In this document: positions 1 through 64,000 of the stretch, in pieces
How positions within the stretch are numbered: the first letter of the stretch is position 1
How the letters are laid out: each line of letters starts with the position of its first letter
From: Haplodiscus bocki
Taxonomy: Eukaryota
NCBI GenBank assembly: GCA_965655095.1
Contig: OZ296656.1
Span: 56,606,001 to 56,670,000 of the forward strand
Reading direction: 5' to 3'
Length of the DNA: 64,000 bases
The notes under the pieces: model-generated
What the model was told of the DNA's origin: nothing
The model's input: the letters and a program-made list of their open reading frames with translations, nothing else
The model's database searches: none
Made by a program: the position numbers and the translations under genes

Positions 1-1399
1 GCTCAAAAAGAGACACTAGAAATGTAAAAACACAATCAGAAAATTATTGAAAATCTTCACAAAAATTTTTGTGATTTATGTAAAATTTAAATCAATGAAA
101 AGAAACTTTTTCATTCAATTTTCAACAGTAGAACATTCGTTTGAAAATAGAGAAATAAAATCATGATTTATTCCAAAAAAACTTTTTCCCAGTAAAAATT
201 TGATACCAATGAAAAAAAGTATACTTGAAGCTGTTTGTAATAAAAACATAGATGAAATGTGTGAGGAATTTTTACTGTAAATTTTGTAAAAGAGTTGAAT
301 GGGATGAGCAAAAACAAAGCGAATCTAGAAATCATTAGGAAAAACTTTATGAAGGAAAACGGAAAAAATGCAAAATTTTTTTGTAGATATTGTTATGTTT
401 ATGTTAATAGAAAAGATGATTCATATCATAATTTCACAGAACATGGTTTTGAGAAAGAGCTCAGAGGATCTCATGACAAATTTATTCTCATGACCGAAAA
501 TCTATTGTGGTTACTGTAAGAATTATATTCAGAAAGAGATTTTTTGAACCACATAGATCAACAAAAGAACACAAATTTAATAAAAATGTTATTGAAAATG
601 AATCTGCTAGTGGTATTGAAATTGAAGATTTCGATAAAAACCATATAAGCTCATAAGGAAATACGAGAGATGAGATAAAACAATCATTTTAGTAAATGCA
701 AGAATGATTTGTATTGAAGTTGCAATGGATAAGAAAACTAAAGTCATTTGAAACCTACTTCACAAAACTTTATTTAACTTCTTTTTGAAATATATGAAGT
801 CAAATTTTATACAAAGAATAGAGACCTGAAATTTTTCATTTTATTATGACAACACAAAGCATTGTAGGTCTTATGGAATAACTTTACATAAAGATAGTTA
901 TAACAAATATATTAAATCTGAATAACAATTTTCAATTACAGAAAAAGAACGAAATGTGAGGCATGTGAGATATATTTCACCACTGATTAAGGAGACCATC
1001 TAACTTATAAAGAGCATTCAAACACTGAACCAGAACAAGCTGAAATCAAAATGAAATGTAAATTGTGATACAACTCTTTCAAGGAAATATTCGGAAAAAT
1101 ACGAAAATTCAGTTAGTTAAAAAAGAAATATCCGAATAGAGAATGTAAAATACAAAGAGTAAGGAATAATGATACTAAAATACTAAAAGAGTTTGTGATG
1201 TTTGTAAAACATGGATTTCTAAATCAAATACAACTCATGACAATACCAAAACTCATGAAAACAGTATAGAAAAACTGAGATTAATGCATTTGTTTTACCA
1301 CCTGAATCAGAAATCCAAACAAAACTAATACCAGCTAGACCTCAATTTATAAATACGAAAGTCTCAATCTCTTGAACAAACCAAGGACTCCTATTTTAA

Positions 1400-3780
1400 C
1401 GAAAAAAATATTATTGACCCTCTTAAATTTGTTTCCAAAAGTTATTTCGAATAATCAGATAAGAACAAGTTTGAATACAGTGTCTCAATTCATTTTCTAT
1501 TTGAAAACGATAACAACAACATAAAATGTAAGAAAACCTTCGCTATAAAGAGATAAAAACTGAAAAAGAAATTACCGATCTCTATATAGAATCAGAAATA
1601 CAAACAAAGGTTGAAAACATTTGAGCTTAGAGGATCAGGATGGAGATTTAATAGGTATATATCAACTTTGTTTAGGTATATAGAGTAAATTTATTTAAAA
1701 GAAAGTAGCAATAGAAGCATCATATGAAAAATTACCAATAAAAAAATCAAAAGTAAATAACAAAAAAAGATAAGTTATGTGGATAAGATAGCATCTTAGC
1801 TTTTTTAAATCCACCCAGAGATAATCTAAACAAAAAAAGTAACTACAAAAACTATCTTCATGAAATCAAGACAGATGGAACTGATTTTACTGATGGACTG
1901 AAAGTTGATGATATAGAAAAATTAGAAGAACTAAACCACCCAAACATGAACGTATTTGAATTCAACGATACAAATCTTCAACCCAACTATATCTATCAAA
2001 AAACATAAAAAGGATTATAAATGAGGACAACCAACAGGACATTCATGTCGACAACCTTGAGGAAATCCATGAAGATATCCGTGAGGAAATCCATGAGGAC
2101 AACCAACAGGACAAAAGTAAAGATGACTTTGAAAATGAGTATGAAAAGTATTTTCAAGAATGTGAAAAGATAAATGATTTAGGTTTAAATCAAGATGATT
2201 ATTTTTTATTCAATGGGATATTTGCGTTTTTTTCAGAACGATAAACATCATAACACACCATTTTTATGTAGAAATTGTAAGAATACTCTCAGTATTACTC
2301 ATCAGTATAAGTTTTAATAAAACATGAAAGAATACGTCAGAAAAATGAAAAGAAACTTGTATTATGAAATTTCTCACAGAGAAAACCTTTAAATATAAAA
2401 ACACCTTTCAAAAGATTCCATTATATTTCAGAGTTTAATGTAATACTGAGGGTAGATGCGGACATATAACTGAAAAAAAAGGTGCAAAGAAATGAAATGA
2501 GTACCACGAAAAAGCAGTATCATTCAATTACTATATAAAATCAGATTTAGAAATTATTCTTTTATCTGGTTGTCATCATTATTTTGAAGATTGTACAGAA
2601 CGGTTTGTAAAAGAAATGCAAGAGCTAGAAAGTAAAATATACAACTTTTTAACGAAACAAACATAGAAATGGGTAAAAAGAGCTGAAAATAGATACCTTA
2701 GAGCAAAAAATGTTGGCTATGTGAAGAAAAATTTGAACCAAGTGATATCGTAGAGATCACTGTCCATTAACAGGAAGACACAGAGGAGCAGCTCATCAAT
2801 CATGTAACTTAAACGTCGAAAAAGGTCTATCTTCATTTATAACTGTTCTTTTTCGTAATTTCAGTACATATGACTCTCATTCACTTATCAAAACAGTACA
2901 GAGTGATTGTCCTAGTAATATAAATTGTAAACCGTCAATCACTATTATTAAAAATTTAATTTTTAAATTACGACTTCTAAAGATTTTTAAATTCACATAG
3001 ATTTTTAGATTAGCGCTTAGATAAATAAACAAGCTTAATAAATAAGGATGCTTTCAAAAAAACACAAAAGAATTTGGTAAAAATTATAATCTCCTTACTA
3101 AGAAGCTGGCATATCCTTGTGAAAATTTCAAAGATCATGACAAACTATTAAAAGAAATTAAAACTGAAGATTAATACCCAAATCCAAAAGAAAATATACC
3201 GGATGTTGAAGAAATAGAACGAACAAACACAACAATAGAAAAATCAAATCTTAAAAGAGGCAAGGAACTAACTTTAATTGGTACTAAATCTATGTTACAT
3301 TGTTAGCTGACTAAAACATGTTAAAAAGAAGATAAAATTAACCCATTATATTTTGCAACTTTGCCTGGTTATACTTGGGATGCAGGATTAAAATCTACCG
3401 GAATAGAATCAGAAAATAATCAAGATGCAGATTTGTTTTTGATTCTTGAGAATGCTATTAGGAGTGGAATATCAGACTGTATGGGTAAAATATATGTACT
3501 TTCTGTTGTTGAAAAAATAATTGATAAAGACTCATATAATCTATATGGACTTCCAAGGTCATAACCTTTACCTCATGCGGAGATTTAAATTGATCATAAA
3601 TTTTGATTAGAAAAAAAACTATAAACACCTGATATTGCTGATACTGGATAAGCATGGAAAGTTGATTTAAAATACACAGACATTGCCAAAAAAGTATCTT
3701 TAAATTTCCCTTTTTGTGCAGAAAATAAAAAAATACCACTATAAAAACATACTGAGTACATGAAAAGTACAAAACCTAAA
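1400..3780 (+). pseudogene. Protein-primed family B DNA polymerase of Polinton/adintovirus type, frameshifted and 3'-truncated
   Basis: FELRGSGW (~1620); CWLCEEKF..RDHCPLTGRHRGAAHQSCNL endonuclease-VII-like insert (~2710-2815); FRNFSTYDSH exonuclease-II-like motif (~2850-2880); LPGYTWDAGLK..LILENAIRSGIS..DSYNLYG motif A region (ORF 3361-3564). Confidence 0.88.
2022..2112 (+). repeat. Imperfect 12-bp minisatellite encoding an acidic stretch inside the PolB relic
   Basis: Repeated units gaggacaaccaa / gaggaaatccat / gaagatatccgt. Confidence 0.6.
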
Positions 3781-3857
3781 AATAATAACCAACTAAGTTG
3801 TATTTTGTACTTTTGTAATTTCGTAAAAAAAAATTTTTCATTTCATGAAAAATGTCT

Positions 3858-4375
3858 TTAAATTATATCAAACTGTCTTTGACTATCACTAATATCTGCT
3901 ATTACTTTATTAGTCAATAGAAGAGCATATCCAGTTAATTACACTCCAGCTGGAACAGGTGGTGAAAAATCAAATTTTAATTTTACGGGTTGAGGACTAG
4001 CAAATACTTGATAACATATATCAAAAACATACAAATTCTACCCAGGCTTATCATGTGCTGTATATATATTAGAAGTTTTAACAGCTTGTGAAATATATGG
4101 TTGAAGAGTATTGTTTTTAGTCAAATGTCTGAAACAAGAGAAAACCTCATCATATGATTGAGAAAAGTTATCCTAAACATAATCACAAAAAATTTCTGTA
4201 TCTGGATATTTTTCTCTACCTATACGTTGAGCATTTGAGACTCTTGGTTGATAGAATGTATAAGTATTAAGTGTTTGTAGATGAAATTGTTCGCTTTGCA
4301 TGAATCCTACTATAACATGAAATGGAACATCAATTCCTTTGTCTACCCCTAAATCAACAGTCCAATTAAGCATAA
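3858..4375 (-). pseudogene. C-terminal part of a Polinton-like major capsid protein (double jelly-roll)
   Basis: VDLGVDKGIDVPFHVIVGFMQ..VSNAQRIGREKYPD..DY..FSQSYDEV..LYVFDICYQ..LKFDFSPPVPAG..YALLLTNK..SDSQRQFDII*; recalled similarity to MCP C-termini of this element class; internal stops. Confidence 0.7.
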
Positions 4376-4389
4376 CGTTTTTTTTCTCA

Positions 4390-4643
4390 ATGGGTTGAGA
4401 TTTTTCAAATTTATTATTTTCTTTACTTATATTAAAAACAGAGTAAGAAACTTCTAAAATAGTCAATCCTAACATCTATTCACCATCATCTAATTGTAGA
4501 GGTATATCAAATGAGAAAAATTCTCTTGATTTTTCAAATTTAAATTCGAGAGTCTTAGTATTCAACACTGTATCAATATTTTTAGTATGTAAAAGTATTA
4601 ATTCTTCAGTTATGTTTTTTGGTTTATAGGTACTTAGATCCAT
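4390..4643 (-). pseudogene. N-terminal fragment of a second penton-like (minor capsid) gene, fused by deletion to the MCP fragment
   Basis: KTLEFKFEKSREFFSFDIPLQLDDGE*MLGLTILEVSYSVFNISKENNKF, paralogous to the N-terminus of the 4755-5785 gene. Confidence 0.55.
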
Positions 4644-4754
4644 AATTGAAACTTTTTAAATTACAAAAAACTAGTCAATTTTATTAAATATATAGTAAAG
4701 GTTAGAGTTTCCTCTGAAAACAAGATTGTATATAGCTTCATACACAATTTGTAC

Positions 4755-5785
4755 TTAAACTCTTATTAACAATATGGTAAAGGTTAAGGTTTCACCATTG
4801 AAATTAACCCTGTTGTTTTTATCTACTTAAACATATTCTTATTCAAAACAGATTTATTTATTTTTTGTAAAATTTTAGTCTGAATATTTTAATTATCTCC
4901 TGACCAAGAGGCTTATCTAACGTAAAGTTACATGAAATAGGTTGTCTTACTCCATTTACAAAACTTTCATAGAAAAATCACATTTTTAAAAGAATCTCAT
5001 CAATTTCACTACTATTAACAGGTTTTTCACTTGTACAAGTTACCATAGTAAACTTAGTTTTTGTAAATGCTTATATTGTATGAAGAATAGACTTTTCATG
5101 AGTTGTAACAACTCAACTTTTTTTGGCATGCACAGTCATAACGCCTTCCATTGTAATATCATTCGCTGTATTATTAATTTTCACATTTTCTGGTGAAACA
5201 GATTTTAGAGTGTCATTTACTTCTCTTATTTCATATATTCCAGGTTGAGTCGAAAAAGATCTGTGTTCAGCACCAACAAATTTTTCTTCTATTATATATT
5301 CTTTTTCATTATATGTTAAATTCATTCTAAAAACCATATCTTCAAGATCATTATAATTCATATTTTTTGAAGCTTTAAAGAACTCATTTTTTTGAATAAT
5401 CTTGAAGGTCTGATAAATGATAAATATTTGATGCTAGTTTTATTTCTGATCTCTTTTATTGACTTCTTCCACGTTTAAAGGATTTCGATTTGAATTGCTT
5501 TGTTCCATATTTCTTTTAGTTTTTTAATAGCTTCACCATCTCCGCAATATCTCAGTTTAAAAACTGCAAAAAGATTGTTATGTTCAACTGTAATAAAAAC
5601 TGAATTAGTCTAAATTAGTTACAGCTATAATATATTTTTCCTCTTCCAGTTCTAATAGTGGGTTTAATGAGAAAGTATCCATTCATTTTGTTAATTTGAA
5701 TTCTAAGGTGTGTTGTGCTCTTTTTTTGTTTGTTCAATTAAGGTATCAGTGTTGTTTTTATTGAAAAGTAGTAAATCAACTGATT
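4755..5785 (-). pseudogene. Polinton-like minor capsid (penton) protein, decayed
   Basis: TLEFKLTK..DTFSLNPLLELEEEKYIIAVTNL; PGIYEIREVNDTLK (ORF 5113-5361); SEKPVN..IDEILLKCDF..FVNGVRQP..LDKPLG; C-terminus VNFNGETLTFTILLIRV*. Probable ATG (7437) is separated from the gene by the insertion below. Confidence 0.65.
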
Positions 5786-7433
5786 TTTAGGCTCGTGGAG
5801 CGAAGCCTATTCGCACGAGGGCACGTCAAAATGGTTTTATCCCGTCCGTGATATCCCTCTGCGTTTCAATTCTATAAATCAAAATTTCTCGGCACCTATT
5901 GGTCAGATTCATTCAATTTTTGTACAACCACTACGACGGGCTCACGATCTATCATATACCAAACTTTTGGCTGCCGATAAATTTTTTTTCGACCAGTCAT
6001 TTGCGAAAAAAATTACAATTTTCGGTTTTTTTAGAGTGCACAGGGTGTATTTTTCAGTCCTGTTTTTAAAGTGAGCTCGGAAATGCTAATAATTCTGCAC
6101 TGATCGCTGAAGTACCTTTCAGTTGAGCGGCGTGCTTGAAAGGTTTTTGCCCAAAAAAACTTTTCTGTCCATTTTTCGTCAAAAAAACTGAAAGTTTTGA
6201 ATTTTTCGAAAAGAGTTCAACATTCCCAATTGCCTTCTGCTTTTCTTAACTTTGACGCTGATTTTCTACAAACGTATTTGCAGGATCCATTTGCTTAATC
6301 CTTAGGTGCATTGCCTACGTCATTATTGACCGGGGCTGATTTTTGCGGCTGCCGAAAAATTTCCGCCGCCGAGTCTTTGGCGAAAACAATTGAAAACCCA
6401 GATTTTTTCCGATGGCAAGATTTATATTGTTGTTTTCTTTGGACTAATATACCATGTATGGCATCCCAATGCTAGTTAGACCGTAGAATATGTAGTGTAG
6501 GTTGCATTTAGTTTTTGGTGGAAAGTCTTCTGATTCTTCCACAAGATTTTGTCCGAAAACTTTCTTGAAAAATTGAGTTTTCAAAAAAATTTTGAGCATT
6601 ATTTGAAGTTTAGCGCGTTAAGCGTGCCTCAAAGTGATGAATATCACCAAAAATGAAGCAGATTAGGCAACGTGTACAACAGTGAATATTCATGGAGGTT
6701 TTCACTCCGACCGAACACTTCTCATTGATTTTTTGCCGAAAGTAGTCAAAACGTAGGTTTAAGACTAGTCAACTCTTCCAAACACTTTTCATCCTGTTGT
6801 ACAAACAATACAAGTAAATTGGGCTTCCTGACGTCCATTGGATTTCCTGGACAAGCAGTCGCCAACTTTTCGGGGTACGCTCGGTTGTAGATAGGTGGTG
6901 TGGTCAAAGTATTCCAGGTGTAGAGCAATTTTTTCAGTTGTTTTTGCCCTTTGCGACAATTTTACTGCGATTTCCATCACCTGGAAAATTGCCTCGAGCG
7001 TGAGTCTCGCAATAACTCTCAGCATCTCCTGAGTGCCCAAGTGACTTTGGGGTTGCGTGAAAAATCTTTTGGTCGAGTTTTCTGAGATTTATCGAGAAAA
7101 CACGGCTTACTTGGAAGAAATATTGTTTCCAGATTCGTATTTTTTAACGGGTTAACTGCCAACGTCTGGAACCTTGCTGCTCCGAGACGACATTTTCCAA
7201 ACAACGGCTGGCTTTTAGTGACTTCTGAGATATCATTTTCTCTTGCTAAATTATGTTTGGCATTAGGATAGTTACCTTAAATCCCGGCTGTTAACTCATG
7301 GTTGTTCTCTGCCTAATCTCTCCGGATTTTTGTACATGCTCTCTGACATTGCTTAAACATGTAGTCAGCGACGTAATCAAGAGTTTGAGTAACTTCGCCA
7401 GCCTTGCGCTAAGCACCTTAGCGCCTATGTTTT
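5784..7433 (+). mobile_element. Non-autonomous Helentron/DINE-like element
   Basis: Higher GC than flanks; inserted in a T-run with no clear TSD; 5' short inverted repeat aggct..agcct followed by ccgtccgt; 3' hairpin gcgctaag-cac-cttagcgc (7406-7424). Confidence 0.6.
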
Positions 7434-7625
7434 TCATTTAAAAACCTTAAATTCTTTAACAGTAACTGTCTTCATAAAGTTTTCATTCTTTTGATTTAGT
7501 GAACGCTTGGATCGTTGCTTCCACTTTGGAGAACCTTTGAAAATAACACTATCAGCGTAGCTCTCCGAACCACCTTCACTAACGTATCTCATACTGTTAT
7601 CAAATTCTATTTTTCTTTGTGTCAT
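7434..7625 (-). CDS. Small basic ORF (63 aa) of the Polinton-like element, possibly a virion core protein
   Basis: Intact K/R-rich ORF between the protease and penton relics; its stop overlaps the penton ATG (ATGA). Confidence 0.3.
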   Translation of the reverse strand: MTQRKIEFDNSMRYVSEGGSESYADSVIFKGSPKWKQRSKRSLNQKNENFMKTVTVKEFKVFK

Positions 7626-7639
7626 TATTTATATTATTG

Positions 7640-7990
7640 TGTATTATATAAACGTAAAACAGCAGATTCGCAATCTACTCTTAATAATTTGGTTAAGTCA
7701 AAAAAATATAAACAAAAAGTACCACCGTAGCTGTCGTTCATAGAGAGAACACGATTTGAAGAATCGCCATTTCCTTGGACTTTATATTCACATTTTCTCT
7801 ATCTTTTGTTGATAAAAACTGATAATAAGTTTGGTGGTCAACATGCAAACGAATCGAAATAAAAATTACCATTTGTTTCTTTCAATTGTTGACATTGTTT
7901 CCAATTTAGTAAGATGATCATGTTTTGAATTATTGAGTTTTTTTGATGTTTTTATCCTGTAGTTTATCTTTCCCAGATAAATGAGTAAAA
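7640..7990 (-). pseudogene. Adenain/Ulp1-like cysteine (maturation) protease relic
   Basis: VIFYFDSFAC*PP (~7835-7872) and NRVLSMNDSYGGTFCLYFF (~7700-7757) match YFDSFG..P and Q...S.CGxFCLYF, with the catalytic Gln/Cys positions mutated. Confidence 0.7.
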
Positions 7991-8654
7991 AATTCACTTC
8001 TACCAAATTTATTGAAATTTATATAACTGGTTTAAAAATGGTGATATATACAAAAATATATAAGCGACTAGATAATTATTATGAATTATTACTTGATTAT
8101 ATTAAACAAAAGTTTTTGTTATAAATATTATTATTATTATTCTAATCAATTTCTCTATGTTTTCCAAGAAACTTATTTAGTCTGTTTGATACTCCATTTT
8201 CTTTAGTTTGTGCTACAAACAATTCAGATAAGTTTGTTTTTTTTCCATTTCCTTCATAACTTCTTCATTTCAAATTCCTCTTTTATCAGCAAATAAAATA
8301 ATCTTCTTGTCTTTAGGTTCAATTTCTTTGACCATATCTTCAATCGTTTCACACATTAATTCTTATGCTTCTTCATAAACACACTTTGGACTAATCCATT
8401 TTGTCCTGTTTGTGCTAGCGTTTTGTATGATTCATTTGAATATTTATCAACAAATGTTCCAAATCTTTTTGTTTTCGGATTGTTTTTAATTGTTTCTATA
8501 AATTCAGTCACGTAGTTATCATCAAAAGCTTTATCAACGAATTTTTAACCAGAAAAAGTGTTAGTCTCATCACAATTGACTGCTTTTATTTAAACTCACA
8601 GAAAATCATGGAGAGTTCTTTTTGGTTTTATGTTCGCGAAGCGAACTAGCGGCT

Positions 8655-8790
8655 ATGTCGACATTTCGATTATACAGGCTGTTCATACTTATGTCATTTC
8701 TGTATCTTTCAATTGTAGAATCTGAAATTCCTACTTGTTTTGCTATTTGCTTTTGTGTTGATTTCGGATCGTCTTTTATTCCCATTAGAA
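8655..8790 (-). pseudogene. Helix-turn-helix protein fragment of the Polinton-like element
   Basis: MGIKDDPKSTQKQIAKQVGISDSTIERYRNDI has the classical HTH pattern IAxxxGxSxSTI. Confidence 0.6.
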
Positions 8791-9550
8791 TAAAAAAAAT
8801 TTTGTTTATATAGACGTAGTGATGAATTTGAGACTAAGTGTTCCGATCGACAAGCTGAAACTATAGTAGTATTAGAGGACCTTTATTATAACTAAAGTGA
8901 ATTATTTGTTCAAATCATATTCATTTAGAACATTAATAAAAATCTCGTTAGGTTTTCATTCCAAAAGAACCCAATATAGTAAATGGAAACAAAATTCCGT
9001 GAAAAATTTAAAATTGAGGCAGGTTTCTTTATAGTTTTAGAAATGATACTCAGAAGTATAGAAATGATTGTAAATTATCTAAGACTAATAGTGTAGAAGG
9101 ATGGCTGAAAGATTAACAACTTTCAGATACTAATTTCAAAATAAAACATAGTATGAGAAATCGAACAAACTATATTTTTAAAATACAAACTGTTTCAAAA
9201 AAGAATGAAACAATCGACTCACTTGTTTGCTCACAAGAATTTTTCAAAAAATGGACACAATTTCAGTTCACAGGAGATATGACAGTTGAGAATTATGGCT
9301 CTAATTGGGAATTTTATCATACATTACCATTTTCATAATTTAATCTTTTTAGATGAGAAACAAATGAGAAAGTGTTTCAATTGGATTAAATTGAGACATT
9401 GTTATCAAAATAAATATGCTTCAAAAGAAAGTATAGTCGATATTGAATTATATCTTTTCCAAGAATTAAAGGCTCATCATTTTATGAAACTGAAAATCCA
9501 AAATCAAATCCTTAAACATTTACTTTTATTAAAAAAATACGAATTACCTT

Positions 9551-9945
9551 GTAGTCTTTTTTTTTACTTTAGATTTAAACACACGTTATCCAAGTTCTAA
9601 GATGTAGGAAAAAAGGAGAAAATTGATTTTTTAGGTCCAAATTGGTATCAATTACATATTTATAGTTGATATTTTAGCTCTTGAACATCCATGGTCGATA
9701 TTTTACCAGCCTTGAACATGGATAGATCTTATTTTACCCCTAATTGTAGTCATTTTTCTTTTACTTTATATTTAAACACATATTAACTAAATTCTGAAAT
9801 GGAAGAAAATTGGAGAAAATATTGATTGTTTTAGTTGAAATTGACATTAATTGTACAATTATAGCTGATATTTTAACTTCTCTTGGACATCGATGAGCGA
9901 TATTCTACAGGATTTGGACATGGATAGCTTGAAATTACCGTCATT
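9551..9945. repeat. Diverged tandem duplication of ~195 bp
   Basis: Two copies each begin gtagtc.ttttt..tacttta.atttaaacaca and contain gatatttta..acatggatag. Confidence 0.7.
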
Positions 9946-10003
9946 GTGTTCAAATTCGGGCCTATCAGTAGCCTACTTTATTAAGGGAGAGATCTACAAG
10001 AGA

Positions 10004-10191
10004 TGTAACAACCAAAACACGTATAATACCCCCTCCAGCTTCTCATTTTCCTCTATTTTCACATAAATTTCTCATTAATATGCATGATTTAACGCTTGTT
10101 TTTGTGTGTTATGGATGAAATTGAGGAAACGTGTAAGAACATGAGGAAAAAAAGTCGAAGGGGCTACTATACGCGTTTTGATTGTTAGACA
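10004..10191. mobile_element. Short MITE
   Basis: ~30-bp imperfect TIRs: tgtaacaaccaaaacacgtataatacccc / ggggctactatacgcgttttgattgttagaca. Confidence 0.65.
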
Positions 10192-10924
10192 CTACAATGT
10201 AGGCTACTCACTTATCTTCGAGGATACAGGGTTGAAACTATACAGTAATTTAATCATGCAAACTAGCTCGATTTTCAAGTTCTCACAAAAAAAACAGGAA
10301 AAAATTTGTCGCAGCAAATAACTTTGGTATACCGAAGACTGAGCGTATAATTTGGGCTCCAGGCAAAAATGGTATTTTCCGAGTATGCTTTTAGGATACA
10401 CTACTCAAATTCGACAAAAGTCAATTTCAGGTTTCTTTTTCAAAAAAAAACGTATCGATAGACATCCTGACCGAAATCAAACTGATATAGGTAACCCAGC
10501 GGAATCTTCTTTCTATGGCTCTGCAAAAAAAATGGGTGGTATTAGACTTACCTTTCCATACATTGGGATGAAAGTTGACAATGTTTTCGAACCAAACATA
10601 GCTCGCCGACTTTCAAGTTTCTGCCGCAAAAACCTTTCTCTTAAGTTTCGGATCGCATCCAAAACCCAATACCCAAAAGATTGGTGCGTTACTTATGACA
10701 AAGCAGATTGGGTTAGTTTTAGACTTAATTTTCAGGAAAAAGGACAGAAGCTTTACAATAATCAAAATAGGCAAAAATAAAAAAGCGCTATCTCACGTTT
10801 TTCTATCAACAACGTACCGAAGAACTTTGTGACCACAATCGAACTGCATTAGATAATCCACTGGAGTCTTGTTTTTATGCTTGTTTAAGGACGCAAAATG
10901 CTGTCAAAATATCTCACAGATGAA

Positions 10925-11300
10925 CACAGTGGCGAAGCTGTGTTTTGCAACACTTGCGCCAACGGAATACAAGAGATCAAATCGAACAAGTATAACTGAT
11001 TTTCAAAGGGGTCTCGGTACTATAAAAACTACTGATTGAACAATTAAACAGAAATTTAATTAACTCAGTTAAATCTCATAAGTTTATATGCAAGTGAAAC
11101 AAGTAGGAGCGACTATAGTTAATTCGCCTTAATTTACTCAAAACCAGCACGCACGCTGGAAAGTAGACCACGGGAACAAATTTCTGCAAGAAAGCGAGAG
11201 CGCATGAACAAAATCTAGACAACATTCGAATGCACGCGCAAATGCAAGTTGTGAACGGCTCGGGGAAAAAACAGAAGCCTGTGATATAAAGAGTAAAAAA
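10925..11300 (+). mobile_element. Copy of a ~390-bp dispersed repeat family (Helentron/HINE-like)
   Basis: Aligns with copies at 17146-17537 and 18442-19178 (acag(t/a)ggcgaagc..caaatcgaacaagtataactgatttt..gcgagagcgcatgaacaaaatctag). Confidence 0.75.
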
Positions 11301-12524
11301 ACCCGTCAAATAGGTTAAAAGATGTTGAGCTCTGAATCAGTTTTGCGCAGAAAATATGTTTTGGGGGAATTTTGTGCAAGAAAACGCCTAAGACTTGGAT
11401 TTTTAATGGAGTCTACACGTTAAGGGGAAATTCCTACGCAAAAAAAATTGAAAGCAGAAACAAGTAAAACGAGCGCATTAATTAATGCGTGTTATCTCGT
11501 CCAAACAAAAGAAAAACGTGGATCGTAGTTAACTGGCGTTGTCAGCTTAATTCTATAATTTCATCTAGCGAGAAATAAAATAAATTATTTTGAAAGCCAC
11601 TGCAATAAAATAATTTTAGAGGCACCGATATATTGCAATTAACTCTTTGGCATCCCTGGTCTTGAATCGTTTCGGACATTCCATCGTAAGGGCTTCTTCA
11701 GCAAAACTTCGAGAACAGCTCAACATTGTCAAAATTTTCAAATGTCAGGGATTGCAGCCACAAAAATCTGTCATTTCTACTTCAAAATATAAGGAAGTCA
11801 TTCAGAATAACAAATTCAGGGATTCATAGACCTCATGAAAGCAAGCAGTCTCGGAATTATAAAAAAGTCCTTTCCCAATGATAACCGGTCGTATAAATTG
11901 AGAGCGAAAAACGATTCGAACTGATTTTTGATGCTCAGTTGCCAACGATGATATTCGCTCTCTGATTAAACTGATTCTAATTACAGCGATAGGCGCAGCA
12001 GCGCTGCGATATTTTCCGTCAATAGTGAGTAAGAAATGGCTTTAAAATGAAATGGCTGAAAATTTCAAAAAAAACATAGGAACCCTAGAGTGGGAGGAGG
12101 CCCGCTTTTAGCACAGTAAGTACAATGTTAGACAAAAACTGGTATTCTCAAGACTCATTCCTACGTATCCAGAAAAACAATTTGGGAAAACTTATTTTGA
12201 GGGAAAATATATTTCTTTTCCAACATTGAGCGAACAATTTTCGGACTTTGAGCGAATAATTTTCGCCAGGGTTGGCAAAACTGCAATCTACATGTCTAGA
12301 GGAACATTTTTGGGGTTTCAAAAAAAAATTCAACGTGAACATGTTTACTCCGAATTGGCAACTTCCGGAGAAATAAGTCTACATACTGAGGGAATGAGTT
12401 TCCTTTCGTAAGATATTACGACGGAAAATAATAACACCTCAATTATCCGCCACCCTTGCTTAACCGCGAAAAGAATAATGGCGGAAGCTCAAGGGATTAG
12501 TTACTAATTGGTAATAAATGTTTT

Positions 12525-12610
12525 TTACCGACCGAACTTGGCGTAATAGTAGAGCATGTGGTTCGGAGAGCTGGGTCCCGGGTTCGACCCTCCCCCGGGT
12601 CCCAGCATTT
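12525..12610 (+). other. tRNA-derived sequence (SINE head or tRNA pseudogene) with GC-rich hairpin
   Basis: A-box-like tggcgtaatagtag, B-box-like ggttcgaccc, hairpin gctgggtcccggg..cccgggtcccagc; no convincing acceptor stem. Confidence 0.4.
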
Positions 12611-13033
12611 TCCACCCTGAAACCCAAAATCCAGCTATGACCTTTCCTAACATTTGACAGCATGACCTTCATCCAGTGTCTCACAGTACCCTTCCCTTTT
12701 TGTTTTGCTGATGTTTACAAACACTTTTCATTGACAGAGTGCAAAACATCACACCACTGCCTTTTCGAGCCATCGTAAGCACAACGTCTAACTCATCATT
12801 TACCGTTACCTTGTACAAATTGTAATTTTTGTCTCGTATATTGTTGCGCTCGATTATCCACTCATACAAGTGGAATTTTAAACCTATTCTCTTAGCTGGA
12901 GTTTTCACTGGAGACGATCGTGGAGGCGCAATTACTGTACATCAGTTGCTCATAAGGGTCATCTAAGGTTCTGAAGGAAACAACGTCCAAGTTGAAAATT
13001 AATCACATTTCATTCAACTTTTTTGCAACTCAC

Positions 13034-13361
13034 CTTACTGAGCAAAAACGGTAGATACTGTTTTCTGCTCTGCAGATCGTAGCGAATCCACCGCATCATT
13101 GATTTAAACACCTCGGCTTCCGATGGAACATGGATGTCTTCGCTTGCTAACAAAATAGCGAGTCTCTGGTAGGAAAGTTGGGAGAACTCGTCCTCCTGGC
13201 TGACGGCTGTGTAGTGCTCTTCTATGTAGAGGTTAGAGGAACTCTTCAACTCCTCGCAAGTATGCATATCCGCGAACTCGTTTATACCCAGACAGTTCGA
13301 GGGGTGCAGCTGGTTAGCGAGAAATTTGCAACAAGCGTTCACAACATCAGATAGTTGCAAC
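13034..13361 (-). CDS. Kelch-like protein, exon encoding end of BTB and BACK domain
   Basis: LQLSDVVNACCKFLANQLHPSNCLGINEFADMHTC..LLASEDIHVPSEAEVFKSMMRWIRYD; canonical donor AAG|GTGAGT at 13033; acceptor is non-canonical (see findings). Confidence 0.9.
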
Positions 13362-13798
13362 ATAGAAATCAGATGTCCAATTGACACAAAATGCCAACAG
13401 AAATAGCTCAGATTGTGGAAACCAAATTTTCGGAACTAGAGCGTTGTTAGTGGTTTTCCGAAAACTCTGCCTCATTTTTTCCACAATTAATAACAAAGCT
13501 ATGTTTAATTAAAGCAGGAAAATTTTTTTGACCTCGTTCGTCATCATTTTATCCGAACATTACTTCACCAAAAAGACACTTTTATTAGCAAAACAATGAA
13601 GACTATGTTACTTAAAACAGCAACTTAAAAAATCTTAACCTACCGAGGTTACCAAATATCATTTCTAGGTCATGTTTTTTTACCGGGTCGCAATAAGGAT
13701 GTCAATTTATAGTGGTTTTGATGAATCCAATGAAAGATTTTCTTCCTGGTTTTAAATCAATGTCAAACTAATAACTTGGTCAATTGGACATAACGTAC

Positions 13799-14151
13799 AT
13801 AGATCCGGCCTGCAACAAACTTTGTACATTGCTAGTTTTGATCTCAATTTTGCCTACGTAGATATAATCCACAAGCAGAGTGATAGCAGCCTCTGACACA
13901 TCTCTCAACTCAACCACACTTTGGTCGCTCTCAGTACAGGGCCCCGTGAACATGGCGCAGAAGTAGTGACTCCCGCTGGACAAAACTACTTTGTGCGCGG
14001 GAATCTGAAGTTTTCCCACTTTGAGGGTGACGTCACAGAATTTGTGCTGTTTGCGGAGGGAGTTCATGAACTGCAGGGCTTTTCGACCCAGGTCTTGGTC
14101 GGCCTCGTGAACAACCGACTCGGGTTCACGCTCGAACACATCGTAGTCCAT
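13799..14151 (-). CDS. Kelch-like protein, exon encoding BTB/POZ domain
   Basis: MNSLRKQHKFCDVTLKVGKLQIPAHKVVLSSGSHYFCAMFTG..LLVDYIYVGKIEIKTSNVQSLLQAG; donor AT|GTACGT at 13798; ATG at 14151; upstream TTTCAG acceptor ending at 14195. KLHL subfamily not assigned. Confidence 0.9.
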
Positions 14152-14514
14152 CACAAAGACGCTACTATGGCTATTTGGCTGACATAAATTACATCTGAAA
14201 TTAAAATGTGACATTCTGTAACATTAATAAGCGAAGTTCACGTAATTTAAAGAATTTACAAGAATAACAAGAACAAGGAAAGTAGCAAGTCTCTGCTTTA
14301 GCAGAAAAGAAAATATGTTTTTTATTCTTGTTTTACAATATGAAAGCGCTGAAAAGTTGGTATGCTTTCAAAATATAATTTTATACTTTCGAAATATTCA
14401 TAAGTTTAAATGATTGAATTCATCGAATTTTTGAATTAACGGATCAAGTTTATTGATATTTTTAAGAACCATCACATTTTTACAATATTTTACACAATTT
14501 ACAGATAATATTCA

Positions 14515-14520
14515 TTTATT
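14515..14520 (-). terminator. Candidate polyadenylation signal (AATAAA) of the WDR34 gene
   Basis: tttatt on the + strand, ~15 nt after the stop codon. Confidence 0.45.
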
Positions 14521-14535
14521 AAATTTTTATCCAGA

Positions 14536-14665
14536 TCATTTATGTACTGCACAAAGTTTTTCCAGCTGCAACAACTCATCCATATCTTTGGAGTGAGTGA
14601 ACTGCGAACTCAAATTCCACAACTTAATTTGCCCCGAGGAATCTCCTGTCAAAATGACATCTTTC
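14536..14665 (-). CDS. WDR34: WDR34 exon 12 (last)
   Basis: ttccag|G KDVILTGDSSGQIKLWNLSSQF..VHK*. Confidence 0.88.
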
Positions 14666-17600
14666 CTGGAATCACACAACACAAATCTAAAGCTAAATAT
14701 TCACAACTTAATTATTATACGTAGAAATAAAAAATGAAGTCTTGGATTTCGCGAATGTGGGTTTAAAAAACGTATTTGAGCACACAAATCAAAAACTTGA
14801 AAGCCATTTTCTTTTGTTTGAATCGATATCGATCTTTAATTCGAAATGACACCTGCTTCCAATTCCATGCCAATTTTACCACACATAGTAGTCAGCTTTT
14901 TAAATTCTTATTAAATGCAGCTCAATTTAGTACCTGGAGATATTGAACTTGACGAATGTCCCAGCTACCGTTGAAGTCCTTGTTTTGGATTTGGCGCTAA
15001 GGAGTATGGTAACAACGGGTTCGCTTTTGTTAACCACCAGGTCGAACAAGAATAGTTTGCCACTCTGAGTTACAGCTGCTAACACCATTGGGCGAAATGG
15101 CGACCAATCAACACACGAAACAGAGTCCCCAATTCTCAATGTCAAAGAGGGTTCGGCCTGAAACAAATACTCTGCGGTTCCAAACAAGCGAGAGGGTTAT
15201 ATTTAGAGGGGTAGGGGTGTCCAGTACGTTTTTGTTGAAGAATAAACACAGAGGCGAAGCGTAACTTCGCAACACATTCTGACTTGTCAGTTGAGATCAA
15301 AGATCCTGAAATACATTTCAAACTATGATTCGATCCAAGATGTCATTAACACTTTTAAATTACTACAAAAGCTGTCTATCATGCAATTGCTCGAAAAAGT
15401 CGAAATAAAACGAGTACCTGTCCAAGTGTCACGCATTCAAAAGTGGATCTGTCAATGTTTTTTCGCCGTCTAATGTTTAAGAGATTTGCACAGTAGACAA
15501 CGCACAAAAATTAGCCATATACTGCCCACACTGTCTCATACTCAAAACATTGATGTGAAACATGACCTTTTAAGACGCTGTTACTAATTTTTTTCAGGCC
15601 AATGTTTGAGTTTGAAACATTAAAAAAACTTCCACTTCTCAGAACGCAAAAATAAACAAGTACCTGTCAAATGCCCCAAAAGAGGCCCTTTTTGACAGTA
15701 TTCACTAGATGACTAGACTCTGATAACGTCAAAAAATAGACAGGATAAAAAATTAAGCATAAGGCGGTTTCAATACACACTCTTCCATTCAGTCAGAATG
15801 CGTAAAGTTACTTCATATATATATATAGGTAAAGGGGATTTGATAGATATTGCCGATTTGCCCAACTGAGGCTCAAAAACGTGTGCCTATCCCAAAATTT
15901 ATTTTTCTCAAATCCACACGCACAAAAAAAATCAAATTTAATGTATCATGAGCGCGGTCCTCCTTTACAACAATAAAAATGAAAAATTTCGTTAACAGTG
16001 CGCTTGCAAACACTTGAATTTTTTGAAAAGGAGTGTCTATATATTTCGTGTTAAAATCCCGTCCCGTAGAGAGGGTCTTTCGATTAACGAAGAGCGGGAA
16101 GTAATTTTGAGTACCGTATCCTATCCGGGGGTCTCAAATATTATGAGCCCAAAAATCAGCGGTTCATATGCTCCATATTGACTTTTTCCATGATAACATT
16201 AACAGAAGAGAGAATGATTGCGAAACATTACCTTATTATTCTAGAAATAATGGCCCACATATATATATTTTTAAAAGATTTTAATTTCAAATACTTGACG
16301 TTTTCGACACTAAGTATCATCATCAGAAACTGCAAATACTTTACAATGATAACACCATACTTAAAGGCATGCATTATGACTAACATTGACACTACATTAT
16401 ATATTAATATAGACGATAAGATTGCGACAGATATACATTTTTTTTGTTTCACAACCGAATACTTTGGAGCAATCAAAGTTTTGGATCACAGCAGGTAATA
16501 ATTTTTTCAAACAGTTGGCAAAATTGGTAAGCTGACCTGCAAAACATTGTATACTCTGATGGTAGCATCTGTTGAGCAGGTCGTGACAATGTTTCTGTGG
16601 AATGGACAAGTAGCAACATACGTCACCGGGCAGAAATGAGGAGCGAGACACAATTGAGCCGCCGAGCTAAACTGCACATCTTGTTGGGTTATACCTAAAA
16701 CAAATAAGAAGCCAACATCTCACAAAAAGCCTTCAGCTCCAACAGACTTTAGGATCAACAACACAGTTTTTCTTACATTTTGAAGCAACCAGATCAGCCT
16801 ACCAGCTTACACGACCGACTATCACTGAGACACCTTGGTTCTTTAGAGCACAACGCCCAAAAATATGGCTGACTCGATTTATCTGAAAGTCCTGAAAGGG
16901 AGGGACACTTACTGTGTACAATACGGTTTTTGCTAGAGTAGGTGAATGAACATTTGAATAGACCGCCAGTTTCAGATCCCACAATGAAAGATGTTTGATC
17001 TTGTGAAAAAGTTGCCATCACCGTCACTAAAACGGAAGAAACTCTGAAAATATGAGCATTTTCTAGAAGTAAATTAAGTATCAAAATTTGACTTCAATCA
17101 TTTTCAATTCATTCAACCATACAGTGGCATATTTCACACCATTCAACACAGAGGCGAAGCTGGGCTTCGCAACAATTGCGCCAATTGAATACGAGTGAAC
17201 AAATCGAACAAGTATAACTGATTTTGTAGGGTCACGGTACTACGAAAACTACTGATTAAACAATTAAACAGAATTTTAATTAACTCGGCTGTATATACGT
17301 AAATTTATTAAGTGCGAAGGAGTCAATTCGCTTTATATTTAATTAAAACAGGCGCGCAGGTTGGAAAATAGGCCACAAGAACAAATTTTTGCAAGAAAGC
17401 GAGAGCGCATGAACAAAATCTAGGCAACATTAGAATGTAGGCACAAATGCGAGTTGTGAACGAATCGGAAAATTTAGAAGACTGATATGAAAAAAAATTT
17501 AGAAGACTGAAATAACACTTGCTTTTGCAAGTGTAATGACTTGACTCAACAGCAACTAACCTCCTAAAGAAGCGTCTCCCGTAGTTGATCTTAATTTTGC

Positions 17601-20600
17601 ACTCGTCAAACTTTCAGCCAGCAACACTTGACTAAACAATTTCAGAGTAACAAAGGAGTTCAGCTACACCAAAATGAAAACATGAGTTTACTTACCCAGA
17701 AAGCAAAGTAAGCTGCTTATTTCTCTCGTCCAGTGATGATAATAAAATTTTACCATCTTGTCCCGCCGAAGCCAGCTGAAAACGAGGATGTACATGAAAT
17801 CCAATGAAACTGGAAACGAATTCTACAAGTTTAAACGGGCTTTCACGTGAGACTTGTTGTAATCCGATTGCCTGGAGGCTAGGGTTAAAGGTAACTCCAA
17901 AACAGGAAAAACTTCCATTTAGCACACGAATATACTGGGCGATTGGTCATTCATAAACAAATACTGGACCAAGTGAACACTCCCCCCCCCCAAAGTGACC
18001 AAGTGAACAATCCCCCCCAGACTATATTAGCTATCTGTAGCTGATCAGTATTGAAACCGGTGACTTAAACACCACTACATCGTCCGTTTGAAAGCCCTCG
18101 GTACTCTCGGAGATAATTACCTGGTGTCAATAGTAACAAGGGATACTCTTAGTTGAATTCTTCTGATAACAGTAATGATTTCTCTAGCATCGATTGCTTA
18201 AAGTGACCAAGTGAACAATCTCCCCCCTAGCAGCAGTTGGGGGGGGGGGGGGGTTGTTCACTTGGTCCCAAACACTTTACTGCGTTCGTAAAGAGTTATT
18301 TTTTTGTATAAAATTCTAAATCCAAGGCATTCGTTGTGGAAACGGCGCAACACTTGTTAATCCTTTTGATAACGACTTTGAAGTTTCAGAAAACTTGTCT
18401 TAATTCATTTTTATTAGTGAGTTTAAAAAATCACATATGAAACAGTGGCGAAGCTGTGTGAACAAATCGAACAAGTATAACTGATTTTTAAAAGGGCCAC
18501 GGTACTACTAAAACTACAGAATAAACAAATAAAGAAATTTAATTAAGTTAGTTAATTCTCATAAATGGTAAAGTCCCATAGCGTCGAAAGTCCACAACGT
18601 CGAAAATAAATAAAGTGTAGCACAGCGTCGAAAGCGAATTTCATTGGCCAATGAAAATTGAAAATAAATATGATTCGAAGCTAGAATTAATAAGGACAGT
18701 GATTTTCTGACGCGAATTTAAAATTAGCCTGCGAAATTAAACTGAAAGTAAATATTTGAAACGATAAATTCGGCTACATTAGCAGGTAAATTGGCCACTG
18801 ATCCACCTAAATTAAGTAACATCTGGGCTGTAAGACTGAAAATACCACTTAAGAATAGGAAATATCCACTTTTCGACGCTATGGGACCATTTATTTATTT
18901 TCGAAGTTATGGGACCAAAAATTTATTTTCGACGCTATGAATACGAACCCTCATAAATCTACATACCAGTATAACAAGTACGAACGAGTTTAGCCGTCAA
19001 TTCGCCTTATAAAGAATTAAAACGAATTTGCAGGCCACGTGAACAAATTTTCACAACTGAGCGAGAGCGCATGAACAAAATCTAGGCAACATTAGAATGT
19101 AGGCGTAAATCCGAGTAGTGAACGGATCGGAAAAGTCGACAGAAGCCTAGGATATAACACTTGCTTGGACAAGAGTAGTAGCTTACCATAAACGGAGCAT
19201 TGGGGAGATTGGACTCGGGATCTCGGACCCATAACACAGTGGATATAGGCTCCGTGTGAAGAGATGCCACATTCACAATCAACTGACTATTGTCGTCTCT
19301 GCTCAAATCGTAGATGAACACTTCTCCGTTGAAAGAACCAGCAGCAAGCAGTGATGGATTGCAAGGATGGAAAGCCAAGGTCGTCAAACAACCCTGCCAA
19401 AAGGCCAAGCTTCATTATCAAGGAAAACCAATTGTGAATCTTTTCAAGCAAAATTGATCTGATGATGCATATTTGCGATATTTAGAGGCCTTTATATCCA
19501 AAACTCACAATTTTTGGAGCCAAAAAATATTTCGTAGAGTAATAAGATAAAACCAAGAATAGGTTTACCGTGCATTCCAGACTATTGTGAGGTTTTTTTG
19601 GATCGATATTGTTTCTGTTGATATTCCACAAAACTATTTGAGACTAAAACAGAAACCCAAATCAACCCAGCAGTTGTTCAGTAACACAATTAGTAAGGAT
19701 GAAAAACTTACTTTATGAAGGCACCAATCTTCATGTTCGGTCTGGGCAGTGGACGCTGCAAAAAGATTTCCTTGCGAGTTCCACGATAAACATGATACAG
19801 AGCAGGGCATACTTGAAAGATCAAAGCCGGAAACTTGTGCTCCTTCCAATCGTTCGAATGAATCCATTGCACGCTGCTTTTTGTCTTCTTTTTGACCACC
19901 GGAGAAAAAATCGACAGCATTCTCCGAAGATTCCTCGACATTGAAGTTAGTTATGTCAGCAGAAGACACATGAGCAAAGAAAGTTTCCAAGCAGGTAACT
20001 TCAGCGTCTGTTTCTTCATTCCAATCAACGTCATAACCTAAATGAACCAATTTCGACAAACATTTTGAGAAAGGTCTAAAATTTGCGTTAAAGAATAACT
20101 CCATTGACGTTTTCGGACGTTTTTCAATTGGTGCTTTACTTTTTGTAAAGAGGCCGACAATTGTACTTATTTTTCGTAACATGACATAGTTCACAGCGAA
20201 CTGAACCAAGCCGGAAATAGTTGCAATTCAGACACTCGGCGCTCAGATATTACGTAAAAAATCCAGCGGCACTGTAACGCTTTTGTTATATGTAAACAAG
20301 CCTTAAGTGGAATATATTAGTCAACAAGGCATCAAAACTTCTTTCAAGACACCCTCCCGCGCTTGTCAATCATCATCATTGAGAATTGACCATTCGAGGT
20401 TTAAATGAGTTGTTCAGACGACTTATTTGACCAAAATTATTAGGTGTCCCAAAACAACGTTACATGTAAAAAAATTTCGTGGATTCCCGTATAACATAAG
20501 AGCAAAAAAATGAATTGAGTTCCCAGAAAACATAGAAAACAATTGATTTCCCAGAAAACATAGAAAACAATTGATTTCCCAGAAAACATAAAATTATGAT

Positions 20601-23600
20601 GAATTTTTCTGTTAACTCCCCCCCCTTCCCCCCAGTAGTAACGAGAAGTTCAACCCCCCTCTTCTGTGATTGGCTAAAATCATTCGCGCATGAGTTAACA
20701 CATTACACTGTTTATTATTCCGCATATCCAATATGGTGTGTGTGCGTGTGTGTGGAGGGGGGGGGGAGTTGACAAAATAGATTCAATTATTGAGTTAAGA
20801 AGAAACGAAAAAAAATATTATCAATGATATTATCAACTTAACAATAATGGCAAATTCCTACATTTACTGCAAAATGTTGAAAAATCAAAAGTTTTGGCAA
20901 TTCTATTTTTATTTTTAGGTTCTAAATTCGTAAAACTATTTGATATAAAAATTGAATCAAAAACACAAATTAATTTCGCCCATTTCTTCAGCCCCCCCCC
21001 CCCCCTCCTTCAGTACCAGTCCCCTTCTTACAACGGACTTCTGGAAGCATCGAAAATATACTGTGGTAGGGTTTTTTACAACGGGTTCGGGATTGAAGAA
21101 ACAGTGGGTGGGGGAGTGAAGAAGTAGAAGAAAAAGAAATAGGGGATGGAAAAAGTTGTGGTGCTGAATAAGTGGGGGGATTGAAGAAGTGAGAGATGAT
21201 TGAAAAGGGAGGTTTAAAAAATGGGGAGAGGGCGGGGGTAGATAATTAATTATTTTGAATATGTTGTTTTGATTCAACTTTTCTCAATTTTTACTATTTT
21301 GTACCTGTGCTCAATTTTCGGAGTAAGGAGAAAAAAAATATTCTCGGAGTAATGAAAATTTGAAAGTGTGAGTAAAAATTAAATGCCTAATTAAATCTGT
21401 TTTTAGTAAGCAAGACGCTCTTTCGCATTTTTATGTTAAGCGGGAGCTCAATTCAATTTTATGTTTACAGGCTTTATGTTATTTGTGACGTAATAAAAAA
21501 AATTCGACCTCTTAAAATGTCAGACTTTAGTTAATCAGACACTAAAACAGGTTCAAAACTGTTCTCCCACTTGTCAATCACAGCTTGTGATTCTAAGTTT
21601 AATCACCAAAGTGAAAGGTGCATCAGTTTGGTGAAATAAGAGTAAACAACTCTCAAAATCTCGAATCAAAAATTGTCATTTTCAAACTTTGAGCTTCAGT
21701 GGAGGTGCCAACTTGGTGATTGACGGTTGTGTCGCGATGACTTGAAAGAAGTTCCGATGTTTTGTTTACTCATATCAGCGTTTCAAGATTTTTCGAATTT
21801 AATTACATTTTTGAAATTTTTACTTGTAACGTTTTTTGGGACCTTATACCAGGTGGTTCGGACTTTTGCTCCCAAGAACAACTGAAATTTATTATTTCAC
21901 ATTTCATTTTTCCGATGGTTATATATTGAAAGGCATGAATTACTCGGAATAAATAATTGCATCAGTAATTGTTTTTGAGCGCATCCCTGGAAAATGTCAG
22001 GTAACTGGTTAATATTATTAAATAACAAGACGGCCGACTAGCACCGGCATATTTTTCGCAGGAACACAAAAATTTTGATTAACATTTGCCCACAGTTACA
22101 AACGAGACTATTGTTCAAAATCTAGTTCGCGAAAGTTTTCTACAAACATCAATTCCACCACTGATATCTATATTCTATGCAAAAGAGGGTATCACGACTT
22201 TTCGTTCAAATTTTTTTGTCTCACAGTACCGAAAAATTTCGCTGGGGAACACTTCGGTGTATCAGAAAATTTCGGGTAGCGAAAAATTTTATGCATAAGA
22301 AGGGGATATCACTAACCTCCGTCGAAAAATCTTTGTCTCACAGTGCCGATAAAATTCGTAGGAGAACCCTTCTGTGTTTCGAAAGAATTCTGGTATCGAA
22401 AAGTTTCAAGCAAAGGAGCGGGGAAGCTTCACGGTTTTGTCGAAATTTTTTTTATCTCACAGGACCGAGAAAACTTTGACAGGGAACCATTTTGTGTTTC
22501 AGAAAATTTCTGGTAGGGAAAAATATTTTATGGATAAGAGGAGGGGGTATCACGATTTTCCGTCGAACTTTCTGTCACACTGTACCGAAATATTTCATTG
22601 GAGAACATAGCCTAATTGTTGTGATAAACTTATTAAATAGTTTCCTATTGTCTATGATTGACTAATGATGATGACGGAGGAAGTCAAGAAGAAGTGAATA
22701 TGCCAAGATGCGTCACCAACATTAGAGCCAACGCAACATCACTGGGCTGCACTACATGTGGAAATTGGTACCACTTGAAATGTACCAAAATTGAAAAATC
22801 AGAACTGAAAAATTACAAAAATGCTCCCTATACTTGTAAATATTGCTTAAAAGATGAATATGAAAGCACCGTGATGCAATCTAAGAATCCTGGCCACATC
22901 TCGTCGAATGGACCGGGTTGTGCATCATCGGTGGGGCTAATCAGTCAGGGACTTGGGTCAGGTGTAGACGCCGGTTGCAATAGTGACGGAACCTTACCTG
23001 ACTCAGAACCTGATTCACCCGACGATTTCTGGAAAAAGCTCTCCGACAATGCACTTGCTACCCTGGAGGACATCTATAATGAGATAGTACATTGGAGGTC
23101 ACGCCATTTTGAGATCTACAACAACAAAGTAGGTAGAAAATTCGTTGATTGCATCAATGTGGCCTTATCAGCAATAGCCAATGACACTAAAGAGCAGAAA
23201 TTATCTATCCTGGCAGTCATGACCATGCCATACTTGGTCCTGATTAAGAACGAAAAACAAGGACGACGGATCTGTCAATGCAATTCTCAACCGGCGATTG
23301 AGTTTGTGGATTCAAGGTAAATTTATGGAGCTATTCAATGAAGCAAAAGCCCTCCATACCAGATCCAAAACGCTTTCCTGCAAGCGAAAAAGGGACCCCA
23401 GGAACAAGTTCATGAGGCACATGACGAACGGGAATGTTGCAAATGCCATCAGACAGCTCGAAGAAGACGAAGATGGTGGCGTACTAGACTTGTCCGACAA
23501 AATCGGAGACAAGACCGTGCTTCAGGTGTTAAAAGAGAAGCATCCTAGTCCAGTCAATGGACAGTTCATTGAGTCGCCGTCTGAAAACGTACTGCCGTTT

Positions 23601-26600
23601 CACCCATCAATCTTTGACAATTTGGATGACGATGCAATGAAACGAGCAGCCACAGTGACCAAGGGAAGTCCTGGCCCCTCCGGATTAGATGCGAATCAAT
23701 GGAGGAAAATGTTGACAGGAATGGAGCAAAGTTCTGTGAACTTGAGAAAGACCTGTGCCAAAATTTCAAGACGCATTGCCACTGAAACAATTGCTCCAAG
23801 TCACTTACGACCCTACAATGCATGTCGGTTGATACCACTAGATAAGAAGCCCGGAGTAAGACCAATTGGAGTAGGCGAAGTCTTGAGAAGAATAATTGGA
23901 AGATGCATTGCTAGGTGTGTGTCGGGGGATTTGAAGCACCTTGGTAGCAACATTCAATTGTGTCTAGGACAAAAATGTGGTATTGAACATGCGATACACA
24001 CATTGAGAGAAGAGTTTGACGCAGATGAATCATGCTCCATACTGTTGTTTGACGCTTCAAACGCTTTCAGTCTACTGAACCGAAAATTAGCTCTGGAAAA
24101 CATTGAGACGACATGCCCTTCTCTTGTCACAGCGCTTAGAAACTCATATTCCGAACCCTCTGACCTTCTCGTGAATGGCACCAAGCTCAAATTGGAAGAA
24201 GGGGTTACACAGGGTGATCCATTGTCCATGGCTATGTATGGGATAGATATTCTACCTCTGATCAAGAGACTCAACGTGACGAAGACATCCGAAAAATGGT
24301 ATGCAGACGATGGAAACTCAGCAGGCGAGCTGACAAAGCTGCGTGAGGTGTTTCGTGTTCTGCAAGAGGACGGCTCCAATTACGGATACTTTATCAATGG
24401 CCCAAAATGTCAACTAATAACAAAGAAAAACATGATGGAAGAAGCGAAGAGAGTCTTTCACAACACTGGAGTTCAAATTGGACCGAGTGCCAGGGTTCTG
24501 GGCTCTGTTATCGGCGATGCCTCGGCCATGAACATGTATTGTGAAGAAAAAGTGCAAAAGTACAGCCAGATGACCGCAAAATTGAGAGAATTTGCCCGAT
24601 CAAACCCCCATCCCCTATTTTCATCCTTAACTAAGGGCGTCCAAAGCAAACAGTCGTTTATGACCAAAACGACCCCAGAATTCCACCTGAAGCTCGATGG
24701 GGTCGAGAATTATATTTCAGAGAAGCTTATCCCCACGCTAACCGGAAGAGATGCCCCTAATGAAACACAGAGAGCTTCTCTCACTACCACTGAGAACAGG
24801 TGGTCTCAACATCCAGATGCCATCAAATTACTCTGAGAACTTCCATGGTCCAAGATGACTCCTGAACCCCTGGAAAAAGTAACCCCAGTGGTAGCTGAAA
24901 ACATCCAAAATCGGATCCTCAGCGACATCAAAACTGCCAAAGAAAGAAAGAACAAGGAAAAACTTCACAATATCAAATCAAAATTGAGCGAGGAAGAGAC
25001 TTACGCTTTAAATCTGGCATCTGAGAAAGGCTCCTCAAGCCGGCTGAACGCCCTACCCCTTGAAAGATACGGGTTCAACCTCACGAAGGGCGAACTCAGG
25101 GATGGGATGTTTTATACAGCTGGGAGCCCATAAACACGCCTGCGAAATGCCCCTGTTCCCAGAAGTTCTCACTGGCGCATGCCTTGCACTGCCCCAAAGG
25201 CGGATATACAATTATGCGCCACAACGAGATTAGGAAAAGCTTCGCCAATCTGATGGATGAAGTTTGCCACGACGTCCAGATCGAGCCCATGCTTCAGGAG
25301 CTGCAAGGGGAGACCTTTGACAAAACCACCTGCTCTGACGAGGAAGCTCGACCTGACATCAAAGCAAATGGACTCTGGGGACAAAGATTTGAGCGAACAT
25401 TTTTTGATGTGAAGATCTTCAACCTGCTTGCAAAGAGTTGCCCTAGAGAGATCAAGGAGGCATACAAATACCACGAGAAGATCGAAAAATTGAAATATGA
25501 AGACCGTATCCGCGAAGTCGAGGACAGCAGCTTCAACCCGATTGTATTTGCTTGCACTGGAGGAGCAGAACCCTCAGCGAGTAGAATCATGAAAAAGCTG
25601 GCAGAAAAAATTAGCATCAAGAAGAAAGAGAGCTACCCAGACACCCTCTCCTACATCTGGACTACAGTTGGATTCGCCCTTATTAAGAGTGCTACGCTCT
25701 GCATAAGAGGCTGCAGATCCCTGAAACCCTCTGTGCCTATAAACTATACTTCCGTATCCGCAATGATATCAGAAGCTGCAATAAATGAATCGAATTCCAC
25801 CTGAGAGCATTCCAAAAGAGTACTCTAAGAGAACTATTTTTTTGATGTATTTAATACATATTATTTATTGACTGTATCTAAGATACAAAATTGGAGAACA
25901 CTTTGGTGTTGCAGAAAAATTCATCGAAAATGTTCATGCATAGGAGGGGGGGCATCCCGGTTTTGTCGAAATTTTTGGTCTCACAGGACCGAAACCAAAA
26001 GCTTGGTAAAGGAACCCTTCTGTTTTCCGGAAATTTTCTGGTATCGAAAAAAATTTATGGATAAGAGGGGGCTTATAACGATTTTCTGTCGAAATTTTTA
26101 TGTCTCACAGTGCCGAAAACTTTCGTAAGGGAATCCTAGTATTTTTGAGAAACATTTTGGTTTCAAAAAGTTTTATGGATGAAAAGGGGGTTATCACGTT
26201 TTTCCGTCGAAAATTTTTGGTCTCACAGTGCCGAAAAATTTCGTGGCCATCCCTTCAATGTTTCAGAAAATTTGGGGTATCGAAAAAATTTATGCATAAT
26301 AGGGAGTGTCACAATTTTTCGTCTAAAATTTACTGTCTCACAGTGCCGAAAAACTTCGTATAGGAACCCTTTAGTGTTTCACTAATTTCGGGTATCAAAA
26401 ACTTAAGGATAAATCGTAAAATGGTAATATGCTAGCACCGGCATATTTTTCGCCCAACTACAAATATTTTGATCAACTTTTGCAAACGGTTAAAAACAAA
26501 ACTACTGTTTTGATATTAGTTTTACAAATTAGAGCTCTTACAAACATCAATTCCACCACTGATTTCTGTGCTTTATGCAGAAGGGTATCACGATTTTCTG

Positions 26601-29541
26601 TTGAAAAACTTTCGTCTCACAGTGCCGAAAAATTTCGTCGAGGAACCCTTCTGTGTTTCAGAAAATTTCGGGTATCGAAAAACTTCATGCCTAAGAGGGG
26701 AATATCACGATTTTCTATACAACCTTTTTTGTCTCACGGTGCCGAAAAAGTTCGTACGGGAACCCTTCAGTGTGTCACTAATTTCGGGTATCGAAAAATT
26801 TTATGCTTCAGAGAGTCACGACTTTGTGTCGAAATTTTTTTTGTCTCACAGTGCCGAAAAATTTCATAGGGGAACCCTTCTGTGCTGTGTTTCAGAAAAT
26901 TTCTGGTAGCGAAAAAGTTTATAGATAAGAGGGGGGGGGGGAGTATCAAGATTTTTCGTCGAAAATTATTTGTCTCGCAGTACCGAAAAATTTCGTGGGG
27001 GAATCCTTTAGTGCTTCATTAATTTCGGATATCGAAAAATGTTAGGGATAAGAGAAGGGGGGTTTCACGATTTTCCGTCGAAAACTTTTTGTCTCACAGT
27101 GCCGAAAATTTTCGTAGGAACCCCTTAGTGTTTCATTAGTTTCGGGTATCGAAAAATGTTAGGGATAAATCGTAAAAAATTTTGGCAGGGCAGTGACTCG
27201 AACCCCGAACCTACTGCTTGAGAACCTTGTTGTCCAAAGCCTACCGCTGTCATTTATTTTTGAATTAAAAGAGTTGGCAATTTTGGTCTGAAAAAAAAGA
27301 AAAACGACCCTACTGAATGAATAATTTTTCTAGTATATTATATATACTGCGAAAAATAATAAACATCTAAGAATCAGAGCATCATAATAACTTGTCTGGA
27401 TTTACCAGGCATTTTTCAAAGACGGATAAGACATCAATGACGAGTATGCTTAGGTAGAACTAGAGATAATTTCTTGTTAGGAGACAGAGACCAAAAGGAG
27501 ACTGAAACGATATTCCTCGTTCAATCTCTGTCACACGGTTCCCTATCGGGCGTTTAGGTTTTTTCCTATCATAATGTGAGCTAAAACAAAAACAAGTTCA
27601 GAAAATCTCACGATTCTTAATCGCAATGAAAATTACAACTTTTGTTTTCCGACTGCCCACTTCAACACACCCTTATAAAAGTGACTTTATCCTGCCGTAG
27701 GCGGGTTGCGAATGCTAGTCACATTCATCCTCTTAAAAATAATGTTCGATGACTGGACACCTTTTGTTGGAACTCCACTATGGCTGTAGAGCATGGACTC
27801 TCTTCGAACAAACTCAAATGCATTCTTTGCATTGCTAGCACCGCTTCTGCTCAAACCCGAAACACTTAAACTCTCGGAGGTCCAAATGATAAATAATAAA
27901 AACTGATGTTTTAAGCGTGCTCTTGTGAAAACCCTGAATAAGAAAGCAATACTCGAAGATGAAAACTTACCAGCAAAGTGGTCGGTTTTCAAGTTGTCAT
28001 CGAGGGCTGCCAACGCATTTGATTCCACAGACTCCAAAAAAGCGAGAAGACTCTGAAAAATAAATGGTTTACATTTTGGCAGTCAGAATACTACAAGCAA
28101 TAACCGAGGATCATCCAGAGGCATACTTACGGGATGGTTCAACGGCACAGATTTTTTGTCGATGGCTCCTCGTTCTTGAGTTTGTGCCTAAAGTAATTCA
28201 ACTCGTGAAGCATTCAAGCTTAAGATTGGGTGAGCATTCGACGTCATCTTGCGAACACATCACTGAAGATTTTCGCGATCTTCAGTTAATAAGGTGTAGA
28301 TGATTTCCACTTCCAATTTTTCTAGTGTTTCTAACAAGTTTTCAGCTGCATTATATAATATAAATACGAAGTACTCCTAAAAGAAACATCGACAGCGAGA
28401 AATTCGGACGATCCAACACTTTATGTAAAATCAAGCGGTTGGAAAAACGGCAAAACGGAGCAACTCCATTTATTTAGCGAGAGCATACAAGCAAGCAAAT
28501 TCAGACTTTAGCATTGATGTGCAATATCATCGACTGACCAACTTAGAGTTATGTGATATTTTGTTTCAGACTGAATGCCTGTAATAGCTGACCTATCACC
28601 GGTAAAATAAACCATTTAAAGAAGCTAATTGAATCAATGACAAAGTAGGTGGAGGTAGTGCGTTAAGCAGACAAGGCAATAAAAAAACAAACCAAAAAGC
28701 AGAATAAACTACGCCAGATAGCTATTCTTTGCAAGCTGAGTGTTCTCCGGAGTAGTTTCAATGACTAATCAAATTGAAGCATTCGTTCGTTTTCATTACT
28801 TTTCTTTTTTGTCTCAGATTAAGTATTTTCTGTTTCATTGCTTGTCTGTCTAACGCCGGGGCTCCAAGTTAGACGTATTTTTGTCCGTAAGTAAATGATA
28901 CCTCATTGATATGAATAACGCCAGGATAACTCCCTACATTTTTCCATCTTCCAACTTCGTTCAAAAATGCACGGCAAAAAAGGCATTCAGAAAGGAAAGC
29001 GATGTTGTTGAAACATCACTGGCGAGGAAAAAAAACCAAAATTTCTGAGGCGTAATTTTCCAACGCTTAGAAAATTGGACCATAAAGTTATCGACAAACT
29101 TCGTCACAACCTAAAAACTCTGTAAAACAGATTTCGGTCAATTAATAATTTTTGAACCAAAACTGATATTGAATACGCATTCTGGGACAAAATTCGTAAA
29201 TTTCCATGGCATGAAATATTTATCGCGCAGCACTGTCAAACTTATCCAAGTGCTGCCAAAGACAATTCTTCGTTGAAATTTGTCTTTGAGTTGCGAAAAC
29301 CTATTTTCAGTTGCATTTATCGGCCAGTATGCTTAAAACCCATGACTATGCTAAAAGTAAGGGCAATCATAAATCTTACTTCAACATGCTTCCTCTTCAA
29401 AAGCTGAGTTGAACGAGAAGCGAAAACTCTTGGGTCTGTCTGAATTAAGCAATCTCGGATGTACCTCTGCTCGTTCTCTTTAGCATCGTAGCTTGTAATT
29501 TCTACAACTTCTGACGTTACATCAGAGAATATTAATGACAT
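14536..29541 (-). CDS. WDR34: Cytoplasmic dynein-2 intermediate chain 2 (WDR34), complete 12-exon gene, 561 aa
   Basis: Exons 29541-29380, 28187-28131, 28052-27971, 20037-19712, 19643-19569, 19393-19187, 17775-17696, 17631-17561, 17026-16913, 16694-16537, 15157-14934, 14665-14536. All GT-AG, phases consistent, total 1686 nt. Motifs LSWNSQG..HEDWCLHK, LAFHP..AAGSFNGEV, FIVGSETGGLFKC, CPFHRN, WSPFRPMVLAA. Confidence 0.92.
14934..15157 (-). CDS. WDR34: WDR34 exon 11
   Basis: tttcag|AEPSLTL..VDWSPFRPMVLAAVTQSGKLFLFDL..KFNIS|gtac. Confidence 0.9.
16537..16694 (-). CDS. WDR34: WDR34 exon 10
   Basis: ttttag|..APHFCPVTYVATCPFHRNIVTTCSTDATIRVYNVLQ|gtcagc. Confidence 0.88.
16913..17026 (-). CDS. WDR34: WDR34 exon 9
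   Basis: ttttag|..TFSQDQTSFIVGSETGGLFKCSF..|gtaagt. Confidence 0.88.
17146..17537 (+). mobile_element. Complete intronic copy of the ~390-bp Helentron/HINE-like family
   Basis: 5' hairpin gcgaagc..gcttcgc; 3' hairpin acacttgc-tttt-gcaagtgt; no TSD seen. Confidence 0.7.
17561..17631 (-). CDS. WDR34: WDR34 exon 8
   Basis: gtttag|..QVLLAESLTSAKLRSTTGDASLG|gttagt. Confidence 0.8.
17696..17775 (-). CDS. WDR34: WDR34 exon 7
   Basis: tttcag|LASAGQDGKILLSSLDERNKQLTLLS..|gtaagt. Confidence 0.88.
17966..18268. mobile_element. Intronic MITE-like foldback
   Basis: ggaccaagtgaaca-poly(C) at left, poly(G)-tgttcacttggtcc at right; internal direct copies of aagtgaccaagtgaacaat. Confidence 0.6.
18442..19178 (+). 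mobile_element. Copy of the ~390-bp repeat family, split by a nested MITE
   Basis: Both halves align with the 17146-17537 copy. Confidence 0.7.
18567..18949. mobile_element. Mutator-type MITE with 9-bp TSD
   Basis: TSD ctcataaat at 18558-18566 and 18950-18958; TIRs ggt..catagcgtcgaaa / tttcgacgctatg..acc with subterminal repeats. Confidence 0.8.
19187..19393 (-). CDS. WDR34: WDR34 exon 6
   Basis: ggcag|GCLTTLAFHPCNPSLLAAGSFNGEVFIYDLS..HTEPISTVLW..FM|gtaagc. Confidence 0.9.
19569..19643 (-). CDS. WDR34: WDR34 exon 5
   Basis: ttttag|SQIVLWNINRNNIDPKKPHNSLECT|gtaaac. Confidence 0.88.
19712..20037 (-). CDS. WDR34: WDR34 exon 4
   Basis: atttag|..YDVDWNEE..VSCLSWNSQGNLFAAS..HEDWCLHK|gtaagt. Confidence 0.9.
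22610..22640 (+). other. Putative spliced-leader exon copy GCCTAATTGTTGTGATAAACTTATTAAATAG
   Basis: Lies at the 5' end of the element; 27-nt exact match to 31996-32022 at the 5' end of an unrelated LINE. Confidence 0.7.
22654..25804 (+). pseudogene. PHD-RT-RLE polyprotein, broken into four ORF pieces
   Basis: PHD GCTTCGNWYHLKC..YTCKYC; RT LDKKPGVRPIGVGEVLRRIIG, FDASNAF, EGVTQGDPLSM, WYADD; HCPKGG..RHNEIR knuckle; RPDIKANGLW..FFDVK endonuclease. Confidence 0.9.
27971..28052 (-). CDS. WDR34: WDR34 exon 3
   Basis: tttcag|SLLAFLESVESNALAALDDNLKTDHFA G|gtaagt. Confidence 0.85.
28131..28187 (-). CDS. WDR34: WDR34 exon 2
   Basis: ctttag|AQTQERGAIDKKSVPLNHP|gtaagt, phase 0/0. Confidence 0.8.
29380..29541 (-). 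CDS. WDR34: WDR34 exon 1 (coding part)
   Basis: MSLIFSDVTSEVVEITS..LIQTD..STQ..HVE|gtaaga; QT/TQ motifs typical of dynein intermediate chain N-termini. Confidence 0.8.
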
Positions 29542-29999
29542 TTCAACGATTGACCAAACGGTCCCCTACATGTACTTCTGAAACATGACATACATCCATT
29601 CCGTTTTAAACCGTGTAGTTAGCATGAACGCAAAAAAAATCAAGACGTCACCGCTAATGGCATGATTAGATCTAGTCGATAAAGGTAAAATGTGCCCCAA
29701 GCCCAATCGACCAACACGGAAAAAAACAAAGAATTGAATAAAACGGTAGTTTATATATTCAAAAGGGAAACTAATCAGGTTTATTTTGCGAATTGAATTT
29801 TTTCATTATTACGCTGTTCGTCTGTGTCCCGAATTAATTTCTCGTGTGTAGAACAGTTGTCTTCTTCATTTTTAATTGATGGTACACCACAGGGTGGCAT
29901 CTTCCCAACGATTGATGATCTGAAAGGCACGAAGATTCATGACGAAAATCTTCGCCATCTGGGGACAGACTAAAAAATCAACAGGACATAAACTTGAAG

Positions 30000-31860
30000 A
30001 TTTATATTGAAGTTTTCTTGTAGTTCATTTCTACTCTCTCTACACACAGGTAGACTCCTGATCTGCAGGCTGTCTGGCTTCTGTCAATCAGCTCCTTCCA
30101 TGGACGACCACGTCAATCCGGAAAAATTCTATTGTGTATTCCATTTATTCAGCCTCGTTTGAAAGAAAACTTGCACCTTCTATCACGGCTTCTGTACTCT
30201 AGAGTGGGTAGCTTCGACAAGTCTTCCAGGATGTCCTTTTCATAAGGCTTGGCATCAGCCTGGCTACTCGCCATTTGAATTCTCAACCGCTAATTTGTCG
30301 TCTTTTTTTTTGAGGTAAGATTCAATAAGATTTGTGACCTCCAGATGAGGCATCGTCAACTCTTTGTAAAAAGGTTCCCATGATGTCCTTGGTAATTTCA
30401 AAAAACCTTCTCTGACTAATTCGATCCTGCTATCAGCTATCTTGATTTTCTAAAATATGTGACTACTGCACAAGAGTGTGCAATCGACTACTACTCTCAA
30501 TCGTTCATTTTCTACATTCCTGAATGAAATTTTGCCATCTGTGGAATGAATTTTGCTCCGGTTATCTTCCGCTCATATGCACATCATGGAAGATCATCCA
30601 ACAAAGCGAAGCCTCAATTGTCAATTTTCCGAGCAGAATTCCAGATTCTGATTTTTACCGCCATATTGTAACAAATTTGCCGTAGATTGAGACTGAAGTA
30701 ATAATTTTCAATTACATACGAAAATTGTAACTTTTTAACGGTGGTCAAAATCGATGAAGGTAGCAAACTTACTGTAGAAAGCCACCAAATGATGCCGATT
30801 CATTCGAAATGTTTTTCATCTTAATTCTGAGGTTTTTCCAGAAAATCAGAAAACTTTCAATTCTGGAAAAAATGGAAAATTCGATATATTTTTTGAAAAT
30901 TTTCCGCGAAAATTCCTATGCACCTTCTGTAATCATTATTATAACTCTTGAATCATCCGAATAGAAAAAATTTTTCGTTTTACTCATTCTGTCAATGACT
31001 TTGTATCGCCCGATGATTATTGGTCCGAAGATCAATCCTTTAGCACGCCACTCAAATGTTGCCCATGAAGAGTAGGTGTCATTCACTGCCAACCGCTCCC
31101 TCCGATAGGTCAAAAAATCGGTGACCTAGTCATCAGTTCTACCTCCTAGCCCATAATTAGCTTTGGTCTGTACCATTCTTATAGGTGGGACTCTCCAGAA
31201 GGCCTTTTGGAAGTAAACGCAACATTTCGTTGCCATCTCTAAGTCTGGGTCCCGTCAACTAGCGTTCTCAGAAGCTGTACACTTCTTCAGCAACCGGGTA
31301 AACCCAAATTCTTCGTCCGATAACTTTTTTGACCGAAGAACTCAAACAAGGGTCTACTAAGGCTCTTTCAATAGATTCAACAAAGTAAAGTCAAAGTTAC
31401 AACTGTAACTGTTTGGGTCGGTTTTTCTTTCTATTGCCGCTATTTGAACACATTCTTAACTGTCGGGGAATTCACACATTAACTCTCGGGGATTTCAGTT
31501 TCTCCGAAGCTTTTCATAGAGTTGGAGCTGCTCCAGTTCTTGTGTCGTACTGAGCCCGCGTGTGCAAGTTATCTAGTCCCAATAACTTAGTTCCATAAAA
31601 TTTTTCATGTTCGACCTTGCTATGTTGTATTCGGCGAACTGTAATCCATCGGAGTTGCTATTCTTGGTTTTTATTAAAATCCCAACCGCCAGGGTTTCCT
31701 TTTGTATAATCTGAGTTGAAGATAGTTGCTAGAGCTTCCAATTTTTCGTTGTCCAAAGTTGCACCTGTTCTGTCCTGCTTGAAAAGAATTTTTAGCTGCT
31801 GTTGTTCAAGAACCGTTTTGGATTAGGCCTAATTTAACTGGTCTGTCATTCCCGCATGAG
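30000..31860 (-). mobile_element. Heavily decayed CR1/L2-like LINE fragment (RT region)
   Basis: Remnants YFQKAF, frameshifted SGVPxGxxxGP region and FYSDDSR (ORF 30916-31113). Confidence 0.65.
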
Positions 31861-31995
31861 CGAAACATGCGATATCAACAAATCCCTATAATCAGGTTAA
31901 GTTGTATATGTATGAAGCCACTGTTGTCACTAATATTAAGGCAAATTTTTTCATCTTTACGCCGGATAAAACTAAAGATGCAACTTTACTTCTTT

Positions 31996-32024
31996 CTAAT
32001 TGTTGTGATAAACTTATTAAATGG
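31996..32024 (+). other. Second putative spliced-leader copy CTAATTGTTGTGATAAACTTATTAAATGG
   Basis: 28/29 identity to 22612-22640; directly after the TSD and 15 nt before the ORF1 ATG (32040). Confidence 0.7.
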
Positions 32025-32039
32025 TGTGTTTCATATCTG

Positions 32040-32828
32040 ATGGCAGCTGCGAGGGGCCGCCGTGGTGGCTCCGTATCGGAGGACAACTGTGTCAAATGCA
32101 AGAAAAAGAGCGGTGGCTGCTGGTTTCAATGCGATGCTTGCGACTCCTGGACCCACGCAGAGTGTATGTCTATGACAGCAGAGGAGTACCAAACGCTGAA
32201 GAAGTTTCCAAACTTCAGATACTAATGTGACCATTGTTTCCCGAAGACAACTGTCAATGCCACATTGCAATGCGCAGAAATAAAGAACAATTTCTCGTCC
32301 CTTGAAAAGAAAGTCGAAAAAGCACTTCAATTCGTCGAGAAAAAAGTGAATGAAAGTGAAATGAACACTCCCGAACACGTACGCAAACAACATTCACAAG
32401 ACTGTAGTACCGGAACTCGAATTCAAAACGTCCCGAAAATTGCATCACAAAACTCAGCGCAGACGCTTCAGCACGACATGAAGCACGTCATGGCTATTTT
32501 GAAGCATACAATTGGCGAAAAACCCACTATTTCCCACTGCTTCCGAATTGGTGAATATGACGAAACCAAACGAAGAGGCACCATCGTGAAGTTCTCAAAT
32601 ATTTGGACGACACGAAAAGTCCGGCATTTTCTCACTATATGAAAGATTATCCAGCTGATTACCGTAAATTAATATCACGTGAACTAACAAACAAAGAGCG
32701 TATAGTATAAAGAGCTCTCCTTATGAAGCGTTGCGATCTCTTTGAAAATGGAACAAAACGGACGTCTTTCAGAATTCGTAACTTGAAACTCTATGTTGAT
32801 GGAAACGAGCAACCGGCAAATTTATGAC
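32040..32828 (+). pseudogene. LINE ORF1 with PHD finger, coiled coil and RRM-like region
   Basis: CVKCKKKSGGCWFQCDACDSWTHAEC..Y*CDHC; CFRIGEYDETKRRGTIVKF. Confidence 0.85.
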
Positions 32829-32845
32829 AACCAACATACTGCAAT

Positions 32846-35399
32846 TTGATGTTGATTAACGCTCGCTCAGTAAAGAAACCCAACGTTGTTTTCCATTTAT
32901 CCACTGATCTTGCTGCACAATATTTAGACTGGTGTTTTGTCACGGAATCGTGGCTAAATTCTGACATCGACGAACTTTTCATCTCAATTCCAAATTACAA
33001 TCCCTTTGGCTGTGACAGATCCGCAAAAAACTCAAAAAAGAACAACCATGGAGGTGGCGTATGTTCCTACGTTCGGAGCAATTTCTAATGTACCCAGGTA
33101 TACCTTCAAGGCAATGAGCAATTCGAAGTATTGTGGTTAGAAAACGATTTTATGAGTCTCTGTGCTCTTATTTGTGTTGCCTACTACCCATCCATTTGAG
33201 ATTATGACAAGGACCTGTGTGCATATTTGATTCAGGCTTACGAGCATCTCTGCCTCGCAAAAAACTACTGGCAGTTTATTATGTGTGGTGATTTCAATGA
33301 TCTTTGCATCGACAATGTCATTGCGGAGTGCAACTTGACGCAGATCAATTTTGAACCCACACATAACAATAAAGATCTCGACAAAGTTTTCGTTTCTTGC
33401 CCATGGAAAATATCGACAACTCAAACCGTTATTCCGACTGCTTCAACAGACCACGATTGAGTATTATGTTCTTTGCAGACTCCCAGGAATGGAAAAAAAA
33501 GTCTTTTTTTTTCAGAGACCAACTTGAAGGTTGCTGCCAAATGTGTTACAAACTTCTTCGTGATGCGAATTATAAATGTGTGTACAGATCAATGGATCCC
33601 AACGAAGCTCTGTGTCAACTAAATTCTATCTTGTATTCCGCATTTTACATCTCCTGTCCAACTCGCCAAGTGACTGTCCGTGATCGAGATCCGATCCACG
33701 TTACCCTTGCCGTCAAATTGCTAATAAAACAGCGAAACAAACAATTACGCAAACAAAATGCAGCTAAAGTTAAAGACTTGAACGCGCGTATTCGAAATCT
33801 TGTTCAGAAGAACTGCCCAATTCTCAATAAAGTTGGCTCTCGCAACTGGTGGACACATATCAATAGTCTTTCGAAAGATAAACAACCTGCTTCGCCTGTG
33901 AACGTTGATGTGATATCCTTAATCGGTATTTCAATTCGTTTTCAAATGACACTAACAGCCAGCCACAATTAGAGAAAATTGAATTTCCAAAACGAGAAAT
34001 CCCTTAATCTTACCCCCTAGAGGTTTATCATTAACTGAAGAAACAAAAACAAACGTCACATGAATCTAGTGGTCTTCCCTTTCGGATATTTACTCACGCA
34101 GCTGAAACTTTAGCAGAACCCATTTGCTCGTTGTTTAATCTTATCTTACTCTCACGCACTGTCCCTGACTTTTTCAAGATATTTAATATCAGACCTATTC
34201 CAAAAGTTGCTTGACCAACACTTCCGAAACTTTTTTGACCAATCGCAGTCACTCCAATATTGTCGGGGTTAATTGAACGCATGCTGTACGATAAATGCAT
34301 GAAGAAGCCCTATAACACTTATATTTGCTCGAAACAATTTGCTTTTCGACAGAATAGTTCAACGTGCAGCGCCCCTGTTAACCTACTTCATGACGTGTAT
34401 TCTCTGCGAAGAAAAAATTACAACTATATTCGACTTATTACACTGGACATGTCAAAGGCCTCCGACACTATTCAGCAATCGGAAATCTTCAAAAAAATCT
34501 CCCGATGTGTACCTCTGCTTAACGAATATGTGGTGGACGGTTTAAAGTGTTTTCTAACTTCTCGCAGTCAAAACACATCATTGGTTTCCAGATTCTCGAC
34601 GCCGGCTTCAACTAATCTCAGTGTTCCCCAGGGGACAGAAACGGGTCATATTATCTTCAATCATGCCGTCAATGACACCTTTCGATGCGAATTTTTAATG
34701 TCACCTAGTACACGAATCACAGTATATGCTGATGATAACAGTCCTTTGATTGGCGGCACTTTTACAGGCCGAGACAACGCATTCGATAAAATACCTAAAT
34801 CTGGTGACCACTTCTGCTCCAAGAACCTCTCTTTCAACGCTCCCAAAAGCTACAAAATGCTGTTGAATTCTGGTCAACATGACGTTCCACTTATCTCTGG
34901 CATCGACAGAAAGTCTTCTGTTAAATTACTTGGCATCTTATTCGACGAAAAGTTGAGTTTCAATGATCATGTGAAATGCATCACAAAACGAGCCACTGCC
35001 AAGTTATACGTTTTTTTTTCGGTTAAGGAGAATTGGGTTCTCTATTTGTGAACTAACACTTCTCTATAAGGCTCTGGTATTACCCACACTTACGTATTGC
35101 TGCTCAGTTTGGGGCGGAACATCTGATGAGAACCTCCGAAAGATTAACAGAGTTCAGTCTAAAGCAGTTCTTCTTGGGATCATCAGGGAGCACACTCCTA
35201 TAAAAGACATCATTCGTGTACCCGATGAAAAATTATACAAACAGATCCCTTGATCAAGGGGAGAATCATGTCCTCCACGAAATACTGCCAAAACGAACCA
35301 CAGGAACGTTCTGTTTATGAGAAAAAACACCAGCATTACTAAATTTGAACACGAACTAAGACTGTTTCCCTCTCGTATACTGCGTTCTTATCAGGTATA
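32846..35399 (+). pseudogene. LINE ORF2 (AP endonuclease + reverse transcriptase), frameshifted
   Basis: INARS, VTESWL, GGGVCSYV, CGDFN, LDKVF, TDHD; RT QFAFR, LDMSKASD, VPQGT, YADD, KLLGILFD. Confidence 0.9.
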
Positions 35400-37374
35400 A
35401 TGTTTATGTTTCCTAGTGAAAATAGATGCTCTTTTTGTTTTTGAATAAATTTCTTCTTCTTCTTCTTCTTCTTCTTCTTTCTGTCCCACTTCCCCCAGTA
35501 AGAAAGAGGCTATGGGTTTTTCAAACTACCATGTATTTTATCTGGGAAGTATTGCTCAGCTAAGAGAAACATCGTCATTCATCCAATGTTGAGAAATCTC
35601 CATGAAGATGTCATAATCCGACGAAGGCTGGAAAAAACTACACCAGGTATGAAACACCCTGGAAAGTTTTAACCGGAACGCTAAACTTCATTACGAGAGC
35701 CTGCTGTAGCAACTCGAGAGACAGAATTTTCAAATGAACCGGAATGCAATTTCTTCGGAAAACATCACTTCGATGTTTTTCTTCACTTTGTCTTGTTCTG
35801 AACAGCATAAAAATAAGCTCTTGTTGGAACGAAACAACTATGAGCAAGAAGACTATGACAAGAGATTAGGAGGTCAATTGAAACTTAAGCGGTCAGCATT
35901 TCAAAACTGAGGAAAGTAAGTTACGGAGACTGCCGTCATCGTCATCAGCTTTCCTCCATGTGACAAAAACCTTCGTTCTTGACTGTTACAATGATTTTGT
36001 GTTCACCGGTTTCAAGTGGGAAGATGAACACCACTACCCAAGCTTTGATTGAAAATCAAATTTCATCAACTTTATCAAATTTTCGATAAACACTGATTTT
36101 GAAAGCCTAACTGCTGAGCTGATATACCTTATTTTGGTTGGAATAACGGAAATTGGAGTTATGTCCCAGTTTGGCTTAATCTGAGAGAGAGACAATAGTG
36201 AGCAATGGTCTAACAAAAGAGCACAACAGAAGTTTATCAAATGTTCATGAAATTGGTGAAGTTCAATGAAAATTGAAACTGCCTGGAATCAACACAGTTC
36301 AAGGTTTTGATCATACTTAAATCAGTAAACATAACCCACCCATCGTGACTCAACTCATGCAAGTTTTTCCGGATAACTCTGTTGTGCTCCTTATGTGATA
36401 CTCCACTTTGAATTCATGCAATCTCATCGCGCTTAACTTCCAGAAATATCAAGCTGCATTGACTACAGCCAGCAGTTGTGGCGGATTCACTTTCATACAC
36501 TAACTAATTCGACAGCATAGCAATTAACGAGCCCAAGAAAACCCGCAGATGGTAAGAAGTTCTTCCTACCATCGGTCATGGAACCACGCAAACTACCACA
36601 ACACAACACAAATTTTGGCAACCAGTTTATCTGGAACCACCAGCACGACCGTCCCTATTGCTATCCACAGTTCAATTAGAACCACTCTTACGCACGTTCG
36701 TTTTTTATGTTACAGCACCTCACTCGCACGACCTTCTTTATTGTCGTCTTCGCTAGATTCATCTTCCGTAAACAGAGCCATTTTTTAAACGCATTGTACA
36801 CCACATCAAAATTTCACCTAATTTTACCAACCTTAAATCAATTTTTGAACTTTATGCTAACTATTGTCAATTTCGAAAGAAATGAACGGAGGGAAGTAAA
36901 ATAAACTAAAAAAAATCAAGCTGGATGAAAACAACAGTTGTGATTGCAGCCCGATCATGAGCGCCCAAAAGGACAACGTGAAAACTAGACTTAAACACGT
37001 GGTTCAGCCCAAAAAAGCAATGAGCGAATCAGGAAACACTTTGCTTCCCCAACTCACCATATGGACAATTTCTTTTGCTTCTGAATACTTTTCTTTTTTC
37101 AAATTTCTGACTTTGGCTCTAATTACTGAAGAAGTGCTAATCTTGTAGCATAGTCCTTCTGTCTGAGTTCTTTAAAAATGGTTTTAATGGATTTATTCAG
37201 ACACTTTGCCCAAAGGTTTTTCACACTATGGCCGTGGTTTGAATTTCCTTGTGGAGACACTTCCTACAACAGATTTCGACTCCCGCATTTACGCATTTAA
37301 AGTTGTTTCTAGTGTTTCTTTACTGTCATGACCCTAATAGAAAACAATTCACAGTTTTAACGCAAAATTTTCCA

Positions 37375-37574
37375 NNNNNNNNNNNNNNNNNNNNNNNNNN
37401 NNNNNNNNNNNNNNNNNNNNNNNNNNNNNNNNNNNNNNNNNNNNNNNNNNNNNNNNNNNNNNNNNNNNNNNNNNNNNNNNNNNNNNNNNNNNNNNNNNNN
37501 NNNNNNNNNNNNNNNNNNNNNNNNNNNNNNNNNNNNNNNNNNNNNNNNNNNNNNNNNNNNNNNNNNNNNNNNNN
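37375..37574. other. Assembly gap (200 N)
   Basis: Run of n. Confidence 0.99.
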
Positions 37575-40069
37575 TGATCAGAGATTGCGCCCGCAACTTG
37601 ATTGTTCATACGTTACCAATCTTTGTCTTGAAAGTAAATTCCCATTCCATTTTCCCGCCTTTAAAAAAACTCTGACACAGAAACTTTTATTTTAATTATG
37701 CTCGCAATATTTTGATTGAACGCAGTTTGAAATAAATTTTTCATAGTGCCAACAGTCTTTTGATTAAACGCACCTTTTTCATTATTTCATGTTTTATACT
37801 CTCATCAAATTTTTTTCATTCCTGGCTGTTGGAAAAGTTTATACAAATACGACAACTGAAACTTCATTCATTCAACATTGTGCAAGAGAATTGTCCAAAC
37901 ATTTCCTATATTGACTAATGAACTTTTCTGGATTCAACTATTTCCAATTTCTTTGGAAAATTTATGAAACCACGTGAAACAAACAAGCTGCTAATTCACA
38001 CTCAACTACTCCATCTGAAAATGAAAATGATGATAAAATCAACCACATTGAAAAAATTATTGAATCTCCTCAATATTAATCTAATGAGTCAAACACCTGT
38101 AGAGCCAAAAACAACTCCAACTGATAATAGACAACCAAATCTTCTGGAAAGCCATGAATATTCTTATTCTGAGATATTTACTGTACAAGTACAAAATCTA
38201 TCTGTGGAAAAGCAACCAAAATTCTCTGAAATTTTATCATGAAAACAAACTCAAGCTGACAACGAACGTTTACAATTACAACATCAACGAAGAATTGAAG
38301 CTGCAAACCAAATATCACGAAAACAAGAACTGGAGCGTGATCAATTGACACAACATTTGAATCAAATTGATACTGAAAACCAACATGAACAAATTCGCGC
38401 GGACAATACTAAATTGTTACCTTCAAATTCAAAAAAAGTACCACCACACCCGGTTCCAAGATCTGAATTTTCCATTCCTAAAAATTTCATGTTGTTCCAG
38501 AAAGACGAAAACGAACATTTTTTACCGATGCTCTTATCTTTTTTGAAAAACTCGTAAATACTTCAACAATTTCTTTGCCATTTGAAAAACATTCGAATGG
38601 TATTTATTCATTTATTCAATTCCTCTGATTAGAGAACATTATGACTCCTATTCATATTGTATTCATTATAGGACTTGTCAAGGAAATCTTGGTAAAGTAC
38701 CTTTCAATGTAGTTTTTAACCCTGTTAAAACCATTAACACCGGAATAACTTCGGAGACAATAATTTCGAGGGATCTTTAATTCCCAACTCAGGATGAACT
38801 CGAACAATTTTGGAATAAACTGCAAAAAGCTAATAAAAGATTAGATCAACCTATAGATGAACTTCGTAAAAAAGAACGTTTTTTTGACACTTCTTAAGTG
38901 GATAAAGTTAAAAGATCTATTATTCCACACCATTGGTTATTAGCAAAAACTGCTCCAATAAATGCTTTCCATTAACATTTTCATCTCAATTAACTGTTTT
39001 AGACACTGTAACAGAACCACAAAATAAAATTTTTTCTCTTTTTCGGAAAATGCTTTTCCTATTTAATTATCAACTTGTTTGGAATACTCTAAATCGAAGT
39101 TGTCTTAAAAACTTCTCAAATCATTTCACTGAACAAAAGTTTTTTGCATCCGTGATAAAAATTGAAAATATTCAACTCAAATATTATAATCTATTCCAAA
39201 CCATTACTGAAAATATTTCTCAATTAGAATTTTTGCACAATAAGATTACAAAAAAAACAAATAGACCTATTGATCACAGTATTGATGACACACGCTCATT
39301 TCAATCAACAATGACTGAATAAATTAATGCTCGAAAATCAAAACAAAAAATTATTGCTTATTTCCAACCTCTACCACAATCAACTTCTGTCAATTTAAAT
39401 CCAATTATAAACAATACGGAAGCCACTGAGAGTACATCTCCTACTAGAATCACTCGAATAATTTCAATTAAAAGTAGTTCTGCTCTGACACCAGGTATTA
39501 CAAAACCATTGCAAGTTCCCACAGAAACCAATCGAAGCAATTCTGGTATTCATATTGAACAAAACACATCTAAAAAGTTTACAACTCAAAATAATTCTTG
39601 TGGTGTATTTCCTCATCAATTTCAAGTTCAAAACACTGCAAATCTACGATTTTCTTAAAGTAATAGAATTCAAAGGAAAGTAGCAATGTATAAACCACTT
39701 ACTAACTATATTAACCAACTTGAAGATAACCAAACTGTATCAAAGCAAACAAATGGATCGAATGATCAAACATTTACGCCGAATAAAATAACTTCAACCA
39801 TTTCTATTCTGTAAAGACATGCTTTGGTTCAGCCGAATTTTGCTGATACTTACTCATTGAGTAGTACCAACAATAATCAATTCTAAACAAATATTAAAAT
39901 AAATTCCACGGTAAATCACAGTCAAACGTTATATTAACCACACACTCTATCTAATATAGGTCCTCTTACAATTTTACCGTCATCATCTTCAAAGGTGAAT
40001 CCAGCAAACTTTTCTTCTGTAAGCACGCAAATCTATACTGTACATTCAATTTGTTACAAAGAACAAATC

Positions 40070-40830
40070 GATGAGAACTTTTAATGGACTTGACTTTCAA
40101 AATACACCTGGAAAAAAGTTACATCAAATTGATGCACACATAATTTTTGATAAGGGAGAATACCCTCTCGACCTTGCAGCTTATAATCGATGGCACAAAC
40201 AAGAAATGGCATAAAGTCAATGTTCTTTAGCTGGAAATGCTCTCGGCTGGATTTTGCGACTAACTGAAAGTTACTTAAAGGACTCGTCTGCTCTTGTATC
40301 TACCTTCAGAAAACAATAATCTTCTCGGAAAACTGCAGATTACGCAAAAATTGAATCTCAGGCTTTAGGGAAAAAGGAACTGAAAACTTACGTCATCATG
40401 TTCTGAAAGTTCAACAACTAGCTAAAAAGGGCTGGTGTAATGAATCTCCTGCAACTATTAACCTCAAGTTTAATGGATTTTCCATTAAAGGACTGCCAAA
40501 GCAACTGAAAAACTTTGCGGCAAGTCAAACATATATCTGCTCTTTTAAAAACATTCCATTCGATTTCATACACGAATTAAACGTGTTGATGCTGAAGTTG
40601 TTACGAATGGAGATATTCGTACTCCTGATATACTACTGGAAATTAATAATGTAAAATCAAAATTGGCATATCATAATTTATCCGCTGAAACTTAATATTC
40701 GAATCCTGAAGTCATGTTTACACGATTAACTGATGCAAATTATAAAAAGAAACCTCAATTCTGGAAATACTGTAATTATCGTCATTAACTCAATCACTCT
40801 ACTTCAAATTGTTCTCGCAAACAACGCGAA
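40070..40830 (+). pseudogene. gag relic (capsid-like region and zinc knuckle)
   Basis: LHQIDAHIIF..QCSLAGNALGW; degenerate CCHC YCNYRH*LNHSTSNC at 40768-40812. Confidence 0.6.
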
Positions 40831-41489
40831 GTTGAAGAAGAAAACGGAACTGCTATTCTCGATCGAAATATTCTGTAAAAGTCCTCAACCAATATTTTAA
40901 AGCTTAATAGAGACAATTTAACCCAAATGAACAAGCTTCATCCTATCCTGTAAACCAATAATCACGTAATAGTAATGATTCACGGATTCGTGCGAATTCA
41001 AGAAATCGAGAATCTCCATATCGATCCTCTTGTTTTAGATCACCTTCACTTTTAGGTCGATCAAGTGAAAAGTCTCGTTGTTGATGTTGTTATCGTGATA
41101 GAGAATACAAATCAAATCGAACTCCATCACGTTCAAGATATACTGAATTTTGAAACCAAAGAATAAACTCTAGATCCAATTACGATTCCTCTTTCAGAAT
41201 TGATCGCCATGGTTTTTTTTCTAGGTCCAACTCTACAAGTCGACAGTACTTTAAAAATCATAAATGCTTATATTGACCTCCATGAAGACCACGTTCTCCA
41301 TCTGCGTCTGCATCTAGAGGATTTGTCAATATTATACAACCAAACTCCGCTGAAAATCATGACCACTACACTTGAAGTTTTTCAAAGTCAAAAGACAAAT
41401 TTCAATTAATTTGTATACCACTGAAATTGCGAATGCTATTACTCCAACAAGCTAGTTTTCTAAGTTGTCTATTCTTTCTCAAAACAAAA

Positions 41490-44400
41490 TTGATTCAAGT
41501 TTAACTTCAGTACTGGAAATTGTTTTTCTGTTGGGTTGCGGTGCACGTTTTGATGTACTTGAAATATCAATTTTTGTTAAGATGACCGAAACGTTCAATT
41601 TTGGTTTGCATGATTGACATGATACATCAAAACCACTGACTATTGCAAACCAATCTGAAATTCCGATTAAGCAAAGAATTTCTGTAACTTGTTTCTCATT
41701 AATGGAAACAAATTTAGGATACTTGATGATCGCCTTCGCTGTAGCTGATATTAAATATAATTACCTCGGAATACCATTCCTCGAGAATGACATACAAAAT
41801 AATAATATTCATGATTTTTTTATGAAATTCAAACATTCCTCTAATTATCCACCTACATTTTTTTTACCCCAATCATTGAAGTGAATTGCCTTTTCTTTTT
41901 TCTTATTTATCAAAAAAAATAAAAACAAAAACAACATATATTAAACCCAACACTGGACAAACCATACACTTTCCAATGAAAAAATCAAAAACTCTTTTGC
42001 TCTAAACTGAAAAGCATGAACCACTTTTTGCTGAATTGCCTCAAACTTATTTTTTGTCAAAACTGAAACGATACCTTTCCTTCATGGAAGTTTAATCGAA
42101 GAATTCTAAAAATTCCTTCTCAGTATAGGTTCATAAAAATACTATGCACATGGTTACACCTACAATTGGAAAATTAGGATGTATAGAAATTCCTATTACC
42201 ACTGCGAAACCATCTCATTTTAGAATTAATGATTTGAACACACTGATTCCTTCAGTAGCTCATAGCTAACAACCTGAAATAACTGAACCAATTAATGTTC
42301 ATTAAAAAGATTTGAACCAAGAAAAAACAATTTTTGCGAAGTTAACGAATTTGATCTGTATAAAAATCCAATCTTTAACAAAACTGTCTGTAATATACAA
42401 CTGTCTCAAAAATCAGCTCCACGAGTATATGCACCTTCACCAATTTAAAAAGAAGAATTACAATTTCCGAATAAGGTTCATTTTCAGTACTCTGATCTGA
42501 AAAACTCTCAATATATACAACTCTGCAAAATTTTTTCTCAAAAAAACACCGTTATGCGTCACATCGTAAGGATGTCGGAAAAATTTCGACTCCGTCTCTG
42601 GTTAGAGGAAAACCTCATTCTAGACTGCAAACACGAACCGACTAAAATTTTTCTGAAACCACCGATTATTAAAAAAATTAATGACTCTATTAAATTTGTG
42701 TTGGATGCTGGACATCTCAATTCAAACACTGATAAGTAAGTTGAATCCTGGCCACTAGATCTTTTTGCAACACGGCTTGCTAGAGCAAACAAAGAATTTT
42801 TATCTGCAATTTATCTTAAGTACGCATATGCACAGGCTACTTTAGATGATGGAACTATCAAAAGAACTGGATTTTAACCGGGTGATAAGCTTTATGGTTT
42901 CATTAAAGGATATTTTGGCCCCAAAAGATCTTCCAAATTTTTTCACACAACAAAGATCCCTATTTTTAAAGATTTGATTAGTCAAGGATCTGCACTGGTT
43001 TATATTGATGATATTCTACTCTTGTCAAACTCTAAACCACTTATGCTTCAACTTGTCAAAGAACATCATGATAATGCTAAAGAAGCAAATCTGAATTTAG
43101 CCCCAAACTGGCCCTAAAACAATTAAACCAATTCAATCCGAAATTGCTGCAATTCTTAAAATTCCTTCTCCGACTACAAAAAATGAACTGATGAGGTTCT
43201 TTGGCTCACTAAACTTTTTTCAAAATTTTCTGATAAATTTCATGTTAATATGAAGCCCCTGTATGATTTACTTCTTAAAATTTAAACATTTTACTAGAAC
43301 AATGAATTGGAAACACTTTCAACAAACCAAACATTTCATTATAATAGATGTTATTCAGACGTTACCCAATACAAAACATCTACTCTTTTTTTACTGTAGA
43401 TTCAACTTTAATTGGTGTAGGCTGTGTTTTATGCCAAAGGACTGTTAAGGCAAATTGGATAATATTTCTTATATTTCTCAAATTTTCACAATTACTGAAC
43501 AACAACACTACTGCAAATCGTGAATTGTTTGGAATCGTATTTTCACTAACAGGATACGAACATAATATTATTAGCCCAGGTGCTTTCATTAACGTTTTCA
43601 ATGATCATAAACCAATCTCTAGCTGGTTCACTAAAAAAGGAAACCTGTCTCCAATATTTTACACTGCACAAATGCAGTTGTCCAAATTTCAGAAACTTCG
43701 TTTAATTTATACGAATGGAATTAATCTCTCTGTAGGTGATATTTTCGGTCGTTCCTTTACTCAAACAGAACTGCAACTTATTTAACTACAACACGAAGAA
43801 ATAATTTTTTCGCAAAATTGGCACATGATAACCAAAATAAAACTGTAAACTATCTAGTCAAACATGAAAGTGTACTTGCTTCACAAAAAGACGATTACCA
43901 TCCTATTTCAGCTGGTTTCGGAAATGATCAGTTCATTTTCCTCTGAACATGCCGAGCCATTTCAAAGTCATTATAAAAACCAATCAATGAAAATACTGAA
44001 ACATTATTACAACAATCTGCAATTTTGAGTGATACCGTTATCACTGATAGTGATGATACTTTCGAAAAAAAGAACTAGAATATCATATTCAATTCTTCCT
44101 TCATTTGTCGCTAGATAACTTTCAATCTACATGTGAAACGTATAATGACTCTGAAAAAGAAAAATTACATCTGCAGATTATTTACGAAACACATCTATCT
44201 GTAGTCAAACAATCACTGAAGAATTCGTTCTTTGATCCATCATTCTTTAGATACACATCTCAAATTATTGAATTCTTTTCAACTCCCCATATTCGAAACA
44301 TCTAAAACAGACCCTGATCTGAACATTGTATATAAATAGATAACCGAAAACTCACATCTTGTAGTAAAAACACCTGTTATAACTGCTAGTCCAATTTTGC

Positions 44401-45700
44401 TCGAATTTTACTGATTATTTCCAAATCTGTATTTTGGTGAAAGAACTATACTGATAACTATTAAAACCCAACATCGCAAAAATATTGATAAACTTCCACA
44501 GTACACTGATGATAACGTTTCATTTCATATCTTTCGCTTACGCTTACCACTGAATTTGTTTTATGCCGAATTCGAAAAAGTTTATGAATACTCTCTTGCT
44601 GGTTTCGATTTTGCCCAATATAAATTCAATCAAAAATATAACTTTACTTTTCTCCAAAAATCGCTATCAGTTTTTCAATATTGTATAAATTGCCACATGC
44701 ACACGTACAAAAACATGAAAGAAAACAAAACTGCAATCTTACCATTCTCAAAACTGTCCAAATTATAAAACGATAGTGTTTCAATGGATTCCAAACGTCC
44801 GGTAAACCCTGCCTCTGAAGCAAATCAGTTTAATTAGGTAATTTTTGATCATTTTGGCAATTACATTGTAACTGTACCAACTTCAAAAAAATGCTCGTTT
44901 TGCTGTAAACGCAATATTCAACCATGGATTTCAAAATCTGGCCCTCCTCAATATCTCATTACAGATAGAGGAACCGAATATCTACGTCCTGAATTGCAAA
45001 ATTGCGGTACCTTGTTTAAAATTCGTCATTATCCAACAAATTCACATGCTCCCTTGACGAATGGACATGTTGAAGTACAAAATAAATACCTTGGAACCCA
45101 TCTGAGATTGTTTCTACAAGATATCACCAAAAATTGATCTCTTCAAGTACTTTTTTTGCTTATACTCATAATACTCAACCAATATCATAACTCCAAAAAT
45201 CACCATACAAAATTGTTTTTCACACGCAACCGCGTATTCCACTGAATTTTCAATTGAACTGTTCCCAAAATTCATTTCGTGAAGGTATTTCACAGAACTG
45301 CTCTGATGTGCCACATCAATCTCATTATCAATCAACCTATTTAAAACCGTTGTTTCCAATCATTATGTTGAAACCACTCTCCACATGGTTTCTTTCTATT
45401 GAAACAGCAAGGATGTAAACCTTTACAAAAGCATATCAATACACACTGAAAGAAGATATTATCTTGCATATACAATGCTAAACTCACCCAATCGGGATGA
45501 ACCATCGCCGTTGAGTTCATTTTTTTCACATCGAACTTTTGAAGCTGCTCAATTTTCGAATAAACGAAAACCACTTCGTAATGGTCCTTTCAAGAAAATT
45601 AACCAGCCTACCGATTTTACCCATGAACTTCTGACACAGGAAAGAAAAACGTTTCACACACATCAAAATCACCTGATTCCTTTTCTACAGAACTTTTGCT
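41490..45700 (+). pseudogene. pol relic (protease, RT, RNase H, integrase)
   Basis: LEIVFLLGCGA (mutated LDSGA, ~41513); FVLDAGHLN; YIDDILL at 43001; VDSTLIGVGCVL, RELFGIVFSL, DHKPI; ITDRGTEY (~44958); NGHVEVQNK (~45060). Confidence 0.88.
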
Positions 45701-47529
45701 CTTTCCTCACATTCAGTCATACAATGAAGAAAGTCCTCTAATATTTCATGATCCTTATACAACAGACATGATTCAAAATGATTTATATACTTCATGTCAT
45801 TATTCTGAATTTGATGATTATGTTTTTGGAGATGACCGGTTCAGTCATAATGAAGATGATCAACCAATTGTTTTTGATATTGATTTTTTCAAATCTGCAA
45901 AACCGGATGATAGTCATTAAAATAACTCACGATCAAAATCTGATTCTCAAAATTTTGCACAAGAAACCACGGTCGTCAAAATTTCAATCATTCAACGAAC
46001 TTCCTGAAATTTTGAATCTTCCGAAAATGACACTGTTCACGACTCTCCTACGTTACTCGCTAAACAATCAAATTTCTCTCTGCATTTCAACCAATCACAA
46101 ACCTCCAACAGAAACACTCGACCCAAATATGATCTACGACCACTACCGACAGAAAATTACTGTCCTTTCATTCCATCACTTTCCTCTCCGGATGAATATC
46201 CATGTTCAGAAAAATCAAACTGAAGGGAGTTGCTCATCGAAAGCCTATAGAGTTGCCCATCAAAAGCTTATAGAAACATCCATAGTACCCTTTTTCTCGT
46301 TCATCATAGATTACATCTCTTGCATTTTGCTGCTAAGTCTCTGCTATATATTTTGGAAAAAAATTCAACACTATGAAAAATGCTCTCCAAAAACTGAATC
46401 TGATAACCCGGAAACAATCGCCACTGTAATGTAATAAAAATGGATATAATTTGAAGTATTCCACAATTGATACCTCTGGTTCAAATATTTGTGATTGCAC
46501 AGAACCAATAAAACCTCTGACTAATAATTTGTTTTTTGATACCGACGTAACCCTGAATTATTACAATCACGTTGTTATATCCAAAACCATCGTCGAGTTT
46601 ATACTCTACCTCTTCTGTAGTCAATGTTCTGAAATGTGGATCCAGAAACTCATCAATTAAAACATCAACCCCTCGACTCAAACTGTAACTCATTCCTATA
46701 ATTTGAAATCAAGACCGATAAAAACATCGTCTTCCCCAAGTACAAGATCAACATCAAGTTAGATCTCTGCAATATTGCGTCACTACGCACAACCTAATTC
46801 ATCTACCTGTGAAACTCTTCCTTCCTCTCTTTTTGATATTCCAATCTCACTGAGACCTTCTTTTGACATTGAACTTTCCTCACTGTTCACTCATAAGCAA
46901 GATCTACTCATCTCATTGGAGATCAAGGATCAGTCTTTTCTCTGAGTACCATCAATCCTACTGATCTTTCATACCATACGCTAGAAGAAAACTCTAGACG
47001 CCCTACACCTGATCTAAACCATTATCCACTGAGACTTGATAATCAAACATTTAATCCTCCCAGACAAAATCTGAGATACAACATCTTTCCTGTAAACAGA
47101 ATTAACAATAGTCTCCAATGTTCTGCTATAACTCCTACCCAAGAAATGACTGAACTAATTCACACTTCAACTGAACAGAAGTCTGAGGACACTGTAAAAT
47201 TCATTGTACTAAACCCTCATCCATTTGCAATCTCAACTCAAATCAGACACCAAACTTTTCCTATATCTTTTGTTCAAACTAGTTTAAAATTAACTTCCTC
47301 CGAAGAACCTCCATTTGATCATCAATGGGGAATTAAAATTTTTTACAACCCTAGATCTACTGTCTCAAAAACAGAACCACTTTCTGAAACTTATGAATTT
47401 ATTACCTGTTAAATCTATGATTTCGTTCTCTGTAACATAAAATTTCTCATTACTGCAGATTACTGATGCAATCACTTTTGAAAATTTAATTCAACTTGAT
47501 GATTCTCGGACTACTTAAACTCATACCCA

Positions 47530-49620
47530 CTCCTCATGATTGTTCTAAACAATACAATCGGAGACAATTTATTTTCAAGCCGGGAACAGAAAAGTCCTCA
47601 AGCTCCTTCTGAAATTGACTATACTACAACTTTTGCTTCTGTATTTATTCGTGCTAAACTGAAAAGAATTAAAGCCCTTTGCTTCTCTGCAACCATTCAA
47701 AAGGTTCGTGTGTTCTCTGCTCAAGATGCACATGACAAATTTTATAGACATGATCGTAGGGATTGGCATACTAATTCAATGCCTCTACCAGACGTACTGG
47801 ACCCTATTGAATGTCAATGTTAATTCCGAAATCTAAATTGTACGGATAGTGCCGAACTGAATCAATATTCTTATATTGGCTCTTCCACTTATTTTGGTAG
47901 ACTGAGCTTTCAAGTTCAAAATGAAAAGAAACAAACGCCATTCACTGTAATCAAATTGAACAGTGTACCTACTGGTGACCAACCAATCAGTTTTGACTCG
48001 ATTATTAGTACTGCACACTCGAAGTCAAGATGAAAAGGCGATAAATAATATCTTATTGGAAAAGAAACTCGGTTGGAAACTTAAATGAAGAGAAACCTTT
48101 GGACTTTGATGATAATTTAGATGAACTAATATTTGAAGGTCATAACCTTCCATGTCTGCATTCCGATGGTTTTTGTAAATCAACACGGAAACATCCCTAT
48201 ACTATTGTCTGATTTCCTGAAAAAAATGTGTAGTATTTCTTATCTCTGACTCTATTGGACAAAAGTCTAAACTGACTAACCGTTATTGGTTAGAAACTGA
48301 GGGTTTCAATCTTTATACCGGGAAAAACACTGAAAAAACAATAAAAGCATACTGTTAACAGTAATTCCTTACACCAAATCACCATTGGGAACTCCTATTC
48401 CAACTTTATCAAAACTGGAATTTTTCCCCACAAAAAATTTCCCTAAAAAACCATCACAAATGCATACAACTCTGGGTCCTGATTTCTTTGTCACAATCAT
48501 GAAGGTTTTAAAATGAAAACTGGATACAAAAACACAATCGTTGTTTACTAAGATTCATCATTTAGTCAATCGCCAACGTCTTCACCATTAGTGTTTGACT
48601 ATGTAAAACTTACATATTACTTTCCTCTGCTGAAAGGTTCAAAAAGCTAAAGTACTGAAGACTATGATCCTCATATTGATACAATGAGAGATTCGTCTAT
48701 CATCCATGTTTACAAATATTTGAGTATTGAAGAATTGATTACATTACAACTTATCCGTGAACTAAAACGAGCACACTTGTCAACTATATTAGCAATGTGT
48801 GTTCAATATACTCAACCTGCTCGTTACCTTTAAACGGGAAATCTTGGTAACTTTTAATATATAGATGGCTCTACTGCTGATTCATATGACTATCCTCAAT
48901 TTTTTTCATCTCTGTTTGAAGCTGATAAACATTTTGATCGTATACCAATATACTATCAAGATACTGTAATGTACATTGACCCAAAAGCCAGACAAAACTT
49001 TAAATTTGCTACCCTTATTTCCTGAGGTAATAATCCACAGAATGTCAAAGAATTAGATCTTGATAATGATGAACACTATGCACAGACAGCTAAACCTGTA
49101 TTACGAATTACCCCAGTGCTCCTCGAACCAGAACGTGTTCAATTTGCAATATACCCAGACACTTTCACTGCACAAGAAGCTGGAATTTATTCCAATCCTG
49201 AAATAACAAAGTTCTCGAATCGTGTTTCGTTTACGAAACACCCTGATACCGCAACGATGTTGTCGGGATAAGCCATCTTTTATGAATTTTTAGCTACCGC
49301 TGAACAACGTCCAACTGACTTCTATTCACATCCTAATAGAATCTTTACAATGTTCTGAGGGTGGGTCTACATGACTACTTTTTAAATATTGCTCCATTTT
49401 TCACTCCTAAATGGTTTGCTGACTGATTCATTGCATTTTTGGTTTTCAATTTCAACTTTTCCTTCAATGCTGAATAGGTTTTTCGACTTTTGTAATTAAG
49501 CAAAATGTTTTCAAACTTTTTCTGAAATTTTTTTAGTCTACATCAATTAAACATAGACTCCAGGAAAAAATTACCATCTTGAGCTCTTTAACTCATGGAT
49601 TTTTCAATTATGCCACATCA
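47530..49620 (+). pseudogene. env-like glycoprotein relic, probably class III fusion (gB/chuvirus-G-like)
   Basis: After the integrase: HDRRDWHTNSM..LDPIEC; GSTA..YD.P..FDRIPIYY..MYIDPKARQ..; AGIYSNPEITKF; hydrophobic TM-like region ~49400-49530. Family assignment is from recalled motifs only. Confidence 0.55.
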
Positions 49621-52600
49621 GAAACGGTCACTAATTTACACGACGCTGAACTTGACAAACGTCAACGTAAACGTCTCGATGACCCTTCTGAATATTTTTC
49701 AAAATATAGTAGCTGGAAGTTTTAGCAGATTTCTGTAACTAAACATCCAGAATTCATGCCTCAAATTTCTGAAATTAAAGAACCATCAAGCTCATTTTTA
49801 ATTGACAAAAGTCAAATAAAATAACTGAAAGTGGGAACATTATTACTCGTCCTTCAATTTATTTGCATAACACAAATGTGTCAACTGCAAGCTATTTTCT
49901 GAACATTAACCATACAACATGGTCAATTTTGAACGAACTCAATGATCCCATCCCTAAAAACTTTTTGAACGTACTTTGAACCCATAACTAACCTCCCTCT
50001 GTATCATATACTTTCATGACAATTATCCTAATTTATATTCAAATCAACAAGACCAAAAACTATAATATGTTTTAATCGATAACATTTCAAATTATCATAA
50101 TTTATGATCGAAATCCAAACTGTAAATAAATATTTAAAAAACTCTGTGTTCTTCATTTTTGGCGACTCGACTATCTTTGGTTCTTTCTCTGTTCAACTTT
50201 GAATCAAATTATTCTTTCTGACTGAGTCAAGTTCTTCCCTTTCACTCTGAAGTACAAACTTCCGATTTAACTTCTCTAACTTTCCTTGCTGAAAAAAAAC
50301 TTGCTCACAACCTCTACTAAAAACCTGGAAATTCTGCTAATAGTTTAGGCTCTGCAACAATTTTAATTCTGCTGAAATTTATTCTCACTGCAATTTTTCA
50401 TCCGTGAAATATGCACTCATTGACAATTTAACACCCCGAAACAGATACCACCATTTCTACTTGTTAGCAAAAAATAAAAGTTTTCTCATTATGAGTACCA
50501 CCGAAGATGCTTTCGAAGCTTCTCTTCTTTCCACTAAAATTGAATGTCAAGCTCTGATGGTCACTGTACTCAATGGTTATAAGGAACCTGTTTCGCCACA
50601 AAGCTCGCTCTCTGATTTTTCGCAAAGAAAACACTTTTTTTAACGAGGTCAAGAACTCTGCATATGGCTCGAACGCCTCCCTGAATGACGAAAAGGACTT
50701 TCAAGAAGCCTCTAGTAGAAGTACTTCAACTGTTATACATGATTCGAGAACTCCGCAAAAAAACTAAAATTGCTGACCTGATTCTCCAAATTCACCGAAA
50801 AAGAAATCCAATAATTTAACCGATCCTGCATTTTTAACTTCAAATATAATGCCGTCCACTCTCAAACCATCATCAAAGCCTGAGTTACATAGGGATGTTT
50901 CCTAAACATCTCGGTTAGCAACTGAAAAAATTCAATTCAACCCTCAATTGAAATCACTCTATAAGGTTTCCAAGCCGTATAATTTTCAAACAAATCCAAA
51001 TCGCTATAATAATCAATACATCTAGAATGCGTCTAAACAATTAGCTCTAATTGAGTATTGCAATGCCAATATTCAAAAAAATTTCACTCTGCAATTGAAT
51101 TTTGTGCGACCTTTTGTATTGGACTTGCATACTGATGATGTGAATCCGAACTTTGAATCTGTGAATATAAAACTTGTCCATCATGAGACATACAATTATT
51201 TTTCGAATAATGTTCCTCCCAACTTTGCAAAACATTTCGTTTTTCAAAATCAAAAGTTCGGTTCTTCATTTTCACTTCAGTTATTCTATAATTTGAAAAC
51301 TGCATGTACATTTGGCTCGCTTCGAATTTACAATCCATTGAAACAATACTATATATTTATCCCAAAATATAATCCTGATAGACCTTTAATCTTTCCAGAG
51401 GAATGTTTTTTTCTTTTGGTTATGCACAAATTGATCTTCACTGCATTCTACCCACAGTTGCTCAGCCGTATCGATAGACGTCAAAAGTTTTTGTCCACCC
51501 ACTGAAGGATTAATCTCTGAAAATAGATAACGCTCTTGCTTCGCATAAGTATTCAAATGGTGAACTTGTCTTTCTGACTGCTCAATCAGCTGCTTTTATT
51601 TCGAAAAGCCAAAATCAGCATAAAGCAAATAAACCTTTTCAATCTGTTTCTTACGCTCAAGTTACCTCTTCTCCAAAGGTTTCTGAAAAACTTTCCGAAA
51701 TTTAACATGTGTATGCTGAATCAACTGAATTTCAGAAAAAACTTGATTTCAACAAACAAATTGAAGATTTATTCGAAACATACCGGGCTAAAAACTCTGT
51801 ATAATCTGACCTTGAGTTTTTGAAAAAAGTTCTTCATTGATATTACGCTGCGTTTTTCTGTGGAAATTTGCAATTGAGTCTGAAAACCATGGAACAGTCT
51901 TTTAATGAGATGCAGTCTGCTGTCATAATACTGAAACAAGTTGGCACTAGTTTCTCCTTTTTCATAAAATGACACTGAAAGTTTTTCAATATTGAAAACT
52001 TCCTGTATAAGTAAGATGAAGAATTTTTGCTGTAATTTCTATGATTTCTCACCTCTGCAAAAATTTCCCTACCCCTGGAAAAACTCATTTGAAAAACATG
52101 AAAGTACTCAATTCTGCTTTTTCATGATCTTAATTGCTGGAGACTTCCATGAACTTCCGATTTTCATTGAATATACTTTTTCATAACTCACAATTTATTT
52201 TGAGATACACACATATTTCTTCTCATATCCACCTCATGGCGATATAGACTTCATCAACTGCATGTCACAATCAAACTGCCAAATCTTCCAAGCTCAGCAG
52301 ACAATTTCAAATCGCTGCACTCCGCATCCTGCTCAACAAAACTCTTCAAGTTCTGAAGGAAACCCCAAATGCCTGAGAGAAAACATTCTTCAACGCAAAC
52401 AACCTCCATCGCCATCGCTTCCACTTTCAATTAATCAAATTCATTTCTCCTCAATTATATCACCAAGCTGCATCTAATTTCATCATTAACAATCCGCCAA
52501 CTCATCTTCTCAACCAAAATCACTCGCTGGACAAATTTGATTAACCAAATATTACTGGTGTTGAAAAATTCAAAAACGAAGTCATCAATGTCTTCACTCG

Positions 52601-53057
52601 AACAGAATTCGATAATTCACCTCATTTTGAAATTTCCACAGATCCTACCTTTTGAGACCCTCATGAATATATCAGCCACCTTGAAAATTTTGCACAAAAT
52701 TCTGCCACTCTTTACTCTACAATGAAATTTGATGTTGATACTGAATTCTTTGCAAAAAACGACACATTGCAAGTCATTTATGCATCTTCCGATTAGTTTT
52801 CCTCTTACTCTGGAAATATTCCAAGGAAGGATCCCTTTGCAATGAAGCCTAACTTTGTTCATGATTGAATTTCAAATCACCCTGTTCCGCAGAATGGAAC
52901 TTTGAAATACTAAAATTTCATGAATTTGAACTCTCTAACTTCATAAACAATAACTCGGTGATATTAGGAACAATTAACCTGAAAGTTTTTTAAGAACAAT
53001 ATTTATAAAAAGACCTCTAATATATGCAAAGTATAATTAACTTCTGTAATAAATTCC

Positions 53058-53165
53058 AGTGGCACTGGTTCACTGGCTCACGGGCTCGCCGGCACTAGTT
53101 CACTGGCTTTCTGGCTCACTGACTATTGGTTCACTAGCTCACTGGCTCATCACATGTCACTGGAT
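53058..53165. repeat. Short-period tandem repeat (cactggct/cactggtt)
   Basis: ggcactggttcactggctcac..cactagttcactggct repeated. Confidence 0.7.
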
Positions 53166-54829
53166 TCTTCGATTGCTGGATTTCTCGCTTTCTGAATTTC
53201 TGGACTTCTGGTCCCCTGACTCTGCAAGTTCTGCTCTGCACTGGCTGGCTCTGCATTCTTTCGTTTTTTTCTTGCCCAGAAGGACGTCATCTTCCATTGG
53301 TGTAGATATAACTGTAACTGTTGCTGTTTTCCTGGAAAACGATGATTTTTCGCCCACAAATTTTGTCACTCCTCACTAGATATCCACCTCATGTGAGTCA
53401 AACCGATTGCAACCTGGCTCCAATGTCACTGCCCACGCAACCTGGCTCAGCTGTTCTTGATCACACTGCTTCACTATGCGTCATCCAAACGATAGCTGGG
53501 ATGCAACGAAATTCGCCGCGCAATTGTAAAATCTGCTCCCAGAAAACTGGTTCCAATATATAACTTGGACCCTCTTCATGGACTCTTTTCACAAAAACTT
53601 CCCGCGAGTTTTCACATTTTCAAGTTTAAACTAGTCAAGCTGTTCACTTTTTTCACACCATGCTATGATTTCTTTTAAAAATTGTTTGGCAAAGAAAACA
53701 AAGTGAACAAAACAAGCAAGACAGCACAGTCAACAACACAGAAATTAAACTTGTGAACAAAAATTTTTGAAGAAATCATTCACTTCAAATTAGTGAAGAG
53801 TTTGAAATGCTCATTTCGCAACACTGACATAGACCAAAGTTGAAATGTTTTTCATAGTGACTTGTACTTATGTAATGATACGTCATCAATCCCAATCTAA
53901 AAGTAAACTCTGAAGCTTCCGAAAGAAAGTAAAATCAACAATAAATTGGAATCAATCATTTCAAATTGATGATTGATATTTATGACTCTTTCGCACCTAA
54001 AATTAGAGCTCGAACCTTTGAAAATCTGCTAGAAAATCTAGTTATTACTTACTGAAAGCTTCTGTAGAAAGGAAAGATTCCGAAAAAACGAACATCTTTA
54101 CTACTGAAACCAATCACTAAGAACAAAAGAATTTGACAAAACCATGATAAAACTTGGAACTGAAAAGCCACTGAAACGTGACAACATTTTTTATTAGTAT
54201 GCATTAACTTTATATTTTTCATTAAAAACCCCCCGATTGTATTACATACACACTTACAAAAAGAGTTCCTGAAATATCATTGGACAACAAAGTATATCTC
54301 CGTTTATATTGTTCATCTATGACTTTTCTTGAAAAATTATGATCTAGATATCTAAATACGCTCGAAGTTTTATCCAAATAGAGAACAGTTGTTTTTCAAC
54401 AGAAATGCTGACGAAGTCTTAAAATAATAGCGTTCGCAAAGTAACATCAAGTTATTGCAAAACCATCCAGTCTAGATAAGAGTCTCTTGTAGTATTGTCT
54501 TAAGTAACACCCCCAATTAACATCTTTGAAAGTTAGAGCACTAACCACTGTTTTGTTTTATTCAAACGGAGTCTAACTAAATGCTTCACACTTTCAGTGC
54601 ATTTAATTTGCAAGCTCAATTTAATTGACATTTGAATCGAAAATTTGATTTTCCAAGTAATCCACAAAGACCAAATAGTAATGATCCATCTCGGTCCGCA
54701 ATTCCTAAAATTCTCAAACATTGCAGTTATGATTTTTTCCTTCAAGGTCTGAGTCTAACCTGTTGCACCTGCAGAGCAGCGGTTGAGAAGCCGTCGAATC
54801 TGATCCTCGCATCAAAAAGCTGATAGACG

Positions 54830-57800
54830 AATCTTCCATTAGTGCAAGTGGTTATGAATTTTATCGATATTTGAACCCATGCTTCCTTCAATTACAGGTA
54901 TCATCTCATCCATCAAGAATGACTCTTTTGAACATTTGGCACGCGTAGATGAAAATTCCGCTCGATTTTTTTTGTTTGATTCTTGAATCAACTTCTTGAA
55001 AGTCCGAGAATCCAGAAGTGTTTTTTATATATAGGTTTATCCCGAGATTGGAACTTAAGTTTTTCCTTAACTTTTCTTCGGATTTCGTAAACTAGTGTCC
55101 CAATCAAAAACACAGCATTAGTAGAGAAAGATTTGACCAAAAAACGATTCATTTCCATCTTTTCACCAGACTTCTGATAGTCCCAATTAGTTTCCAGAAA
55201 ATGCAAAAAGTGTTACTGATCTTGTTCTTCAAACTCAGTTTTCTGTGAAAAACAGGCCTTTTTACCTTAAATTTTCAATTAATTACAGAGCAATTGTTAA
55301 AACTGGGACCTTTAAACAACTACTTATCTAATCTTTTAAACAGAGTCCTGATTCTCCCAAATTTCCGATAACTACTCTCAAAAAAAGTTCATCTCAAAAA
55401 TGAAATCCTTTTCCCCATTATCCACAAGTTCTATATCATTCATCAAAATTTGAATCAAAAACCCTACAGAACAAAAAAGTCCTAATTGAAAACCCACTCA
55501 ATTTGTGTTCTGCATCAGATTTCAGAGAGTTCGAGACTTCCATTACGTGCTGTTAATTTCGATTCATCTCCACATTTAAATTCCTTTTTCTTAGACTAGA
55601 GGCGTAATTCTCTCCATCAGAGAATGATAAGGACACTTTACAATTATATAAACAATTCTGATTGGAAACCAAAATCTTTTTATCTTTTTGACGAATCTTG
55701 ATATTCTAAATTTTGTAAAAACTAATCCGAATTTTGCTTCATCTTGACAAACAACCTTCGTGTAAGTAACTACGGGTTCGATTTTCTCCTTTGTGGTCTT
55801 CATCACAACCTCAACAAAATTAAAGGATATCTCAATTGAAACACCATTCAATTAGATCTTCGCAGACGATATCTGATAGTCCGAATCTTCAAAAAGTGCT
55901 ATTTCTCCCGATTCATCTCCACATTTGAACTTTTTCCTTCTCCAATATACGCGCCAAACTTGAACCTAACTAATGTCTTGATTTCTTTCGAAGGAGTTCA
56001 ATCGAAATCTTCACAATTTCAGTGCAGGCAATTTTCGAAACTCTATTCAGTTGATATGTGAAACACAGTTTTGACACTCAGATTATTCCACAAAATCCCA
56101 TTGTTATTGATTCATGTCAGTACTCAATCTCAAAAATGTCACGAAGTGCAGGTGTGATTTTTTCCGTCAAATTCTCGGTCAAACTCGTTACACTTGCAGA
56201 GCGGCAGTTGAAGATCCGTCGACTCTGATTCTCGCATTAGAGTCCTGATAGTAGTATACTCTAAGCCTTCAAGTGGTTTTCATTTTTCTAGTTATTCGAA
56301 TGCTTGTTTCCTTCAAATACGGGTTTGATTTCTTCCGTCTTCATAGTCTCTGTCGAACATTTGAAAGTTTAAGACAAAGTTGCGAATGAAAAACTTTTCG
56401 TGTTTTTCCTGCATCAAATTGTTGCCTTTACGAAAATCGAGAAGTGCCTATGAAAAAGCTCTCAAGATGATGGAAGACATGCTTCTCCCGAACCACGGCT
56501 TGGATTTTCTACATCGAGATCTCAATCGCAAAAATTTCTTCATTTCAAAGGGATTCGAAGGAAAAACTATTCTTTTCGACAATTTCATCGATTCACTGAT
56601 AGTCCCAATTAACCCCCGGAAATCGCAATACGTTTACTCAACTCCTTCAAACTCAGTTTTGTCTATGAAACAGGCATTTTTCCCTCACGTTCTCAATTTA
56701 ATACCGAACAATTGTACAAAAAGTTATAATTGGAAACCTAATTACATTAATCTTTTCATCAGAATCCTGGTGGTCCAAAAGTTACGAGAACTACTTTCAA
56801 TAATGATTGACCTCGATATTGGAACTAATCTTTCCCGTATCACCAAGTTCGATATCTTCCATGACCTTTTGAATCGGAACCCATACAAAACGAGAATAGA
56901 TTTTAGGTAAAATCCCATTCATATTGCGTTTTGAGTCAGACTTCTGAAAGTTCAAGATTTCCAATACTTGCTGTTAGTTCTTGTTTTCTCCGCGTTCAAA
57001 CTCATTTTTTCAGAACTAAGGGCAAATTTTCTCCATCAATGAGGGAATAGGACATTCTTTACTTTTATCAACGTTTTTGAATAAAAAATACTTGTATCCT
57101 TTGTGCGGAACCTTGATTTTCTATATATTCCAAAAACTGCTACCAATTTTAGTTCATCTCGACAATCCAACTCATGTAAGTATCTCCAGGTTCTCTTTCT
57201 CCCAATTTTATCTCCTTCAAAATTTCAAGAAACAAAAGGACTGAATTGGAAATTCTTTCGATTAGGTCTTCACATAAGGTAACTGACAGTGCGGAAATTC
57301 CAAGAAGTGCTGACTCTCCTTCTCTCTCTGTCTCTCTCTCTCTCCCTCTTCGTCTTTATATTCGAACTTTCTCATCCTAGAATATAGTCGTCAACTTTGT
57401 CCCTAACTGCAGTTCTGACTCACTCCACCGGAGTTGAATCAGAAGCGTCACACCTTCTGTCCAGGTAATTTTGCCAACTCTTTTCAGTTGACATTTGAAA
57501 GATGTAGATGAAGATGCCACTGATACAATTTTTTTGTATGATTCCTGCACCAAGTTCTGGCAGGTCCAAAAGACTGGAATTGCTTTTATTGGAAGTTTTT
57601 TACAAGTTGGATGTCATGATGCTCTCAACTACAGGTTTTACTTTTTCCGTCATCAAGGTCTCTAATGATTATTTGGAAGATATAAAAATGGATTCTTCTC
57701 AAAAATTTCTTGCTTGTTTCTTGCACTAACCTTCTGAAAATCCGAAAGTACCGAAGTGAGTTAAATATAGGTTTATTCCGAGATTGGAACTCATGTTTCT

Positions 57801-60800
57801 CCCCAAGTTTAGGTTGCATTTCCTACATCAAGGAGTCAATCGAAAACAATGCATTAGAAGAAAAAAATTCATGTGAAAAACCATCCCATTGAAATTTCAA
57901 CACAGTCCAATCGGTACAAAAATTCCGAAAACTACTCACATTAACGATTCAACTCGATAGTGGAAATCATTTTTCCCATTACACCAGATTCGTGAGGTTT
58001 AATCAATATTTTTACCGAAAACCTTTTTCAACTAGAAGAGGTCTGAAATGAGAACACACTCAATTTGAACTTTGCATCAAACTTCTGAGTGTTCGAGTTT
58101 TCTATTATGTGCTGTTGAATTTGATTCGTGTGCACATTCAAACTAAACTTTCTCGAGAGTTTAGGCTTATTTTCTACTTCACTGAAAAAACAGGACGCTT
58201 TACATTACCCGAAACATTTCCGATTGAAAAATAAAATTTTTGTATCCTTATTGCGGAGTCATGATAAAATAGAAAAAATCCAGTGTCTGCTGCCAATTTT
58301 GCTTCAACTCCACATTCGAACTCATGTATGTAGATAACAGGTTGTTTCCATCCTCTGAAGTCGCAATCAAGACTTCACCAAAAAAAAGAATAAACTAATC
58401 AACCAGTCAATTATATCTTCGCAAAAGACATCTGATAGTCCGAAATTTCCTAAAAGTGCTGACTCTCTCGCTTCATCTTCACGTTCGAACTTTCTCCTCT
58501 TAAAATATAGTCGTCAATTTTGTCCCTAACTGCAGTTCTGACTTACTCCAACGGAGTTGAATCAAAAGCGTCACACCTTCTTTCCAGGTAATTTTGCCAA
58601 CTCTTTTCAGTTGACATTTGAAAGATGTAGATGAAGATGCCACTGATATATTCTTTTTGTATCATTCCAGCATTAAATTCTTGCTGGTCCCAAAACCAGA
58701 AGAACTTATAATGTAAAGTTTTTCATAAGTTGGATTTCATGTTGCTCTCAACTACGGGTTTTTTTCCGTCATCAAGGTCTCTGCTGATTATTTGAAAGAT
58801 ATAAAAATGGATTCTTCTCAAAAAATTCTTGCTTGTTTCTTGCACTAACCTTCTGAAATTCCGAAAGTCCCGAAGTGAATTAAATATAGGTTTATTCCGA
58901 GATTGGAACTCAAGTTTCTCCCCAATTTTAGGTTGGATTTTCTACATCAAGGTGTCAATCGAAAACAAGGCAATAGAAGAAGAAGATTAATGTGAAAAAC
59001 CAACCATTTGAAATTTCAAAACAGTCCACTTAGTCCAAAAAATCCGAAAACTACTGTCATTAAAAATTCAACTCGATAGTGGGGAACATCTTCCCCCATA
59101 CACCAGATTCCTCAGCTTTAACCAAACTTTTTATCGAAAACATTACCCAAATAGAAGAGGTCTCAATTGAAAACCCATTGAATTTGAACTTTGCATCAGA
59201 CTTCTGAGTGTTCGAGATTTCTATTACGTACTGTTGAATTTGATTCGTGTGTGCATTCAAACTCAACTTTTTTTTGTATTTTTATGGTTACTTTCTACTT
59301 CAATGAAAAACTAGGATGGTTTACGATACTTTAAACTTTTCTGATTGAAAACCAAAATTTTGTAACCCTTTCGCGGAATCATGATAATCTAAATAATCCA
59401 GAAACTGCGGCCAATTTTGCTTCATCTAGACCTTCGAACTCATGTGTGTAGATACAGGCTCGTTTCCATCCTGCAAGGTCTCAATCAAATCTTCAATAAG
59501 AAAAACAACTAACAAACCAGTCACTTAGATCATCGCAAAAGATATCTCATAGTCCGAAATTTTCAAGAAGTGCTAACTCTCCCGCTTCATCTTCACCTTC
59601 GAACTTTCCCCTCCTAAAACATAGTCGTCAATTTTGTCCCTAACTACAGTTCTTACTTCCTCCAAAGGCGTTCAATCAAAAGCGTCACACAATCATTCCT
59701 GGTAATTTTGCCAACTCGTTCCAGTTGACATTTGAATCATGACAACAGCAATTCAAGAATTCCACAAAACTCCACTAGTATCGATTCATCTCTGTCTTCA
59801 ATCTCAAAAAACTGTATGACTGGAGGAATGATTCCTTCTTTCAAGCTTTCAGTCGAAAAATTGAAAGATGTAGATGAAGATGCCTCTGATATAACTTTTT
59901 TTGTTTGATTCCTGCATCAAGTTCTTGCAGGTCCGAAAGACTGGAATTGCTTTTAGTGGACGTTTTTCAGAAGTTGCATTTCATGATGCTCTCAACCAGT
60001 GGTTTTGTTTTTTCTGTCATTAAGGTCTCTTTTGATTTTTTGGAAGATATAGAAGTGAATCCTTCTCAAAAAAATTCTTGATAGTTTCTTGCACTATCCT
60101 TCTGAAAGTCCAAAATCCCAGAAGTGATATGAATATATGTTTATTCCGAGTTTGGAGCTCAAGTTTCTCCCTAATTTTAAGTTGGACTTTCTACATGAAG
60201 TTGTCAATCGAAAATATCACAATAAAAGAAAAAGGTTCAGGTGAAAAACCATCCAATTGAACTTTCATCACAGTCCAACAAGTTCGAAGATTCCGAAAAT
60301 TACAATCATTAAGGATTCAACTGGATAATGGACAACATTTTCCCCATTACACCAGATTCGTGAGCTTCAATCACAGTTTTCATCGAAACTTTTTCCAAAT
60401 AGAAGAGGTTTCAATTGTAAACCCACTCAATTTGAACTTTGCATCAAACTTCTGAGTGTTCGAGATTTCTATTACCTGCTGTTGAATTTGATTCGTGTGC
60501 GCATTCAAACTAATCGTTCTCGAGAGTTTAGGTTTGTTTTCTACTTCACTGAAAATACAGGACGCTTTACATTACCCGAAACTTTTCCGATTGAAAAATA
60601 AAATTTTTGTATCCTTATTGCGGAGTCATGATAAAATAGAAAAATTCCAGAGACTGCTGCCAATTTTGCTTCAACTCCACATTCGAACTCATGTATGTAG
60701 ATACCAGCTTGTTTCCATCCTCTGAAGTCGCAATCAAGACTTCAACAAAAAAAAAAGAAAACACTAATAAACCAGTCAATAAGATCTTCGCAAAAGATAT

Positions 60801-63800
60801 CTGATAGTCCGAAATTTCCAAAAAGTGCTGACACTCCCGCTTCATCTTCACGTTCGAACTTTCTCCTCCTAGAATATAGTCGTCAACGTTGTCCCTCACT
60901 AGAGTTCCGACTTCCTCCAACGGATTTCAATCGAAAGTTTCACACATTCATTCCAGATGATTTTGCCAAATCGTTTCAGTTGACATTTGAGTCAAGACAA
61001 CAGTAAATCAAGTCTTCCACAAAGTTCCACTAGTATTGATTCATCTCGTTCTTCAATCTCAAAAAACCTTTTGACTGCAGTAATGATCCCTTTTTTCAAG
61101 TTCTCCGTCGAAAAATTGAAAGATGTAGATGAAGATGCCACTGATATATTTTTTTTGTATGATTCCAGCATCAAATTCTTGCGGGTCCGAAAACTAGAAA
61201 AGCTTATATATTAAAGTTGTTCGTAAGTTGGATTTCATATTGCTCACAACTACTGGTTTTTTTCCGCCATCAAGGTCTCTGTTGATTATTTGGAAGATAA
61301 AAAAATGGATTCTTCTCAAAAAATTTCTTGCTTGTTCCTTGCACTAACCTTCTGAAAATCCGAAAGTCCCGAAGTGAATTAAATATAGGTTTATTCCGAG
61401 ATTGGAACTCAAGTTTCTCCCTAATTTTAGGTTGGATTTTCTACATCAAGGTGTCAATCGAAAACAATGCATTAGAAGAAGAAGATTCATGTGAAAAACC
61501 AACCATTTGAAATTTCAAAACAGTCCACTTAGTCTGAAACTTCCGAAAATTACTATCATTAATGATTCAACTCGATAGTGGGGAACATTTTTCCCCGTAC
61601 ACCAAATTCCTGAGCTTTAGACAAAATTTTTATCGAAAACCTTATCCAACTATAAGATGTCTCAATTGGATACCCACTCAATTTGAACTTTGCATCAGAC
61701 TTCTGAGTGTTCGAGATTTCTATTACGTACTGTTGAATTTGATTCGTGTGTGCATTCAAATTCAACTTTTTTGAATTTTTTTGGTTAATTTCTACTTCAA
61801 TGAAAAACTAGGATGGTTTACGATACTTTAAACTTTTCAGATTGAAAACCAAAATTTTGTAACCCTTTCGCGAAATCATGATAATCTAAATAATCCAGAA
61901 ACTGCTGCCAATTTTGCTTCATCTAGACCTTCGAACTCATGTGTGTAGATACAGGCTAGTTTCCATCCTGCAAGGTCTCAATCAAAACTTCAATAAGAAA
62001 AACAACTAACAAACCAGTCACTTAGATCTTCGCAAAAGATATCTGATAGTCAGAAATTTTCAAGAAGTGCTGACTCTCCCGCTTCATCTTCACATTCGAA
62101 CATTCTTCTCCTAAAATATAGTCGTCAATTTAGTCTCTAAGTACAGTTTTGACTTCCTCCAACGGAGTTCAATCAAAAGCGTCACACATTCATTCCTGGT
62201 AATTTTGCCAATTCGTTCCAGTTGACATTTGAATCATGACAACAGCAATTCAAGAATTCCACAAAACTCCACTAGTATCGATTCATCTCTGTCTTCAATC
62301 TCAAAAAACTGTATGACTGGAGGAATGATTCCTTCTTTCAAGCTTTCAGTCAAAAAATTGAAAGATGTAGATGAAGATGCCTCTGATATAACTTTTTTTG
62401 TTTGATTCCTTTATCAAGTTCTTGCAGGTCCGAAAGACTGGAATTGCTATTGGTGGAAGTCTTTCAGAAGGTGAATTTCATGTTGCTCTCAACCACCGGT
62501 TCTTTTTTCTGCTAATAAGGTCTCTGTTGATTATTTGGAAGATATAGAAATGGATTCTTCTCAAAAAACTTCTTGCTCGTTTCTTGCACTATCCTTCTGA
62601 AAGTCCGAAATTCCAGAAGTGATACCAACATAGGTTTATTCCGAGATTGGAACTCAAGTTTCTCCCTAGTTTTGATTTGGATTTTTTTCATCAAGGTGTC
62701 AATCGAAAACATTGCAATAAAAGAAAGAGATTCAAGTGAAAAACCATCCAAATGAATTTTCATCACAGTACAACAAGTCCGAAATTTCCGAAAATTACTA
62801 TCATTAAGGATTCAACTGGATAAAGGACAACATTTTTCCCTTTACACCAGATTCGTGAGCTTCAATCACAGTTTTCATCGAAACTTTTTCCAAATAGAAG
62901 AGGTTTCAATTGTAAACCCATTCAATTAGAACTTTGCATCAGACTTCTGAGTGTTTGAGATTTCTTTTACGTGCTGTTGAATTTGATTCGTGTGCCCATT
63001 CAAACACAACTTTCCTGAGAGATTAGGCCACTTTTCTACTTCCTTGAGAAAACAGGATGCTTCACATTAATCGAATTTTTTCTGATTGAAAACCAAATTT
63101 TTTGTACCCTTTTGCGGAATCAAGATAACCTAAATATTCCAGAAACTGCTGGCAATTTTGTTTCAACTCGACTTTCGAACTCATGTATGTGGACACAGGC
63201 TCGTTTTCATCCTCTAAGGTCTCAATCAAAACTTCAACAAAAAAAGAATAAACTAATGAACCAGTCAATTAGATCTTCGCAAAAGACATCTGATAGTCCG
63301 AAATTTCCTAAAAGTGCTGACTCTCCCGCTTCATCTTCACGTTCGAACTTTCTCCTCTTAAAATATAGTCGTCATTTTAGTCCCTAACTACAACTCTGAC
63401 TTCTTCCAATGGAGTTCAGTCAAAAGCGTCACACATTCAATCCAGGTACTTTTGCCATTCCGTTTCAGTTGACATTTGAATCATGACATCAATAATTCAA
63501 GTATTTCACAAAGTCCCACTAGTATTGATTCGTCCCGGTCTTCAATATCAGAAAACTGTATGACTGGAGGAATGATTCCTTCTTTCAAGCTTTCAGTCAA
63601 AAAATTGAAAGATGTAGATGAAGATGCCTCTGCTATACCTTTTTTTGTTTGATTCCTGCATCAAGTTTTTGCAGGTTCGAAAGACTGGAATTGCTTTTAT
63701 TGGAAATTTTTCAGAAGTTGGATTTCTTGATGCTATCAACTACAGACTTTATTTTTTCGTGCTCAAAACATGTGTTGGTTATTTGGAAGATATAGAAGTG

Positions 63801-64000
63801 GATTCTTCTCAAAAATTTTCTTGCTTGTTTCATGCAGTAACAATGTGAAAGTCCGAAAGTCCAGAAGTGATGTAAATAAAGGTTTCTTCCGAGATTGGAA
63901 CTTAAGGTTCTCCCTAGTTTTACCTTGGACTTTCTACATCAAGGTGTCAATCGAAAACATCGCAATAAAAGAAAGAGATTCAAGTGAAAATCCATCAAAT
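54830..64000 (-). repeat. Tandem array of ~1.12-1.25 kb units (at least 7) of decayed protein-coding sequence; continues beyond the window
   Basis: Marker gatgtagatgaagatgcc at ~57501, 58624, 59868, 61122, 62363, 63611; more diverged units at ~54.9 and ~56.3 kb; paralogous ORF fragments recur in each unit. Confidence 0.9.

What the first reader, a model, noticed from the sequence alone, without database searches (positions are those of the whole stretch)
22608..32040. Two unrelated retrotransposons begin with the same ~29-nt leader: a probable spliced-leader exon, implying SL trans-spliced transposon mRNAs
Seen: CTAATTGTTGTGATAAACTTATTAAAT is identical at 22612-22638 and 31996-32022, followed by AG in one copy and GG in the other. 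Each copy sits just inside the left TSD (attggagaaca; cttctttct) and 13-15 nt before the first ATG. One element is RLE-type (CRE-like), the other APE-type (CR1/L2-like), and I see no other nucleotide similarity between them. Established: SL exons are short AU-rich leaders added to many unrelated mRNAs, and retroposed copies keep them. CRE/SLACS and NeSL elements insert into SL genes, but here the target is a satellite and the leader is inside the TSD. Inference: this organism trans-splices, and LINEs of different clades get their capped 5' end from the SL. The terminal AG of the copied leader could act as a new trans-splice acceptor, letting a promoterless copy be matured from any read-through transcript.
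Basis: partly seen in the sequence, partly recalled or inferred. Interest (0 to 1): 0.92.

Follow-up and report, generated by a model that had tools for sequence, protein, structure and literature searches.

The report
Jumping genes that start with the spliced leader
The shared leader is this acoel worm's already published spliced leader, copied into DNA at the very start of many unrelated LINE jumping genes. Their RNAs were therefore trans-spliced before they jumped, which is a clean example of something already noted in flatworms and Hydra.

Summary
The 27-mer is exact at 22612-22638 and 31996-32022, with none expected by chance.

It is the core of a 32-nt leader, AGCCTAATTGTTGTGATAAACTTATTAAATAG. 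This matches the spliced leader (SL) published for the acoel Symsagittifera roscoffensis (PMC9911081). I found the SL RNA gene: leader followed by GTAAGT, a donor stem-loop, a U-rich Sm-like site and a 3' hairpin. It occurs in about 670 tandem copies linked to 5S rRNA.

At least 315 perfect SL copies (about 700 with one mismatch) are dispersed through the genome. Each has unique DNA upstream and a sharp boundary. They head at least 15 unrelated sequence families, and at least 10 of these are LINEs. All 23 5'-complete copies of element 1 begin with the SL. So does every readable 5'-complete copy of element 2.

Element 1 is an R2-type (RLE) LINE, shown by a fold match to R2. Element 2 is a PHD-APE-RT LINE.

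One SL variant (T25A) that no SL gene encodes recurs in at least 12 families. The leader is therefore drawn from outside the element lineage.

I obtained no RNA evidence, because the available runs behave as DNA. Trans-splicing in this species is published. SL-tagged transposon transcripts (Hydra) and SL relics at LINE/LTR loci (parasitic flatworms) are also in print. First readers of this scan flagged the same idea in other windows of this genome.

The parts
22597..22607 (+). Left target-site duplication of element 1 (ATTGGAGAACA). 22608 is one extra T between the TSD and the leader.
   Evidence: the same 11-mer occurs at 25890-25900.
22609..22640 (+). Complete 32-nt spliced-leader relic (AGCC...AAATAG) forming the 5' end of element 1.
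   Evidence: It is identical to the SL RNA gene exon and to the published SL.
22609..25889 (+). Element 1: a degenerate RLE-type non-LTR retrotransposon of about 3.28 kb, ending in ...ACAAA.
   Evidence: There are 29 genomic matches, 23 of them 5'-complete and all with the SL.
22700..23320 (+). Element 1 N-terminal ORF with a PHD finger. A 3-codon uORF lies upstream at 22654.
   Evidence: PF00628, E=2.6e-6.
23244..24836 (+). Element 1 reverse transcriptase ORF (YADD).
   Evidence: RVT_1, E=7.7e-10; 887 homologs.
25064..25804 (+). Element 1 C-terminal restriction-like endonuclease domain (CxC..H..C, RHN, E-P, RPD, D-V-K).
   Evidence: motifs. (61% identity to aa 688-918 of the single-ORF relative P0005). 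(invariant C34, C36, H44, C48, H58, D104, D121, K147). (model pLDDT 82; the top 7 PDB hits are all R2 proteins, E 2e-6 to 3e-4).
25890..25900 (+). Right target-site duplication of element 1.
26031..27168 (.). The ~118-bp satellite into which element 1 inserted. The same repeat lies left of the element.
   Evidence: TRF. (depth 1e5-1e6, against 25-35 for unique DNA).
31996..32024 (+). Spliced-leader relic of element 2. It lacks the first 3 nt (AGC), and its terminal AG is mutated to GG.
   Evidence: Other copies of the family read ...AAATAG|TGTGTTTC.
31996..35473 (+). Element 2: a degenerate PHD-APE-RT LINE of about 3.5 kb with a (CTT)n tail. Its possible TSD, CTTCTTTCT (31989-31997 and 35474-35482), is ambiguous with the tail.
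   Evidence: At least 77 copies carry this 5' start.
32040..32225 (+). Element 2 ORF start with a PHD finger.
   Evidence: PF00628, E=3.2e-6.
32828..33457 (+). Element 2 APE endonuclease remnants (INARS, GDFN, DHD motifs, with frameshifts).
   Evidence: motifs. (Exo_endo_phos, E=0.0036, below the Pfam cutoff).
34239..35051 (+). Element 2 reverse transcriptase (YADD).
   Evidence: RVT_1, E=1.7e-8.

Best explanation
The shared leader is a DNA copy of the host's 32-nt spliced-leader exon. The SL RNA is made from large tandem SL-5S rRNA arrays. LINE precursor RNAs, of both the RLE and the APE type, received this capped leader by SL trans-splicing. Full-length target-primed reverse transcription then copied the mature SL-LINE RNA into DNA, so every full-length insertion begins with the SL, just inside its target-site duplication. 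These steps are shown at the DNA level; the RNA step is inferred.

A further inference, at about even odds, concerns how copies are re-expressed. All readable 5'-complete copies carry the relic, and families hold mixed SL variants. New template RNAs are therefore probably made by read-through transcription of relic-bearing copies, followed by a fresh trans-splice at or next to the relic's terminal AG. The relic itself looks like a 3' splice site: CUAAU, then a U/A-rich tract, then AG. This would regenerate the same 5' end without the element having its own promoter.
For: 1. Identity with the SL. The leader equals the SL published for S. roscoffensis and the exon of a gene with ...AAATAG|GTAAGT. 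That gene has a donor stem-loop, a U-rich site and a 3' hairpin (z=-3.6). It has 668 perfect tandem copies, each unit carrying 5S rRNA.

2. Dispersed copies. 315 perfect full-length SLs are followed by A, C or T, on all chromosomes. Of the 1435 copies of the 27-mer core (one mismatch allowed), about half are not genes.

3. Anatomy. Upstream DNA is unique. The boundary is sharp at A1 of AGCC in most copies, and the junction is always at the exon's last base.

4. Breadth. 15 distinct 5' families occur among 32 loci, plus two more RLE families. At least 10 have PHD, APE, RT or RLE domains.

5. Completeness. 23 of 23 5'-complete copies of element 1 have the SL. In the element 2 family, 48 copies match the SL junction, about 13 more have the SL joined 2 nt further in, and the remaining readable copies also have the SL.

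6. Alternative junctions at AGs 6 nt apart occur within one family (L030 versus L025 and L029).

7. The T25A leader variant heads at least 12 different families, although no SL gene in the assembly has it (all 86 hits were inspected). Two other variants recur in both families studied.

8. Tandem SL-SL is nearly absent: one case, in which the second SL lacks its own AG.
Against: No RNA evidence was obtained. The only runs found behave as DNA.

I found no SL-less source copy with a plain outron and acceptor, so the trans-splicing substrate has not been observed.

The element 1 phylogeny is a star. It therefore cannot separate 'a fresh SL each round' from 'the SL inherited from a few masters'.

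The recurrent T25A variant could in principle be a mutational or reverse-transcription hotspot rather than a sampled SL RNA variant. A reverse-transcription hotspot would still tie it to the SL RNA, but a DNA hotspot would not.

The composite L004 (SL, 64 nt, truncated SL, body) is a single unresolved event.

In four families the 13 nt after the junction can pair with the SL's 3' end, including the AG. This could hide that AG rather than offer it as an acceptor.
Confidence: 0.83

Rival explanations
1. The leader was acquired once or rarely, by trans-splicing or capture. It is now simply part of each element's 5' UTR. Copies are transcribed from an internal promoter that starts at SL nt 1 and pass the leader from parent to daughter without further trans-splicing.
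For: All readable 5'-complete copies carry the relic, including any masters. The phylogeny is a star, which fits a few master copies. From general knowledge, internal promoters are common in LINEs, and in Ascaris the SL sequence itself is part of the SL RNA gene promoter.
Against: The leader is identical across at least 15 families that share no other similarity, and it is identical to today's SL gene, while the adjacent UTRs are unrelated. The same leader variants recur across unrelated families and across both junction sub-types of one family. Alternative AG junctions occur within a family. The SL gene's TATA-like element lies upstream and is not carried by the copies.
Confidence: 0.12
2. 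The reverse transcriptase switched template from the LINE RNA's 5' end onto SL RNA, or onto another SL-capped mRNA, during integration. This would add the leader without trans-splicing of the LINE RNA.
For: From general knowledge, template jumps at LINE 5' ends are known, for example the U6-L1 chimeras. A few copies have odd or partly duplicated 5' ends (L063, L070 and L079).
Against: The junction is always exactly at the exon's last base. No SL intron sequence is ever present. The leader is complete to nt 1 in most copies, and the body start point is constant within each family.
Confidence: 0.03
3. The elements are SL-gene-specific LINEs, like CRE, SLACS or NeSL. On this view the leader is target DNA from an SL gene, or read-through from the SL promoter.
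For: RLE-type LINEs are often site-specific.
Against: The copies are dispersed with unique flanks, and the TSDs are of non-SL sequence (the ATTGGAGAACA TSD lies in a satellite). The whole exon is present but nothing of the SL gene's upstream region or intron. APE-type families show the same pattern.
Confidence: 0.02

Closest known systems
Spliced leader of Symsagittifera roscoffensis (Martinez et al. 2022/2023, PMC9911081)
   Same: The sequence is the same. The published leader, GCCTAATTGTTGTGATAAACTTATTAAATAGA, covers nt 2-32 of the leader found here. SL RNA genes are present in many copies.
   Different: The paper reports trans-splicing of 30.2% of genes. It says nothing about leaders at LINE 5' ends. 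Its main text and supplement mention LINEs only as 1.68% of the genome. Here the leader starts one base earlier (A) in both the gene and the relics.
SL-like loci at LTR/LINE elements in parasitic flatworms (MBE 2025, PMC12582326)
   Same: Leader sequences are found in DNA next to retrotransposons. [quoted passage not shown]
   Different: There it is a passing remark about 597 discarded loci with partial leaders. Here the complete leader is the regular 5' terminus of all readable full-length copies in many LINE families, in another phylum. There is also TSD evidence and variant evidence.
SL-tagged transposon transcripts in Hydra (Genome Biol 2025, PMC12220107)
   Same: TE RNAs, including full-length CR1 LINE transcripts, carry the host SL at the 5' end.
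   Different: That is RNA-level evidence, with no report in that text of leaders fixed in the genomic copies. Here the evidence is at the DNA level and RNA is missing.
DinoSL relics in dinoflagellate retrogenes (recycled cDNAs; PMC12014239, PMC5585692)
   Same: A DNA copy of the SL marks the 5' end of retroposed units and is re-trans-spliced when they are expressed.
   Different: Those are host genes with truncated relics, often stacked, because the acceptor lies inside the relic. Here they are LINEs with a single complete relic, and stacks are nearly absent (1 case). This is expected if the acceptor is the relic's last AG.
Co-transcribed, promoterless LINEs processed at the 5' end (R2 and L1Tc with HDV-like ribozymes; general knowledge and PMC4035085)
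   Same: A LINE relies on host read-through transcription plus an RNA-processing step that defines its exact 5' end. Element 1 has an R2-type endonuclease.
   Different: Here the processing step would be spliceosomal SL addition, which also supplies a cap, rather than self-cleavage. Insertion is not rDNA-specific.
CRE/SLACS/CZAR and NeSL-1, LINEs that insert into SL genes (general knowledge)
   Same: They are RLE-type LINEs associated with spliced-leader sequence.
   Different: Those elements target the SL gene and carry only its first bases as flank. Here the whole exon is inside the TSD at non-SL targets.

Membership tests
Spliced-leader RNA gene / SL exon | The leader is immediately followed by a GT splice donor within a small-RNA gene. 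| tested here: met
   AGCC...AAATAG|GTAAGT, with 668 perfect copies.
Spliced-leader RNA gene / SL exon | A stem-loop holding the donor site, a single-stranded Sm-type site, and a 3' hairpin. | tested here: met
   the donor lies in a 15-bp stem, followed by the U-rich stretch UUUUAUUUGA and then a 10-bp hairpin; MFE -27.3, z=-3.64. The Sm site departs from the strict RAU4-6GR consensus, as it also does in flatworms.
Spliced-leader RNA gene / SL exon | Tandemly repeated genes, often linked to 5S rRNA. | tested here: met
   Arrays lie at C9:72.47 Mb and about C11:90.8 Mb. 5S rRNA scores 117.8 bits in the unit.
Spliced-leader RNA gene / SL exon | The leader is found at the 5' end of many unrelated mRNAs. 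| not testable with these tools
   The runs found behave as DNA. The feature is published for this leader: 10,433 genes.
RLE-type non-LTR retrotransposon (R2/CRE/NeSL/R4/HERO group): element 1 | RT followed by a C-terminal CCHC plus PD-(D/E)xK endonuclease, with no APE domain. | tested here: met
   RVT_1. Motifs. Invariant C, C, H, C, D, D and K columns. Fold matches to R2 proteins, E 2e-6. No APE hit.
CRE/NeSL clade specifically ('CRE-like') | Site-specific insertion into spliced-leader genes. | tested here: not met
   The window copy lies in a satellite with a non-SL TSD, and 23 copies have unrelated flanks. Phylogenetic placement among the RLE clades was not tested.
APE-type LINE (CR1/L2-like): element 2 | An N-terminal apurinic-like endonuclease before the RT. 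| tested here: inconclusive
   The window copy is degenerate. Exo_endo_phos scores E=0.0036, below the cutoff, though the INARS, GDFN and DHD motifs are present. Other SL-led families show clear APE (E 2e-11, 7e-11). RT is met. Clade placement was not tested.
SL-relic retrocopy (dinoflagellate-type recycled cDNA) | A DNA-encoded leader at the 5' end of a retroposed unit, inside the TSD. | tested here: met
SL-relic retrocopy (dinoflagellate-type recycled cDNA) | Truncated relics stacked in tandem after repeated rounds. | tested here: not met
   There is one SL-SL tandem in the genome and no full+full tandem.

The most novel reading that the evidence does not exclude
The retro-copied leader may be a self-renewing processing cassette. 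Its CUAAU, U/A-rich tract and terminal AG would form a built-in trans-splice acceptor. Any host read-through transcript that crosses a LINE copy would then be cut and capped at exactly the element's first base. This would let promoterless LINEs of unrelated clades (R2-type and APE-type) propagate.

In a subset of families, a 13-nt sequence just after the junction is complementary to the SL's 3' end and mimics stem-loop I of the SL RNA. It could act as a guide that recruits the SL RNP.
Probability: 0.3. Interest if true: 0.8.

Novelty: new member of a known kind. Interest (0 to 1): 0.5.

Why it matters
How LINEs obtain a defined, capped 5' end and a promoter after each jump is a basic problem for these elements. 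The known answers are internal promoters and self-cleaving ribozymes.

In this genome, many unrelated LINE families carry the host's spliced leader as their exact 5' end. This points to a third answer: the host's trans-splicing machinery defines the end and supplies the cap.

The system is unusually clean. The leader is complete, the junctions are sharp, hundreds of copies exist, and both major endonuclease types are represented. The species also has published RNA-seq data and an established leader, so the idea can be tested directly.

The leader is also a practical marker for full-length LINE insertions. It is a caution for SL-gene annotation as well, because about half of all leader matches in this genome are not SL genes.

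Tried and rejected
1. RNA evidence from reads. The one run search gave four runs of unknown kind. When laid on 21400-27399, they covered the unique flank contiguously at depth 25-35, the element at 300-600 and the satellite at 1e5-1e6. They are therefore DNA and say nothing about RNA.

2. RNA evidence from short contigs that encode relatives (P0010, P0018, P0027). These were metagenomic or other-organism DNA without any leader.

3. Tree test of 'inherited versus refreshed' leader in element 1. The phylogeny is a star and the shared variants are not sisters, so the test does not discriminate.

4. Looking for a propagating composite (SL, flank, relic, body) as proof of upstream re-trans-splicing. 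The 64-nt spacer of L004 is unique in the genome, so this remains unresolved. The internal SL in L021 is best read as a nested insertion.

5. L003 versus L010 as alternative acceptors. The bases at the junction differ, so this is not a clean case.

6. SL genes that encode the recurrent variants. There are none for T25A and one each for the other two, too few to explain the frequencies.

7. General SL-complementarity after the junction. It is significant only in L002, L016, L024 and L093 (p 0.000-0.02) and absent elsewhere (mean z -0.67).

8. A PDB sequence search with P0005 gave no hit; only the fold search worked. The protein atlas search for the L010 ORF gave only weak PHD-like leads below 0.8.

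A 15-nt anchor gave many unrelated hits, so only recognisable family members were read.

The N run at 37375-37574 was left untouched.
Full report
OBSERVATION. The 27-mer CTAATTGTTGTGATAAACTTATTAAAT is exact at window 22612-22638 and 31996-32022 on the + strand. No shuffle of the window gave a match even with 3 mismatches allowed. It is followed by AG in the first copy and GG in the second. The first ATG lies 13 and 15 nt further on. A blastn of the two elements against each other finds nothing significant except this 27-mer (E=5e-9).

Element 1 spans 22609-25889. It is flanked by an 11-bp target-site duplication, ATTGGAGAACA (22597-22607 and 25890-25900), with one extra T at 22608. It sits in a ~118-bp satellite. 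Element 2 runs from 31996 to about 35473 and ends in a (CTT)n tail. Its proposed TSD, CTTCTTTCT, cannot be separated from that tail.

WHAT THE LEADER IS. In the whole 1.50-Gb genome the 27-mer occurs 1435 times with at most one mismatch; the reversed control gives 0. In 30 loci taken from that list, the DNA upstream is different every time. The boundary is sharp, and the common unit extends 4 nt further 5' and 2 nt further 3'. This gives a 32-nt unit, AGCCTAATTGTTGTGATAAACTTATTAAATAG.

The same 32 nt followed by GTAAGT occur 668 times in tandem arrays. The arrays lie on C9 from 72.47 Mb, about 15.8 Mb from the window, and on C11 near 90.8 Mb; a few copies lie on C2. One unit reads ...TTTT|AGCC...AAATAG|GTAAGT.... 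It folds into a stem that holds the donor site, then a U-rich single-stranded stretch, then a 10-bp hairpin (-27.3 kcal/mol, z=-3.64). A 5S rRNA gene lies about 210 nt downstream in the same unit (117.8 bits). This is the anatomy of an SL RNA gene.

The leader equals the spliced leader published for the acoel Symsagittifera roscoffensis, GCCTAATTGTTGTGATAAACTTATTAAATAGA. In that species 10,433 genes (30.2%) are reported as SL trans-spliced (PMC9911081 and its preprint). The genome is therefore that species or a very close relative, in a different and larger assembly. The window's GC content is 35.5%, against 36.7% published. The statement that the organism trans-splices is thus not new.

THE DISPERSED COPIES. 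315 perfect 32-nt leaders are followed by A, C or T rather than GT, and they are spread over all chromosomes. Allowing one mismatch, about half of the 1435 hits are not genes.

The 32 loci I could read (30 fetched plus the two in the window) fall into 15 different downstream sequence families. Two more families came from relatives of element 1 found in other assemblies (L093 and L095). Domain scans show PHD fingers, APE endonucleases and RTs in at least ten of them. None of the sampled loci is an evident host-gene retrocopy; four small families or singletons remain unannotated.

For element 1's family, 29 genomic matches were found. All 23 that reach the 5' end begin with the leader. Most have the full AGCC start, and each has a different flank. 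For element 2's family:
- 77 copies have the 5' body start.
- 48 match leader plus body within three mismatches.
- About 13 more have the leader joined 2 nt further in (AG|TGTTTC, verified for C2:58990999).
- The copies I could not place at first also show the leader once their upstream bases are read, some with a small deletion.
I found no copy that has the element's 5' end but lacks the leader.

THE TWO ELEMENTS. Element 1 has a PHD finger and an RT (YADD). Its C-terminal ORF carries C-x-C...H...C, RHN, E-P, RPD and D-V-K. That ORF is 61% identical to residues 688-918 of P0005, an intact 918-aa single-ORF relative. In an alignment of 27 relatives, the zinc-knuckle residues and D104, D121 and K147 are invariant. 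The AlphaFold model has a mean pLDDT of 82. It matches R2 retrotransposon proteins in the first seven places of a PDB fold search (E 2e-6 to 3e-4, probability 1.00), followed by the Prp8 endonuclease-like domain. Element 1 is therefore an RLE-type LINE.

It is not 'CRE-like' in behaviour, because it does not sit in SL genes. I did not test its clade.

Element 2 has a PHD finger, frameshifted APE remnants and an RT. The APE remnants show INARS, GDFN and DHD motifs, and Pfam Exo_endo_phos scores E=0.0036, below the cutoff. Sister SL-led families have clear APE domains.

HOW THE LEADER GOT THERE. Four points argue for spliceosomal addition to the LINE RNA followed by full-length reverse transcription.
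1. The junction is always at the last base of the SL exon. No intron base and no base of the SL gene's upstream region is ever present.
2. The leader lies inside the TSD at non-SL targets. This rules out insertion into SL genes.
3. The leader is identical in families that share nothing else, and it is identical to today's SL gene, whereas the adjacent UTRs are unrelated. It is therefore not an old shared module.
4. Within one family the leader is joined at two AGs 6 nt apart: SL|TTTGAG|ATATTATG in L030, against SL|ATATTATG in L025 and L029.

A fifth point bears on whether the leader is renewed at each round. The variant T25A (...CTTAATAAATAG) is found in front of at least a dozen different families and in both junction sub-types of element 2's family. 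It gave 86 hits, against 25 for the reversed control. No SL gene in the assembly has it (none of the 86 hits is followed by the SL intron). Two other variants recur in both families studied and exist as single gene copies.

A change that recurs across unrelated element lineages is not inherited with any one of them. It belongs to the leader's own source. That source could be a variant SL RNA population, past or unassembled, or a leader-specific misreading during reverse transcription.

Tandem leaders are almost absent. There is one case, in which the second leader lacks its first two bases AG; this is what trans-splicing at the AG that begins a relic would give. There are no full+full tandems.

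Every readable 5'-complete copy carries a relic. Taken with the points above, the most economical cycle has four steps. A relic-bearing copy is transcribed by read-through. A fresh leader is spliced at the relic's own terminal AG. The identical 5' end is regenerated. The RNA is then copied back into DNA. The relic does look like a 3' splice site: CUAAU at nt 4-8, with its A 25 nt before the end, then a U/A-rich tract, then AG.

This last step is inference, and I put it at about even odds. The element 1 tree is a star and cannot test it. No outron-containing precursor was seen.

WHAT I COULD NOT SHOW. There is no RNA evidence. The four runs that hold the stretch cover the unique flank without differences at depth 25-35, the element at 300-600 and the satellite at 1e5-1e6. 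They are therefore genomic DNA. Short contigs encoding relatives were DNA from other organisms.

COMPARISON WITH WHAT IS KNOWN.
- The leader and trans-splicing in this species are published. That paper and its supplement do not connect the leader with LINEs.
- In Hydra about 30% of TE Iso-Seq reads, including full-length CR1 transcripts, carry an SL (PMC12220107).
- In parasitic flatworms 597 SL-like loci were set aside because they were associated with LTR and LINE elements. [quoted passage not shown]
- In dinoflagellates, SL relics mark retroposed host genes and stack up after repeated rounds.

The kind of thing is therefore known. What this genome adds is a very clean case in another phylum. 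The complete leader is the regular 5' terminus of many LINE families of both endonuclease types. TSD evidence is present, and a variant pattern points to renewal at each round. The relic architecture, a single copy ending in AG, also differs from the dinoflagellate stacks. First readers of this scan flagged the same idea in several other windows of this genome, and one follow-up described LINEs piled up inside the SL genes. I confirmed the SL gene and its identity myself, but not that pile-up.

VERDICT. The novelty class is 'new member of a known kind', and interest is moderate (0.5). The more novel reading is a self-renewing trans-splice acceptor that makes unrelated LINEs independent of a promoter, possibly helped in some families by an SL-complementary guide. 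The evidence does not exclude it, and it can be tested with existing RNA-seq.

Noticed in passing
L002, L016, L024, L093 (first ~25 nt after the leader); not in the window copies: Four SL-led families, APE-type and RLE-type, share GCTGTTTAATAAGT 5-9 nt after the junction. It is complementary, with one G-U pair, to SL nt 20-32 including the terminal AG, and so mimics stem-loop I of the SL RNA. Duplex energy is -10 to -17 kcal/mol (p 0.000-0.02 against shuffles). The other 14 families show nothing.
   Followed up: partly
G000:C9:72.47-72.68+ Mb (L032-L060); also about C11:90.8 Mb and C2:147.40-147.45 Mb: The SL-5S rRNA tandem array has a variable unit length (1732, 1900, 2068, 2236, 2572... bp, in steps of 168 bp), so there is an internal 168-bp repeat of variable copy number. 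A second array of similar size lies on the opposite strand. Four isolated copies are spaced 15.6 kb apart on C2.
   Followed up: no
G000:C3:10621357-10626012; C2:107188625-107199012; C2:143513353-143515906; C8:32688331-32690794: SL-led LINE 5' ends recur head-to-tail at regular spacing (about 1535, 2458/3949, 2506 and 2434 bp). These are tandem arrays of LINE copies or of their 5' parts. The four C3 copies share two leader variants, so that array grew by DNA duplication.
   Followed up: no
G000:C2:94693358-94693420 (-): This is the only tandem leader-leader in the genome. The two 32-mers overlap by the dinucleotide AG, so the second lacks its own AG. That is the product expected if a fresh leader was spliced at the AG that begins a relic.
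   Followed up: partly
L004 (G000:C1:25472519-25472583, -): The layout is a full leader, then 64 nt found nowhere else in the genome, then a 5'-truncated leader, then a PHD-APE LINE body. It is either a read-through plus upstream trans-splice product whose parent is missing, or a nested insertion into an SL-led single-copy retrocopy.
   Followed up: partly
window 22000-22600 and 25900-27400: The ~118-bp satellite around element 1 reaches a summed contig depth of 1e5-1e6 in the DNA runs, against 25-35 for unique DNA. It is therefore one of the most abundant repeats of this genome.
   Followed up: no
window 22654-22665: The first ATG after the leader in element 1 opens a 3-codon uORF (ATG ATT GAC TAA). 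The PHD ORF starts at 22700.
   Followed up: no
L062 (upstream of its leader): About 20 nt upstream of a complete SL-led copy of element 1 lies TTTTAGCCTAATTTTT. This resembles the SL gene's start site plus the first 9 nt of the leader.
   Followed up: no
L090 (TARA metagenome scaffold, 3245 bp): A 766-aa relative of element 1's RT (46% identity) sits on a marine metagenome scaffold about the size of a full element, without this leader. Related RLE LINEs therefore occur in other marine organisms. Named hits include a coral, Montipora.
   Followed up: no
window 37375-37574: A run of 200 N (a gap or masked stretch).
   Followed up: no
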